This document shows, one piece after another, positions 1 to 64,000 of a DNA stretch of 64,000 bases (positions are counted from its first letter, which is position 1; each line of letters begins with the position of its first letter). The stretch lies in assembly GCA_951406725.2 (NCBI GenBank), contig OX597821.1, positions 64,046,001 to 64,110,000 on the forward strand, written 5' to 3'. The position numbers were made by a program, and so were the translations under genes. Source of the DNA: Octopus vulgaris. Lineage: Eukaryota. Below the pieces are notes generated by a model. It saw only the letters and a program-made list of their open reading frames with translations, did no database searches and was not told the DNA's origin.

Positions 1-169
1 ACGTGCGCGCGCATATAGACGCGCATACATACATAGACACGCAACCTCGCACGCATACTTACAGACACTCGCGCACACACACACACACACGTACAAATGC
101 ACACGCTCACACATTCTCTCCTCCTCCTTCCTCTATACCATTGCTTCTATTTGGTGTATTTGTGTGTGT

Positions 170-263
170 ATGCCTTATATATATATATATATATATATAC
201 ATACGTATTTATATATCTATATATATATGGGTGTGTGTGTGTGTGTATTTATGTCTATATATA

Positions 264-328
<65 letters not shown>

Positions 329-387
329 TTATATATATATATTACATATATATATTTATATGTGTATGTCTATATATGTATGTCTTT

Positions 388-445
<58 letters not shown>

Positions 446-490
446 AGATATAGATATATATATAGAGAGAGAGATATAGATATATATATG
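170..490. repeat. (TA)n/(TG)n/(TAGA)n compound microsatellite
   Basis: Directly visible; explains the YI-repeat ORFs here. Confidence 0.95.
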
Positions 491-1820
491 TACGCACACA
501 TACACACACATAGTCATGCATGTGTTTGTCCCTGTGCATACCCTGTACATTATCCGTTACTTTCTGTGTATTAATCGTATTAACTCCTAACTTGATAATC
601 TAACGAACAACTGGAAAATAACTTAGTAGCCGGGAGGAGGACTTGTTTGTTTGTATGTATTAGCTCAAGATTCTTCCGTTCTCGTTGCATTACTTTCATA
701 CCCAAATATATTCCCTTGAGTAGGAGGCTTACGTTCAAAACTTGTTATAAGGGAGTTTATATGGAATTCCATGTTGCATCTGGTTAGTGAAACTGAACTT
801 AATAAAGTCCCCAAATGGAGAGCAGTATTCAGAAGCTTGCAGCAAAGCATGGTATTCGCATATTGTTCGTTTTGAAATGAGTTATCTTCTGGTCTGAAGA
901 ACAATTACGGACATAAAACTCGAAATAATGAAATGTCACAATACAAATATATATGTATGTACGTTTGCATGTACGTATGTATGTTGGCCGGCCGGTAGGT
1001 AGGTAGGTACGTAGGGAGGGAGGGAGGAGTAACTATGTGTATGTAAGGCGTGGAACAGCTGAAAGTTTAAAATAGTATAGCTATCTATCTATCTATCTTT
1101 CTAACTATACGTATGAAAAAGTGTGTATGTGTGTGATAGCAAGAGGCTTTTCGTGTGTACGTATGTAGGAAATTATAGCAATCCTGGTGATATTTTGTTG
1201 ATAAGTGATGATAGGTTGAGCATGTTCACGCCCATTATCCATCGGTTTGTTTTTCTTTTTTTCCATATAGGATTTTATCGTCTCCTGTGCCACATTATAC
1301 ATATATAAATGTATGTATACATATTTATGTACGTTTGCATGCTTGTATGTATATATTTACGACATGTGTATGTATACGTATGGTAAATGTGTTTCAAAGT
1401 TGTGGTTTCTTTAATATGTTTGTTCTCAAACAATACTTATTTTAGTGCTGTTGACACCGACGGATTGAATGGTACTGCTCAGGTGTTGAAACCATAATGA
1501 TATCTGCGAGGCAGCTGATGAAGGAGGTATGTTGGATTATTGGTATGGCTGTCTATGTATATGTAGAATAATATTATAACACATCCATATATATATATAT
1601 ATAAATATATTGGGGGTGTTTGTCTCCCCTTCGTAAATGTATATAAGGATACAGGAAAAATGTGTCGAAGCCATCAGGAAGCGTCGATGCTTCGTAGGGC
1701 TAAACAGCTGTGGTGTAATCCCCTACTATCACGTTCACGCTAGATTGACAGTATACAACAATTCTATCGCCCCACCACCGTACATATCTCTATGAGAGAT
1801 TTAGAACTTTAATATTTCTG

Positions 1821-1861
<41 letters not shown>

Positions 1862-1867
<6 letters not shown>

Positions 1868-2058
1868 AAGTTAATCCAAACATCAAAACACAACAACGCG
1901 AGGTCGTGAAACAAATATAGTATTATTGGACGCTCATGAAGGAAGGGAAGAAGGAGGGTTTTACGTTTCGAGCGGAGCTCTTCGTCAGAAACATAGGAAA
2001 AGGAAAGATCCAGAGAAAGGAAGACGGAGGAAAAAAATCGCCAACGGTACTCACGCGG

Positions 2059-2062
<4 letters not shown>
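1862..2062 (-). mobile_element. ~200-bp hammerhead-containing repeat, family H1 (probably derived from a Penelope-like element, PLE), copy 1
   Basis: Near-identical inverted copy at ~37736-37941; both copies are flanked by microsatellites and contain an HHR motif. Confidence 0.7.
1958..1992 (-). ncRNA. Predicted minimal type-I hammerhead ribozyme (H1)
   Basis: Minus strand: GUUU-CUGACGA-A-GAGC(UCC)GCUC-GAAAC-GUA^-AAAC. Stems I and II pair; stem III is the loopless palindrome ACGU. Confidence 0.75.
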
Positions 2063-2144
<82 letters not shown>

Positions 2145-2574
2145 ATACTTTGACACTATGCATACTGTGTGTATGAGGTACAGTTTTCTTGTAGTCAGCC
2201 TTCGTACCAAATATATGAAGTTATATTTGTTTTAGACGTCTTACTTGTTCTTAAATGTATAATAGCATTATCTGTTCTAGTTGGCAGCCAGCCTGTTGGT
2301 GAAGTGTTAATTCTCACAGTTTATGAACGTTGGGAAAAGTGCTGGTGATAATGGTCATGATACACACTAGAAGTGTTAACTTTAATATTATAATTAATTG
2401 AAAACAAATAGCAACAATTGGCTTCGTTTCTTACATATTAATCAAAAGCAAAAATGAGTTTGAGTAATCACGGCGAAAGAATTGGGAACATTTTAAGGGT
2501 ACATGGAATTAAAGCTGGTAGAAAGCAATGTAAATGAAATGACGTGCTTTTATGCAGAGATAAAAATTAATTCG

Positions 2575-3905
2575 AAGGCATAGCAAGATGATATTGAAGG
2601 TATACGGGCATTTCTTCTTCTTTTTTTGGGGGGTGGAATGGGGATGAGCGCATAGCTGGGAGCTGTAGTCCAAGCGATTGAGAACGAAAGTCTTCCATAT
2701 GGGGTAGCAGGGCTTCCCTTTTCCTAGTTCTGAATGGCCTCAGAATCCATCCAACAAGTCGCCTGCACAGTGTTGCCATCTTGGTAATATGCACATAGAA
2801 TGTTGCATCATTGCTCATGTGAACCCCCAGGTCACGCGCCGACTCTGACTCTCAGATCACATTACCTTCTGGTCCAGTGTATTTCGATTTTAGCTTGGTG
2901 TTGGACCAATAGCGGAGTGCCTGAAACTTCATAGCATTGAACCCTCATGTTATTTTTGTTGGCCCATTTGTAGATTTCATTCAGGTCTTTCTGCAGTTTT
3001 ATGATGTCCTCTTGGTTCCTAACTGCCTGCGATAGTTTTGTGTCGTCAGCATAACTGGTCAGATTGGCTGATTGTACCGCGTAAGTTATGTCTGAGAGAG
3101 CCACCAAATTGTAGTGGCCCCAGTACAGTTCTCTGTGGGAATCCGCTGAGAATTGGTGTCTCTTCAGAGTGAGCACCATTGGCTACAAGTGCCTGACTCC
3201 TGCCTTTCAGAAAATCATGCATCCACTCTCCCAGTTTCCCGGTAATACCAAGGTTTCGGAGCTTGTGACATATCATGCCATGATCAACCTTGTCGAAAGC
3301 CTTGGTAAAGTCGAGGTATATCACGTCTACAGGGGACTGGTTTAGCTGTTACTTCAGTACCCAGTCAAAGTGCTTCAAAAACTGCATGTTTGTGAGAAGG
3401 TTGTTTTCTTCTAGGAACATGATCAGCCTTTTTTCTGAAAATGCGTTCCATTGTCTTGCTAACATGTGAGGTCAGAGAGATGAGCCTGTAGTTGCTAACA
3501 TGTGAGGTCAGAGAGATGGGCCTGTAGAGATGCTCCCTCTTTTATGGACTTCTAGCAAGTTGGGACGTTTACCACATGCAAGGAAACTCCGAAAGAGTGT
3601 CTGCTGTGGCTTTGCAAGAGACTTTTATGTCTTTCAGAGAACGGCCAGGAGTCTATCTGGACCTGTTGCTGAGTTTGATCTCATCTCCTCAATGGCCAAT
3701 ATTACATCATCTTCTGTTATGTTGATGTAATCGATAGTTGCCTCTTTTCCGAATAGATCCATTACACAGAAAAACTCCTTCGGCTTATTTATTTGCGTAT
3801 TTTCCAGTGGAGAAGTGAAAACACTTCGGAATTATTTATTTGGTGCTTCATTTATCTTCCCTGGGTCTTCAGCTATTGAGCCGTTTCTACCAAATAGTGG
3901 CCTTA
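2575..3905 (-). mobile_element. Degenerate CR1-group LINE ORF2 (RT) fragment, family A-related
   Basis: Frameshifted RT motifs IYLDFTKAFDKVDHG, PQRTVLGPL, SYADDTK, GWILRPFRTR. Collinear with the 22.3-24.9 kb copy; carries an internal 36-bp tandem duplication at ~3456-3527. Confidence 0.9.
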
Positions 3906-4109
3906 ATTATAACGTACCGAGGTAGACTCCTTTGCCAACGTGTAGACGGCTTTACGATTTCTTTTTATATTTTCCATTGCCCAGGTTTCTCTTTCTTTTT
4001 CATGGGAGATTTTGAGTTAATTTTCAATCTCGAAAAGTTCATCGGTCAGGCGGAATTTCACACTGTCATTAAGATATTTGTTTAAACGATATGAGATATT
4101 TTTGTTTAT

Positions 4110-4121
4110 GTATATATGTAC

Positions 4122-4180
<59 letters not shown>

Positions 4181-4486
4181 CATATACATGCGTATATATA
4201 TATATATACATATGTATATATGCATGTATGTATATACATATACATGTGTATACATATATGTATATATATATACATACATATATAATGTATATATATACAT
4301 ATATACATGTATATATATATACATATATATGTATATTTATACATATATGTACACATATAAATATATACATATATATATATACATGTGTATATATATATAT
4401 ATGTATACCTGCATATATATATGCATATATATGTATACATGTATATATATATATATATACATATATACTTGTGTGTATATATATAT

Positions 4487-4522
<36 letters not shown>

Positions 4523-4712
4523 GTGCGTATATATATACACGTATAGATATAGATGTGCGTATATACTTATATATATGCATATGTACATATATACATATTG
4601 CGTGTATATATATATATATATATATATATACATGTGCGTATATATATACACGTATATATATAGATGTGCGTATATACTTATATATATGCATATGTACATA
4701 TATACACATTGC

Positions 4713-4750
<38 letters not shown>

Positions 4751-4852
4751 GTGCGTATATATATACACGTATATATATAGATGTGCGTATATACTTATAT
4801 ATATGTATATGTACATATATACATATTGCGTGTGTATATATATATATATATA
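4110..4852. repeat. Degenerate (TA)n tract with a ~110-117-bp higher-order unit (3 copies, ~4519-4850)
   Basis: Unit acatgtgcgtatatatatacacgtat...agatgtgcgtatatacttat...cattgcgtgt recurs near 4519, 4630 and 4747. Confidence 0.85.
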
Positions 4853-6161
4853 TGCAGCTACTGCATCATTTTGATGACATTTTGAGAGCCTTGGGAGAGG
4901 GTTCCAACACTGATGTCATCTACCTTGATTTCAGCAAGGCCTTTGACAGGATTGATCATAAGATCCTTCTGAGAAAGCTGTCCAATATTGGTGTCACTGG
5001 AAAGCTGCTGCAGTGGATCAAGTGCTTCCTGTCTAACAGAACCCAACATGCTGTAGTCGAAGGAGTCAAATCCAGCCCAGCCAAAGTCAGCAGTGGTGTC
5101 CCACAAGGCACTGTGTTGGGCCCACTTCTCTTCATCATCTACATAAATGATATTACTGACACCATCAAACACAGTAACATCAGAACCTTCGCTGATGATT
5201 CCAAACTCCAGAAGGTCATCAATGGCGTGGATGACCGAATAAGCCCTCAGTCAGACCTACTGGCTGTTTTCCAATGGGCGGAAAAGAATAACATTCTGCT
5301 AAACGAAGACAAATTCGAACTGATCCACTTTGGAAGGGAGGACGCTCTGAAACTCCCATACTCCCTTCTTTCTGGAGAAATTCTCATGGCGTCCAACAAC
5401 ATCAGAGACTTGGGAGTAACAGTGGACAACAACATAAGCTGGGCTACACATATAAGCAGCAAAGTTGACATGGCCCGCAGAATGTGTTCCTGGATTCTCA
5501 GAACCTTCCAGTCGAGAGATTCCCACACTATTATCCTTCTCTTCTCCACTTTTGCCCGACCCCACCTTGAATACTGCTGTCCACTGTGGTCTCCGTACAC
5601 AAAACAAAATATTATGAGAATTGAAGCTCCCCAAAGGTCAATCACAAAAAAGATAGATGGCATGTCAGACCTTGACTACTGGGGTTGACTAGAGAAGCTG
5701 AAACTGTATTCACTCCAACGACGCCATGAACGCTACATTATCTGTATGATGTGGAAAATATTCCATCAGCACTGTCCGAATGATGTTGGCATCACCTTCA
5801 AAATACATCCAAGGCTTGGACCACGTGCCATCCGTCCACAACAAAAATCTAAATCGCATCACATAACGACAATACGGCACAACTATTTCACCTCAATTGG
5901 ACCCGCTCTCTTCTACATTACACCAGGACACATCAAAAAAGAAACTGACCACACAAAATTCAAGAAGTCTTTGAACAAATTCCTTCAAACAGTCCCGGAC
6001 AAACCACCCACACCCGGATATGTCTCCGCAAACAATAACTCTCAGCTCGAATGGGCCTTGGTGCCCAAATCCTGAATTGGAAGAGTTCGCCAGGTGGTGC
6101 TATTAAGTTAGACATGGCCTGGGCCAATACTGGCCCAAACCTTTCTAAGTTATTCTAAGTT
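4853..6161 (+). mobile_element. 5'-truncated CR1-group LINE, family B (RT to C-terminus plus 3' UTR)
   Basis: [33 protein letters not shown] and [13 protein letters not shown] in one frame, with one in-frame TGA at 5686-5688 and the ORF ending at 6075. 3' end ttctaagttattctaag; (TA)n on both sides. Confidence 0.93.
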
Positions 6162-6219
6162 ATATATATATACATATACATATATACATGTACATATATA
6201 CATGTACATATATACATGC

Positions 6220-6251
<32 letters not shown>

Positions 6252-6254
<3 letters not shown>

Positions 6255-6315
6255 GGAACATTGATCAATAAATGGATATATATATATATAAGCGTCTATT
6301 GATCAATGTTCCATG
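6252..6315. repeat. Short inverted repeat (catggaacattgatcaata / tattgatcaatgttccatg)
   Basis: Perfect ~19-bp arms around a TA spacer. Confidence 0.75.
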
Positions 6316-6947
6316 TTCTTTACAAACAGTTTCAAGTCTTATAATGTTCTAAGATAAAATAAATATCAGTCATATACTTAAATCTTATGAAACTTTCTGG
6401 CGGTCAATATTTCCCAAAATGGCCCCCATATTTCGTACGGAATTAAATCAATATTTATTTGCTTCATGATATTTTGCTGTTATAATTGGTTGCTATGTGG
6501 TGGTGGTGGTGAGGTTTCTGTGTGTGAGTGTGTGCGCGAGCGCGCATGTATATGTGTTTTTCTTTCATTGTTGCCTATGATGATGAAAGTTGTAGATGAA
6601 GATGAGATGTCAGCTGGAGATGAAAGTGTAATACATCATAGAAAGAATGAATATAAACGAGAAGAAAAAAATGTAAATTAAATAAACATGAAACTAAAAA
6701 AATATATTAAAAAATTTGTAATAAAAGAAAGGGTGAGAGAGAGTGACTGAGAAACAGAGACAAACAGAGAGAGAGAGAGAGAGAGTGAGGGATGTAAGTA
6801 GATTATAGAATGAAAATCCAGCGAATAGCGATGGTAACAAAAGATGGCGTGAAGAGGAAAGGGAAATCAACATGGAGAATAAACAAGATGAATGGTGACG
6901 AAAGATGAAGCTAACAAAACTGACAGTATGTGTTTGTGTGTGGAAGA

Positions 6948-6957
6948 AGTGTGTGTG

Positions 6958-7040
<83 letters not shown>

Positions 7041-7049
7041 GTGTGTGTG
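6948..7049. repeat. (GT)n microsatellite
   Basis: Directly visible. Confidence 0.95.
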
Positions 7050-8038
7050 CTCGTGACAGCGTGAGAAAGTTGGGAGAGGGGCAAATTCTAACGAATGTAA
7101 TAAAATGAAATATCAAAAGTATAATATAAAGAAAATGACAGGAATTTACGAAAGCTAACAGAAGAAAAAGGGAAACGTAGTAAAAAAACAAAAAAAGACC
7201 TAAAAAGAAAAAGTTAGAACGGAAAAGAAAGAAAACGTAAGAAAGGAAAGAAGGAACGAAGGAAGGAAGACAAAATAAGAAACAAACGAAATATAGTCTT
7301 AAAATAAAATAAAATAAATGAAAATGGTGACAATAACGAAAAAGAAAAATAAGGACGAAAAGTCAAGAAATGGAACGTCGCATCAGGAAGTGAAGAGACA
7401 GAGAATAACAATAACGGTGGAATTGAAAATATATTTCACATACATATATGTAAGCGTATATGGACAGTCAGCCATATGTACACAGTGTCACACGCATATA
7501 TGTACGGAAAGGGGGACAGAGAAAAAAATAACGGCAAAACAATGCATACTAATATTTCTACAGCAGCAAGATGAAGGAACAATAGCAATGATAAGTTGTA
7601 AAGCTTATGACTGTGTGACTACAATAAGAATTGGATTGGAAAAGTTGGTAAAACAACGATGTCTGATAAAAAATTATGGAAAGAAGAAACAACAAGAACG
7701 ACAACAACAACAAAATTTCTAGTGCTACATCAAAGTGTTTTGCCGTAGTATAAAAATAATTACCATAATGCAACTATAAAAGAATGGAATGGATAGTGCT
7801 CAGCTGAATGTGTCAGTGTGGCACTTAGTAAAAGTCCTCCCAACATAGTCTGTTCGAATCCCGGCACGTCAGGAATTTAACTGGATAAAATATTTTCTTA
7901 CGTAAGCGCAATGAGAAAATTTTTGCTGAGTGGTGATGTTAGCTGATTAAGCAGACTTCGTTAAATGACTGCAATTTTTATTTTTTTGCTATCAAAAACA
8001 TGATAAACATATAGACATATACATATATGCATACATGC

Positions 8039-8111
<73 letters not shown>

Positions 8112-8186
8112 AATACATACATTTATATATATATACATATACATACATATATAAATACATCTATATATATACATATATAAACACAA

Positions 8187-8229
<43 letters not shown>

Positions 8230-8231
8230 TA

Positions 8232-8500
8232 TATAAGTAAATAAATGGAGTTGAACGCAAATACTATTCAAATTCTTTTACTTTCGACATACCACTAATG
8301 GAGTTGTTTAATATCGACGCTTCGCTTAAGGATATTCCTATTCCCCCAAAGAATGCTTCTCTTTCTTTCCTGATGAGAAGATTGCATTTTTTTTACACCG
8401 TTTATTCCTTTGGAATAAAACCAATGTTGTCTTCGAAACATATGTCGAAAGAAAAATAATTTGAATAGCATCTGCGTTCAACTCCATTTATTTACTTATA
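8232..8500 (+). mobile_element. Hammerhead-containing element with ~60-bp inverted termini, family H2 (PLE-like)
   Basis: 8232-8291 is the imperfect reverse complement of 8441-8500; HHR lies inside. Confidence 0.7.
8362..8454 (+). ncRNA. Predicted type-I hammerhead ribozyme with extended stem II (H2)
   Basis: UUUCUUUC-CUGAUGA-GAAGA...UCUUC-GAAAC-AUAU-GUC^-GAAAGAAA. Perfect 8-bp stem I, palindromic stem III (ACAUAUGU), canonical GUC site. Confidence 0.85.
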
Positions 8501-8637
8501 CTATACAAATTACTGCACATTAACCCGGAGTTTAGCGTACGGTACAGAAGACAAATAAAAAAGATATTTCGAAAGCAGTATCGCCGTTAAAACAGCAGAA
8601 AATTTGGGTATTATTATCCTTACAACGCAGAAAAAGT

Positions 8638-8714
<77 letters not shown>

Positions 8715-9630
8715 TCACACATAACTTGGCGGTTAAAGTTTTATGTGACGTCCGGATGTATAGAACCGGTTATTGCATATAGCTGGTCAAAATATTACGG
8801 GCGAATTTATGACTGTTGCACCTAAGCAACAACTCTTCTGACATACTGTTTCATACTGTGGGTGTATATAGACTGAGTAACTTGGTAAAAGAAACGGAAC
8901 GAACATTATTGCTAATGTTTTACCCCTTTTGTAAAAGAAAACATTTATTTCTTATGAATTATTGATATAGCCTTGGGGAAACCTGTAAGCTGTGTGTGTG
9001 TGTGTGTGTGTGAATATATCGTTCTGTAGTTCAAAAATAGGCATGACTACATCACCAAAATGAATTTCCGCTCGCGTGGAGAAATAATGCTTCTTTTCCT
9101 CCCTTAAAAATGTAACAGGAAATAACTCAGCGCAAGCATCGTAGTTGGCTACAGTGTAGTTAGTAAGAATCGCAGAGACAGAACGTGAGTGAACGAGAGA
9201 AACAGAGAGCTTGAATATGGATTTAGTTATGCTAAGTGTGATAGTGGAGGGAGATCGTGTTGTTCACTATCAATACAAAATACATGTTTATATGTATGAG
9301 CACATATATCGCAGGCGTGGCTGTGCGGTAAGAAATGGACTTGGTAGAAAGAAACTAAAAGAAGCCCGTCTTATAAGTGTAGACGAATTTATTCTATTCG
9401 ATCCAAGTTGGTACAGGACCAATATGCATTCTACAAATTGTTTCGGAGTCTAATTAGTTCCAAAGACAAAGACTTTTCATGAAATACAAATTAGATTCTT
9501 CGTCAGGAATTACATACTGGTATGAATGATTACGACCAACAAAAATATGCAAAGACCTTTCGTAGCCCAGACGTGAACAAGTAAATGAAAGATAACAAGA
9601 ACGCTAGATATTCAAAACTATATAAATATA

Positions 9631-9677
<47 letters not shown>

Positions 9678-9714
9678 CTTTAAATATAATATATGACAAT
9701 TATTTGGTAGCCGT

Positions 9715-9775
9715 GATAAGACTCCGAGTTTCGGATGTCGGGGCGGAAACCCACGCCGCCATCCCTTCAGTTATC
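9715..9775 (-). ncRNA. Hammerhead-like motif lacking core A9 (family H3)
   Basis: Minus strand: GAUAA-CUGAAG[-]-GGAUG...CAUCC-GAA-ACUC(G)GAGU-C^-UUAUC. All three stems pair; one core base is missing. Confidence 0.6.
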
Positions 9776-10000
9776 GGGCCATCGAAAAAAATGCTATGAA
9801 AATGACCATTAAACAAAGGGAAATTACTGTGTGATTGACCGTTACTAAGACAAAAGAGCTATTAGAATGACCACTAAGTGAGTGGGGGCAGTAAAGGTAA
9901 GGGTATATATATACGCACATGCACAACAGGGCTAAAGGCAAAATACAGAAATATGTGTAAAAAGAGTGTAAAAAGTAAGCAATAAGAGCAAAAACACGTT

Positions 10001-10288
10001 TATATACGCACATACTCGTATGCACGCACAACACACGTCTATATACGCACATACTCGTATGCACGCACAACACACGTCTATATACGCACATACTCGTATG
10101 CACGCACAACACACGTCTATATACGCACATACTCGTATGCACGCACAACACACGTCTATATACGCACATACTCGTATGCACGCACAACACACGTCTATAT
10201 ACGCACATACTCGTATGCACGCACAACACACGTCTATATACGCACATACTCGTATGCACGCACAACACACGTCTATATACGCGCATAC
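10001..10288. repeat. 39-bp minisatellite, ~7.3 copies
   Basis: Unit tatatacgcacatactcgtatgcacgcacaacacacgtc; produces the 13-aa repeat ORFs. Confidence 0.95.
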
Positions 10289-10964
10289 CTGCGTATAACA
10301 AAATGGCTAATTATTTTCAAGTGATCATCATACCATAATCGTTTATAATCGTGTGCAGCACACAGGGACATAAGAATTACTCCAATTATTATGTCTAACC
10401 ATTACCGAGGATCTTTCCTGGTGTATGCACAATCTGAATATACCTATGACCACATCTTAGCGGCTGGCTCCTATCCTCAGGTTGAGAAAGTATTTCATAC
10501 TCCACACGCACGCGCGCGCAATCGCAAGCAAGCGCGCAATTATTGATACGCTATAAAACTCAGGGAACCTACTGTGGTATGATGCTCTCATATCTTCGAC
10601 GGTGCTGCTGCAGCAAGCCTGGACATCTTAGAACATATCGATAAGATCCAGCTACTAATCACTATCAATACATTCAGGAACACTAGCCGGTTGCTAATAG
10701 AAGTCTACTTTTCACCTCTCCACCTTTTCTTCCGAAAGTCTAATGTCATCTAATCTCCTCGGATTTGGTGGGGCTTACACTACCTACTCTTCGGCATTCC
10801 TCTTCTACTTGTCCTTTCTCCACTCATTACCATTTTCTGTTCCTTTCTTCATCCCCATTAGGCTCTACATTAATCCCTATACCTTGTCATTCCTGCCAAA
10901 AACGTATTCTACTTGGAATTCCGTCCACGCCAGTACTTTGACTTGTAAAGGTTCAAGAATATTG

Positions 10965-11170
10965 GTTTCAAATTTTGGCACAGGGCCATCAATTTCGGCG
11001 GAAGGAGTAAGTTGATTACATCAACCCCAGTACTCAACTGGTATTTATTTTATTGACCTTGAAATGATGAAGGATAAAGTCAGCTTCGGCAGAATTTGAA
11101 CTCAGAACGTAAAGACGGTTGAATTACCGCGAAGCATTTTGTCCGGGATTCTTCCAGCTCGCCACCTTAA
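10965..11170 (-). mobile_element. tRNA-derived SINE family S1 copy (further decayed copies at ~11455-11632 and 13060-13740)
   Basis: Reverse complement of the S1 head/body (aatttgaactcagaacgtaaag ... cagctcgccacctt). Confidence 0.75.
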
Positions 11171-12727
11171 AGTATAAGAATATTAATAACATTAATCGTA
11201 CCTGTCTAGAAATATGTGCAAAGGCCATGGACACTGCTCCATGATGCAAACCAAGTAAGCGAAAAACAGTGGCTCTAATACAAAAAATGACATATTCTCG
11301 CAAAGTTACCTTCACACATGTCTTCATTCAATTGGTTAAACTTAACAGCCTAAAAACAATAAAATCACATACTACCATCTTAGTGAAAGAAAAAACAATT
11401 TGAACACAGATGTTATTGTTAACTGAATTTACGAACTCAATGAAAAATTTCAAATTTTGTCATAAGGGCAGCAATTTCAGATGAGAGCGTAAGTCGATTA
11501 CATCGACCCCCAAGATGAAAGGCAAATTCGATCCCGGTGGCATTTGAACTCAGAAAGTAAACTCAGGACGAAATGCTTAGCGGCACTTCCACTTCTTCCG
11601 GCGAAGTAACGACTATACTAGCTTGCCACCTTACGACCTTTCTTATTAGCATATCATAAAAGTCCAATATACTATTAGAAATGTCCTAATGATAAATGGA
11701 ATGAATTTACAAAAACGGAATTAATCTAAAACAAATTTCCCTTTGCAACATTTTTAGAATATTGAGATTAGATTTCTTAGATGTTTCATAGTTTGTATGC
11801 AGACTCTACAGCTGTTTCAAGGGTAGAATGTAAACATTATCGTGCACATAATTATTAAATATATATAAATATATAGTTAATTTATCTAAACGTGATCTAT
11901 AAACCGTTTATTATTGGATGATTTTGATCTTAGGCTAGCAAAATCAGTGATGAACTGAGGCTAAAGAACAGCAACAATAAATATTATTTATTCTTCACCA
12001 GAATATAAATCTTCAACAAAACCAATTTCTCAACGAGATTAAACAAGAAAATTGCAGCTGCCACCAAACTGTGAAATTACTAGCATTAGAGACTTCAGCA
12101 TAATACACGATAAACAAAGCTACAGAAGCAATTTTAAAAAATGCGTTCCAGAAAGAAAAAATATCTCGTGAAGAACACGAGCGCAAATAGACAATTGAAA
12201 TGTACAAATTAATAAGAACACGTGAACAGCCCCCAGCGTAATATATCTGTCAAGCAGTAAGAAATTTTAAAAAATGGGAAAATAAATCTCTAGTAAATAA
12301 ATAGAAAAGAAAAATAGTCTTTAAAGATGTAAAAATAAAACAGAAACATTTTATGTAATCATATTCTCTTTTTCGCTGCATCCCTGGCCATACATGACAT
12401 TCCTAAATAAAATAATTAGTATCATGAGCATGAAATAAATTGAAAAAATCTCAATAACTGCCAGAGCATATCACATGTCGGATTAACAACATCAAAGAAA
12501 TAACATCAGTAGCAGCAACAACAACAACAACAACAAAGTCACATATATTAACAACAAGCAAATTACTCCAATCGAGAGGCCTCTTGTAAAACCAAATATC
12601 GTAAATTCAAAAGTAAAAACAAAAAAAAGAAAGAAAAATAATCCAGTAATCTCATGGGATAACTCGATCTGTGCTTTTCCACAACAATTGAAACAACTAA
12701 TTACCACTATCACTACTATTGCTGTTA

Positions 12728-12728
12728 T

Positions 12729-12782
<54 letters not shown>

Positions 12783-12885
12783 CGACGATGATGATGATAA
12801 TGGTGCTGGTGCTGGTGATTGTGATGGTGATGATGACAATGATGATGATGATGCTGGTAGTGGTAGTGGTGGTGGTGATGAGGAT
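12728..12885. repeat. (GAT)n/(GGT)n trinucleotide tract
   Basis: Directly visible; source of the poly-D/M/S ORFs. Confidence 0.9.
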
Positions 12886-14691
12886 GACTTGGAAACAAGG
12901 TCAAGGATTCTGAGGAGAATAGATTGATCCATATTGTAGGTCAGTCCCCAGTTCTCAAGTGAAACCTGATTATGTCAACTCCCAGGGAATGAAAGTTACA
13001 GCTTGCCTTCGACCAAATTTGAACTCTTCACTCGGATCCTGAAGAGTAGAAACACATACCAGAATTGGGTATTAATCGATAGCATCAACCTCTGTACTTG
13101 ACATGAAATTTATTTTATTTCATCGCAGAAGGATGAAAAGCCTATTTGACCTCGAAGAGTTTTGAATTCAGAATGTAACCAGACAAAAGAAATACTGCAC
13201 ACCATTTTTTTGCATGCTTTTGCCATTCTCTCAGATCCTATTGTAGGTACAGGCCAGTACTTTGTAGAGGATGTGGTTTAGTCGATAACGTCGACTCCAG
13301 TATTTGACTAATACTTGATTTCATTGTCTCCAGAACGGGTAAAATGCAGAGTTGATCTCGGCAGGATTTGAACTCAGAACGTAATGAGCCGGTATATTTT
13401 CTATAAATATGTATCGCTTCTTCTTTTTAAGAAGTCATACATATAGCAGGTGTTAAAGGTTGATGCGATGTGAACTCGAAAGCCATGATTGCTCATGCAC
13501 AGCAAGTTATATCTTTCACGACAAATTAATTATTCTACCTGCTCACTGCCTTTAAATTAATGTTTCTAATTAAGGTACTAAACCAATAATTTTAGGAAGC
13601 GGATTTCTCAATTAAATCGACATTGAACTTGACTGCTATAGAATAAAAGGCGGCAGTGATATCGGCAGGATTTGAACCCAGAATATAAATAACTAGGACA
13701 AATATCGCTAGACATTTTTTTTCCGGCGTTCTCACATTACTGTCAACCGACTGTCCTTGATTCTGCCAACATATTAATTGCTTCTGATTTAGGCGCCAGG
13801 CCAGAAATTTAGAAGAACAAGATTAATCAGTACCATTGAAGCTAGGCTGGTTTTTTTCCCACCTAAAGAATATAAACTTACAGCGTGTCTCTGCATAAGC
13901 AATCACGACATTCCGAGTTCGCATTACGATAACGTTTAGCACCTGTTATATGAATGACTTCTTAAAAAAGAGGAGGTTGTACATATAATAGTTAAGCAAC
14001 TAGTGCTTAATAAAAAATACCAGACAAGCAGCAATGCCCACCATCACCTACAATCCCTGACATAAATTCCTCACTAGCACCAATACAGAAGCAACGTGTG
14101 TGTCCACGCATGTGTGTTCATGTCTGTGTGCGCATTTGGATGCGCGCGCTAGCATGTGTCTGAAACCACCGATCTTATAACTGGATACAACCACTAATAA
14201 CTGGATAGCATAAGGTATCCAGTTATAAGAAATATGGATATGGTGCCAATTCGATATGGTCAAGCTTTATACCTATATTTCTGGACGATTCTTATATGGT
14301 CACAGGCTAGTAGCACAAAAGACAGTCATACTTTAGGTTAGTTTCAAAATGTTTATGGTATATTTTAACTGCTAAAGGCAATTTCAATGTTGTTTACCGT
14401 TGAGAAAAAGATTTTCCCGCTTATGGTTAAGGTGTAAACACACCATTGTCAACTCAGTGGTGCCCTCTATTTCACTATTTGTTATATTTCTGGCTCGTTA
14501 TGCCTTCTCCAATAGGAGATAATCTTGAGATGATTAGAAAGCAAATACTTTTTTAATACACCCGTCAACGCGTTTGCAAAAGATATTTGTTTAGAAGACC
14601 CTATTACCATCATTTGATCCCTGATACCTATGTTCTAACATCATTATATGTTTGGTTGAAACTGTACGCGTATATATGCGTATGTGCATAT

Positions 14692-14919
14692 GGCGGCGAG
14701 CTGGCAGAAACGTTAGCACGCCGGGCGAAATTCTTAGCGGTATTTCGTCTGCCGTTACGTTCTGAGTTCAAATTCCGCCGAGGTCGACTTTGCCTTTCAT
14801 CCTTTCGGGGTCGATAAATTAAATACCAGTTACGCACTGGGGTCGATATAATCGACTTAATCCGTCTGTCTGTCCTTGTTTGTCTCCTCTGTGTTTAGCC
14901 CCTTGTGGGTAGTAAAGAG
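14692..14919 (+). mobile_element. Full-length SINE S1 with tail type 2 and 20-bp TSD
   Basis: Head ggcggcgagctggcagaaacgttag, B-box-like gagttcaaattcc, central gcctttcatcctttcggggtcgataaa. TSD atatatgcgtatgtgcatat at 14672-14691 and 14920-14939. Confidence 0.9.
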
Positions 14920-15391
14920 ATATATGCGTATGTGCATATATAAATCTATATATGGATGTATATGTGTGAGCGCGCTCGTGTATATACGTGTACACCCGTG
15001 CGTGTACGAACATGAATGTGTGTATGTATAGTTACGGATTCACATAGGCATGTATGTATAATTACATACGAGTTTTATCTATCACTAAATCTTTGGGGAA
15101 ACTAATTTAGGGATTTTTTTTCATTCCATTTAGAATTTAATATGTATGATACTCAGCATCTGTTTCTGCTTAATTAATTCACTATTTCATTCTCCATTCA
15201 CGCTAAAATTTACGAACCGATGACATGATCGTTCAGGATCTATTATTAACAGGGTTTTTTTCTTTATTTAGAGTTCATTTTATGTTGGCAGCAGAGTTCA
15301 CCAACGTATTATCCATTTAATAAACTACACGAAAAAATACAGACTCTCGACAGCAGGGGTTCCCAACCTCCATGTGTGGACCATTACCGGC

Positions 15392-16375
15392 CGCGAATTT
15401 TTTTCCCACGAGAGTTCCGAATCCCAGTAATGTACTCATTTGCATACAGCTAATCAGGCTCACTTTCACCATGTCGAGTTAACAAATGTTAGCATTCAAA
15501 ATGGCGCCTCTGATTACTATGCGAATCTCGTATTGTGCTCTCCTTCAGATGCCAATATTATCGATACTGAGCACATACACTTGTTAGCGGTAGGTTCTAA
15601 TTACTATAGCGATCAAAGATAATGTTTTGGACGAATATGAAAGTACTGAAACTGCTTGAAGGTTTTATAAATACACTGTTGTCAATATTCTGAAAATATC
15701 ACTCCACCGAGGTCGACTTTGCCTTTCATCCTTTCGGGGTCGATAAATTTAAGTACTACTTGCGTACTGGAGTTGATCTAATCGACTGGTCCCCTCCCCA
15801 AAAATTTCGGGCCTGCTGCCTTGGGTAGAAAAGAGTATTTGTTAACAACGTGTTATGTCTCCGGTAATTTTATTTCATGTAAATAAATATTATATAGCTG
15901 CAATTTTTAGCTCCCCTTACAACCACCAGTGTTTAATGCAAATGCGATAAACAACACGTCACATGCGATAAATACATTACAATTTTTAACAGAAAGATTT
16001 TGAAGAATTAGATGAGAGTTCTCCCGTAATGTTCTTTCATGTAAATAAATGTTTATGCTAATTTAAAAGAGAAAACCAGTTTTAAATCTCTGAGCGAGAT
16101 GTTACCACATAAACTTTAATTTAAAAGATTTATTAAAAAAATCTTATTTAGCTGTTATTTTTTGCACATCGCACAGCCATCTCAATGCTCAGTGACAAAA
16201 AGAAACAAACATCAACCTAGACGGTGAAGTTGCTGCCTGCCAGCAGAGAGGGAAAGAGTAAAGAACGGTGCTGACTAGAAAGGAAGAAAAGATAAAGGTG
16301 GCTCTGCTCTAATTGTTTATATGAAAATGAGTTCATTACTGGGGGGCTAGAACTCTCGTGGGAAAAAAATTTCGC
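15392..16375. mobile_element. MITE-like element with long imperfect TIRs and a nested S1 SINE (~15700-15835)
   Basis: gcgaatt(t)ncccacgagagttc..cccagtaatgtactcatttgcata versus tatgaaaatgagttcattactggg..gaactctcgtgggaaaaaaatttcgc. A related end lies at ~63583-63650. Confidence 0.65.
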
Positions 16376-17027
16376 ATACTGGCTGTGAATTATTTGGTTC
16401 CGAGCCCTGAATTGTTTAGTACCCAGCCAAACAGAAAGAATACATTAGCCTGCATGACGTGTTTGCATTAAATATTTATTATGAAGGCAATGAGCCAGCA
16501 GAAACGTTAGCAGACAGGATAAAATATGTAGTGACATATCGTCAGGTTTTACGTTCTGAGGTTAAATCCCAGCGCGGTCGATTTGCCTTTCATCCTTATA
16601 CAAAAATTATACGAGTATTTAAAAAAATTTTCATTCGATAAATGTTTTTACATTACATATACATTAATAGAATAGACTGTCGGTTTTCAAAATAGCGAAT
16701 TAAAACTTGAAATGAAAACATTAAAAGAGAAAATGAATCTTTGCAAATAAAAACGGAATACTCCGCAGTGAATGTAATGAATATTTAAATTTGTGAAGAA
16801 TTGGCGCAGTGAATGCAATGAATATTTAAATATGCGAGAAATTGGAGTTAAAAAATTCACTAAACTTGAGAAATCGAAATTATAGGAAATCTCTTAAAAC
16901 CTGAATTTATAAAAATATTTCCAATCGGTCAATCCTTTAATAATTACCTCCTTTTAGTACTTTTAGTAATTGTTACATACCTAACTAATAAGCAGCTTTC
17001 TCCATTAAGGTATAGATTACGTCAGTA

Positions 17028-17090
<63 letters not shown>

Positions 17091-17585
17091 AGCTTAGAGA
17101 AGAAGAAGAAACGAAACGAAACCAATATGATATGCACTTTATTGTGTTTTGTAACGCGCGTGATCCGCTGGTCCGTGGAAAATTGTCTTGTATGAACCGT
17201 TCAGTGGTGAAGGATGCGTCTAGATAATATCCTGTAGGTTAGGAATATTTACCAAAGCATAATTCATAATGTACTGTCTGTAAAAAAAGGCTGGACGCTT
17301 TGGATAATATTATGTTGTAAACACTATGTATGAAATAAAGACAAGATGGCCACAGGTAGAAAATACATTGACTATAAATCAACTCGATCGGGAAAGATAT
17401 GAGTCTACAACCATAAACAACAACGAAAATAACAATAACGGCAACGATAAAGACAACAATAACAAGAAAACACTCATAAGGACTAGTCTATGTAATATTT
17501 AATCGTTTGGACTGCCTGTGATTTATTCATGTGAAAGTTGACACAGAGCCATGAGATAACGATCGCAAAACAATATCTGATATGA

Positions 17586-17621
<36 letters not shown>

Positions 17622-18229
17622 TGTAAGTCTAAAAATATCTAATGAGAGACATTTTTGGTAGTACACATTGACTTGGAACTAACCGTATCTAAACCTTATA
17701 AGAAACCTAAGGAAAGCTAAACCATAATAAAAGCTAAGTGTTTTCACCATCGAGGTTGCTTTTTTTTATAAATACAAAATGATATTTTAGTTGACTGAAG
17801 ATTCTATGGAATATCACAGATAATATTCAAAGATATATTATGTAACCATTTGGTGAGAATACGTGCAACGATATTATATGATATTATCATTCCTAGAGAC
17901 TGTATAAATCAATAATTTGAACTGAGTTTTGTTACTGTCTTCTCTAGTAATTCATAAAGCAGGATACATTCACATAACACGCACAGATAGATAGAGGGAC
18001 GCACACGCACACACATACACACATGTATATATATACATGCAGATTATATAGATGGGTATACATATATGATATATATATATATATACATATATAAGTATAT
18101 ACGTGTGCTTATATAAATAGATAGATAGATGTGTATATACATATAACTATATATCAATGTATATATGTGTGTACTTTGTATGAGTAAAAACACATAAATG
18201 TATGCATATATTACACGCACATATTCTTA

Positions 18230-18295
<66 letters not shown>

Positions 18296-18330
18296 CATTC
18301 ATACATTATCTATCTATATATATATATATA

Positions 18331-18349
<19 letters not shown>

Positions 18350-18361
<12 letters not shown>

Positions 18362-18536
18362 TTGTTTCCTCACCATCGCTTGACAATCGATGTTGGTGAG
18401 TTTACGTCCCCGTAACTTAGCAGTTCCGCAAAGGTGAACCGATAGAATAAGTACTAGGCTAGGCTTACGAAGGAGAATTCCTGGGGTTGATTTCTTCGAC
18501 TAAAGGCGGTGCTCCAGCATCGCCGCAGTCAATACT
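18350..18536 (+). mobile_element. SINE family S2, 3' half
   Basis: Body tttacgtccccgtaacttagcagttc matches the 58-kb copy; tail ggcggtgctccagcatcgccgcagtc. Confidence 0.7.
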
Positions 18537-18619
18537 GGGAAAATGCCCGGATGCAGTGAATGGGGTGCACCAACATGGTCTCGGTCTCTGGCTGAAAGCC
18601 ATGAATGATAAAATATTTT

Positions 18620-19062
18620 TTTTCTTTTTTTTTCTAGTTTCGGCTCAGAGCTGTGGTAATGCTGGGGCACCGCCGTTTTGCTACACTGTTATTATTGAGA
18701 GCTTCCTCTAATATGTGGCATTTGGTGAATAAAGGAGTTTGATATCGCTACTCTCATTTGCACCTCTTGCAGCGAGGGAGGTTCATCCGGAACTCCCGAC
18801 AGGAAGAGATACAGTTTTCGTTTGAAGACACCTACATCCACTTTGTGTAGGTCCCTCAGGGTCTTTGAGAGAATGTTAAAATGCTATGGGCCGCTGAAAC
18901 CCAGGCTGTTGTAGTAGCTGGCCCTGAGGCGCGATGGCATTGCTGAGATTTTTGGCAGAGTGCAGTTTCGACCCGTTGTGGCATTGGGGTAGCATTCAAT
19001 GCCAAAATTTGGCACAAATCCTTCCATGATCTTCCAAATGTATATTACTGCATACCTCTCTC
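18620..19062 (-). mobile_element. 3' fragment of CR1-group LINE family A (not in the ORF track)
   Basis: Hand translation of the minus strand gives [26 protein letters not shown]...YNSLGFSGP*...LRDLHKVDV...LSGVPDEP, homologous to the 22.4-22.75 kb C-terminus. Tail ggcggtgccccagcatt; 5' end abuts (TA)n. Confidence 0.85.
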
Positions 19063-19358
19063 ATATATACAAATATATACATACATATATATATCTATAT
19101 ACATACATATATACACATACATATATACACATATATACATACACATATACATACATACATATATATATACATACACATAATTACATAATATACGTGTATA
19201 TATACATATATATATATACATATATATATACATGTATCTATATATATATATATACATATATCTATATATATATACATGTATATATATATTTACATTATAT
19301 ATATTTTTTATATATATTTATGTATATATATTTGTATATATATATGTAAATATACATA

Positions 19359-19389
<31 letters not shown>

Positions 19390-19456
19390 GCATATATATA
19401 TATATGTATATATATGTATATATACATATAGATATATACATATATATGTATATATC

Positions 19457-19512
<56 letters not shown>

Positions 19513-19610
19513 TATATACATATATATATACATATATATATGTATATATACATATATATATACATGTATATATACATATATATATACATATATATACATA
19601 TACATATATA

Positions 19611-19641
<31 letters not shown>

Positions 19642-19656
19642 ATTTATATATATATG

Positions 19657-19728
<72 letters not shown>

Positions 19729-19743
19729 TATATGTATATATGT

Positions 19744-19801
<58 letters not shown>
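19062..19801. repeat. Degenerate (TA)n/(TACA)n tract
   Basis: Directly visible. Confidence 0.95.
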
Positions 19802-19804
<3 letters not shown>

Positions 19805-20278
19805 AGTAATATTCAGTGAACAAAAAAGGAATTACAAAATCAACAATATTTCTGTAGATATGAGATTGAAAATGGTTGTGTGCCTGTTTATACGCACTTC
19901 ATACATATATACATAATGTGTGCGTGCGTGTGCCTTTGTGTGTGTGTGTATGTGCGTGTGAGTGTGTTCGTATGTAGGTATATACGTATGAATTTATGTA
20001 TGTATGGATTTATGTATGCGTGTATGAATGCATGAATTATATTTCTGCGTACCGCTTACGTCAATGTATGTGCATAAATATGAATTATAGTCGTCTTACA
20101 TTCTTCCATCTCACAATTTTAATATAACTACTGCCCCGAAGTTATTAAATTCCTATATGAATATGTGGATCAAAAGGTTGTATAAATGTTTTTTTAAATT
20201 GCGTGGATCGTGCAGAATACACGCTCACAAAAGAGATAAAAACAAATCTTTATCGGCAATATGTACCAACGTATAATC

Positions 20279-20323
<45 letters not shown>

Positions 20324-20591
20324 ATAGCGTTCATATTCTGGAATCAGTTTCGCCTGCAGACATTTTATGACGAAAAAATGCACCCTTACACATCCACCTA
20401 CAGCTTACCTACCTCATATATATATACATATTAATATGTGCATGAACCCTAACATACACATCAGCATATATTAAACATACATATATATACATACACTTAC
20501 ATGTATAAACATTTTCACACACACATAAATAAATAAATATATATATGTATATATGTGTGTGTATATCTATCTATCTATCTATCTATCTACA

Positions 20592-20657
<66 letters not shown>

Positions 20658-21439
20658 CATATATATATATATTCTGTGGCATGCCTTGTTGCACGTGCAC
20701 TCTATTAGATATTTTCCAGATTAACGATCCGCTCCTATTCCCAAACTGCATTGTAATCGTATTAGTTACATTCAGATTGGCTAGATTGTTACCAATATGA
20801 TCCATATATTATTAGAAATTGTCTCAGACCTACTACTGTTATTTCGAATGCATTTAATGTATGTGTGTGCGAGGATGTGTATGTTGCTTGCGTGTATGTT
20901 TTCTCAACAGAGATTTAAGCTTGTTGCTAACAAACCGAGAAGACGTTTTGAGTTAAGCGATTTCTTGGTATTCGTAAATATTTCATTCGGATGGTGCGTT
21001 TGTTGGGCTTTCGATGCACAGACCCATGTGTGGGCATCTGTTCATCTAAACAATCTCAAATGGAGCATCTTCAGAATGTTTCCCAAATCTTCACTGTGCC
21101 GCCAATAGATTGAATTTGGAGAAACCCCGTCAGTTTCTTTTGCTCTTTGTCAAGGCTTTTGTGTCAATTTGTAGAAACATAGCCTAATTCATCTAAGATG
21201 ATAGGTGCAAATGTGAATTTATGTCTGAGAACAAGAGCGGTAAGTTCTGCATTAACTCGCCATAAAGGTTCTCTTTTTCGTGGACTTATGAGTATCTAGG
21301 GCCGCATGTTATAACACGATTTAGGTGCCAACACTGTCTAAAGAGCCAAATAACGTCTAATTGATCCTGGATTTGAGAAATCTAGTCAGCAGAAAGTTTT
21401 GCGATGTATAGGAAGTTTTGTGTGAATATATATATATAC

Positions 21440-21491
<52 letters not shown>

Positions 21492-21493
<2 letters not shown>

Positions 21494-21768
21494 TAGAATA
21501 ACTTAGAAAGGTTTTTGGCCAGTATTGGCCCAGGCCATGTCTAACTTAATAGCACCACCTGGCGAAGTCTTTCAGTTCAGGATTTGGGCACCAAGGCCCA
21601 TTCGAGCAGAGAGTTATTGTTTGCGGAGACATATCCGGGTGTGGATGGTTTGTCCGGTACTGTTTGAAGGAATTTGTCCAAAGACTTCTTGAATTTTGTG
21701 TGGTCAGTTTCTTTTTTGACGTGTCCTGGTGTAATGTTGAAGAGAGCGGGTCCAATTGAGGTGAAATA
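21492..21768 (-). mobile_element. Short 3'-terminal copy of LINE family B inside (TA)n
   Basis: [41 protein letters not shown]...EWALVPKS plus a 3' UTR nearly identical to 5884-6160. Confidence 0.92.
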
Positions 21769-21785
21769 TATATATATATATATAA

Positions 21786-21820
<35 letters not shown>

Positions 21821-22075
21821 CATATATATACATACATATATATATACATACATATATATATATATATACATACATATATATATATATATACATACATATA
21901 TATATATACATACATATATATATACATACATATATATATATACATACATATATATATACATACATATATATATATACATACATATATATATATACATATA
22001 TATATACATATATATATATATACATATATATATATACATATATATATACATATATATATATACATATATATATAC

Positions 22076-22106
<31 letters not shown>

Positions 22107-22317
22107 CATATATATATATACATATATATATACATACATACATATATATATATACATATATATATATACATACATACATATATATATACATACATATATA
22201 TATATACATACATATATATATATATACATATATATATATACATATATATACATACATATATATATACATATATATATACATACATATATATATAGATACA
22301 TATATATATACATATAT

Positions 22318-24953
22318 ACTCTTTTACTCTTTTACTTGTTTCAGCCATCCGGCTGAGGCCATGCTGGGGCACCGCCCTTGTTGCTACCCTCTCTAAGTCC
22401 AGTTTGCCGTGGCTGGCCACTGATCTAAGATAGAGTTTGTAGCTGCTGCCCTTAGGTTACCTTCGTACCTTGCAGTGGGTTCATCTGGGATCCCGGAAAG
22501 CAGCTTGTCTAGATGTTTTTTGAAAATGTCCACATCCGCATCATGTAGATCTCTTAGTTTTCTTGGCAGTTTGTTGAACAGCTGAGGGCCCCTGAACCCC
22601 AGGCTATTACAGTATCTGCTCCTTACCCTGGATGTGGAAGACGGGACCTTTGGCACCACACAGTACGGGGATTGGAACAGCTCTCAATTCCAAAATTTGG
22701 TGCTAGTCCCTCCAGGATTTTCCATATGTACATCACTGCATATCTCTCTCGTCTTCGTTCCAAGGAGTACACATTGAGTTCCCTAAGCCTCTCCCAATAG
22801 CTCTTTTCTTTCATGGTGGAAATCCTCTTGGTGAAATGTCTTTCGATTGTCTCAAGCTCTGTGGTTAGTTTGACACTATGCGGTGACCACAGTTGGGAGC
22901 AGTAGTCCAGGCGGCTTAGGATAAATGTCCTCCATAGTGTCAACATGGTCTCGCAGTCTCTTGTCCGGAATGTCCTCAGGATCCAGCCAGTGAGTCGTCT
23001 GCACATTGTCGCCACCTTCGCGATGTGTGAAGAAAAAGATGCATCGTCACTCATGTCTATCCCCAGGTCCCGTATTGATTTCGATACTGGGATTTCGATC
23101 CCTCCTGGACCAGTATAGTTGTGTTGTAATGTATATGTGTTTACAGCTTGATATTGTAAGGCTTGAAATTTACCAGCATTAAATTGCATGTTGTTGTCTT
23201 CAGCCCATTTGTATATGGCATCCAGATCTTGTTGTAAAAGGTCAGCATCAGCTGGGTTTTTGATTGCCTGTGCTACCTTTGTGTCATCAGCATAGCTAGT
23301 GAGGGATGTTGTTTGTGCTACCAAGGGCATGTCAGAGAGCGCCACCAAAAACAGCAAGGGTCCCAAGACTGTGCCCTGTGGCACCCCGCTTGCTATTGGT
23401 GTCTTTCCCGAGAGGGCTCCATTGGCTGCAACCATCTGGCTTCTGTCCTTCAGGAAGTCATGTATCCACTCACCTACTTTTCCTGTTATGCCAAGTCTGA
23501 GTAATTTGTGACATATCACTCCGTGGTCGACTTTGTCAAAGGCCTTCGCAAAGTCGAGATATACCACATCCACCTGTGAGCGATCCAGTAGTTGTTTCAG
23601 TACCCAGTCGTAGTGTTGTAACAGCTGCGTAAGGCAGCTTCTTCCTGGGCGAAAGCCATGCTGTGTGTCAGTGAGACGGTTAGTTTCTTCCAGGAACGTG
23701 ATCAGTTTTTTCTGATGATTCGTTCCATGACCTTACTTATGTGTGACGTCAGGGAGACTGGCCTGTAGTTTTTGGCCTCTGCTCTACTCCCTCCTTTGTG
23801 GATAGGGCATATGGTGCCTTCTTTTAGCGCCCTGGGCAGTTTACCGTTAGCCAAGGAACCACTGAAGAGCTTCTTCAGTGGTCCCGCTAGGGCATGCCTG
23901 CATGTTTTTAGGAGGACTGCTGGGAATCCATCTGGTCCAGCAGCTGAGTTTATTCTCATTTCTTCTATGGCAGATATTACATCCCTCTCTGTTATGTCTA
24001 TGTGGTCGATGGTTGTTGTTTGGTTTTGGAGTGTTGTGGCATCAAAGAAAACTTCTGGGTTTGTGATTTGCATGTGCCCCAGAGGGGATGTGAACACACG
24101 TTTATACTGTTCCTTTAGTATTTCACTTATCCCTTGGGGGTCCTCAGTTAGAGAGCCCTTTTTATCAAAGAGTGGGCCAATCTTGCAGTGTACCGAGGTG
24201 GTTTCTTTCGCAAATTTAAAGAAAGCTTTAGGGTTTGTTTTAATATTCTCTATGGCCCTGGCTTCTCTCTCTGCCCTCTCCTTCTCATAGGAAAGTTTGA
24301 GTGCAGTTTCCGTTTCAAAAAGTTTCAGGTGGAGTCCCTCATTGTTTCTCTGCCGTGCATTCAGTTGCTTCGAGAGCTTAGCTCTTCGCCTCATAAGTAT
24401 TTTCCTGTCTCTGGGAATAACGTTCCTATGCCCGCTGGCTTTTTTCTCCGGGACAAACTTATGGCATATGTTCTGTATTGTTGTCATGAAATGTTGGAAA
24501 TGTGTGTTGGTGTCTTGTGTGGTGATGAAGTTACTCCAGTCATGTTTTCGGATCTCTTCGTTGATCTTCTTCCAGTTTGCCTTATGGAAGTTTAGACTGG
24601 ATAGGCCTGTGGTATTTTCTAATGGCTGCGTTTCAACTAACTCTCTCATACCATATATCATTACCTCTACTAAGTTGTGATCTGAGAGAATTGTTGGTTT
24701 TACCATTATGTTGTGAATGAGCATCGGGTTGCTTGTGAAACAGAGGTCCAAGACATTCTCACCTCTTGTTGGCCGAAGCACTGCTTGTTCCATGAAAAAC
24801 TTGCGTGTGAGAGCCAACAAGGACTCTGTCTGTCTCTGTTCAAGTGATGTCATTCCAGGGAGGAGATGGCCATCTGGCCATTTGACTTTCGGGAGGTTAA
24901 AATCTCCCAGCAGTAGAATGGTGTTACCCTGGTCCAGTTTGTCCAGGACTTCT
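22318..24953 (-). mobile_element. 5'-truncated CR1-group LINE family A: ORF2 from the APE endonuclease C-terminus through RT to the 3' tail
   Basis: [27 protein letters not shown] (APE); [33 protein letters not shown] (RT). Frameshifts near 23705 and 22655; tail (gtaaaaga)2; TA tracts on both sides. Confidence 0.95.
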
Positions 24954-25537
<584 letters not shown>

Positions 25538-26368
25538 TACTAGCAGCATAGCCCGGCGTTGCCCGGGTATGTAAGAGCCCCTAGTATGCAACGACTAATC
25601 CCAATCTAGTCCTTTCCCTCTAGGGAACGAAGGCACATGTGTAGATTGCAATGTCTTCTCTTCACTCGAATACTTCTGTGTATACGATGTTCCTAGCTGT
25701 TCTTTTGGGCGAAAACATGAAAACATCATTGCGCCTCCCAAAAGAGTTAAAAAGGTCGAGTTGCGTCCCCTAGACAGTCTGTGGTTTGTGTTTAATGCAC
25801 AAATCGGTTTGCTATGTGTGCCACATATGATTTAATTAACCGATTTTTTCCAGTAATAAAGTATCCTATTGGAATAAAAAAGGCCATATAGCTCCTTGGA
25901 GCAGACATGATGCTCGTTGTGAATTTTAAAAAAAATTCCTGCCAATTTGTGAAAGATATTGTCGAAAATATGTCATCTTGAATTTGAACGCGATTTCCCA
26001 AAATGGCATGATTTTATCGATTTTTTCTGATGGTAAGGTATTGCATGGAAATCTAACGTCAGAATTAAGTTTCTTAGGGTAACATTAAGCTTCACCATGA
26101 GTTTGGTGAAAATCTATTGCAAGTTGCGAAAACTACAACAGAAAAGGAGTTGCATATAAAACGCTTAGATTCTCGACCCCATGTCGAATTTATCGATTTT
26201 TTTCAGAACTGGAGGAACTTTTCAAACTTTTCGCTGCGTTAGTTTTGAATTATGACATTGGGCTATGTGTGTGTCAAGTTTCATCAGAATCGGTTGAAAG
26301 CCGTAGTCAGGGTGAGGGTACAACCTGACAGACAAACAGACACACAGACAGACAAACTGCCGTTTATA
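25538..26368 (+). mobile_element. Non-autonomous Helitron/Helentron-like element (Lep1/DINE-1-like architecture)
   Basis: Start tactagc..., palindrome cccggcgttgcccggg near the 5' end, aagtttcatcagaatcggttga motif and a (CAGA)n tract near the 3' end; no ORF. Confidence 0.55.
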
Positions 26369-26491
26369 GAGAGAGAGATACATATGTATGTATGTATGTA
26401 TATAGTGTACTGTTCCGTGACGGTAAGATCAACCAGAAAGTACTCCATCGGGTTAGAAATAAATATAATTTAATGAACACGATATAGACTT

Positions 26492-26711
26492 TATGAATTA
26501 CTATTAGTTTCATGTGATTAAAACAGCTCAGACAGCATTTTGTAACACGTCTGGTGTCTTCATGCAATCCTCAGACACTGCCCCTCTTTCTAGTGTTTGC
26601 TTGTTATGCCATGTGGACACAGCACAGCCTGAGGATTACGTGAACACATCAGATGTGTTAAAAAATGCCGCCTCAGCTGTTTTCATTGCATGAAACTAAT
26701 AGTTGTTCATA
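26492..26711. repeat. Foldback with ~85-bp imperfect inverted arms
   Basis: tatgaattactattagtttcatg...aatcctcag versus ctgaggatt...catgaaactaatagttgttcata. Confidence 0.75.
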
Positions 26712-26940
26712 AAATATATACTGTGTGTATAAAATAATTACATATATATATACACCATAATGTGTCGTCTGTTTTTCTGTCCGCGTACCTGGAATTGCGT
26801 ATGAACCTGGAATTTAAATACAGTAGGGTAGGAGTTGGCTCAGTTTGGATGCTAACTGACTGTATGTAGGCAACTCCATTAAATCATTTCCATATCTCAT
26901 ATTCTACTACCCATCTTGGCAATTAATATTACTTCAATAG

Positions 26941-27155
26941 AAGGTGGCGAGCTGCGAGAAACATAGGCACTTCGGCCAAAATGCTTAGCGGCATTTCTTT
27001 CGGTTTTACCCTCTGAGTTCTAATTCCGCTGTGGTCTACTTTGCCTTTCCTCCTTTCGGAGTCGATAAATAAGTACCCGTTGACGAGTGGCCCCGATGTA
27101 ATCGACTAGCCGCCTCTCTAAAACATCAGACCTTGTTCCGATATTAGAAAAGATT
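26941..27155 (+). mobile_element. SINE S1 copy with tail type 1
   Basis: aaggtggcgagctg...gcctttcctcctttcggagtcgataaa...ttagaaaag. Confidence 0.75.
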
Positions 27156-28210
27156 CTTCAGTATGTCTCAATTCCCAGATTTATTAAATAACATACAAAT
27201 GATCTTGTCTAATTCCTTCATTACCAAAGCCGTTAAGAATGTACTGAAGACGGTTCACTCTGATGACAGGCATAATTTGAACACGTCATATTCTTTACGG
27301 AGTGATCATACTCCACTTACGATGACTCTAGTTACTTGTCTTGCCTGTCAAATTATCTGACATGGAATCAGATATTGAATTAAAATTTAATGAATCTATG
27401 GCTCTTGAATCTCGTACTGAAAACATTCTTTACCATACATATTAATATTGCAGTTATTTGTCAGTGCTATTGCAATCAACAGACTGTAAGAGAAGTGTGC
27501 GAGTGAATGATGGTAATGATTAGTGAACGTGCGAAGCAATTAGACACCAAATGAAAAATTTAGTCGGTACTAATATGATTAATTATTGGAAAGAGTGATG
27601 TCTTGAGAGACAGCTCATTTTATCAGGATTGATTATCACTGTTACAAAAATGTGGTTTGAGAAATTAAGGTTGAGCAATTAACTTCGTTTGAGGACAAAT
27701 AGTGAAAGATGTCTGCAGTCAGAATAAATTAACCAAATGCACTCGCAGCCGGAAATAACAAACTGAAGAAATTAGAGAAATATCGATAGCGTTTGAATAA
27801 CAAATTAGGTAATTGCCATGACGGGTCACATGATTAAATGATTATATTTGAATACGAAATCTTTATTGATAAACGTAATCCGTTGCCCGGTTTAACGCCC
27901 ACGGCTGGTTTCGGGTTGCTTTAACAAAATCCTCTACGTTGCAAGCAATCAGAAAAGCTATGAGTATCAGAAGATTCCCTTTTTTCAACTAGTTGCAAAG
28001 GGTCATGTGCCGTACCTCCTCTCCGTTTGCTTATGACATGTAGAATTAGATCATTTGTACAGAGAGAGAGAACAAGTCAAGCAAGGTTCGTAGTTCAGGT
28101 TTATTGCAAGGACAAAGTAGCTTATGAAATAGATGGCATTAGTTTCAGTCAAGGTGGCGAGCGGAGAGAATGTTAGCATGCCGGACAAAATTCTTAACGA
28201 TATTTCTTCC

Positions 28211-28482
28211 ATTATTTCCATTATTTACATTCGACGGATATTTGTCCTCATCTTTTTTGTTGCTAACACAACGTTTCGGCTAATATACCCTCCAGCCTTC
28301 TTCAGGTGTCTTGGGGGAAATTTCGAACCTGGGTTCTCATTCCTACGGTATTTTTCGATGTCATTATCATTATTATTATTGTTGTTGTTGTTGTTGTTGT
28401 TGTTCAGGTCACTACTTGGAATCAAACTCGGAATCTTGGGGTTAGTAGCCCTCACTCTTAGCCACTGCGCCATATGCCCGTG
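28211..28482 (-). mobile_element. tRNA-headed, hammerhead-containing mobile unit, family H4 copy 1, inserted in an S1 SINE
   Basis: Minus strand: A box tggcgcagtggctaag, B box gagtttgattcc, (AAC/AAT)n, then HHR. TSD ga(t/c)atttcttcc at 28199-28210 and 28483-28494; the S1 sequence resumes after it. Confidence 0.8.
28265..28310 (-). ncRNA. Predicted minimal type-I hammerhead ribozyme (H4)
   Basis: GACAC-CUGAAGA-A-GGCUG(10 nt)UAGCC-GAAAC-GUU^-GUGUU; palindromic stem III AACGUU. Confidence 0.7.
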
Positions 28483-29914
28483 GACATTTCTTCCGTCTTT
28501 ACATTTTGAGTTCAAATACTTCCGGAATCGACTTCTCCTTTCGAACTTTCCGGTTGCTAAAATATTTACCAGTTGAACACTGAGGTCGAGGTAATCGACA
28601 TGTCCCCTCCCGTGAAATTGCTGCCCTTGTACCAAAATTTGAAATATCTATATTTCAATCAAGCCGATGAACCGGCAGAATTGTTAGAAGCCGGATAAAA
28701 TGCATAGCTGCATTACTTCCGTTTTCAGATTCTGAGCTCAAATTCCGCCAAAGTGGACTTTGCCTTTCGACCTTTCTGGTTGATGCAACTAGTACCGGTT
28801 GAACACTAGAATCGATGTAATCAACTTATATCGCCGGATAAAATGCTTAGCATCAGTTTTTCCGGGTTTAAGCTCTGTGTTCAAATTCATCTGAGATAGA
28901 CTTTACCGTTCATGATTTTCGTGGCTGATGAAATATGTACTAATTAAACACTAATATGTACTAATTAAATGTAATCGAGTGTCATCCCCATCCCACAAAA
29001 TTTCAGGCTTATTGTCTATAGTAGAAAGGGTTAATAGATATATATCAGTTTACCTAAACTTTCAAAAAATACCATAGGATTCGCCGCTTTCTGCAATATG
29101 CATTTAATTAATCTTTACCTGAAGTTGAAAGCATTCTTATGTTTCAACTACGACAATAAATTTGCTAACACAAACCTTTTTCTTATTTGCTATTAGTGTA
29201 TTGGAAATATGTTCTATTTTCTGGAAAGTGAAGTGCAAGTAGACTTAAATAACTTGCGTTGAGGACAAGTCTATCGTATATCAAAAAAGTTCGTGCAGTG
29301 CGAATTTTATGGGTAGAAGAGGATTAAGATAATTTTCCCCGAAAGGGTGAAATTTATATAAACAATTATTTTACAGTCTCACTTTTAAGAAGTTCTGCAC
29401 TGAAGAGCTTAACTGAATTAGATAACTGAATTCTGGTTGTCAGTTCAACCGTTCTAGTTATCTAGGGGGCAACAGTTCAACTATCAAGATCAGTCAATTT
29501 AAACAGATAATGTGTCTTGGTGCAACAGCTCCGCAAGATTTTAATTGAAAGCAAACTGAATATGTTGTATGTGACGTATAAATCTTTTTTTTTCTTTTAT
29601 GGCTTTCTTTTGCAACGTGAAGTAGTTAATTGAACAAACATTATCGAATGCTAAAGATCAAAGTCGCATTATTTTGATCAATACTTCTTTTATTTTATAG
29701 AGATTAAATAATTACAATTGCAAAATATATATCAGGAGTAATCTCCCTAAGTTCAATCTTAAAGATTAAGCCAAGGCAATGTAGTGAAAAACATTTTGTT
29801 CGAAAGATAACTTGTCGTGAAGAGATGACAAGAATAAAATTCCTTAACTAATTCATCAAAGTATTCTAAAGAAAAAGTTTAGATAAATGACTAAAGATTA
29901 TGATAGAGAATAAT

Positions 29915-30510
29915 CTTTTCTACTCTAAGCACAAGGCCCGAAATTTTGGGGGAAGAGATCGACGCCAATACGCAACTGGTACTTAATTTATTGACCCCGA
30001 AAGGTTGAAAGGCAAAGTCGACCTCGGCGAAATTTGAACTCAGAACGTAGCAGCAGACGAAATATCGCTAAGCATTTCGCCCGGCGTGCTAACGTTTCTT
30101 ATTTCTTTATTGCCCACAAGGAGCTAAACACAGAGAGGACAAACAGCGACAGAAAAACAGGTTAAGTCAATTACATCGACCTCAGTGCGTAAGTGGTACT
30201 TATTTATCGACCCCGAAAGGATGAAAGGCAAAGTCGACCTCGGCAGAATTAGAACTCAGAACGTAACGGCAGACGAAATACCTATTTCTTTACTACCCAC
30301 AAGGGGCTAAACAAAGAGAGGACAAACAGCGACAGACAAACGGTTTAAGTCGATTATATCGACCCCAGTGCGTAACTGGTACTTATTTAATCGACCCCGA
30401 AAGGATGAAAGGCAAAGTCGACCTCGGCGGAATTTGAACTCAGAACGTAGCGGCAGACGAAATACGGCTACGCATTTCGCCTGGCGTGCTAACGTTTCTG
30501 CCAGCTCACT
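29915..30510 (-). mobile_element. SINE S1 trimer (two type-2 tails, one type-1 tail) with a 12-bp TSD
   Basis: Three tandem bodies; atagagaataat at 29903-29914 and 30520-30531. Confidence 0.88.
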
Positions 30511-30684
30511 TTCTTCATAATAGAGAATAATGCCGCGTCTGTTACGTTAGTGTCAGAGATATTTCAACATTATGAGACACGTAAGGTTTTGACACATGTC
30601 CACAGCGTTTTAATTGATCATATTCTGCGACAGTTGGGTTCTTAAAGAAACGTCACAAGATGTAATAACCCTTTATTATTTTGA

Positions 30685-31285
30685 AACAAGGCCAGCAAAT
30701 TTTGAGAGGCGGATAAGTCGATTAAATTGAAAACGGTGATCAACTGATATTTAATTTATCGACCTCGAAAGGAAGAAAGACAAAGTCGACCTCGGCAACG
30801 CTTAAACAGAACGCAATAATGTACGAAATTTTGCTAAGCATTTTGTCCGATGTACTGACGAATCTACCAGCTCACCACCTTATCACAAAACATAATGACC
30901 CTTTTTTTATTTTGGCACAAGGCTAACAAATGTGAGCGGTAGGAAATTTGATTACATCAACCCCCCCCCCCCCAGTACTCAGCTCCTACTTTTCCTATCG
31001 ACCCCGAAAGGATGAAAAGGTAAAGACGATCTCGGCGCAACATTAGAACTCAGAACGTAAAGTCGTGTGAAATGCCGGAAAGCATTTTTTTCCACCGCGC
31101 TAAAGATTCTGCCAGCTCACTACCTTATTACAATATCATGATGATAGGAAGAGGTATTGGAGCCGACGTTTTTGCTGGGCTCCAATTTACTTGACTACAA
31201 CTACTCCCGTATATGATATTATATTATATTAGTTCCAGAAAGATTAAAAGCAAAGTTGACCTCGGTAGGGTTTGTACTCAGAACC
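30685..31285 (-). mobile_element. Cluster of older S1 SINE copies
   Basis: Repeated aaagtcgacctcggc / gaactcagaacg / ccagctcacc motifs. Confidence 0.7.
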
Positions 31286-32149
31286 CAATGAGTAACAACT
31301 AAGTTCCAGAAGACATGTGATTCGATATTCTAACAATCCTACCAAGTGATCATATTTCTTCATTTGCAACAAGAATATATATATATATAGCAAAATATTG
31401 AATTACTTGAACCTACAAATATTCGGGTGAAGAAAGAAATCAACTTGGAAAACAAAATATAACGTAAATACATGTGTTAGTGTGTGTGATTTTTACTATA
31501 AAACTACATAAAATATATAACTGCATAATATATAAGTAATAAAATATTTATACATATACATACATACTTACATTGCGCGCAAATATGCATGTACGCATAT
31601 ATATTAATGTTCCTATTTATGTAGTATATTAGAACTATCTCAAATATTAACTGAAGAATATTAATGAAAGAAGTCTCATATCTATTTTTACAGATAAAAA
31701 TTGATTGTGACTCCAAAGATTCAGTAGTTGATTTCGACAGACAGTCTCATAATTTTAACCGTCTCCTTATCTAACCCTCAAAAGACACCAAAATCATTGG
31801 TCTTTTCATCGACACCAAGTTTTCCGTTCGCCTTCTCTTTTCTTCAAATTTTGTGGCTAGCAGTTCTTACGCGTACACATCTTCCAATTCTACTATTCTG
31901 CTATCAATTGCAGTACATGTCATCCAAGACTGCAGCAATCAGATCTGGAATATTGAAACGGAGATCAGGAAACAAGTCATCCAATATGAACTCATCCTCT
32001 TCAGAGTTCTTACTCAATTATTCCATTCTCTCATATACGTATTTCTCATAACTTCGTCCGCTTCAGAGTATTATTCGAACGAAACCATAACCACATCACT
32101 GTCTCTGATCAACTACCTTTCCAAACTATTCTTAGGACAATCTCATTAC

Positions 32150-32515
32150 AAAAAAAAAATGCTCTCAGAGAGCGCAAAGGCAACACTAACGTCCTCTCAA
32201 CGATTATCCGGAGATTATTTTTAGAATGAGAATATCTGAAATAAACTCAACTGCTCTCACAAACGAGAATGCTAAAAATGAACCCGAGCGCTCTCAAAAA
32301 TTAAGTAGAACAACAAGAAAAATAATCGAGAATCCTCGTCCGGTACCGGATTGATCCCAAAATTTAATCAGTTCGTGCCAGTCACAAAGCTAAACATCCT
32401 TGAAAGTTTCATCCGAATTCATCCAGCAGTTCTTGATTTATCTTGTCCACGGACAAACAAGCAAACAAACACGACTGAAAACAATACATCCGCCTTCGCT
32501 ATTTCGGACATAACA
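32150..32515 (+). mobile_element. Non-autonomous Helentron-associated (HINE-like) element, copy 1
   Basis: Homologous to ~51638-52092 (minus); (CAAA)n tract and ccgccttcgct near the 3' end. Confidence 0.6.
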
Positions 32516-34008
32516 AGATAACTTACACTTTTGAAGGCTACGAACAAACATTTGTCTTTCTCACTGCAAGCATATTGTTCAGGATCACTATAGTACAAAT
32601 AATTATACTTCATCTACTGGACTCTTTTCAAATTAGTGCCTACTATTGCTATATCTTTACTAATACTAATAAATTCTACCTCTGTTTTCTCCTCTCTTCT
32701 CTCGAAATCCTTGAATCGAATTCCTTATTGGACTTATTCTTGTGTTTTTTTTTTTTTTGTTTGTTTGTTTTTTTTACCTGGAAAAATAGTAATGCTGATA
32801 TTGTAATCAGAAAGTAAAGAAACGTGACAAATAGTTGGTTTCTAAAATACGTGCTTCAGAAATAGATTTGCTGTTTAGAAAATCGCATCAGTGCTTCCTG
32901 AATGCTTCAAGAACATGCTGCAAGGTCCATGCAGTTCTTTTTTTCCTTTCTTTTTATTACTCCCAAATCGTTACATTATGGAATGAACTTTCTTAACGCT
33001 TTCAGAATAAGCGATTGAATTGAACGCAATAACTTAAATGTCTCCGACCTAAGAACGATTAGAGTCACGGTGTAACTAAGTTATAGAAGTGTGCTATTTG
33101 TCCTACATTTAACTGATCTCACCAACTCACTGCGTTTGGAATAAACTTCATTACGCTACATTTATTTCTCCAATTTTAAATGTTGTCGATGAGCGTGAGA
33201 GAGATTAGGACCTGATAGAAAAATTCTGCAGAATTCAAGAAATTTAGTACATTCCTCCGCTTCGATAATACAAATGACAATCATATTCAATTTTAAGAAA
33301 TTTACGAAGATTTAAGGCAATTGAATACAGAGTATTGACCTGATCATGTCAGAAATAAGTACTTACCAAGTATATCTTGAGCTGTTCCTTCCACTTAATA
33401 TGTTACAATACGTTCTTGATAAAGACATTTAACTCTAGATATTTCACCTTACATATCTCAAACATACACGTACTTCCGCATGAACGTCTCAGATACGTGG
33501 TTATCTTTGAAAGCGATTGAATTTGCGTTTCAGTAAGATTTAATTCCAAACGACACAAAATTTGTTCAGAATGTTTGGTCGTGCAGAAATATAAAAGTTG
33601 TTAAAATGATTTAGGGCATAAGAAGAAGACACATTTCTATTTATTTAATGTATATTTTTTATGAAATTGTCAAATATTTGTTGTGAATTTACTATTTTTT
33701 TTTATAAAATATTTTCTTGTCAAGATTTTAATTTCAATATAGTTCCTTTTATTAATCTCAGTTATTAGACATTGACGTCGGTTGAGTAAGCGCTGTCAAC
33801 GGTTTTAGGTGGTTATACCGCCCCCCACCGGTATTCTTTGATCAATTATATTGTCAATTATCTACGAAAAAAAAAACGAAAATACCCCCTGGAATAAAAG
33901 AAGTGGTTAGATAGAGCTAAACAGAACAAGGTTGTCTGGTTTCCTGCGACTATCTCATCACCAACCACGATAGCACACACACACACACATACATACACAC
34001 ACACACAC

Positions 34009-35742
<1,734 letters not shown>

Positions 35743-36843
35743 AAATATGTGTGTGTGTATGTGTGTGCATGTGTATGTTTGTATTAATGCATAATATTAT
35801 ATTATTACACACATTTGCACATACATATGTGTGATTGCGCGCGCGTGTGCGTACATTTGGGTGTAATTTCAGAATGGAGATCTTAGCGGTAATTTTTAAG
35901 CAGAACGTAATAATATATTCCTATAATTCAACCCAAAGAGAATAAACTCAAAATACTGACAGTGATTCATATCAAAATGAATATTAATGTTTTACCTCAG
36001 AATTAAGTGCTTAACCTTTGATAACCATCAAATATCGATTTTTAGCTTCAGTAAGTATAAGACATGTTCTTAGCCAAGGTGGTATATTCTGTGAGACGTG
36101 GTGAAGATTTTATGGTCATAAAGATTTTCGCCTGTCACTGAGTTGCAATTAGAAGAAAAATCTAACGTACGTGCACTAAATAATTCGTGGCAAATATTTG
36201 GTTGATTTACTGAAGATATCGATATATGGTGTCGATTGTGAGTTCCATTCCCACGCGTACTAATCCGCGTACTAATCCGAACTAATCCCAAATTTTTCCG
36301 TCGGAGGTTTATAAACTCTAACGTCAGACTATTTTAATAGTCAATACACAGTGAAGGCTAATAATCATATTTACAAAATGTTTAGTCGTCACCGTTTGTT
36401 AATTTAAGCAGAATACGAACGTGTACACACTGAAACCTGAAAATAGGGGTGGGGTATGTTGGTGTAATTAGCACATTTATCGCGAAGGTAAGAGGTGCAG
36501 GTTCCTTTCCCACGAGTACTAATGTCAATTTTTTCCTCATCGGGGATTTTAAATGCCCTAATATTATACTATTTCTAGTGTTAATATACGGTGGAAACTT
36601 AAAATAATGAAAATGGTTTCAAACTTTGGCACAAGGCTAGCAATTTGGGGGGAGGGTGTAAGTCGATTACATCATCGATCTCCAATGCTCAAATGGTACT
36701 TATTTTATCGCCCCTAAAAGGATGAAAGGCAAAGTTAACTCCCAGCTATTAACAATTCTGCTAGTTCACCATATGTGTGTGTTTCTTTGTGTGTGTGTAT
36801 GTATGTGTGTGAGTGTGTATTTCGCTTAGGCATAGCGTGACTA

Positions 36844-37385
36844 TTGGGTTGTCCGGAAGGAAAAAGGTCAATAAATACTTGCCATTACATTTTTAATCAA
36901 CCATATATGAACCATTTTGTTGCACAATGCGTCTCCATCTTTCCTTTAACTTGAAAATGCCCTCTTCCCAGAATTGCGGTGGTTTCATGGCTAAGAATTC
37001 ATCAAGGTATCTTTTTACGTCATCCAAGGAATTGAAATTTTTACCATCAAGATTATTCTGCAGAGACCTGAATAAGTAGAAATCCAAAGGAGCAATATCT
37101 GGTGAATATGGAGGGTAGGGTAACACATCCCAGCCGAGTTGCAGCAGTTTTTGTCTGGTTTCCAAAGCATCAAGTGCTGAAAATGAACTTTCTTATCTTT
37201 CATTTTAAAGGGTTACAGAATTAACACAGGTTATAGGAACATAAATCTTCTTCCACGAAAAGATAGCTTAAACCCTGCTCTAAATAGAGGTGTAGTCAAA
37301 TCCTATTTTATGGACTCAACCATGTTCTAAAATAAGTCTAAAGGTAAGCTACTATAAATCGGCACGAATTTTCCGGACAACCCAA
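36844..37385 (-). mobile_element. Internally deleted mariner transposon (542 bp)
   Basis: TIRs ttgggttgtccggaa / ttccggacaacccaa with TA TSDs. N-terminus MKDKKVHFQHLML is joined to C-terminus GWDVLPYPPYSPDIAPLDFYLFRSLQ...WRRIVQQNGSY. Confidence 0.93.
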
Positions 37386-37735
37386 TAATAACCTGATGTA
37401 GAAGTCAAAAGTATGGTCCAGAACACAATGTTATATGCGTATAGAGTGGTAATAGAAATCAAAGAGATGAGACCAGAGGTAACAAAATGCTATGCAATGA
37501 ACTTCATTAGCTTACACCTGTTTCTGATACAAGATGTAGTGGGATGTTGATTAAGTACCAGGGTAACATCCTATAGCTTCATCAGAGCATTGAATATGAA
37601 GTGCACTTTCTTTGGGAATGTTACTTTTTCAGAGCATTATGAATATAGGCGTTATGAATGAGAAAGTTTATGTTGGTGGATATGGAAAGTAGAAAAATGT
37701 GTATATATATATGTGTGTGTGTGTGTACGGGTGTG

Positions 37736-37939
37736 TGCGAACGCGTGTGTATCGTTGGCGAGTTTCTTTCTCCGTCTTCCCTTCCTTGGACCTTTCCTTT
37801 TTCTATGTTTCTGACGAAGAGCTCCGCTCGAAACGTTAAATACTCCTTCATTCTTTCCTCTCCTGAGCGTCCAATAACACTATACTTGTTCCACGTCCTC
37901 GCGTTGTTGTATTTTCTCTTTGTTCATGTTTGGAATAAC

Positions 37940-37941
<2 letters not shown>
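37736..37941 (+). mobile_element. Family H1 copy 2
   Basis: Inverted homolog of 1862-2062. Confidence 0.7.
37806..37842 (+). ncRNA. Predicted minimal type-I hammerhead ribozyme (H1)
   Basis: UGUUU-CUGACGA-A-GAGC(UCC)GCUC-GAAAC-GUU^-AAAUA. Confidence 0.7.
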
Positions 37942-38005
<64 letters not shown>

Positions 38006-38016
38006 GAGAGAGCTGC

Positions 38017-38405
38017 GATGAACTACTAAGCGGTGCCATGTTTTACAGTTTTGTAAATAATATTTTATTAGCTTAAGGCTTATAAGCGATCACCGTGTCT
38101 TGACTAAAGTAAATGGTCTAATATTGGGGAATATAAACCCTCGACAGGAAAAAGTGGATTTTTCGTATGAGTGAGACTCGAATGCTCAACTCTATGTTTT
38201 CGCGACAAGCGTGCTAACATTTACACCAACATACCCACTCACCTCTTTCTGTCAGATCAAAGAACAATAATTCCATAGAGTTGTTTTTATAAACAAACTA
38301 GGATGTGCGCTTTCGCCGATGATCCGATAAGCGGTGCCGAGTTTTACAATTCTGTTTATAATAATAATATTTTTTAAGCTTAAAGCTGATAAGCGATCAC
38401 CTGTG
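38017..38405. repeat. ~85-bp imperfect direct repeats ~300 bp apart enclosing a tRNA-like head (minus strand)
   Basis: taagcggtgcc...ttttaca...agcttaa.gct.ataagcgatcacc occurs twice. The internal gtatgttggtgtaaatgttagcac is shared with ~36453 (plus strand). Confidence 0.6.
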
Positions 38406-39416
38406 TGTATGTATGTATCCCGTTAATATTTCGATGTGAGTTTCCGGTAAAAGGTTAAATAAATTACATTTAATTTTAAATTCCAAACTTGATTGGTAAA
38501 TATGATTTAAAGAGAATGGTTAAGCATTTAGCTTAAACGTTGTATATGAGAATTTTCGATAAGATTATACACCAGCCAAATGTTTATGGACGTCTTTCAA
38601 ATAATCATCATTCTTTTGACCATTCGGTCCGGGAACTTCTATGAGAAATCGATTTGCTATGCTTAAAGAATCGCGTCAGTGCTACCTGGATATCTCACAG
38701 ACATGCTGCAAGTTACAGGCAAAAATTTGCCTTTTCTTTTTTTTTTTTTTTTTTGCTACTTTCTACTCCAAAATAGCTTCATTAAAGACTGAACTCTTTT
38801 CTTATGGCATTCAGGCAGAGTATAACCTTGATCTTTCTAAATTCAAGGTTGATAAGTGCGTTGCGTAGGTTTTTTGCAATTTCCGCCATTTTAACATTTT
38901 ATGCGACTCTTTACCAGCATCTCAATTTATTTCTTTACATAAAACATTTTACTGTCTTCTCATTTGTTGTATTATTCTATTCTGAACATCTCTTTAATTA
39001 GTCCGTTTATTACCATCTTAATGCATTTCATTTAAACTATGTATCTATTGTAGTCGCCTTTCATTTGCTGTCTTAAATATTCATGCATATGTTATGTTCA
39101 TTCGACATTGATGCCATTGCCCTGAAGTGACCTAAAGGCTTATCTTTGACTGATTTCCAGTAAAACGAATGCATGAATGAGTGCGGTTGTGTGCGTATGT
39201 ATGTGTGTGTGTGTGCAAGGCATGCGCGTGTTATTTATATTTACTTATAAACTTATATATATATGTGTGTGTGTGTATACATATATGTATGTATATACTT
39301 GTGCATATATACACATATATGTATGTGTATATATAGTTGTATATCTTTGTGTATGTATATATATATCCACATAGAGTTGCACGCCAGTATGTATATATAT
39401 ATGTGTATGTATATTC

Positions 39417-39513
<97 letters not shown>

Positions 39514-41709
39514 TGTGTATGTGCATCTATGTGTGTATATGTATATATGTATGCATATATATGCGTGTGTCCATGTATGTGCGTGGGTTGCAGTTGTTCT
39601 TAATTTCCATCTTCTGGCTTTCACACTGACTGTATTATTTGACCCAATGTTATTTGCTTAAGAGGCCACACTGAATTAAACACATCCACAATAGTTTTTT
39701 AAGTCATATATTTTCTTCAAGTTTACAATGACATTTCACTCCAGCAAGGAAATTAAACTTTCCTTCTGTATAAGCAATATGTTGAATAACATGATCAGCT
39801 TCACTTGGCCTCCATATTCACCACATTTAACTTTCTCTATTTTCACTACGTTTTGGCTATTCAGTTCTGATAACAGTTCCTGCTATACCTGCTGTCGCCC
39901 CAGCACATTTTCTGACTGGAAAAATTCAACCTGGGGCTGCACATCATCAAACATGACACAAGCGATACACATGCAAAGTATAGTCTAATAATCGTGAGCA
40001 CATTTTCTCGTAAACTCTGATAATACGAATCAATTACCAAACGAATTTATTCCGAATGATGATTTAGAATTTTAGATAACCAAATACTGCAGGTGAAGAT
40101 GACATTTATGAATCGTTTCAAAATTTATTATTGTGGTTAGGGGTGAAGACTTTGAGAATTGTGTTATGCTTAAATAATCTTCGAAAGATAAACAGCAATA
40201 CAAAATTGCCTCTTTATGAATAGTTTAACAAAATCTATTTGTTTTTTCTTTCAATTTTGACAGAATTTCAAGTAGAACTGCTTTTACGCCATAACTCGTA
40301 ACTTTTACGAACCGGATTCTTACTTGCAAAAGCGCATGGATCCTTTACAATAACTGACGGTGCATATATAGTAAGCTACGATTTATGTGTATAGAATAAT
40401 GGGAGAAAACTGGTTTATAAAACGTTCTTTGGTCCATTAATCAACTAATTACGGAAAGGCCTTTCAGAGGTATTACGAAGCCCTGTAGAAAATGTTAAAA
40501 AGCAGTAAAATAATGATACCATTAAAAAGAAAGAGGGCTTTAGCATGAATGACAATATTCGGTTACATACAGCTTGAATAAATGGATCAAAATCTCCAGT
40601 AAGTTAATCGATTAATGACCAGAATATCATTTGGCCAAGTAGAAATTGGTCGAAAAACTCAGGCATTAGGATAGCATAAAAGAAGTTCTTTTCCCGCAAG
40701 AAAATGTTCATTACCTTTAGCGTAAATAATTTGATCAAAATCAAATCAGATTAAATTAGAGTCATTTCATTATCCGTCATGTTCTTGCATAATATTTGGC
40801 AAGAATTTATATCAATTCATGAATCTAGTTCGTTTACTGTAACAGAAAAGACAATATCTAAGAATTCAATTATTAAAAGTCTTATTTTCATTTTTGTTTT
40901 TGATCTTAACCAGAAAGGAAAACTTTATTTCTATATCGAGCAGAAAATTTATATTGAAACAAATGGGTTCTATTTCACGATATTGGCTTTTCTTAAATGA
41001 TTTGTAAAAGTAATTTCCTTACGAAGCTTATATGACTTTCGGAACTCTTCTTTGCTTTCGTTCTTTAATCAATATAGGTAGATAAACTAGACATATAACA
41101 CATTTTCGAAGCGTATACATGAAAGTTTCGGCTGTCCAAGTAGAATTATTTTCACGCTAGTATGATAAACACGTATTTTGAAAATTCACCTTTAAATAAC
41201 GCAATAAAAGTAACAGTAAACAAGGTTAAATGTCAACTAATAAAATAAGAAATGGAGCGGCGAATGGCTTAGAAAGCTAATTCATGAAGCAGAAAAAAGT
41301 TAAATAGATAATAAAACAACCTGAAGACTGTAAAGATGAAAGTAAATCAAGTGAGACTTAATAACGAGAAAATGTAATTGAATCTGTTGTAGCATAATTA
41401 GCAGGATGAGTTATATCGTATCAAATTGAGCAGCAGAGATGATGCGGCACGGTGTGCCAAGAATACGGATGACTTCATTAAACTATGTCGTCGTGACTGT
41501 TTCGAGTTGTTTCTTACTGGTATTTATTTATTTATTTTTTCGTCTGTGACTGAAAATATAAAAATAAAAAAAAAAGCATTTGCATTCCCAAAAGTGAAAC
41601 ATCGATTTAAAAGTAGATTGAAATTAATTTTCTAATCAAATTTAATTATGGCCTTTGCAATAAACACAACACGATAACTTACTAAATAATGATAATAATA
41701 ATAATGATA

Positions 41710-41762
<53 letters not shown>

Positions 41763-41763
<1 letters not shown>

Positions 41764-41978
41764 TCTACTCTAGACACAAGGCCTTCAAGATTTTTTATGG
41801 GGAAGGAGCTAGTCAATTGCATCGACACCCCAATGCGTGACTGGTACTTATTTCATTGAGCTCGAAAGGATGAAAAGCAATGTCGACCTCAGCGGAATTT
41901 GGACTCAGAACGTAGCAGCAGACGAAATACCGCTAACTATTTCGTCCGCCGTGCTAACGATTCTGCCAGCTTACCGCC

Positions 41979-41980
<2 letters not shown>
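41763..41980 (-). mobile_element. SINE S1 copy between (TTA)n and (TAA)n tracts
   Basis: tttctactctagacacaaggcc ... ctgccagcttaccgcctt. Confidence 0.8.
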
Positions 41981-42055
<75 letters not shown>

Positions 42056-42057
<2 letters not shown>

Positions 42058-42876
42058 ACTGCATATTTCAGACCAGGAAGCATCATGGAGATGACTCAAC
42101 AAGGGTGACCTAAAAAAGAATACTGAAAGCCTAATCCGCGCGGCCCAGGACCAGCCATTGAATACCAACTCAGTGAAAAAGAATATATACCACACAAGTG
42201 CATTGGTCCTCTGCAGAATGTTTGGGAAGAGGGTCGAAAGTGTGACTCACGTTGTCAGTGTTTATGAAAGTCTTGCGCTGAAAGAGTACAGGCGTAGGCA
42301 CGACAATTAGCCCAAAACCTCTACTGGCTACTAAGTCGTAAGTATGGATATGAGATTATGGGTGCTCGGTACCAACATACACCGGAAAGAGTAACGGACG
42401 AAAAGAGGAAGGCAAAATTCCTCTGGGACTTTGATTTCCAGACAAAGAAAGTATTACATCACCGAAGGCTGGATATAGTAACCTTTAGGTGGGACAAACA
42501 AGAGTGCCTAATAATCGACGTAACAGTGCCAAGAGATCAACACATCATGAAAGAAAAAGTTGATAAATATAGAGACCTGAGTATTGAGATGGCTAAGTTG
42601 TGGCAACTACGAGAGTCACACATAAAGGTTATCCCTATTGTCATCGTAGCATTGGGTTCAATACCATCCAATCTGAAAAGACATCTGAAAACCTTAGAAA
42701 TATCCTACAATCTAGATGTATTGCAAAAGTCGGCATTAGTTGGAACTGCATGCATATTCAGTAAAGTACTCTCTGTCTGATGTTCTTGTTGTGTTTGACT
42801 GACAGTACAAACCCCCGTATACACCATATCTTCAATCAACAGTGTACAACAGATATTATACACTGTGCGACATCTA
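42056..42876 (+). mobile_element. 5'-truncated R4/Dong-type non-LTR retrotransposon (restriction-like endonuclease domain) in (TAA)n
   Basis: Hand translation: KKNTESLIRAAQDQ, decayed CCHC knuckle (CRMF..ESVTHVVS), YRRRHDN, FLWDF, RRLDIV..CLIIDVTVP..KEKVDKYRDL, LQKSALVGT. (TAA)n on both sides. Confidence 0.88.
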
Positions 42877-42898
42877 TAATAATAATAATAATAATAAT

Positions 42899-43110
42899 CC
42901 TTTCTATGATAGGTACAAGATCTGAAGTTTTTGTGTGAGGCTAGCCGAATACATCGACACCAGTGTTTTACTGGGTCTTATTTTATCAACCTCTAAAAAA
43001 TGAAAAGCAAAGCCGACTTCGTTGATATTTGAACTCAGAATGAAAAGACAGACATAAGGCCACTAAGCATTTTGCGCAACGTGCTAACGATTCTGCCAGC
43101 TCGACACCTT
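42899..43110 (-). mobile_element. SINE S1 copy
   Basis: S1 motifs; followed by (AAC)n. Confidence 0.75.
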
Positions 43111-43266
<156 letters not shown>

Positions 43267-45072
43267 TAATAATGGTAGAGCTAATGATGGCGGTGGTAGT
43301 GGTAGTGGTGAGGGTGAGAATAAGAAAGGTGATGACTAGGCATCACGAATATTTTTTTTAAGAATGATAGAAAATAAATTAAAGAGTTCTTGAATCATTA
43401 ATGAGAACGACAGAGAAAACAATAATTGGAAAGGAGACACGTTCTACAGAAATATGAAACACCACAAAATATCTAAAATAAAAGATATTTCAGACAAGAG
43501 ATCGTAGTTAAACGACCAATAATTTGTCATGAAAAGCGGCATTATTCCTATTGATAAAACAAACAATTTGTCTCCTAACGAAAAGGATTTTAATAAGAAT
43601 ATCCTGTAAAAAAAAATGTGAAATCAATGCAGCTCCAATAATTAAACAAATAAAAGATTTACTGGAAAGAATGTCGATAGCAGATGTCTCATCATGAACG
43701 ATAATGCTGGACATAATAAGCGAAACACGAGAAGTTTATTGAGAAAAAATAACAAACCCAGTAGTTACTGACGTACTACAAAACACGAGCAACAGACAGC
43801 ACCAAAAAAATGGTAAATCATTAGGAAGATATTTAACTCGCACCTACGAAGTACCTTCAAAGACATTCAATTATATACTTGCTGAAAGAGCAAGAATGAA
43901 GACCCAAATTGCTCACCAAAGTAAAAGACTTGCTAATCGAAAGACTGAAGTCTCGAAACTATAGTCCAATACTACTGTTGTTTAAAATACCATATTTTCT
44001 GTCATAGAAGTCGAATTTTTCAGACAAAAATTTACAGCCAAAACATGTAGGTCGACTTATACAACAAAACTGCTTTGATGGGTCAAATATTCTTTTCTAC
44101 TCTAGGCACAAGGCCCGAAATTTGGAGGAGGAGACCAGTCGACTAGATCTACCCCAGTACGCAACTGGTACTTACTTTATCGACAACCACAAATGATGAA
44201 AGGCAAAGTCGGCCTCGGCGGAATGCGTATCTGTCATAGGAATAGTTACCTATTGAGGTAAACGTCTATTGCTGGCCAAGAAAGTCATAACTGAAGATTA
44301 TAAGCAGAAAAAACTATGATCTGAGAAGGGTTATGATTTATTTCAGGAAGCTCTTTTTTACGGTAATACACGTATTTTTTGAAAATGTTAACTATGTGTA
44401 AAGTAGCATTTAGATTGCTATATAAATGATAAATAATTGCTCCATAAATACTATGAGCAAACGGAAGGCGGTTTTACAGATCTATTAATGAAGGGAGACT
44501 GCAAAGGGAAAATCGATTCTTGTTATAAGTGGAAAACAATTTCATTTTGCGCCAAGAGCTTAAACCAGAATTTTAAACCAGCTCACTTGGATAATGATTA
44601 AGTTTAACAACCATAAAATCATCTCCTGTATGTGCATGACCGCAAGCTACATATTAGGTGTAACACTGTTGGACACCTTCTATGTGTAGTCTATGGTTTC
44701 AGTAGACAGAAGTCACAGAGTTCAAAAATATAGATGACTCCTACTTTACAAAGTTACGGCATTAATTCCTGCTGAACTACCTACCTACTTCCACCAGTGT
44801 AACCTTTCCATGAGCAATATGACGTCTTCAGCTCCCTCTAGCAATCGGATCTTTGTAGAGTTTCTATTAAAGGTGGGTGCAGTGAAGTACACGAAAGGGG
44901 GATATCTTATACTACCAATATCTATCAACTTACTGTATACTCTATCTAATAACAACACTATGAAACAGTTATGGTTTTCACATATCCGAATTAAATGATT
45001 TTGGAAATCAACTCTGAAGAAACGAAAAGAAATATTATGTTCGGAAAAGTAGTAAGAGAGTAAATCTTTTGT

Positions 45073-45417
45073 TCATTATTTACATTATTTACAATTGACA
45101 GACATTTGTCCTCATCTTGTTTGTTATTAACACAACGTTTCGGCTGATATACCCTACAAGCTTCATCAGGTATCTTGGGGAAAATTCATACCTGGGTTCT
45201 CATTCCTAAGGTATTTTTCGATGTTCTTGTTGTTCTTCTTCTTATTATTATTATTATTCAAGTCACTGCCTGGATTCGAACTTGGAATCTTGGGGTTAGT
45301 AGCCCGCGCTCTTAACCACTACGCCATATGCCCATGGGCATACAACAAGCAAGATGAGGACAAATATCCGTCAAATGTAGATAATGTGTATGATTCCTCA
45401 TCTCTTAAATATAGATC
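45073..45417 (-). mobile_element. Family H4 copy 2 (tRNA head plus HHR) with an inverted partial copy at its 5' end
   Basis: Homologous to 28211-28482; A box tggcgtagtggttaag, B box agttcgaatcc. ~45342-45388 is an inverted copy of ~45080-45125; TSD aaatcttttgt at 45062-45072 and 45422-45432. Confidence 0.8.
45129..45174 (-). ncRNA. Predicted minimal type-I hammerhead ribozyme (H4), stem II weakened
   Basis: GAUAC-CUGAUGA-AGCU...AGCC-GAAAC-GUU^-GUGUU. Confidence 0.6.
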
Positions 45418-45648
45418 AGTGAAATCTTTTGTCGTTTATGTTTCAGTATTGGAGGCAGCCAGGTTGGAGCACCGCCTTGTAAAGATGCAATCAAACGAAT
45501 CGACCCAGTACTTATATTTTATGCCTGGTACATATTCTATCGATTTTTTTGCTGAAACGCTAAGTTGCGGAGAACATAAACAAACCAACTCTAGTTGTCA
45601 AGTGATGGGATGGAATAAAACACACACACATACATACACACACAAATA

Positions 45649-45701
<53 letters not shown>

Positions 45702-46118
45702 GTGAAATAGAAAGATGAATAATCTTGTTGCAGATTAATCAAAAGTTTAACCGATACCTTGGTAGCAAAAATCACAGCAGAAGACAGCACGGTTGGAGGT
45801 ACAACCATATGGTGTTGCAACCGTGCGTTGGTGCGGATAATTGAATTTTAATATTATTAGTAAATTGAAGAAATGGAGTTTATTGATAAACAGTTTGGCC
45901 ATGGGCTCTTAGGAGCCTCGTTCGATTTGTTTTGCTGCGCCTCTGTTCTGTTTTTGTTTTTGCCAACGGAATTCCTATTTCTTCCTGAAGAGAAAGACAC
46001 AATATGGTCTCCTTATTCAATCGGAATTTGGTAAATTGTGGCTTTCGAAACACGTCTAGAATGCAATAAAACGATTTCTGTTCAATCTTCGTTCAACTCC
46101 ATTTCTTCAATTCACTAA

Positions 46119-46161
<43 letters not shown>

Positions 46162-46739
46162 GATTGAACCCAGAAACGTGTTGCGAAGCAGACTTCTTGC
46201 CACACAGGCACGCATGCGTTTATCTTTGCTAAAATACATAGAAATATACTTTTCTACCCTAGGCACAAGGCCCCCAATTTTTTTGGGGAGGGGGGGGCAG
46301 TCGATTTTTTTTTTTCTTTTATAATTTTTGTATATTTCTTTTATTATAAATACAAAACTGCACCAAGGAAGAATCGACGTAAGCTTAGATAAACCGCGAT
46401 AGGGCGATAAGGAAATGTAGAACAAATATGCAAAGGAATACGAAAGAAAACGTGTTTGTCATTTTTTTGATATACGTTGAGTTTTCTGAGAAACAACATA
46501 TATGTAAACCAGAGGGTGAGATAAGAGAAAGCTATAAGGAAGTTGAAGAAGCAACGTAAGAAAATATTTAATGAATTAACCCCCTAAACATGGAAATACA
46601 AAATGCAATTGGAAATTATTCGCAAGACTACCAAAACCGTAAGTGGAAAAATAATAACCTGCACCACCCGCTCAGGCCTGATCACAATAACTAATCATTG
46701 TAGCCTGCAGGATATGGTTACAATATACGAAAACCTACT

Positions 46740-47413
46740 AAGGCAGGAACGTTGGCACGCCGAGCGAAATGCTTTGCAGTACTTCGTCTGTCGCTACGTT
46801 CTGAGTTCAAATACCGCCGAGGTCGACTTTGCCTTTCATCCTTTCGGGATCGATTAAATGAGTACCAGTTACGCACTGGAATCGATGTAATCGACTTAAT
46901 CCGTTTGTCTGTCCTTGTTTGTCCTCTCTGTGTTTAGACCCTTGTGGGTATTAAAGAAATAGGTATTTCGTCTGTCTTTACATTTTGAGTTCAAATTCAG
47001 CCGAGGTCGACTTTGCCTTTCATCCTTTTGGGGTTGATTAAATAGGTACCAATTACACACTGGGGTCGATATAATCGACTTAATCCGTTTGTCTGTCCTT
47101 TTTTGTCTCCTCTATGTTTAGTCTCCTGTGGGCAATAAAGAAATAAATAAGTAATCATCGTAGCCTGCAGGATGTGGTCCAATATACGGAAACCTACCAA
47201 GGTGACAAGCTGGCAGAAACGTTAGCACACCGAGCGAAATACTTAGCAGTATTTCGTCTGTCTTTATGTTCTGAGTTCAAATTCCACCGAGGTCGACTTT
47301 GCCTTTCATCCTAAGCAGAATTGATAATTTAAGTAGCAGTTGCGTACTCTGGTCGATCTAATAGACGGTCCCACTTCCCAAAAATTTCTGGCCTTGTGCC
47401 TAGAGCAGAAAAG
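46740..47413 (+). mobile_element. SINE S1 trimer with duplicated flanking DNA
   Basis: Two type-2-tailed bodies and one type-1 copy; ~57-bp flank duplicated at 46686-46743 and 47146-47202. Confidence 0.85.
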
Positions 47414-47519
47414 AATATACGAAAACCTGCCGTGTTTGGGGATTTAAAGATGCGTGAGCGCATCAAGGTTTTTAATGCGTTATAGCGTAAAGGGGGCCCA
47501 AATTCGCATACAGGGCCTA

Positions 47520-48345
47520 CAGTAATCACTCACCATATCGCGGTTCACCTATCGTGCCCTCAGTACATCGCGGATTTTTCTGGCTAAATATGTAAATTTA
47601 TATCGCAGACTTCTTAGCATATCGTGTGTTTTTGCGGCCGATGGGTATATATATTTTTGGGGATTTTAATTATTTCTGTGGTAAAATAAGTATTTTCTCA
47701 CTTAAAAATTCATAAATTAATAAATAAAAATGCAGTACAGTACTGCACTTTATATCACTTGAATTTAAATAGATTAAAAGGAAATATGTAGTGTACCGTA
47801 GATGAGAAAACAAAGAATCGCACATACATAATGAAAATCAGGGGACGAGTGTGTGGTGTTGTTCTACATTTATAATAAAATGATTATATACAAATTATAA
47901 AAATAATATTTAAAACTATATATAGAGTACAGTACTGTTTCTACTTCGCGGATTTTCATCTATCAAGGGGATTTTGGGATTGTAACACACCTGATAGTCG
48001 AGGTTATTAAAGGAGCACTCCGTCGGTTACAACGACGAGGGTCCCAGCTGATACGATCAACGGAATATATTGTTCATGAAGTTAACGTGCAAGTGGCTGA
48101 ACACTCCACATATACGTGTACGCTTAACGTAGTTCTCAGGGAGATTCAGCATGACGTAGAGTGTGACAAGGCTGGCCCTTTTGAAATACAGGTACTACTC
48201 ATTTTTACCAGCTGAGTAGATTAGAGCAAAGTGTCTTGCTCAAGGACAGAACGTGTCGCCGGGAATCGAACTCACAACCTTACGATCATGAGTCGAATGC
48301 CCCTAACCACTAAGCCACGCGCCCTCACTAGTCGAGGGATTACTG
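47520..48345. mobile_element. Tc1/pogo(Tigger)-like MITE with a SINE inserted in its right TIR
   Basis: ta|cagtaatcactc ... gagggattactg termini; subterminal tcgcgg repeats. Confidence 0.6.
48010..48328 (-). mobile_element. tRNA-derived SINE family S3
   Basis: A box tggcttagtggttagg, B box gagttcgattccc, CORE-like tgtccttgagcaagacactt. TSD tagtcgagg(tt/g)atta at 47995-48009 and 48329-48342. A decayed copy lies at ~55095-55205. Confidence 0.85.
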
Positions 48346-51300
48346 AATATGTATTACTCAGTTTTTAACTTCGATACTTTTAAAGTGTACTTATGTGGTA
48401 AGAGGTTTGCTTCCCAAACACATGATTCCAGCGTGACACCCATTATAGCCTCGGGGCGATCAGTGCCTTGTGAGTGGATTTGATTGACGGAAACTGAAAG
48501 TCCGACGTTATCTGCGTGTGTGTGTGTGTGTGTATGTGTGTGTGTTTGTGTGTGTGTGTGTTAGTAATCTACCATCGGGCTTAACTATAACGTTCACCTC
48601 ATCGATAAAATACGGTAAGATTGAAATACTAAGAATGATGTAATCGGCTAACCACTGGTGGTACATATAGCCTTTTTGTCAATGATTCATTCATCACCTA
48701 TCCGAGACAACATGGTGCGTTCAGTTGTGAACCATGTTTCGCTCATCACAGATTGATCCATAATGAAGCGAGTCGGCAATCAGTCGAATATACTGCTTGT
48801 ACCACAAACACTGCACCCCAACGACTACTCAGAATGCTCCCCTACCCAGAATGCACATGACTGTGCTGAGAGGCTGCCTGTTTTTTTTTATACGGTTTAC
48901 GTACTCATTCCTATAGAAATGAGGCCAGTTAACAAAAAATACAAAGTTACCTAATCCTAACAAACGACACGAACGAGCGTATTCTCTGCAAGAAATGGTT
49001 TAAATAATCAAAATGATGGTGACTGTGGCAGCTTTGCTGTTGTAGGCTGCAAGTTTTGTGTCAATGGATCTGTCATTCGTTCCAATTACAAACTGAACGG
49101 AGATGGTTCATTTATCACTGTTTTAAGCAACCCTCTGCAACAAACAATGATAGCTGTATAATGTCTAATTTGAAAACAATTATTGCGTTTATTGTTTGTG
49201 TAAGTGTTGTTTCCGTGTTGCTGTTAATGTTGCAATTATTGCTACTGTTTGGTCAATTACTCACAATAATCGAAAAATACTTATTTTCTTTTCCCACCTG
49301 AGGAGGGTGAAGTTGGCTGCAACTGATAAGAGAATCTTTTCCTACTGTTTCCATCTTAGCAACGTTGAAATTAATTTCTGTTGCGAAAACAGAAACAAAT
49401 AATAATTAACAATATACTTTTTTTCTTCTCTAAACAGGCAAGATATATACATGTATGAGTATATGTGTCTGTACGTACGTATCACATACACACGCACACA
49501 CATATGTAACAATTAAGTACTTCTCTTCCGTGATAAAATAACAATAGAATAAACAGCACAACTCTAAATTATGTTTGAGAAAACAGATATTGGAGGAACA
49601 AGTCAAACAGGAGCTGCTTTAAGACGTCTTTCCACGATAAACTTAAAAACAGCAACGACGAGGAAAATATAGTAAATAAAAGAAATAAGAAATACAATAT
49701 GCTTCAAGTAGTTCCGTCCTCCACATATGAACATTAACCGATATTAAATAATGTCACTATAAAATACAAAGATTAGTAGCCAGCCTACTCAACGAAACTG
49801 ACATCACTCCACATGACTAAAGATACAATGGTAGTTCTACAGTCGCTATAATATTGACGTGTGGCTTTATGTCGTTCAAAACCATGCTGGGAAGATGATA
49901 AATTACCCCGTCCGAGCTACTGAATCAATATTGTAACAATAGTTAAGAGGAAAATATATTTCAAACACTACCAATTGTTAAACACTGGTAAGGTGATTAT
50001 CTGTCCATAAATATAAATTCTATATAAATCTCTCTCTCTGTCTCTCTCTCTCTCTGAGGGAAGACTTCCAAAAAATTAATATCAAAGCAATATCTCTTGT
50101 GATCATTTTACCCTAAAATTTTCAAGTCCTATGTTTAAATTGATGAAAATGCCTCAAGCAACTGTTTTTAACTATCTTTCTGAATGAAAAATTGTACAAG
50201 ACTATTTCTGAAAAATTCTAATCGGTCCCAATGCAGAGTTAAGAGGAAAACGCAAAATTTACTATACTCAGAATATCGTCCCATTTCGGATTTTCATGAT
50301 TTTTTAATAAGGGCAACAGACATGATATTGACCCCAGTACTTGACCAGTATTTAATAGGGAAGGATGAAAAACAAATCTAGTCTCGGTAGGACTTGAATA
50401 CAGAACGTAACGAATCGTAATAGATGTAGCAAGCTTTTTTATCAAACCCGCTACAGATTGTGCTATCCACCCACCAAAGGAAAACGCAAATATTATATGT
50501 AAAGAAGCTCCAGATACTCAAATACATGAATCTAGGTAAAAAAAAAAGTCACAGGGGTTTTTTCCGAGGGTGTTTTGTCCTACGGTTTTGTCCGGTGGGG
50601 GTTTGTTCTATAAATTAATTGTGACGTTTTTTCTTGTGACTTGTTTTCCTCGCCAAAATTGTGTCTTTATTACTGTGACTTTATTACCGGTTACCAAATA
50701 AACTACGCTAATATATAGCATGTCTTTCTTTAAGGAGCCAAAACAGTGCAATCAATTGAGGGAAGACAATGGTTAAATAGATTGATTGCAGAAACGGAAT
50801 GATTGGATGATAAAGTGTTGGACTACTCACTCGACTTTTGAGAGTTCGAGACCGCTTTAAAATTCTAGATTGTTTGAGATCAGAAATAATGTTCTTAAAT
50901 AGATTCTTAACCGACTATTAATTTTAGTTGTTTCATTCCAATTTGGGATGGAGATTAAAGCATAGGAGAAATAAATATGCTCACTATTATCAAGGTAGAC
51001 ATTTGTTTTAAATTCCTCTATAACTATGATTGTTTCGCGGAGGCGTTTGCTTTGTAACTTTGTCGTTCTTGCTTTGATCCAACTGCCTGGACCTAAAGAA
51101 CGTCTCTTTTTGCCATAGCACCAGATCGACCGAAACATTCTGAATAAATTTAGTAAGCAGAAATTGTGCGGAAGACAGAGGGAAGAACCGCTCGTCTTTA
51201 TGCGATGTACAAATAATCCGATACTCAGTTAAACGTTTTCATCTGGACAAAAAGGACTCCACTCTGTTGCGAGCACAAAATACTTATAGGCACTTCGTCC

Positions 51301-51637
51301 ACTTTTATATTCTGAATTCAAATTCCACCGAGGTCGGCTTTCATCCTTTCGGTGCTGATAAAATAAGTACTAGTTGAGCATTGAGGTCACTGTAATCGAC
51401 TAGACCCCTCCCTCAAAATTTCAGACCTTCTGCCGAAGTGGTTGATATTATTGTCCTTAAGATTAATCACTTTAACTGAGAGAATCGTTAGCGCGTCGGA
51501 CAATAATTCATACAGGCATTTCTTCCGGATTTACGTTCTGGGTTTAAATATTACTTTGGCTTGTATTAGATAAGGATAAGCTATTTATTACCGTTATTAA
51601 CTTTTCTACCGCCACCTTCACATTCCATGACTACCAT

Positions 51638-52092
51638 TGGGATCGATCAGGTACCGGACAAGGATTCTGGATTACTTTTCCTGTTTTTCTTTTACTTAAC
51701 TTTGAGAGCAGTTGTGGTCATTTTGTATTGGGTTGGTGCATAATTATTGCGGCTTTTTGTCAACAAATTTTATTCAACAAAAACAATAACATCGTTAAAT
51801 GATTATGCAGGAACATATTCATCATCAACTTCATTTAATGCTTCCCATTTGCTTGGCAGACAGTCAGACCGTCACTTAAAGATGTTTTTGTTAAATACTG
51901 CTATTGTTTTGTTGAATAAAATTTGTTGATAGAATGCCGCAATAGTTATGCACCAACCAATAGTTTTCTCGTTTGTGAGAGCAGTCGAGTTTATTTTAGA
52001 GATTCTCATTTTAAAAATCATTTCTGGTTAATCGTTGAGAGGACGTTGGTGTTGCCTTGGCGGAGGTTTGTGCTCTCTGAGTGCTCTTGTTA
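51638..52092 (-). mobile_element. HINE-like element copy 2, interrupted by a mariner MITE
   Basis: Start aacaagagcactcagagagcacaaacctccgccaagg; collinear with ~32150-32360. Confidence 0.65.
51728..51960. mobile_element. 233-bp mariner-type MITE
   Basis: TIRs ttgggttggtgcataattattgcggc / gccgcaatagttatgcaccaaccaa with TA TSDs; the empty site is visible in the 32.27-kb paralog. Confidence 0.88.
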
Positions 52093-52467
52093 TTCTTAAT
52101 ATTACATCAGACAAATTGGTTAGAAGTACTTTTTCCGGTGAGGATAATTTTGCCTTTGTTTGTTGGTCGATAAATTAAAGTCGAATTGCTGCAATACTCC
52201 AAAAAGTTAGAAAAAAAAATAGAATTAATAATGTTTACATAATAGAAACGCAATAATTAAGTATTCTTACACAAGAACTACTCCCCAGAGAATAAAGATT
52301 ATATATGACACTCTGGCACAAAGCTAAAAGATGGCAATACCACATCTATTGAATAGATATTAATCTCAATAAGTGTGAGTTTCAATTCATGTGTGTGTGT
52401 GTGTTTGCGCGCGTGTGTGTGTCACTATTTTCTCTGTCAACCTCACTGTCTCTCCATCACGTTACAT

Positions 52468-52512
<45 letters not shown>

Positions 52513-52537
52513 ATATATATATGTATATATATATTTG

Positions 52538-52570
<33 letters not shown>

Positions 52571-52597
52571 ATATATATATATGTATATATATATATT

Positions 52598-52666
<69 letters not shown>

Positions 52667-52902
52667 ACGGCTGTAGGTGTATGGATAAATGTATTTAGTG
52701 GATTTGATGTTCGTGATAATGGAGTGTGCGCTAATAATTGTTGAAAGAGGCGATAATGACATAGCTTAAAACATTTTAATCGTTTCCAGCAACGCAATTC
52801 TATAAGATTTTTATCCCTTTCAAAGAGGAAAATTTGAAAATACACGAAAGGGAAAATCACATCAATAATCATACTTATACACACGCACATCATATATATA
52901 TG

Positions 52903-52934
<32 letters not shown>

Positions 52935-53106
52935 CGCTCGTGCATATAAAATGTAGATATGCTTCTATGTATATATATATATATATATGAACACGTGTAT
53001 AAACAAATTCGGATTGAAATTATATCGGCGTACAGAAATACTTACTGTCGTTGATGCATACCCACCCAACACATTCACAAAATACAACCATGCATTGATC
53101 CACAGG

Positions 53107-53155
<49 letters not shown>

Positions 53156-53574
53156 ATATATATGTATGTATATATATATGTATGTATATATATATGTATA
53201 TTTATATATATATATATGTATATACATACATATGTATATATATCAGTCATATATATATCATATTTACATATGTGTATATATGTATGTCATATATATATAT
53301 ATATCATACATATATGTACTTGTATATCTATATATATGCTTGATAATTGTATGTACACATATACATGTTTGTATGTATATATAGATATGCATATATATAT
53401 ACGCATATGTGTATGTGCTTACATGTTTGTATACATGTATGAATACAGGCATGCATACATTCACATTTGTAAGAGTGAATGTATGAAAGGGACGGAGTGA
53501 AAGAGAGAGAGGAAGACAGAAAAATTAATTTATACAAATTGATATGAATGGATAAATAGACAGACAGATGGGCA

Positions 53575-53774
<200 letters not shown>

Positions 53775-54227
53775 TTCTGAAGGATAACACACATAAATAT
53801 CTTCGCTTTTTATGGCAGCAGCACATAAAAGCCTTTTATCATCTGTTTAGCAACATACTACTTTCGCATATTTTTGAGGAACATCCGTTAGGTATTTTTG
53901 GCCTCCCAAACTTTCGCCTCGCGTAGAAGGCTTGATAGATTAACTCCATCTTTGACGACAGAGAGGTGTTTAAGAAATATCTATGTCCAGCAATTGCTGT
54001 CATTAATAATGAATACGGTGTTTTATGTGAAAATGTCAGCAATATAGTTATGAAAACGGGCTGAAATAATCTGCTAAACTCGTATCCTAGTGACAGAGTG
54101 CGAGTATGTTTGTGCGTATTACTTGCTTTGACTCTATTATCTCTTGCATCACATATGTGCACACACACACAAGCACAATCACACATGCAAATATACATGA
54201 GCGCACACATATACACTCACACATAAC

Positions 54228-54267
<40 letters not shown>

Positions 54268-54369
54268 AACACAAACATAAGTATATATATATATATGTGT
54301 ATATATATACACACAAACACAAGCATATATATATACTCACGTATATAGATAGACAGACAGAGGTAGATC

Positions 54370-54407
<38 letters not shown>

Positions 54408-54411
54408 TAGG

Positions 54412-54474
<63 letters not shown>

Positions 54475-55944
54475 ACTTTAAAACGAACAAGGAAGGAATA
54501 CCAAAGTTCGGTATAATTAGGATAACGATTTCATGAAAAACGATAGAGAGATAGAGAGAGGCGGGAGACAGATTGTGTGTGTGTGTGTGTATGTACGCAA
54601 ATGAGTGAGTGCGCGGGTATGTGACCGCTTGCATGCGGGTATCTAAAATGTCGACACATTATTTATCTCTCTTTAAGTTTGTGTGCTCTGGATGAATGTG
54701 GGATTGTAAAATGTGCATGCGTATACTGTGTGCGCATGCGTATACTTCTCCGTGAGTATGCCTTTGAGTAATCCAAATAAAACTACACATTTTAACAATA
54801 ACTTCATTACGCTGCTTATCTTAAGGATAAGAAATGAACGTGGAATCAACGAATTCAAACCTGCTGTGCTTTGAAACATATCTTAAACAGCAACTTTCAT
54901 CCAATAAAGATCGATGAAGGGAAGAAAAATCAAAAGACACTCTAAACAAGAACAAAAACAACTTATTCCAGAATTCTCCTGCACAAAAATGATTAAAAAA
55001 AAAATTCTATGAACTTGAAGCATTGTTGTAAATTTCCTGGCGAAATTTATTTATTTAGCTATCGTAATATGCTGAAGTACGTGAAATGTAAACGGATCTC
55101 CGTCGCTTTCGATGATGAGCGCTCCAATTGTTCAACTAACGGAATGGTTTACTCGCTGAATTAACGAGTGACTGAATCATTCCATAGACACGTGTATCTT
55201 TAAAGTTGAATCAATGTGTCGCACTGTAAATGTATGTTTCTTTACCAATTTCTCAGAGGAATGTGTATGCTGGACTGCATTTTATGCAAGCATGACAAAT
55301 GCGTTATATCATAGTACATTTTCATTCGAAGGTTTATTAAACAGGAGAACAATTCAATATAGACATCTAATGGTTGCTGGTTGTATTTAGCGAGATTAGA
55401 AATCTAGCTTCGATGTAGTAGTATACCTAATAATGGTCAGTAAGCTTCAGAAAGAGGAAAGAGTTGATCTGTCGTTAATCAAGAAGCCCTCACGATTAAA
55501 TTTCAGCAAAGGAAAATTGGACGTTGTTTCTACTATACTAGGCTGCGCTCTTGTTTGCTTGTGGAGAGGTGAGAATGTGTGTTCTATGGTGACTCACAAA
55601 CCTCTGTAGTTTTTTTCTTGGCACGAATTTGCTTTGATACAAAGAGACGCGGGAGAAATTCGAGGACAATGCAGATGACGTTCATGGTTTGGCATGATAT
55701 CGCTGCAAGCTATTGAGCTCGTAATCTGGACAGACGCCGTGACAAAACCATGACCTGCGTTTGGCATCGACCTGGTAACTGAGAAGTGTGTGAGTTGAGA
55801 AGACTGGATCTTAGAATGACGCATGCACTTCTCTAAGCTGCTACGAAGTGAGATTGAACTTGAGACGCTAAGTATGGCTTTGTGGTGAATTAAAAATGAT
55901 TGTTTCGTTTGATTATTTAGCTGTGGTTTGTTGCTACAGCAGCT

Positions 55945-56122
55945 GCTTGGTTAGGGCGGCGGACTTGCAGTCGTAAGAACGCGGTTTCGATTCCCAGACC
56001 GGGCATTGTGAGTGTTTATTGAGCAAAAACACCTAAGCTCCACGAGGCTCCGGCGAGGAGTAGAAGTGAACCCCGCTGTACTCTTTCAACACAACTTTTT
56101 TTCACTCTTTCTTCCTACTTCT
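55945..56122 (+). mobile_element. tRNA-derived SINE family S4, 3'-truncated
   Basis: ggttagggcggcggacttgcagtc..gcggtttcgattcccag; homologous to 59712-59983. Confidence 0.78.
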
Positions 56123-58011
56123 GCCACAAAGTAGAGGAACCATGGTGTAACCCACTATGATGTGGTAAAAAGTTTTGAGACCCTAGTCTACATTGCGAAT
56201 CCTCTGTACCCCAGGATGGTTCAGCTCTCCATCCGTTAAAAGCCACCGTTTACGGAATGAGGATAACAACGTAGCTTTTGCACCCGTGCAACCGCCAGTC
56301 TATCGCGTGTGGTGGGTGGATCTTCAAGTTGCCACACGCATTCTTAGTAGCTTAGAGTAGGCTCGAATTAGAGATTATTCTTTGTGGCTAATGGCGTGAG
56401 TCCTGATTGGAAGAAGAAGAAGAAGAAGAAGAAGAAGAAGGAGGAGAAGGAGAAGAAGAAGAAGAACAGCAGCTGCTTCTATTGTTGTTGCTATTCTGGT
56501 TGTTGCTGATGTTTAGCTCTAGATCATTTTTAATTGATCAAGTTTATGATCTAAATATTCCCAGCAGCGGCCAGCCAGTCCATTTACTTGTATTTCAGGA
56601 ATACCTAACACATAGCTTAATACATCTTTTCTGTTTTTTTCTTTTTTTACGACAAAGCAGTATGAATTGAGGTGAGGGGGATCTTGCTGCTCTTTCTAAA
56701 AGATTAACCACGTATAGGCTCCTTTGTTGTTCCTTTTAACTAGCTGTTCTTGTTGCATAGTGCTTGGTCTATCCTGAATGTGGAAACCTATGATAAAAGG
56801 TGATCCATTTTGTAAGCATATTGCCATTTTGTAAGCATATCATCCCTACAGAGAAAAAAATATTGAACGTGCATGCTCTCGACATCTTTACTATTCGATA
56901 TAAATTCCAAACTTTCAAATTGCCTTAAATTAACTTCGTGAAGAAATAATTGTCTCCCCTAAAATAATTAGTTATTAGAGTCACACCGCGTATTTCTACA
57001 ACTATATCTCGAAAATTCCCACTCCTTGTTGTCACAAGAGAAGAGTTGATAAGTGATTCGAGTGTGATTTGGTTGTTGTTTCTATGAGGTCATATAAGAT
57101 TGCTTTGATACCCTCTCATTGTCTCTCGAGCTAAAAGTATGGAGCGTTAAATTACCGAGATAACGGTAAGTGAATGATGATGTTCAGATATGAATGACAT
57201 CTTTTACCCGTGGGATTTCGGTACGGAAAGCTATTGAATCAGTTATCACTTCCAAAATACTACTGTAACACACAACGCTTAATTACACTACTTGAAGTAA
57301 TTAACAACTAACTGACAGAAAGCTAAAAGCTTAATCAGAAATATCGATAAGGTTCGTTTCTCATTTCTGCTTTACGCGGAATTAACTGCATCAGTAATCG
57401 CTCCAGTTAATTTAACTCCCACTCGGCTATCATCGAATAGACTTATTATCAAACGTGATTCAGCTTTGACGATGATCCAGCATTTCTAGGAATATCAAGC
57501 AACAATTGACTTACTTGTCCCTACTCTATTTTCTAAGATGGCAGGGTATGAATTTAGGATTTGGCTGCTCTTTTTAAAGAATCGAGCGTCTGTATATTAT
57601 TTATTGTTAAGTAAAAAAAAATGCGAAGTGACTTAATCTTCTAGTATTTAACTTGGTCGTATTAGGCCCAAAAATATTCTACCTGCTCTATGTCCGAACC
57701 GATCAGATCTAGTTTCTCACGTCTGCTCAACAGCGCCTTTTTAAAAATGCCAATACCTATTGACATCATTGAAATCTCGAAGCCATGAGATAAATCATGA
57801 TTAATTCAAACACAATATAAATAAATAGGCATTACATTTGAAAGAAGGAATCTGAATGCTAAAGGGTTAAAGTGATTAGTTAAGTTAATAAGTGATTTGT
57901 GATTTTAAGTATATGGGATATGCGTGCTGATAAATGTAGGCGATATGCGAAGTGTTAATTGTATGGAAGGTTCGTAGTGTTTAAGTGTGGGAGACGAGAA
58001 GTATGTTGTGT

Positions 58012-58472
58012 AGATGTGGCTATGTGGTTAAGTAGCTCTCTTTGCAGCCACGTAGTTTTGAGTTCGGTCCCACTGTGCGGCACCTTGAGTTTGTGCTTTC
58101 TAGTGTACACTCGACTCGATTGATGCTTTGCGAGTTAATTTGGAAGGCGGAAACCGTGTGGAAGCCCACCGTGTATATATACCTATGTATGTGTGAGTGT
58201 GTGCGCGCGCACATGCATGTGTGTGAGCGTGAGTATGGGCGTGTGTGTGTGTGTGTGTGTTTGTCACCCCTATCACGTGACAACCGTTATTGGTTTGTTT
58301 ACGTTCCCTCAACTTAGCAGTTCGGCAAAACTAGTTGATAGAACAAGTAACAGATTTAAAATTTTTAAAACCAAATAAGCACTGGGAGTCGATTTGTTCG
58401 ATTTAAACCCTTTTAAGATGGAACCCCAGCATGGCCGCAGTCAAATAACTGAAAGAAGTAAAGGATAAAAAG
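58012..58472 (+). mobile_element. Full-length SINE family S2 with an internal (TG)n tract
   Basis: Head tggctatgtggttaag..gagttcggtccc; tail ccccagcatggccgcagtcaaataactgaaagaagtaaagg. Confidence 0.8.
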
Positions 58473-59711
58473 AAAATATAAATGTTAAAAAAGCGATGGC
58501 GCTGCACAGATATCGCTTCTCGTTAAAGACATTGCAATGATCATAGATACAAGATCAGTTGCTGCATTTCATGTTGCTACATTTGATAAAACGTAACAGC
58601 TCACTGTTTGAAGACCACCTAGCGAAGGAAACTCTATGTAGCCGCCTTTGGACATGCTAGATATAGCAGTCAAATCTTCTTCAAATCGCATGTCCTTTTT
58701 AAAGTCATGTTAACCAGACAAGATTTAATGTTAATTGCACAATAACTGTTCCTAGCTGAGAGGTATTTGAATGGACAAAGCTGCCTGTTCTGGGCCAAAT
58801 TAGGGCTAAAAAGCATCAACAACTATTTGATTACAGATAAGTGAAGTGGGTCGTTGAATTCAAACGTTCTTTATGATAGGCACAAAACTGTGTTTACACC
58901 AGGATTCGAACCATCGAGGTTATTGAACATTGCTCGGTATCCTATGCTTTCATTTGAGTGTATAAACCGTGTTTAATGATTTTAATACATTTTGGAGGTG
59001 TCTCCATGCTTATTTATTATTTATCATATCATTTATTACTTATATCATTTATTATTTATTTATGCTATTTATTAATGTTTCCATCGAATTATTTTTCTCT
59101 ACAAAATGTCTTGTTTTTAATTCTACATGCGTGTATGTATGTATGTGTGCAAGTGTGTTAGCTTGTATTTTATGTTATTGTGTGTGTGTGTGCGTGTGTG
59201 CTTTTATTTATATCTTTTATTTATATTTATTAGTCCGGAATATACTGGAAGACAGCTTTGTGGAAGATTATTAAATTTTGATTGCCTATTTTAATATATC
59301 AATATTTTTTGAAACTTTTTCAGTCATTTCTTTTTGTTTTTACTATTAAGATTTTCAATATTTTCATAATCTATTCTATCATTTTTTTATCACTTCTTAT
59401 GCGATTTGTGAGGAAAATCTATTACTATAAAAAAAATCTATTATTGTTTTTTTTGTCTTTAATGTAATATCTATGAAAATAAAATATGTTTGTAAATAGT
59501 TATCAATTTTTCTATCTGACATACATATCTGTCTCACCAACGAAATATATTAAAGTAAAATTTAACAATAATTTGATAATCTACAAACCTGCAAACATAA
59601 GCACACATGAACACACACACACACACACACACAGAAACATACCTACATACATGAAAAGTGTATATTATATCATATACATACATATATATATATATATATA
59701 TAACGATAAAC

Positions 59712-59983
59712 GTCACCCTTTTCAAGCCTAGCCAGGCTCATTGGGTCCCCCACCCCCAGCTGGACGGAACGCCAGTCCATCGCAGCGTTACTCAAGAAAC
59801 AGGAAGAGAGAGTGAGAGAAAGTTGTGGCGAAAGAGCACAACAGGGGTCGCCAGCAGCCCCTGCCGGAGCCTCGTTGAGCTTCTAGGTGCTTTCGCTCAA
59901 TAAACACACACAACGCCCGGGCTGGGAATCGAAACCGCGATCCTCCGACCGCGAGTCCGCTGCCCTAACCATTGCGCCTCCAC
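59712..59983 (-). mobile_element. tRNA-derived SINE family S4
   Basis: Minus strand: gtggaggcgcaatggttagggcagcggactcgcggtc..ggtttcgattcccag. Confidence 0.82.
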
Positions 59984-60485
<502 letters not shown>

Positions 60486-60626
60486 ATATAGAGGGCATTA
60501 TACATACATGCCAGAGGGCATTATACATACATGCCACACGCTAAGAGGGACAATTAGTCATTTCTACCAAAAATATTACTAATCCCACCGAATGCAATTT
60601 TTCAAAGTAAGACATTTAAAAAATAT

Positions 60627-60674
60627 AGACCTGTATCACAGTGATTTCATACTTACGTATTCATCAGCAGGCCT
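60627..60674 (-). ncRNA. Predicted type-I hammerhead ribozyme (H5, unit 1)
   Basis: AGGCCUG-CUGAUGA-AUAC(GUAA)GUAU-GAA-AUCAC(U)GUGAU-A^-CAGGUCU; core intact. Confidence 0.88.
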
Positions 60675-61102
60675 GAATGTATCATAAATAAACGACCCTG
60701 CCCCGCTTAAGTCGATCAGCTAACTGATCAACATCAACGAAGCACATGGGTGAGTTTACATATATTACATCCTGTAAATGGCATACTTTTACGAATTGCA
60801 TTTCGGGAAAGGAAAAGTTTTTTCGGAATAAAAATTTAGCAATTAAGGACAACTACTTAATAAGGAAAACTTAACAAGAAATTGTCAGGTAGATAGCGTG
60901 AAAACCTCGTAAGAGAATAAATTTCGAAAATAATTATTTCTTATTGAACATATTAATTTATATATAGAGGGCATTATACATACATGCCAGAGGGCATTAT
61001 ACATACATGCCACAAGCTAAGAGGGACAATTAGTCATTTCTACCAAAAATATTACTAATCCCACAGAATGCAATTTTTCAAAGTAAGACATTTAAAAAAT
61101 AT

Positions 61103-61150
61103 AGACCTGTATCACAGTGATTTCATACTTACGTATTCATCAGCAGGCCT
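61103..61150 (-). ncRNA. Predicted type-I hammerhead ribozyme (H5, unit 2)
   Basis: Identical motif 476 bp further on. Confidence 0.88.
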
Positions 61151-61578
61151 GAATGTATCATAAATAAACGACCCTGCCCCGCTTAAGTCGATCAGCTAAC
61201 TGATCAACATCAACGAAGCACATGGGTGAGTTTACATATATTACATCCTGTAAATGGCATACTTTTACGAATTGCATTTCGGGAAAGGAAAAGTTTTTTC
61301 GGAATAAAAATTTAGCAATTAAGGACAACTACTTAATAAGGAAAACTTAACAAGAAATTGTCAGGTAGATAGCGTGAAAACCTCGTAAGAGAATAAATTT
61401 CGAAAATAATTATTTCTTATTGAACATATTAATTTATATATAGAGGGCATTATACATACATGCCAGAGGGCATTATACATACATGCCACACGCTAAGAGG
61501 GACAATTAGTCATTTCTACCAAAAATATTACTAATCCCACCGAATGCAATTTTTCAAAGTAAAACATTTAAAAAATAT

Positions 61579-61626
61579 AGACCTGTATCACAGTGATTTC
61601 ATACTTACGTATTCATCAGCAGGCCT
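61579..61626 (-). ncRNA. Predicted type-I hammerhead ribozyme (H5, unit 3)
   Basis: Identical motif 952 bp further on. Confidence 0.88.
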
Positions 61627-61830
61627 GAATGTATCATAAATAAACGACCCTGCCCCGCTTAAGTCGATCAGCTAACTGATCAACATCAACGAAGCCCATG
61701 GGTGAGTTTACATATATTACATCCTGTAAATGGCATACTTTTACGAATTGCATTTCGGGAGGAAAAGTTTTTTCGGAATAAAAATTTAGCAATTAAGGAC
61801 AAATACTTAATAAGGAAAACTTAACAAGAA

Positions 61831-62890
<1,060 letters not shown>

Positions 62891-63084
62891 GCTGTTTTCC
62901 AAAATAGAGGCGAACACCTTTCTCCATATGATCGGGTTGTAAAATTGTTAAGGCACTAGGATCTTTTCCTACATTTCTTAATATGAACTAACGGTACACT
63001 TACTTCACAAATAAAGAAATTATATCCACCAATGCAGTACTAAGCACTCATTTTTCTCGTCCGACATTTACACACACGCTTATA

Positions 63085-63293
63085 CAGGGTGGCCCCAAAG
63101 TAGGTTTACGGTTATTCAACTATCTCTTTCGCATTCATATATTAACAGTTTAGCTCTTAATTATAAAAAAATATATGAAACCATTATTCTAGTTTAGTTA
63201 ATTGTAAAACAGAAATTTAAATGTAATAAAATGTTTTAAAAGAAATTTAAAGTGCTTACATGATAACAGTAAACCTACTTTGGGGCCGCACTA
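63085..63293. mobile_element. Tc1/mariner-type MITE (~209 bp)
   Basis: TIRs cagggtggccccaaagtaggtttac.gttat / ataacagtaaacctactttggggccgcact; TA flanks. Confidence 0.82.
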
Positions 63294-63310
63294 TATATAT
63301 ATATATATAA

Positions 63311-63341
<31 letters not shown>

Positions 63342-63356
63342 AATACATACATATAA

Positions 63357-63401
<45 letters not shown>

Positions 63402-63406
<5 letters not shown>

Positions 63407-63580
63407 GGCACAAGGGCAGCAATTTGGGGCGCAGAGGTAAGTCGATAACATTGACCACCAGTACTTAGCTACTGCTTATTTCATCGACCCCAAAAGAATA
63501 AAAGGCAAAGTTGACCTCGGCGTTATTCGAACTCAGAACGTAAAAGCGGACGAAATGCCGCTAAGCATTTTGTCTGGTGT
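63402..63580 (-). mobile_element. SINE S1 copy
   Basis: ttttggcacaagggcagcaattt...aaaggcaaagttgacctcggc...gaactcagaacg. Confidence 0.75.
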
Positions 63581-64000
63581 ACCCCAGTAATGAACTCATT
63601 TGCATACAGCCAATCAGAGCTCACCTTGACCTTGTTGTCAAGTTAACAAACTCAAGACGAAAAAGGGTGTTGTAAGTCGACTGATCGCTAAGTTATGCCT
63701 GGTCTTAGAAGGAGACAAGTTATTAAATTGATTTGCATCTATACCTATAATCGGATTTTATTAGGGCCCCATATGGTTAAGATGTTGATGGGAAAAAATG
63801 TGGGTAGAGGGTGATGTTCTAGCAACCCTCTCTCCTTGCTGTTTTACAAAGTAAACAACAACACAAATAACTTCGCAGAGGCAGCCATGGTTGAAACAAG
63901 AACAAGAACAACAAGCATTATTAAAAGAATAAAGAATCATGGTCGTTCCTTACCCAAGTGACCCTGTCTTATTGCCTATCACTTGTTATGCGCTCATAAA

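Follow-up and report, generated by a model that had tools for sequence, protein, structure and literature searches.

A tRNA-headed, hammerhead-bearing short repeat of Octopus vulgaris as the solo terminal repeat of a Penelope-like element

The window analysed here, a stretch of 64,000 nucleotides of the Octopus vulgaris genome (contig OX597821.1, positions 64,046,001 to 64,110,000), contains two copies of a short unit in which a tRNA-like head precedes a hammerhead ribozyme. This raises the question of where such a unit comes from and which enzyme moves it. The first-pass annotation had described it as a composite, non-autonomous SINE-like element mobilised by a Penelope-like reverse transcriptase (RT). 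We find that the two window copies are decayed solo pLTRs of an RT-encoding Penelope-like element (PLE).

Two copies of the unit in the window

Both copies lie on the minus strand and align with each other at 82% over 278 columns, each being the only match of the other within the window, simple repeats and microsatellites aside. Head, A and B boxes, (AAC/AAT)n spacer, the core CTGA[A/T]GA, GAAAC-GTT and tail were located in both copies where the first-pass annotation had placed them.

Copy 1 begins with its tRNA-derived head (28405-28485), which comprises a short leader (28485-28480), tRNA position 1 at 28479, the A box at 28472-28462 and, with one CpG-type change, the B box at 28429-28418. 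The (AAC/AAT)n spacer (28362-28404) is followed by a segment (28311-28361) containing an ATG at 28340, whose frame in long copies crosses the ribozyme into the RT open reading frame (ORF). The minimal type I hammerhead (28265-28310) consists of stem I (28310-28306 with 28269-28265), the core (28305-28299), one unpaired A, stem II and GAAAC-GTT, with the cut predicted after 28270. The 3' part of the pLTR (28211-28264) carries N-terminal codons of the PLE ORF and ends at the proximal RT start, without the tail extension of 30-40 nt. In copy 2 the head extends over 45259-45340 (from leader position -7, with tRNA position 1 at 45333), the A box over 45326-45316 and the B box over 45283-45272, followed by an (AAT/AAG/AAC)n spacer (45225-45258), the hammerhead (45129-45174) and the pLTR 3' part (45073-45128), again without tail extension. 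While this forward unit stands as proposed, the first ~80 nt formerly assigned to the copy (45421-45342) fall outside it: they form an inverted arm on the plus strand (45342-45421), a pLTR 3' part with tail extension placed head-to-head to the forward arm.

Each copy has a distinct target site duplication (TSD), as had been claimed. That of copy 1 is 9 nt exact (28486-28494 upstream; 28202-28210 downstream, within the host SINE); extension to 28483 lengthens it to 12 nt at the cost of one mismatch. That of copy 2 is 11 nt exact (45422-45432 and 45062-45072). Copy 1 does split a SINE: both flanks match the same repeat family elsewhere in the window, and in the host-SINE copy at 14856-14755 and 14749-14692 the matches to the two flanks are nearly adjacent. 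The mobility of the unit is borne out. More than ten members of the host SINE family occur in the window, at 28120-28830 and in many further positions, several of them closely paired.

The best tRNA match of the head is tRNA-Arg(TCT), at 52 of 73 positions, with the shuffle maximum well below this value in a comparison covering 30 tRNA loci of few isotypes. The A and B boxes are consensus-like and in tRNA register, although the cloverleaf is lost; the head has no acceptor stem. ARAGORN reported no tRNA in either copy, and Rfam, run on the two copies, returned no hammerhead or tRNA, only weak unrelated matches. The tRNA and hammerhead labels therefore rest on motif, alignment and folding. Among the 150 Rfam matches listed for the whole window, we found microsatellite-driven miRNA hits, which were rejected.

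The hammerhead claim holds for the core letters in both copies and for the stem II pairing in copy 1, but not for stem II in copy 2, which is broken. Stems I and II are formed in the minimum free energy (MFE) structure of copy 1 and the stem III loop is absent, likewise in a further genomic copy (L011), and the MFE fold of copy 2 is not a hammerhead. N7 is the only core position to vary in a comparison of 54 short with 36 long copies. The PLE minimal hammerhead, as described in the available text of PMC4209133, combines a short stem I with a long stem II that is preceded by one unpaired base, and has a palindrome replacing stem III; the ribozyme of the octopus unit, with the architecture seen in copy 1, is of this type. 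Motif and modelled fold indicate that a minimal hammerhead is present in the pLTR. MFE folding of dimers gave intermolecular stems, not a dimer with swapped stem III, and is uninformative on dimer cleavage.

Similar ATG-led stretches occur on either side of the ribozyme, at 28340-28324 and 28251-28235 (minus strand), and the first of them holds a second B-box-like word. The two stretches are possibly the product of an old duplication.

A Penelope-like partner with the unit at both ends

We searched the genome assembly (2.8 Gb in 227 contigs). At one locus (L018), a fragment with Penelope RT motifs is located between an inverted and a forward arm of the unit. A search with this fragment led to 19 further RT loci, 14 of which have a head downstream on the same strand, 12 of those at a distance of 647-677 nt. 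The order in the alignment is RT, endonuclease-like region, stop codon, ~45 nt, head, spacer, ribozyme and tail. On the other side, the upstream walk shows that the ribozyme module ends at one fixed position and joins the ORF start directly in 18 of 30 loci. Since it is present on both sides of the ORF, the unit is a pLTR, containing the head, (AAT)n, an ATG, the hammerhead and the ORF N-terminus; the frame opened by the ATG ahead of the ribozyme reads through the ribozyme into the RT. None of the 19 RT loci joins the ORF to the ribozyme without the head. The search for an autonomous PLE whose pLTR holds the hammerhead and tail, which had been suggested beforehand, thus yielded an RT-encoding element with a pLTR at both ends, its endonuclease recognised by motif only. 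As the pLTR of this element itself comprises head, spacer, ribozyme and tail, the proposal of a composite SINE with a borrowed PLE tail had to be abandoned.

The RT motifs are found in genomic copies, where a 251-aa fragment matches RVT_1 with an E value of 1.3e-4, below the Pfam cut-off; its relatives P0006 and P0002 (54-66% identical) carry RVT_1 above the cut-off, and relatives overall are 52-66% identical. In two loci (L038, L048) the endonuclease region displays by eye a motif pattern that we take to be GIY-YIG, with no Pfam match. All ORFs among the copies translated are broken, and copies diverge by ~4-6% at non-CpG sites. The junction between ORF and head is bridged by at least 31 nt in contigs of two other organisms, so that the arrangement is common to relatives. 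By layout, the element is an EN+ PLE; we presume it to be of the Penelope/Poseidon type, from the domain order and the absence of the CxxC linker found in a second family of this genome.

This second, C-rich PLE family (L039:74-1100; L261-L290) has 1,229 candidate places, a T-rich 5' region and a CxxC linker before the endonuclease, by which we assume it to be Neptune-like. No hammerhead of the pattern used occurs in the stretches examined.

Integration was analysed in three samples: 74 head segments (the top 72 entries listed for one contig, together with partner arms), 90 tail-selected segments (90 of the first 100 listed) and an ORF-start sample (70 of 71 ORF-start places). They come mostly from the start of one contig, favour copies whose 24-mers are intact and include a few duplicated loci. 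Five locus pairs share flanks as well as the element (L363/L364, L147/L150, L059/L060, L061/L062 and L075/L076) and are local or segmental duplications, not separate insertions. The ribozyme module lies downstream in 63 of the 74 head segments, showing that head and ribozyme travel together instead of occurring mostly independently. The remaining 11, which lack the module, were examined for a head joined to a different body; all run on into (AAT)n, several with later insertions.

An inverted piece is found at the 5' junction in 48 of the 74 head segments. The 3' ends of the 90 tail-selected segments fall into two groups, 42 at a distal site and 47 at a proximal group ~30-40 nt earlier, with one between; beyond the distal site only one of 115 rows extends into the ORF. 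The 3' end is therefore a fixed site inside the ORF N-terminus, and no LINE-type poly(A) or simple-repeat end is seen. TSDs of 7-21 nt were scored in 22 of 52 loci, a count that has no null and in which some loci are counted from both arms or are of low complexity. Among the listed places the copies are dispersed, single or head-to-head, with only partial tandems near ORF starts. A comparable one-sided tail has been traced to two internal RT starts in Anolis Poseidon, according to the available text of PMC11167929. The shared sequence, the inverted 5' arms and the one-sided tail support the earlier suggestion that a Penelope-like RT is the mobiliser.

In many ORF-start copies (L381-L450) the ORF breaks off after 40-130 nt and the sequence switches to a different piece of pLTR, frequently at the point where the head begins. 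These jumps represent template switching between short RNAs.

Short copies and a probable start site at the head

Exact 24-mers of the tail, ribozyme and head occur 10,148, 7,090 and 4,994 times genome-wide, those just upstream of the head 655 times, those of the endonuclease region 477 times and those of the ORF start 71 times. All reversed 24-mer controls gave 0, indicating that the unit is not a chance pattern. The count falls by 87% over ~60 nt at the head edge as against 27% over the next 220 nt, and short headed copies exceed long ones by ~8 to 1, the ratios being rough given that the patterns are unequal in degeneracy.

The individual 5' ends are concentrated at the same place. Among the 74 head segments, 47 begin at -7 to +8 of tRNA position 1, 13 at +11 to +30 and 7 (mostly short fold-back arms) at -19 to -11, and only 7 continue into the element body. 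In the tail-selected sample 31 of 90 segments reach +8, of which 25 end by -19. Nine ORF-start segments reach the head: six start at -4 to +5 (two of them arms of one insertion), one starts at +29, and two run on past the head as tandems; 6-7 segments in each of the other samples also run upstream past it. The 5' edge thus lies at about -7 to +1, 13-14 nt before the A box, which is the usual spacing in tRNA-derived SINEs. The 5' ends spread over ~15 nt, and many are at fold-back junctions on a small leader hairpin.

We compared 54 short with 36 long copies and found no non-CpG substitution that separates them; the three non-CpG positions that vary, including N7 of the ribozyme core, do so in both groups. 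Since 5' ends stop at the head and variants are common to short and long copies, the short copies likely come from a promoter within the pLTR. The 5' cliff marks a start site but does not discriminate between polymerases.

A separate non-autonomous SINE lineage, with a tRNA head and a PLE tail, that parasitises the PLE and forms chimeras appearing as long headed copies, would account for the numerical excess of short copies and for the frequent template jumps between short pieces. It is, however, at odds with the fixed ORF-head junction in 14 of 19 RT loci and the lack of a headless ORF-ribozyme join, with the presence of the head also ahead of the ORF start, and with short copies that carry no diagnostic changes; we regard it as largely refuted and the least probable of the readings considered. 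Whereas a tRNA-derived SINE would be a lineage of its own with nothing but the 3' tail in common with its partner, here the partner carries the whole unit. Judged from sequence, the short copies are SINE-like in behaviour but are solo pLTRs, not a separate lineage.

Alternatively, the short copies might need no promoter, being 5'-truncated products of a long RNA on which copying stopped or folded back at the leader hairpin, or which was cut there in an RNase P-like manner. PLEs are heavily 5'-truncated (PMC8557442, in the text available), and many of the 5' ends are indeed fold-back junctions at the palindromic leader. Yet the cliff persists in the 26 copies without an inverted arm, 5 of which extend into the body, the hairpin has just 5 bp, and the head offers no acceptor stem to RNase P, which makes this explanation very improbable.

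Of the 90 tail-selected segments, 5 (4 independent) have their 5' end within +/-3 of the ribozyme cut site. Gaps at the cut site occur in 15-16 of 90 copies, compared with 3-4 nearby, and are more frequent in long than in short copies (11 of 36 vs 5 of 54; P 0.013, uncorrected), the sole such difference between the two. Most common among them is the in-frame loss of 3 nt within a short GT repeat, for which slippage or a master variant is possible. The cut-site ends and gaps are a weak hint of occasional ribozyme cutting. A 47-nt GT-AG intron in the tail, by which a second ATG downstream of the cut site would enter the RT reading frame, is not supported: no spliced junction was found in the loci examined, nor in RNA-seq among the 15 joints listed of 43.

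Terminators, proposed mechanism and known systems

We asked whether the element carries Pol III terminators, counted as runs of four or more T (T4) on the sense strand. At no position of the ORF do more than 10% of copies share such a run, and the majority sequence of the pLTR is free of them. Single copies contain 29 runs in 75.8 kb (0.38 per kb), where mononucleotide composition predicts 147, and in-frame segments contain 9 against 31.8 by synonymous shuffling, these being 48 related, non-independent segments. Treated as one evolutionary draw, the deficit has a synonymous-shuffle P of 0.056 across the 502 codons on the 5' side and of 0.43 across the 253 on the 3' side, the two codon sets partly overlapping. 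As controls, the second PLE family of this genome, which is richer in T, has 18 conserved T4 sites in 3.3 kb, and 15 distant PLE ORFs (metagenomic, drawn from 80 loci, with a frame of at least 250 aa and duplicates dropped) have 92 runs in 16.1 kb (~5.7 per kb) against 80 expected, one of the 15 being without any. An A/B-box pair after the ORF was seen in 0 of the 15 distant loci. An A-rich Dong-like LINE, used as Pol II control, provided one segment of at least 300 aa from 25 loci, with 1 T4 observed and 1.4 expected, which makes this control uninformative. The lack of conserved T4 in the octopus sequence hints that the whole element may be transcribed by Pol III.

RNA-seq depth is ~1,000-3,500 on the pLTR and below ~30 on the ORF, equal on both strands and without a start or end peak, in three apparently unstranded runs of one study chosen by species label only. 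Because ~69% of the reads placed on the element run on into unlike flanks, this signal is read-through of embedded copies and is silent on Pol III.

The main rival to a Pol III start is Pol II initiation at the same site: the element would be an ordinary PLE whose pLTR contains a Pol II promoter, and a captured tRNA piece would happen to sit at the start site; every pLTR would then be a promoter and the RT would start internally. Known PLEs have a start site and an internal promoter in the pLTR (PMC8557442, in its available part). The cliff would be expected from any start site, and a capped RNA is simpler to translate. What speaks against this reading is that the A and B boxes have stayed consensus-like without a cloverleaf, that the edge keeps the distance to the A box familiar from tRNA-derived SINEs, and that no T4 is conserved across ORF and pLTR. 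On balance we think a Pol II start unlikely.

The reading that we favour, and consider probable, is that the short copies are solo pLTRs of a PLE with a tRNA-derived A/B-box cassette, arising from a Pol III start there and copied by the RT/endonuclease of the element. Pol III would start at about -7/-6, 13-14 nt before the A box, on any intact-headed copy, 3' pLTRs and solo copies included. The RT start would lie inside the short RNA, so that no defined 3' end or poly(A) is needed, and each headed copy could be a SINE-like template. The PLE protein would nick the target, copy from one of the two internal starts and often add an inverted second arm, and the ribozyme would be mostly uncut in the copied RNA, as for Anolis Poseidon in vitro. 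In this way promoter-made short RNAs have likely been copied into the genome more than 10,000 times by the element's own enzyme. In the least certain step, the promoter of the 5' pLTR would also make a full-length, terminator-free, uncapped RNA.

The wider proposal built on this step is that a protein-coding element of ~2.8 kb is transcribed end to end by Pol III, with the terminators purged from its ORF and its uncapped RNA translated, and that the same promoter sheds a SINE-like family many times more numerous than the element. This would be a tentative reading, which we hold to be possible but somewhat doubtful.

The element resembles Penelope/Poseidon PLEs such as Anolis PAc, as far as these are described in the available text of PMC11167929, PMC4209133 and PMC8557442: pLTR-ORF-pLTR layout, RT placed before endonuclease (putative in the octopus element), an ORF overlapping the minimal hammerhead (as in Anolis Poseidon; PMC11167929), a long stem II preceded by an unpaired base, two groups of RT starts, a one-sided tail of 30-40 nt, inverted 5' arms and heavy 5' truncation. 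What sets it apart is the opening of its pLTR, formed by a tRNA-derived A/B-box cassette followed by an (AAT)n spacer, together with the pile-up of solo pLTRs at that cassette and a sense strand lacking T4. With tRNA-derived SINEs (SINE2) the short copies share a tRNA head with A and B boxes, a length of ~300 nt, a high copy number, variable TSDs and an RT acting in trans; unlike SINE2, they have no LINE tail or poly(A), their partner is a PLE, and the whole unit, head included, belongs to that partner and is undiverged from it.

A tRNA-derived Pol III promoter followed by a hammerhead is also known from Schistosoma Sm-alpha and Sj-alpha. In the available text of PMC6765202 and PMC2770079, Sm-alpha is often in tandem, cleavage releases single copies without the promoter, and no partner is named, whereas the octopus copies are dispersed, retain both the promoter and a ribozyme that is uncut, and belong to an identified PLE as its pLTR. 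The TRIMp3 elements Cassandra, Helenus and Ajax likewise have a Pol III promoter derived from a small RNA in the terminal repeat of a retroelement; these are non-autonomous LTR elements, and their autonomous partners are argued to need Pol II and to be unlikely to share the repeat (PMC10886601, available text). In the octopus, by contrast, the protein-coding element carries the cassette, and where TRIMp3 is non-coding with true LTRs, a PBS and PPT and TSDs of 4-5 bp, we find a pLTR with a hammerhead, longer TSDs and a coding partner. Non-LTR retrozymes and MRC1 resemble the octopus copies in being non-coding, pLTR-related sequences mobilised by PLEs (bioRxiv 10.64898/2026.07.22.740005 and PMC8557442, in the parts available); retrozymes, however, are tandem arrays, an arrangement that the octopus copies do not have. 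By word search, 'tRNA', 'Pol III' and 'polymerase III' are absent from the available text of the retrozyme preprint (bioRxiv 10.64898/2026.07.22.740005), and hammerhead, ribozyme and Pol III from the available main text of the octopus repeat annotation (PMC13282606). We found no description of a tRNA-headed pLTR or of a PLE-mobilised SINE in the main texts of the openly searchable literature.

Our results identify an RT partner for a tRNA-headed, hammerhead-bearing short element. They suggest that a SINE-like family can arise without recombination of separate parents, when a retrotransposon gains a tRNA promoter in its terminal repeat, internal RT initiation then making every such terminal repeat a template. 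If the ORF were also read by Pol III, this would contradict the expectation that autonomous retroelements need Pol II (PMC10886601, available text) and would offer a natural test both of the translation of uncapped Pol III RNA and of the purpose of the PLE ribozyme. Annotation is affected as well: segments that one would class as SINEs, numbering tens of thousands, are PLE pLTRs.

Other elements were met beside the pLTR copies. In four loci (L007, L019, L027 and L030, just upstream of 1501) a repeat ending in (CT)n-CACTC(AAT)n replaces the head directly before the ribozyme module; this is likely a second element that targets microsatellites, having inserted into the spacer. The 3' parts of a Dong/R4-like LINE lie inside the (AAT)n spacer of pLTR copies at L006:1-1480, L061 and L149; near-identical copies (99-100%) elsewhere indicate that this LINE is young and that the spacer serves as its landing pad.

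Follow-up and report, generated by a model that had tools for sequence, protein, structure and literature searches.

The 476-bp tandem array of the window (the window being the whole 64,000-nucleotide stretch of Octopus vulgaris DNA analysed here) is most likely an insertion of a non-autonomous non-LTR retrozyme that is mobilised by a Penelope-like element (PLE), probably one of the Hydra clade. The kind is already described in the available text of PMC7229834 and 10.64898/2026.07.22.740005, and the element itself is no surprise; its interest is that it makes the mechanism of PLEs and retrozymes testable. The family offers a clean test case, with a short template, hundreds of young insertions and two mapped putative start sites that are used strictly one per insertion end; the genome also holds candidate helper proteins. 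The passages of the literature available to us treat as open questions both the integration of PLEs and the role of retrozyme circles as transposition intermediates. We found no publication on octopod elements of this kind, which the supplement of PMC7229834 may list, and the main text of the octopus repeat annotation (PMC13282606) contains no mention of ribozymes.

Structure of the array

As determined by TRF, the array is a head-to-tail tandem with a period of 476 and 2.9 copies (98% matches, 60473-61832); its longest stop-free frame has 56 codons and its GC content is 33%. It is flanked on the left by (TA)n/(TG)n and on the right by about 1 kb of (TA)n. These results agree with the preliminary description, made from the letters of the sequence, which had seen about 2.8 head-to-tail units of 476 bp with no ORF, embedded in TA tracts. 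Unit positions are numbered on the plus strand from window position 60954, with the predicted cut at 156/157. The features of the array are as follows.

60478..61832, minus strand (the RNA sense): the complete insertion, a single 1355-bp arm comprising 2.85 units, which runs from its outer end at site B to its inner end at unit position 405
60627..60674, minus strand: type I hammerhead copy 1, predicted cut 60634/60633
61103..61150, minus strand: type I hammerhead copy 2, predicted cut 61110/61109
61579..61626, minus strand: type I hammerhead copy 3, predicted cut 61586/61585
60634..61109, minus strand: cut-to-cut monomer 1, 476 nt, predicted to be highly self-paired as a circle
61110..61585, minus strand: cut-to-cut monomer 2, 476 nt
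60478..60490, minus strand: site B, the fixed outer end used by the window copy; internal copies at 60954-60966 and 61430-61442
60828..60838, minus strand: site A, the other fixed outer end of the family, internal in the window copy; also at 61304-61314 and about 61778-61788
60838..60965, minus strand: the roughly 120 nt separating sites B and A, termed the "tail" by comparison with that of PLEs in the available text of PMC8557442 and PMC11167929
60848..60886, minus strand: predicted hairpin immediately 5′ of site A, conserved through a compensatory change in the sister family
60490..60536, no strand assigned: 23-bp internal duplication adjoining site B, present in every unit, missing from some subfamilies
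60376..60477, no strand assigned: left (TA)n target tract
61833..62890, no strand assigned: right (TA)n target tract

No second (A) arm was seen at the window insertion. Site B of this copy shows TATATAT microhomology to the (TA)n target, and the hairpin at 60848..60886 may be an RT-binding element.

The units of the window differ from each other at independent sites, and one substitution private to this locus is present in both units that cover its position; the array is therefore not a plain assembly duplication, a concern that the preliminary description itself had raised. The long TA tracts on either side would suit an assembly artefact, yet an artefact of this sort, or a motif arisen by chance, is hardly credible in view of the independent differences, of the tandem form that recurs at dozens of loci, and of the loose type I hammerhead descriptor, which matched only 1 of 20,000 dinucleotide shuffles of the unit.

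Left of the array lies a GC-richer stretch (window 59720-59980) that we take, by eye, to resemble a piece of a tRNA-derived SINE. LINE-type RT fragments broken by (TA)n tracts were seen at window 4858-5688 and 22623-24700.

Hammerhead ribozyme

Each unit carries on the minus strand, in this order, stem I (AGGCCUG), the core CUGAUGA, stem II (AUAC-GUAA-GUAU), GAAA, a palindromic stem III, UA^ and CAGGUCU. The motif thus has the CUGANGA, GAAA and UH core elements, the three-stem junction and the open stem I of a type I hammerhead. It lies complete at the three places where the preliminary description had put it, the three cut sites given there are correct, and the loose descriptor picked out these places only in the 64-kb window. 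The Rfam hammerhead model, which had been proposed as a check, gave no match to the array at the gathering score or at E<=10; this miss is a limit of the library rather than a defining feature.

In the computed fold of the lone 48-nt motif, stems I and II had a probability above 0.9 except for the outer pair, stem III reached only about 0.03 and the core paired into an inactive shape. The stem III homoduplex was computed at -10.1 kcal/mol. Stem III is thus predicted to be stable only as a dimer, which supports the double-hammerhead reading that had been put forward from the letters. A weak palindromic stem III acting in this manner is known from PMC4209133 (available passages). The double hammerheads of newt and axolotl satellites, as far as the accessible text of PMC4209133 and PMC7229834 describes them, resemble the array in their weak palindromic stem III and predicted dimer action; the palindrome of the array is longer, with 5 bp on each side of a 1-nt centre, and it has A10.1-U11.1 where G-C is usual. 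Free folding of a 121-nt region did not recover the hammerhead (z -0.84), and in three contexts the active fold lay 2-5 kcal/mol above the minimum. A stem I extended by ACAUU/AAUGU, as had been proposed, is not supported: the predicted folds lack it, and ACAUU varies among subfamilies; neither the folds nor the subfamily comparison gave a conserved stem I extension of the loop 1 - loop 2 contact type.

Comparison of copies bore out the expectation of stem covariation: 3 of the 7 stem I pairs are changed on both sides across subfamilies and still pair, and stem II variants retain pairing. Core and stem III were intact in 51 of 54 copies captured between two anchors, and the core in 228 of 232 captured copies, a number biased by how the loci were found. 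Shared minor alleles occurred at 0 of 12 core sites vs. 78 of 373 other sites. The excess conservation of the core that had been anticipated is thus seen as a difference in counts, which alone is not significant and is biased by the choice of loci. In sum, the hammerhead is real and probably functional.

Computed folds also pointed to structure in the whole monomer. The circular MFE of monomer 1 was -123 kcal/mol (z -6.5 vs. 60 shuffles), monomer 2 had z -8.1 in the sense and -3.7 in the antisense orientation (20 shuffles each), and the sister-family monomer z -3.3. Between the family of the unit (family 1) and its 480-bp sister family (family 2), 7-8 double changes keep monomer pairs where about 2 are expected by chance, a count made for one family pair on predicted structures. 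Together with the changes in stem I, these monomer-wide compensatory changes imply selection on the cut-to-cut unit.

Dispersed copies and related families

The look for other copies across the genome, suggested in the preliminary description, showed that the family is young, dispersed and present in hundreds of copies. Full-length matches to the unit are 93-100% identical and lie on many chromosomes (40 of 1909 candidates scored). Three exact sequence patterns gave 119, 704 and 537 matches, the last for a 27-mer, with zero in the controls. Scaling from 22 loci on contig C1 gives roughly 270 loci genome-wide as a lower bound. A full cut-to-cut monomer is contained in 43 of the 117 loci analysed, and 15 contain at least two. 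Parts of the stretch were also present in sequencing runs from five organisms, and none of the runs listed is recorded as RNA.

The family shares with non-LTR retrozymes (PMC7229834 and 10.64898/2026.07.22.740005, available text) its non-coding low-GC tandems from dimers to long multimers, one type I hammerhead per unit, the lack of an LTR, the self-paired monomer and the presence of PLEs in the same genome. In particular, we found the type I hammerhead repeated in two or more successive units, 33% GC, no LTR anatomy and dispersed copies, and such tandem, dispersed, hammerhead-bearing units support the earlier proposal of a retrozyme-type element with a 476-nt monomer. The unit of 476 nt is longer than the ~170-400 given in the available part of PMC7229834 and falls within the 51-972 of that of 10.64898/2026.07.22.740005.

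A sister family of 480 bp (352 matches, L121-L132) is identical to the unit at 366 of 451 aligned bases. Its A and B ends are homologous, its stem I is Watson-Crick throughout and its stem II is longer, with a U-U base. An unrelated tandem family of 353 bp (L058:2356-3564; C1, ~70.537 Mb) has its own type I hammerhead with a palindromic stem III; its copies are 98-100% alike, with 2443 first-look candidates, and in all 4 two-armed loci its two fixed ends, ~45 nt apart, are divided between the arms, one on each. Single hammerhead-like motifs were also seen in the flanks of L003, L060, L066 and L105, suggesting that the genome holds more families of this sort. For seven single hammerhead-like matches no matching unit was found nearby.

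Anatomy of the insertions

The 117 loci were the best matches and the first places listed by the three patterns (duplicates L002, L014 and L023 dropped, L039-L040 joined), a choice that over-represents long and hammerhead-bearing copies. Outer ends of arms fall at two fixed places about 120 nt apart, A (unit positions 351-361) and B (1-43, mostly 1-13), and inner ends are variable. In the first set, 126 of 137 classed arm starts adjoin TA-rich tracts. Two inverted arms with both outer ends classed were found at 77 of 117 loci, and one end was A and the other B in 77/77. One classed arm was present at 39 loci and none at a single locus; 15 of the 117 are B-only, like the window copy. The sister and 353-bp families follow a rule of the A+B type in the few loci seen. 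As many as 92 of 196 arms are longer than one unit, and inner junctions (n=53) overlap by a few bases in 28 cases, are blunt in 5 and contain inserts in 20.

This anatomy, with its partial tandem, inverted arm, one-sided tail and microsatellite target, is Penelope-like. The available passages describe PLE insertions as partly tandem, with one arm inverted and a tail confined to one end (PMC8557442), and place that tail between two internal sites at which RT starts (PMC11167929). Insertions of Hydra-clade PLEs, as far as PMC8557442 could be consulted, resemble the family in their partial tandems, inverted truncated second arm, one-end tail, (TA)n and hammerheads; in contrast, the family has no ORF, a tail of ~120 nt vs. 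30-40, and a canonical hammerhead with a 7-bp stem I. In the accessible text of PMC11167929, Poseidon PAc of the green anole likewise has two internal RT start sites that define the tail and an AT-rich target, both strands of which are cut and extended, with a predicted protein dimer. The start in vitro was, however, the same on both strands, whereas the two ends differ here at all 77 loci, and site B of the family, unlike Poseidon PAc, has homology to the target. For non-LTR retrozymes, the available text of PMC7229834 and 10.64898/2026.07.22.740005 describes neither two fixed outer ends nor inverted arms nor (TA)n targeting, and we found nothing relevant in the published literature on twin priming or a two-strand mechanism for PLEs.

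The preliminary description had called the array a satellite, a label that is misleading since the array is a single insertion of a dispersed PLE-type retroelement. That it is a common satellite which spread through recombination of DNA, and whose hammerhead was inherited but has no use, is very improbable and largely refuted by the A+B census: outer ends fall at two fixed places while inner ends vary, inversion is strictly A+B, and (TA)n is targeted. Arrays of up to ~31 units with signs of unequal exchange do fit a satellite, but the long arrays have the same A and B ends. The longest is the joined L039-L040 (C1:64.64-64.66 Mb), whose ~31 units make up an arm of 15 kb; its A and B ends are normal, and it shows very few differences. 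We considered and rejected the view that it arose in one RT event, in favour of later recombination in long arrays. Variants at L089 have a three-unit period, and the variants common to non-adjacent units at L089 and L039+L040 indicate that some multimerisation took place after insertion. At unit position 330 (window 61283), on a G-run/A-run border, the same G/A difference between units recurs within 6 loci, perhaps marking a hotspot of RT slippage. The differences that recurred within loci at unit positions 210 and 212 were discarded as alignment artefacts, which they were in 5 of 6 loci re-checked.

At L058 a family-1 A arm is followed by a family-3 arm, ~1.4 kb of DNA and a family-1 B arm joined to a family-3 arm of the other type, the crosswise join spanning L058:1507-5372; over 245 nt the two family-1 arms show no difference. 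In the one case seen, this order could result from two insertions that took place together and were joined crosswise, from a later inversion between palindromic insertions or from a mis-assembly.

The inverted arms have a further possible explanation, namely that site B is not a second priming site and that the A-primed cDNA folds back and copies itself, the endonuclease resolving the product at B. The identical haplotypes of the two arms are compatible with it, and so is the attribution of the tail to endonuclease resolution in the available part of PMC8557442. Inner ends lie no more than 25 nt apart in 16 of 77 loci vs. 8.4 expected (p=0.008), though the first set already gave 15 of 53 and the added loci only one more. 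On the other hand, once the tail is subtracted the A arm is no longer than the B arm in 43 of 77 loci, where the B arm thus cannot be a copy of it; 15 loci are B-only, and at L058 each of the two matching family-1 arms is joined to an arm of another family. We thus regard fold-back copying as improbable.

Template of reverse transcription

A cut linear monomer serving as template would halt the cDNA at unit position 156. Results showed that 144 of the 149 arms reaching the cut site continue past it, that only 1 of 196 arms ends at positions 153-158, and that the pile-up of cDNA ends looked for at the cut site is absent. The cut-site junction is exact in 220 of 222 captured copies. Since arms pass the cut site with an exact junction and run for more than one unit, the template must have been a circle or an uncleaved multimer.

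We lean towards the circle, judging from the haplotypes of the copies. Between the arms of one locus, 9 of 808 lineage-informative positions are mismatched vs. 36% between loci, and all 36 loci with at least 8 informative sites have no more than 2 mismatches vs. 16% of cross-locus pairs. Within each of at least five haplotype lineages, whose ages overlap, units and arms agree. A single active master locus in each cell could also produce arms of matching haplotype. Locus-private substitutions are found in one unit in 80 cases and in all units in only 12, and nearest loci are often 0-4 substitutions apart, which counts against a circle. Contigs of three sequencing runs, presumed to be RNA, make one turn of the unit; we did not use them as evidence because a circle, a tandem transcript and DNA would all yield such contigs.

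The alternative is that the same PLE-mobilised element is copied from an uncleaved multimeric transcript, with a hammerhead that is slow, protein-dependent or dispensable and with recombination homogenising the arrays. An anole PLE inserted unprocessed RNA in vitro, without need of the hammerhead and with hammerhead mutants unaffected (PMC11167929, available text), and of the predicted Xenopus retrozyme dimers only 1 of 9 was cleaved; both results count against a cleaved template. An uncleaved multimer also predicts arms that pass the cut site without pile-up, and it agrees with the predicted misfolding of the monomer core and with the visible expansion after insertion. It is, however, difficult to reconcile with the selection on the cut-to-cut unit implied by compensatory changes. 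The uniform haplotype lineages, moreover, would need repeated one-unit bottlenecks followed by re-multimerisation, and copied junctions or flanks should occur among the inner ends. No inner-end 24-mer recurred between loci among 200 ends, except pure TA, so that such copied junctions or flanks were not seen. On balance, we consider an uncleaved template rather unlikely.

Proposed mechanism

Under the favoured reading of a PLE-mobilised retrozyme, a tandem copy would be transcribed on the minus strand, and two hammerheads, paired via the palindromic stem III as their computed fold allows, would release a 476-nt monomer. By analogy with work on mussel and axolotl, this monomer would, somewhat more probably than otherwise, be closed by ligation into a self-paired circle whose single hammerhead adopts an inactive fold. 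The RT-endonuclease of a PLE would then cleave a (TA)n tract on both strands. Priming of cDNA would take place at internal site A from one of the resulting target ends and at site B from the other, in keeping with the two-end geometry of the copies, and the RT would run past the ligated cut site for more than one unit, as is seen in the arms. Joining of the free cDNA ends by microhomology would give an inverted two-armed insertion; alternatively, one arm would be joined directly to (TA)n, as in the window.

More specifically, and as a tentative proposal, one PLE protein dimer with one circular RNA may cut both (TA)n strands and prime two rolling-circle cDNAs at fixed but non-equivalent sites, one for each end of the target. 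If true, this two-site circle mechanism would account for the inversion of the arms, the tandem arrangement of the units and the role of the hammerhead as well as for the PLE tail, and L058 would represent two events from two retrozyme families joined crosswise, with the intervening DNA inverted.

Candidate helper elements

A PLE fragment beside one locus gave 9975 first-look candidates; a second PLE fragment used as query returned old fragments only. At L101 we found an open frame of 806 aa with RT and GIY-YIG-like motifs, DKT and CxCX5C, and without CCHH. Judged by these motifs, it fits the Hydra clade as defined in section 11 of PMC8557442, in its available form; an assignment of the PLEs to Neptune was dropped since the motifs fit Hydra. 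Pfam gave no match to the L101-type frame. Copies of the L101 family are 95-97% alike and end in (TA)n, and its two 3′ ends, ~80 nt apart, lie in opposite arms at 2 clean loci (L103, L105).

Among 30 PLE loci taken from the 9975 first-look candidates, none has nucleotide homology to the unit; the partner is therefore a candidate class and not a named family. A pLTR homologue of the partner was likewise not found among the 30 loci, and the 353-bp family has no nucleotide homology to the PLE loci examined.

Within the young Hydra-motif element at L101:2987-6454, a hammerhead-like core at 5851 in the 3′ region falls outside the descriptor. The tails of two PLE families (L101:6374-6454 and L109 near 6300) share, by eye, a 9-base motif that is missing from the retrozyme tail. 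At least a dozen PLE ORF matches cluster near the end of contig C30, at ~19.9-21.1 Mb.
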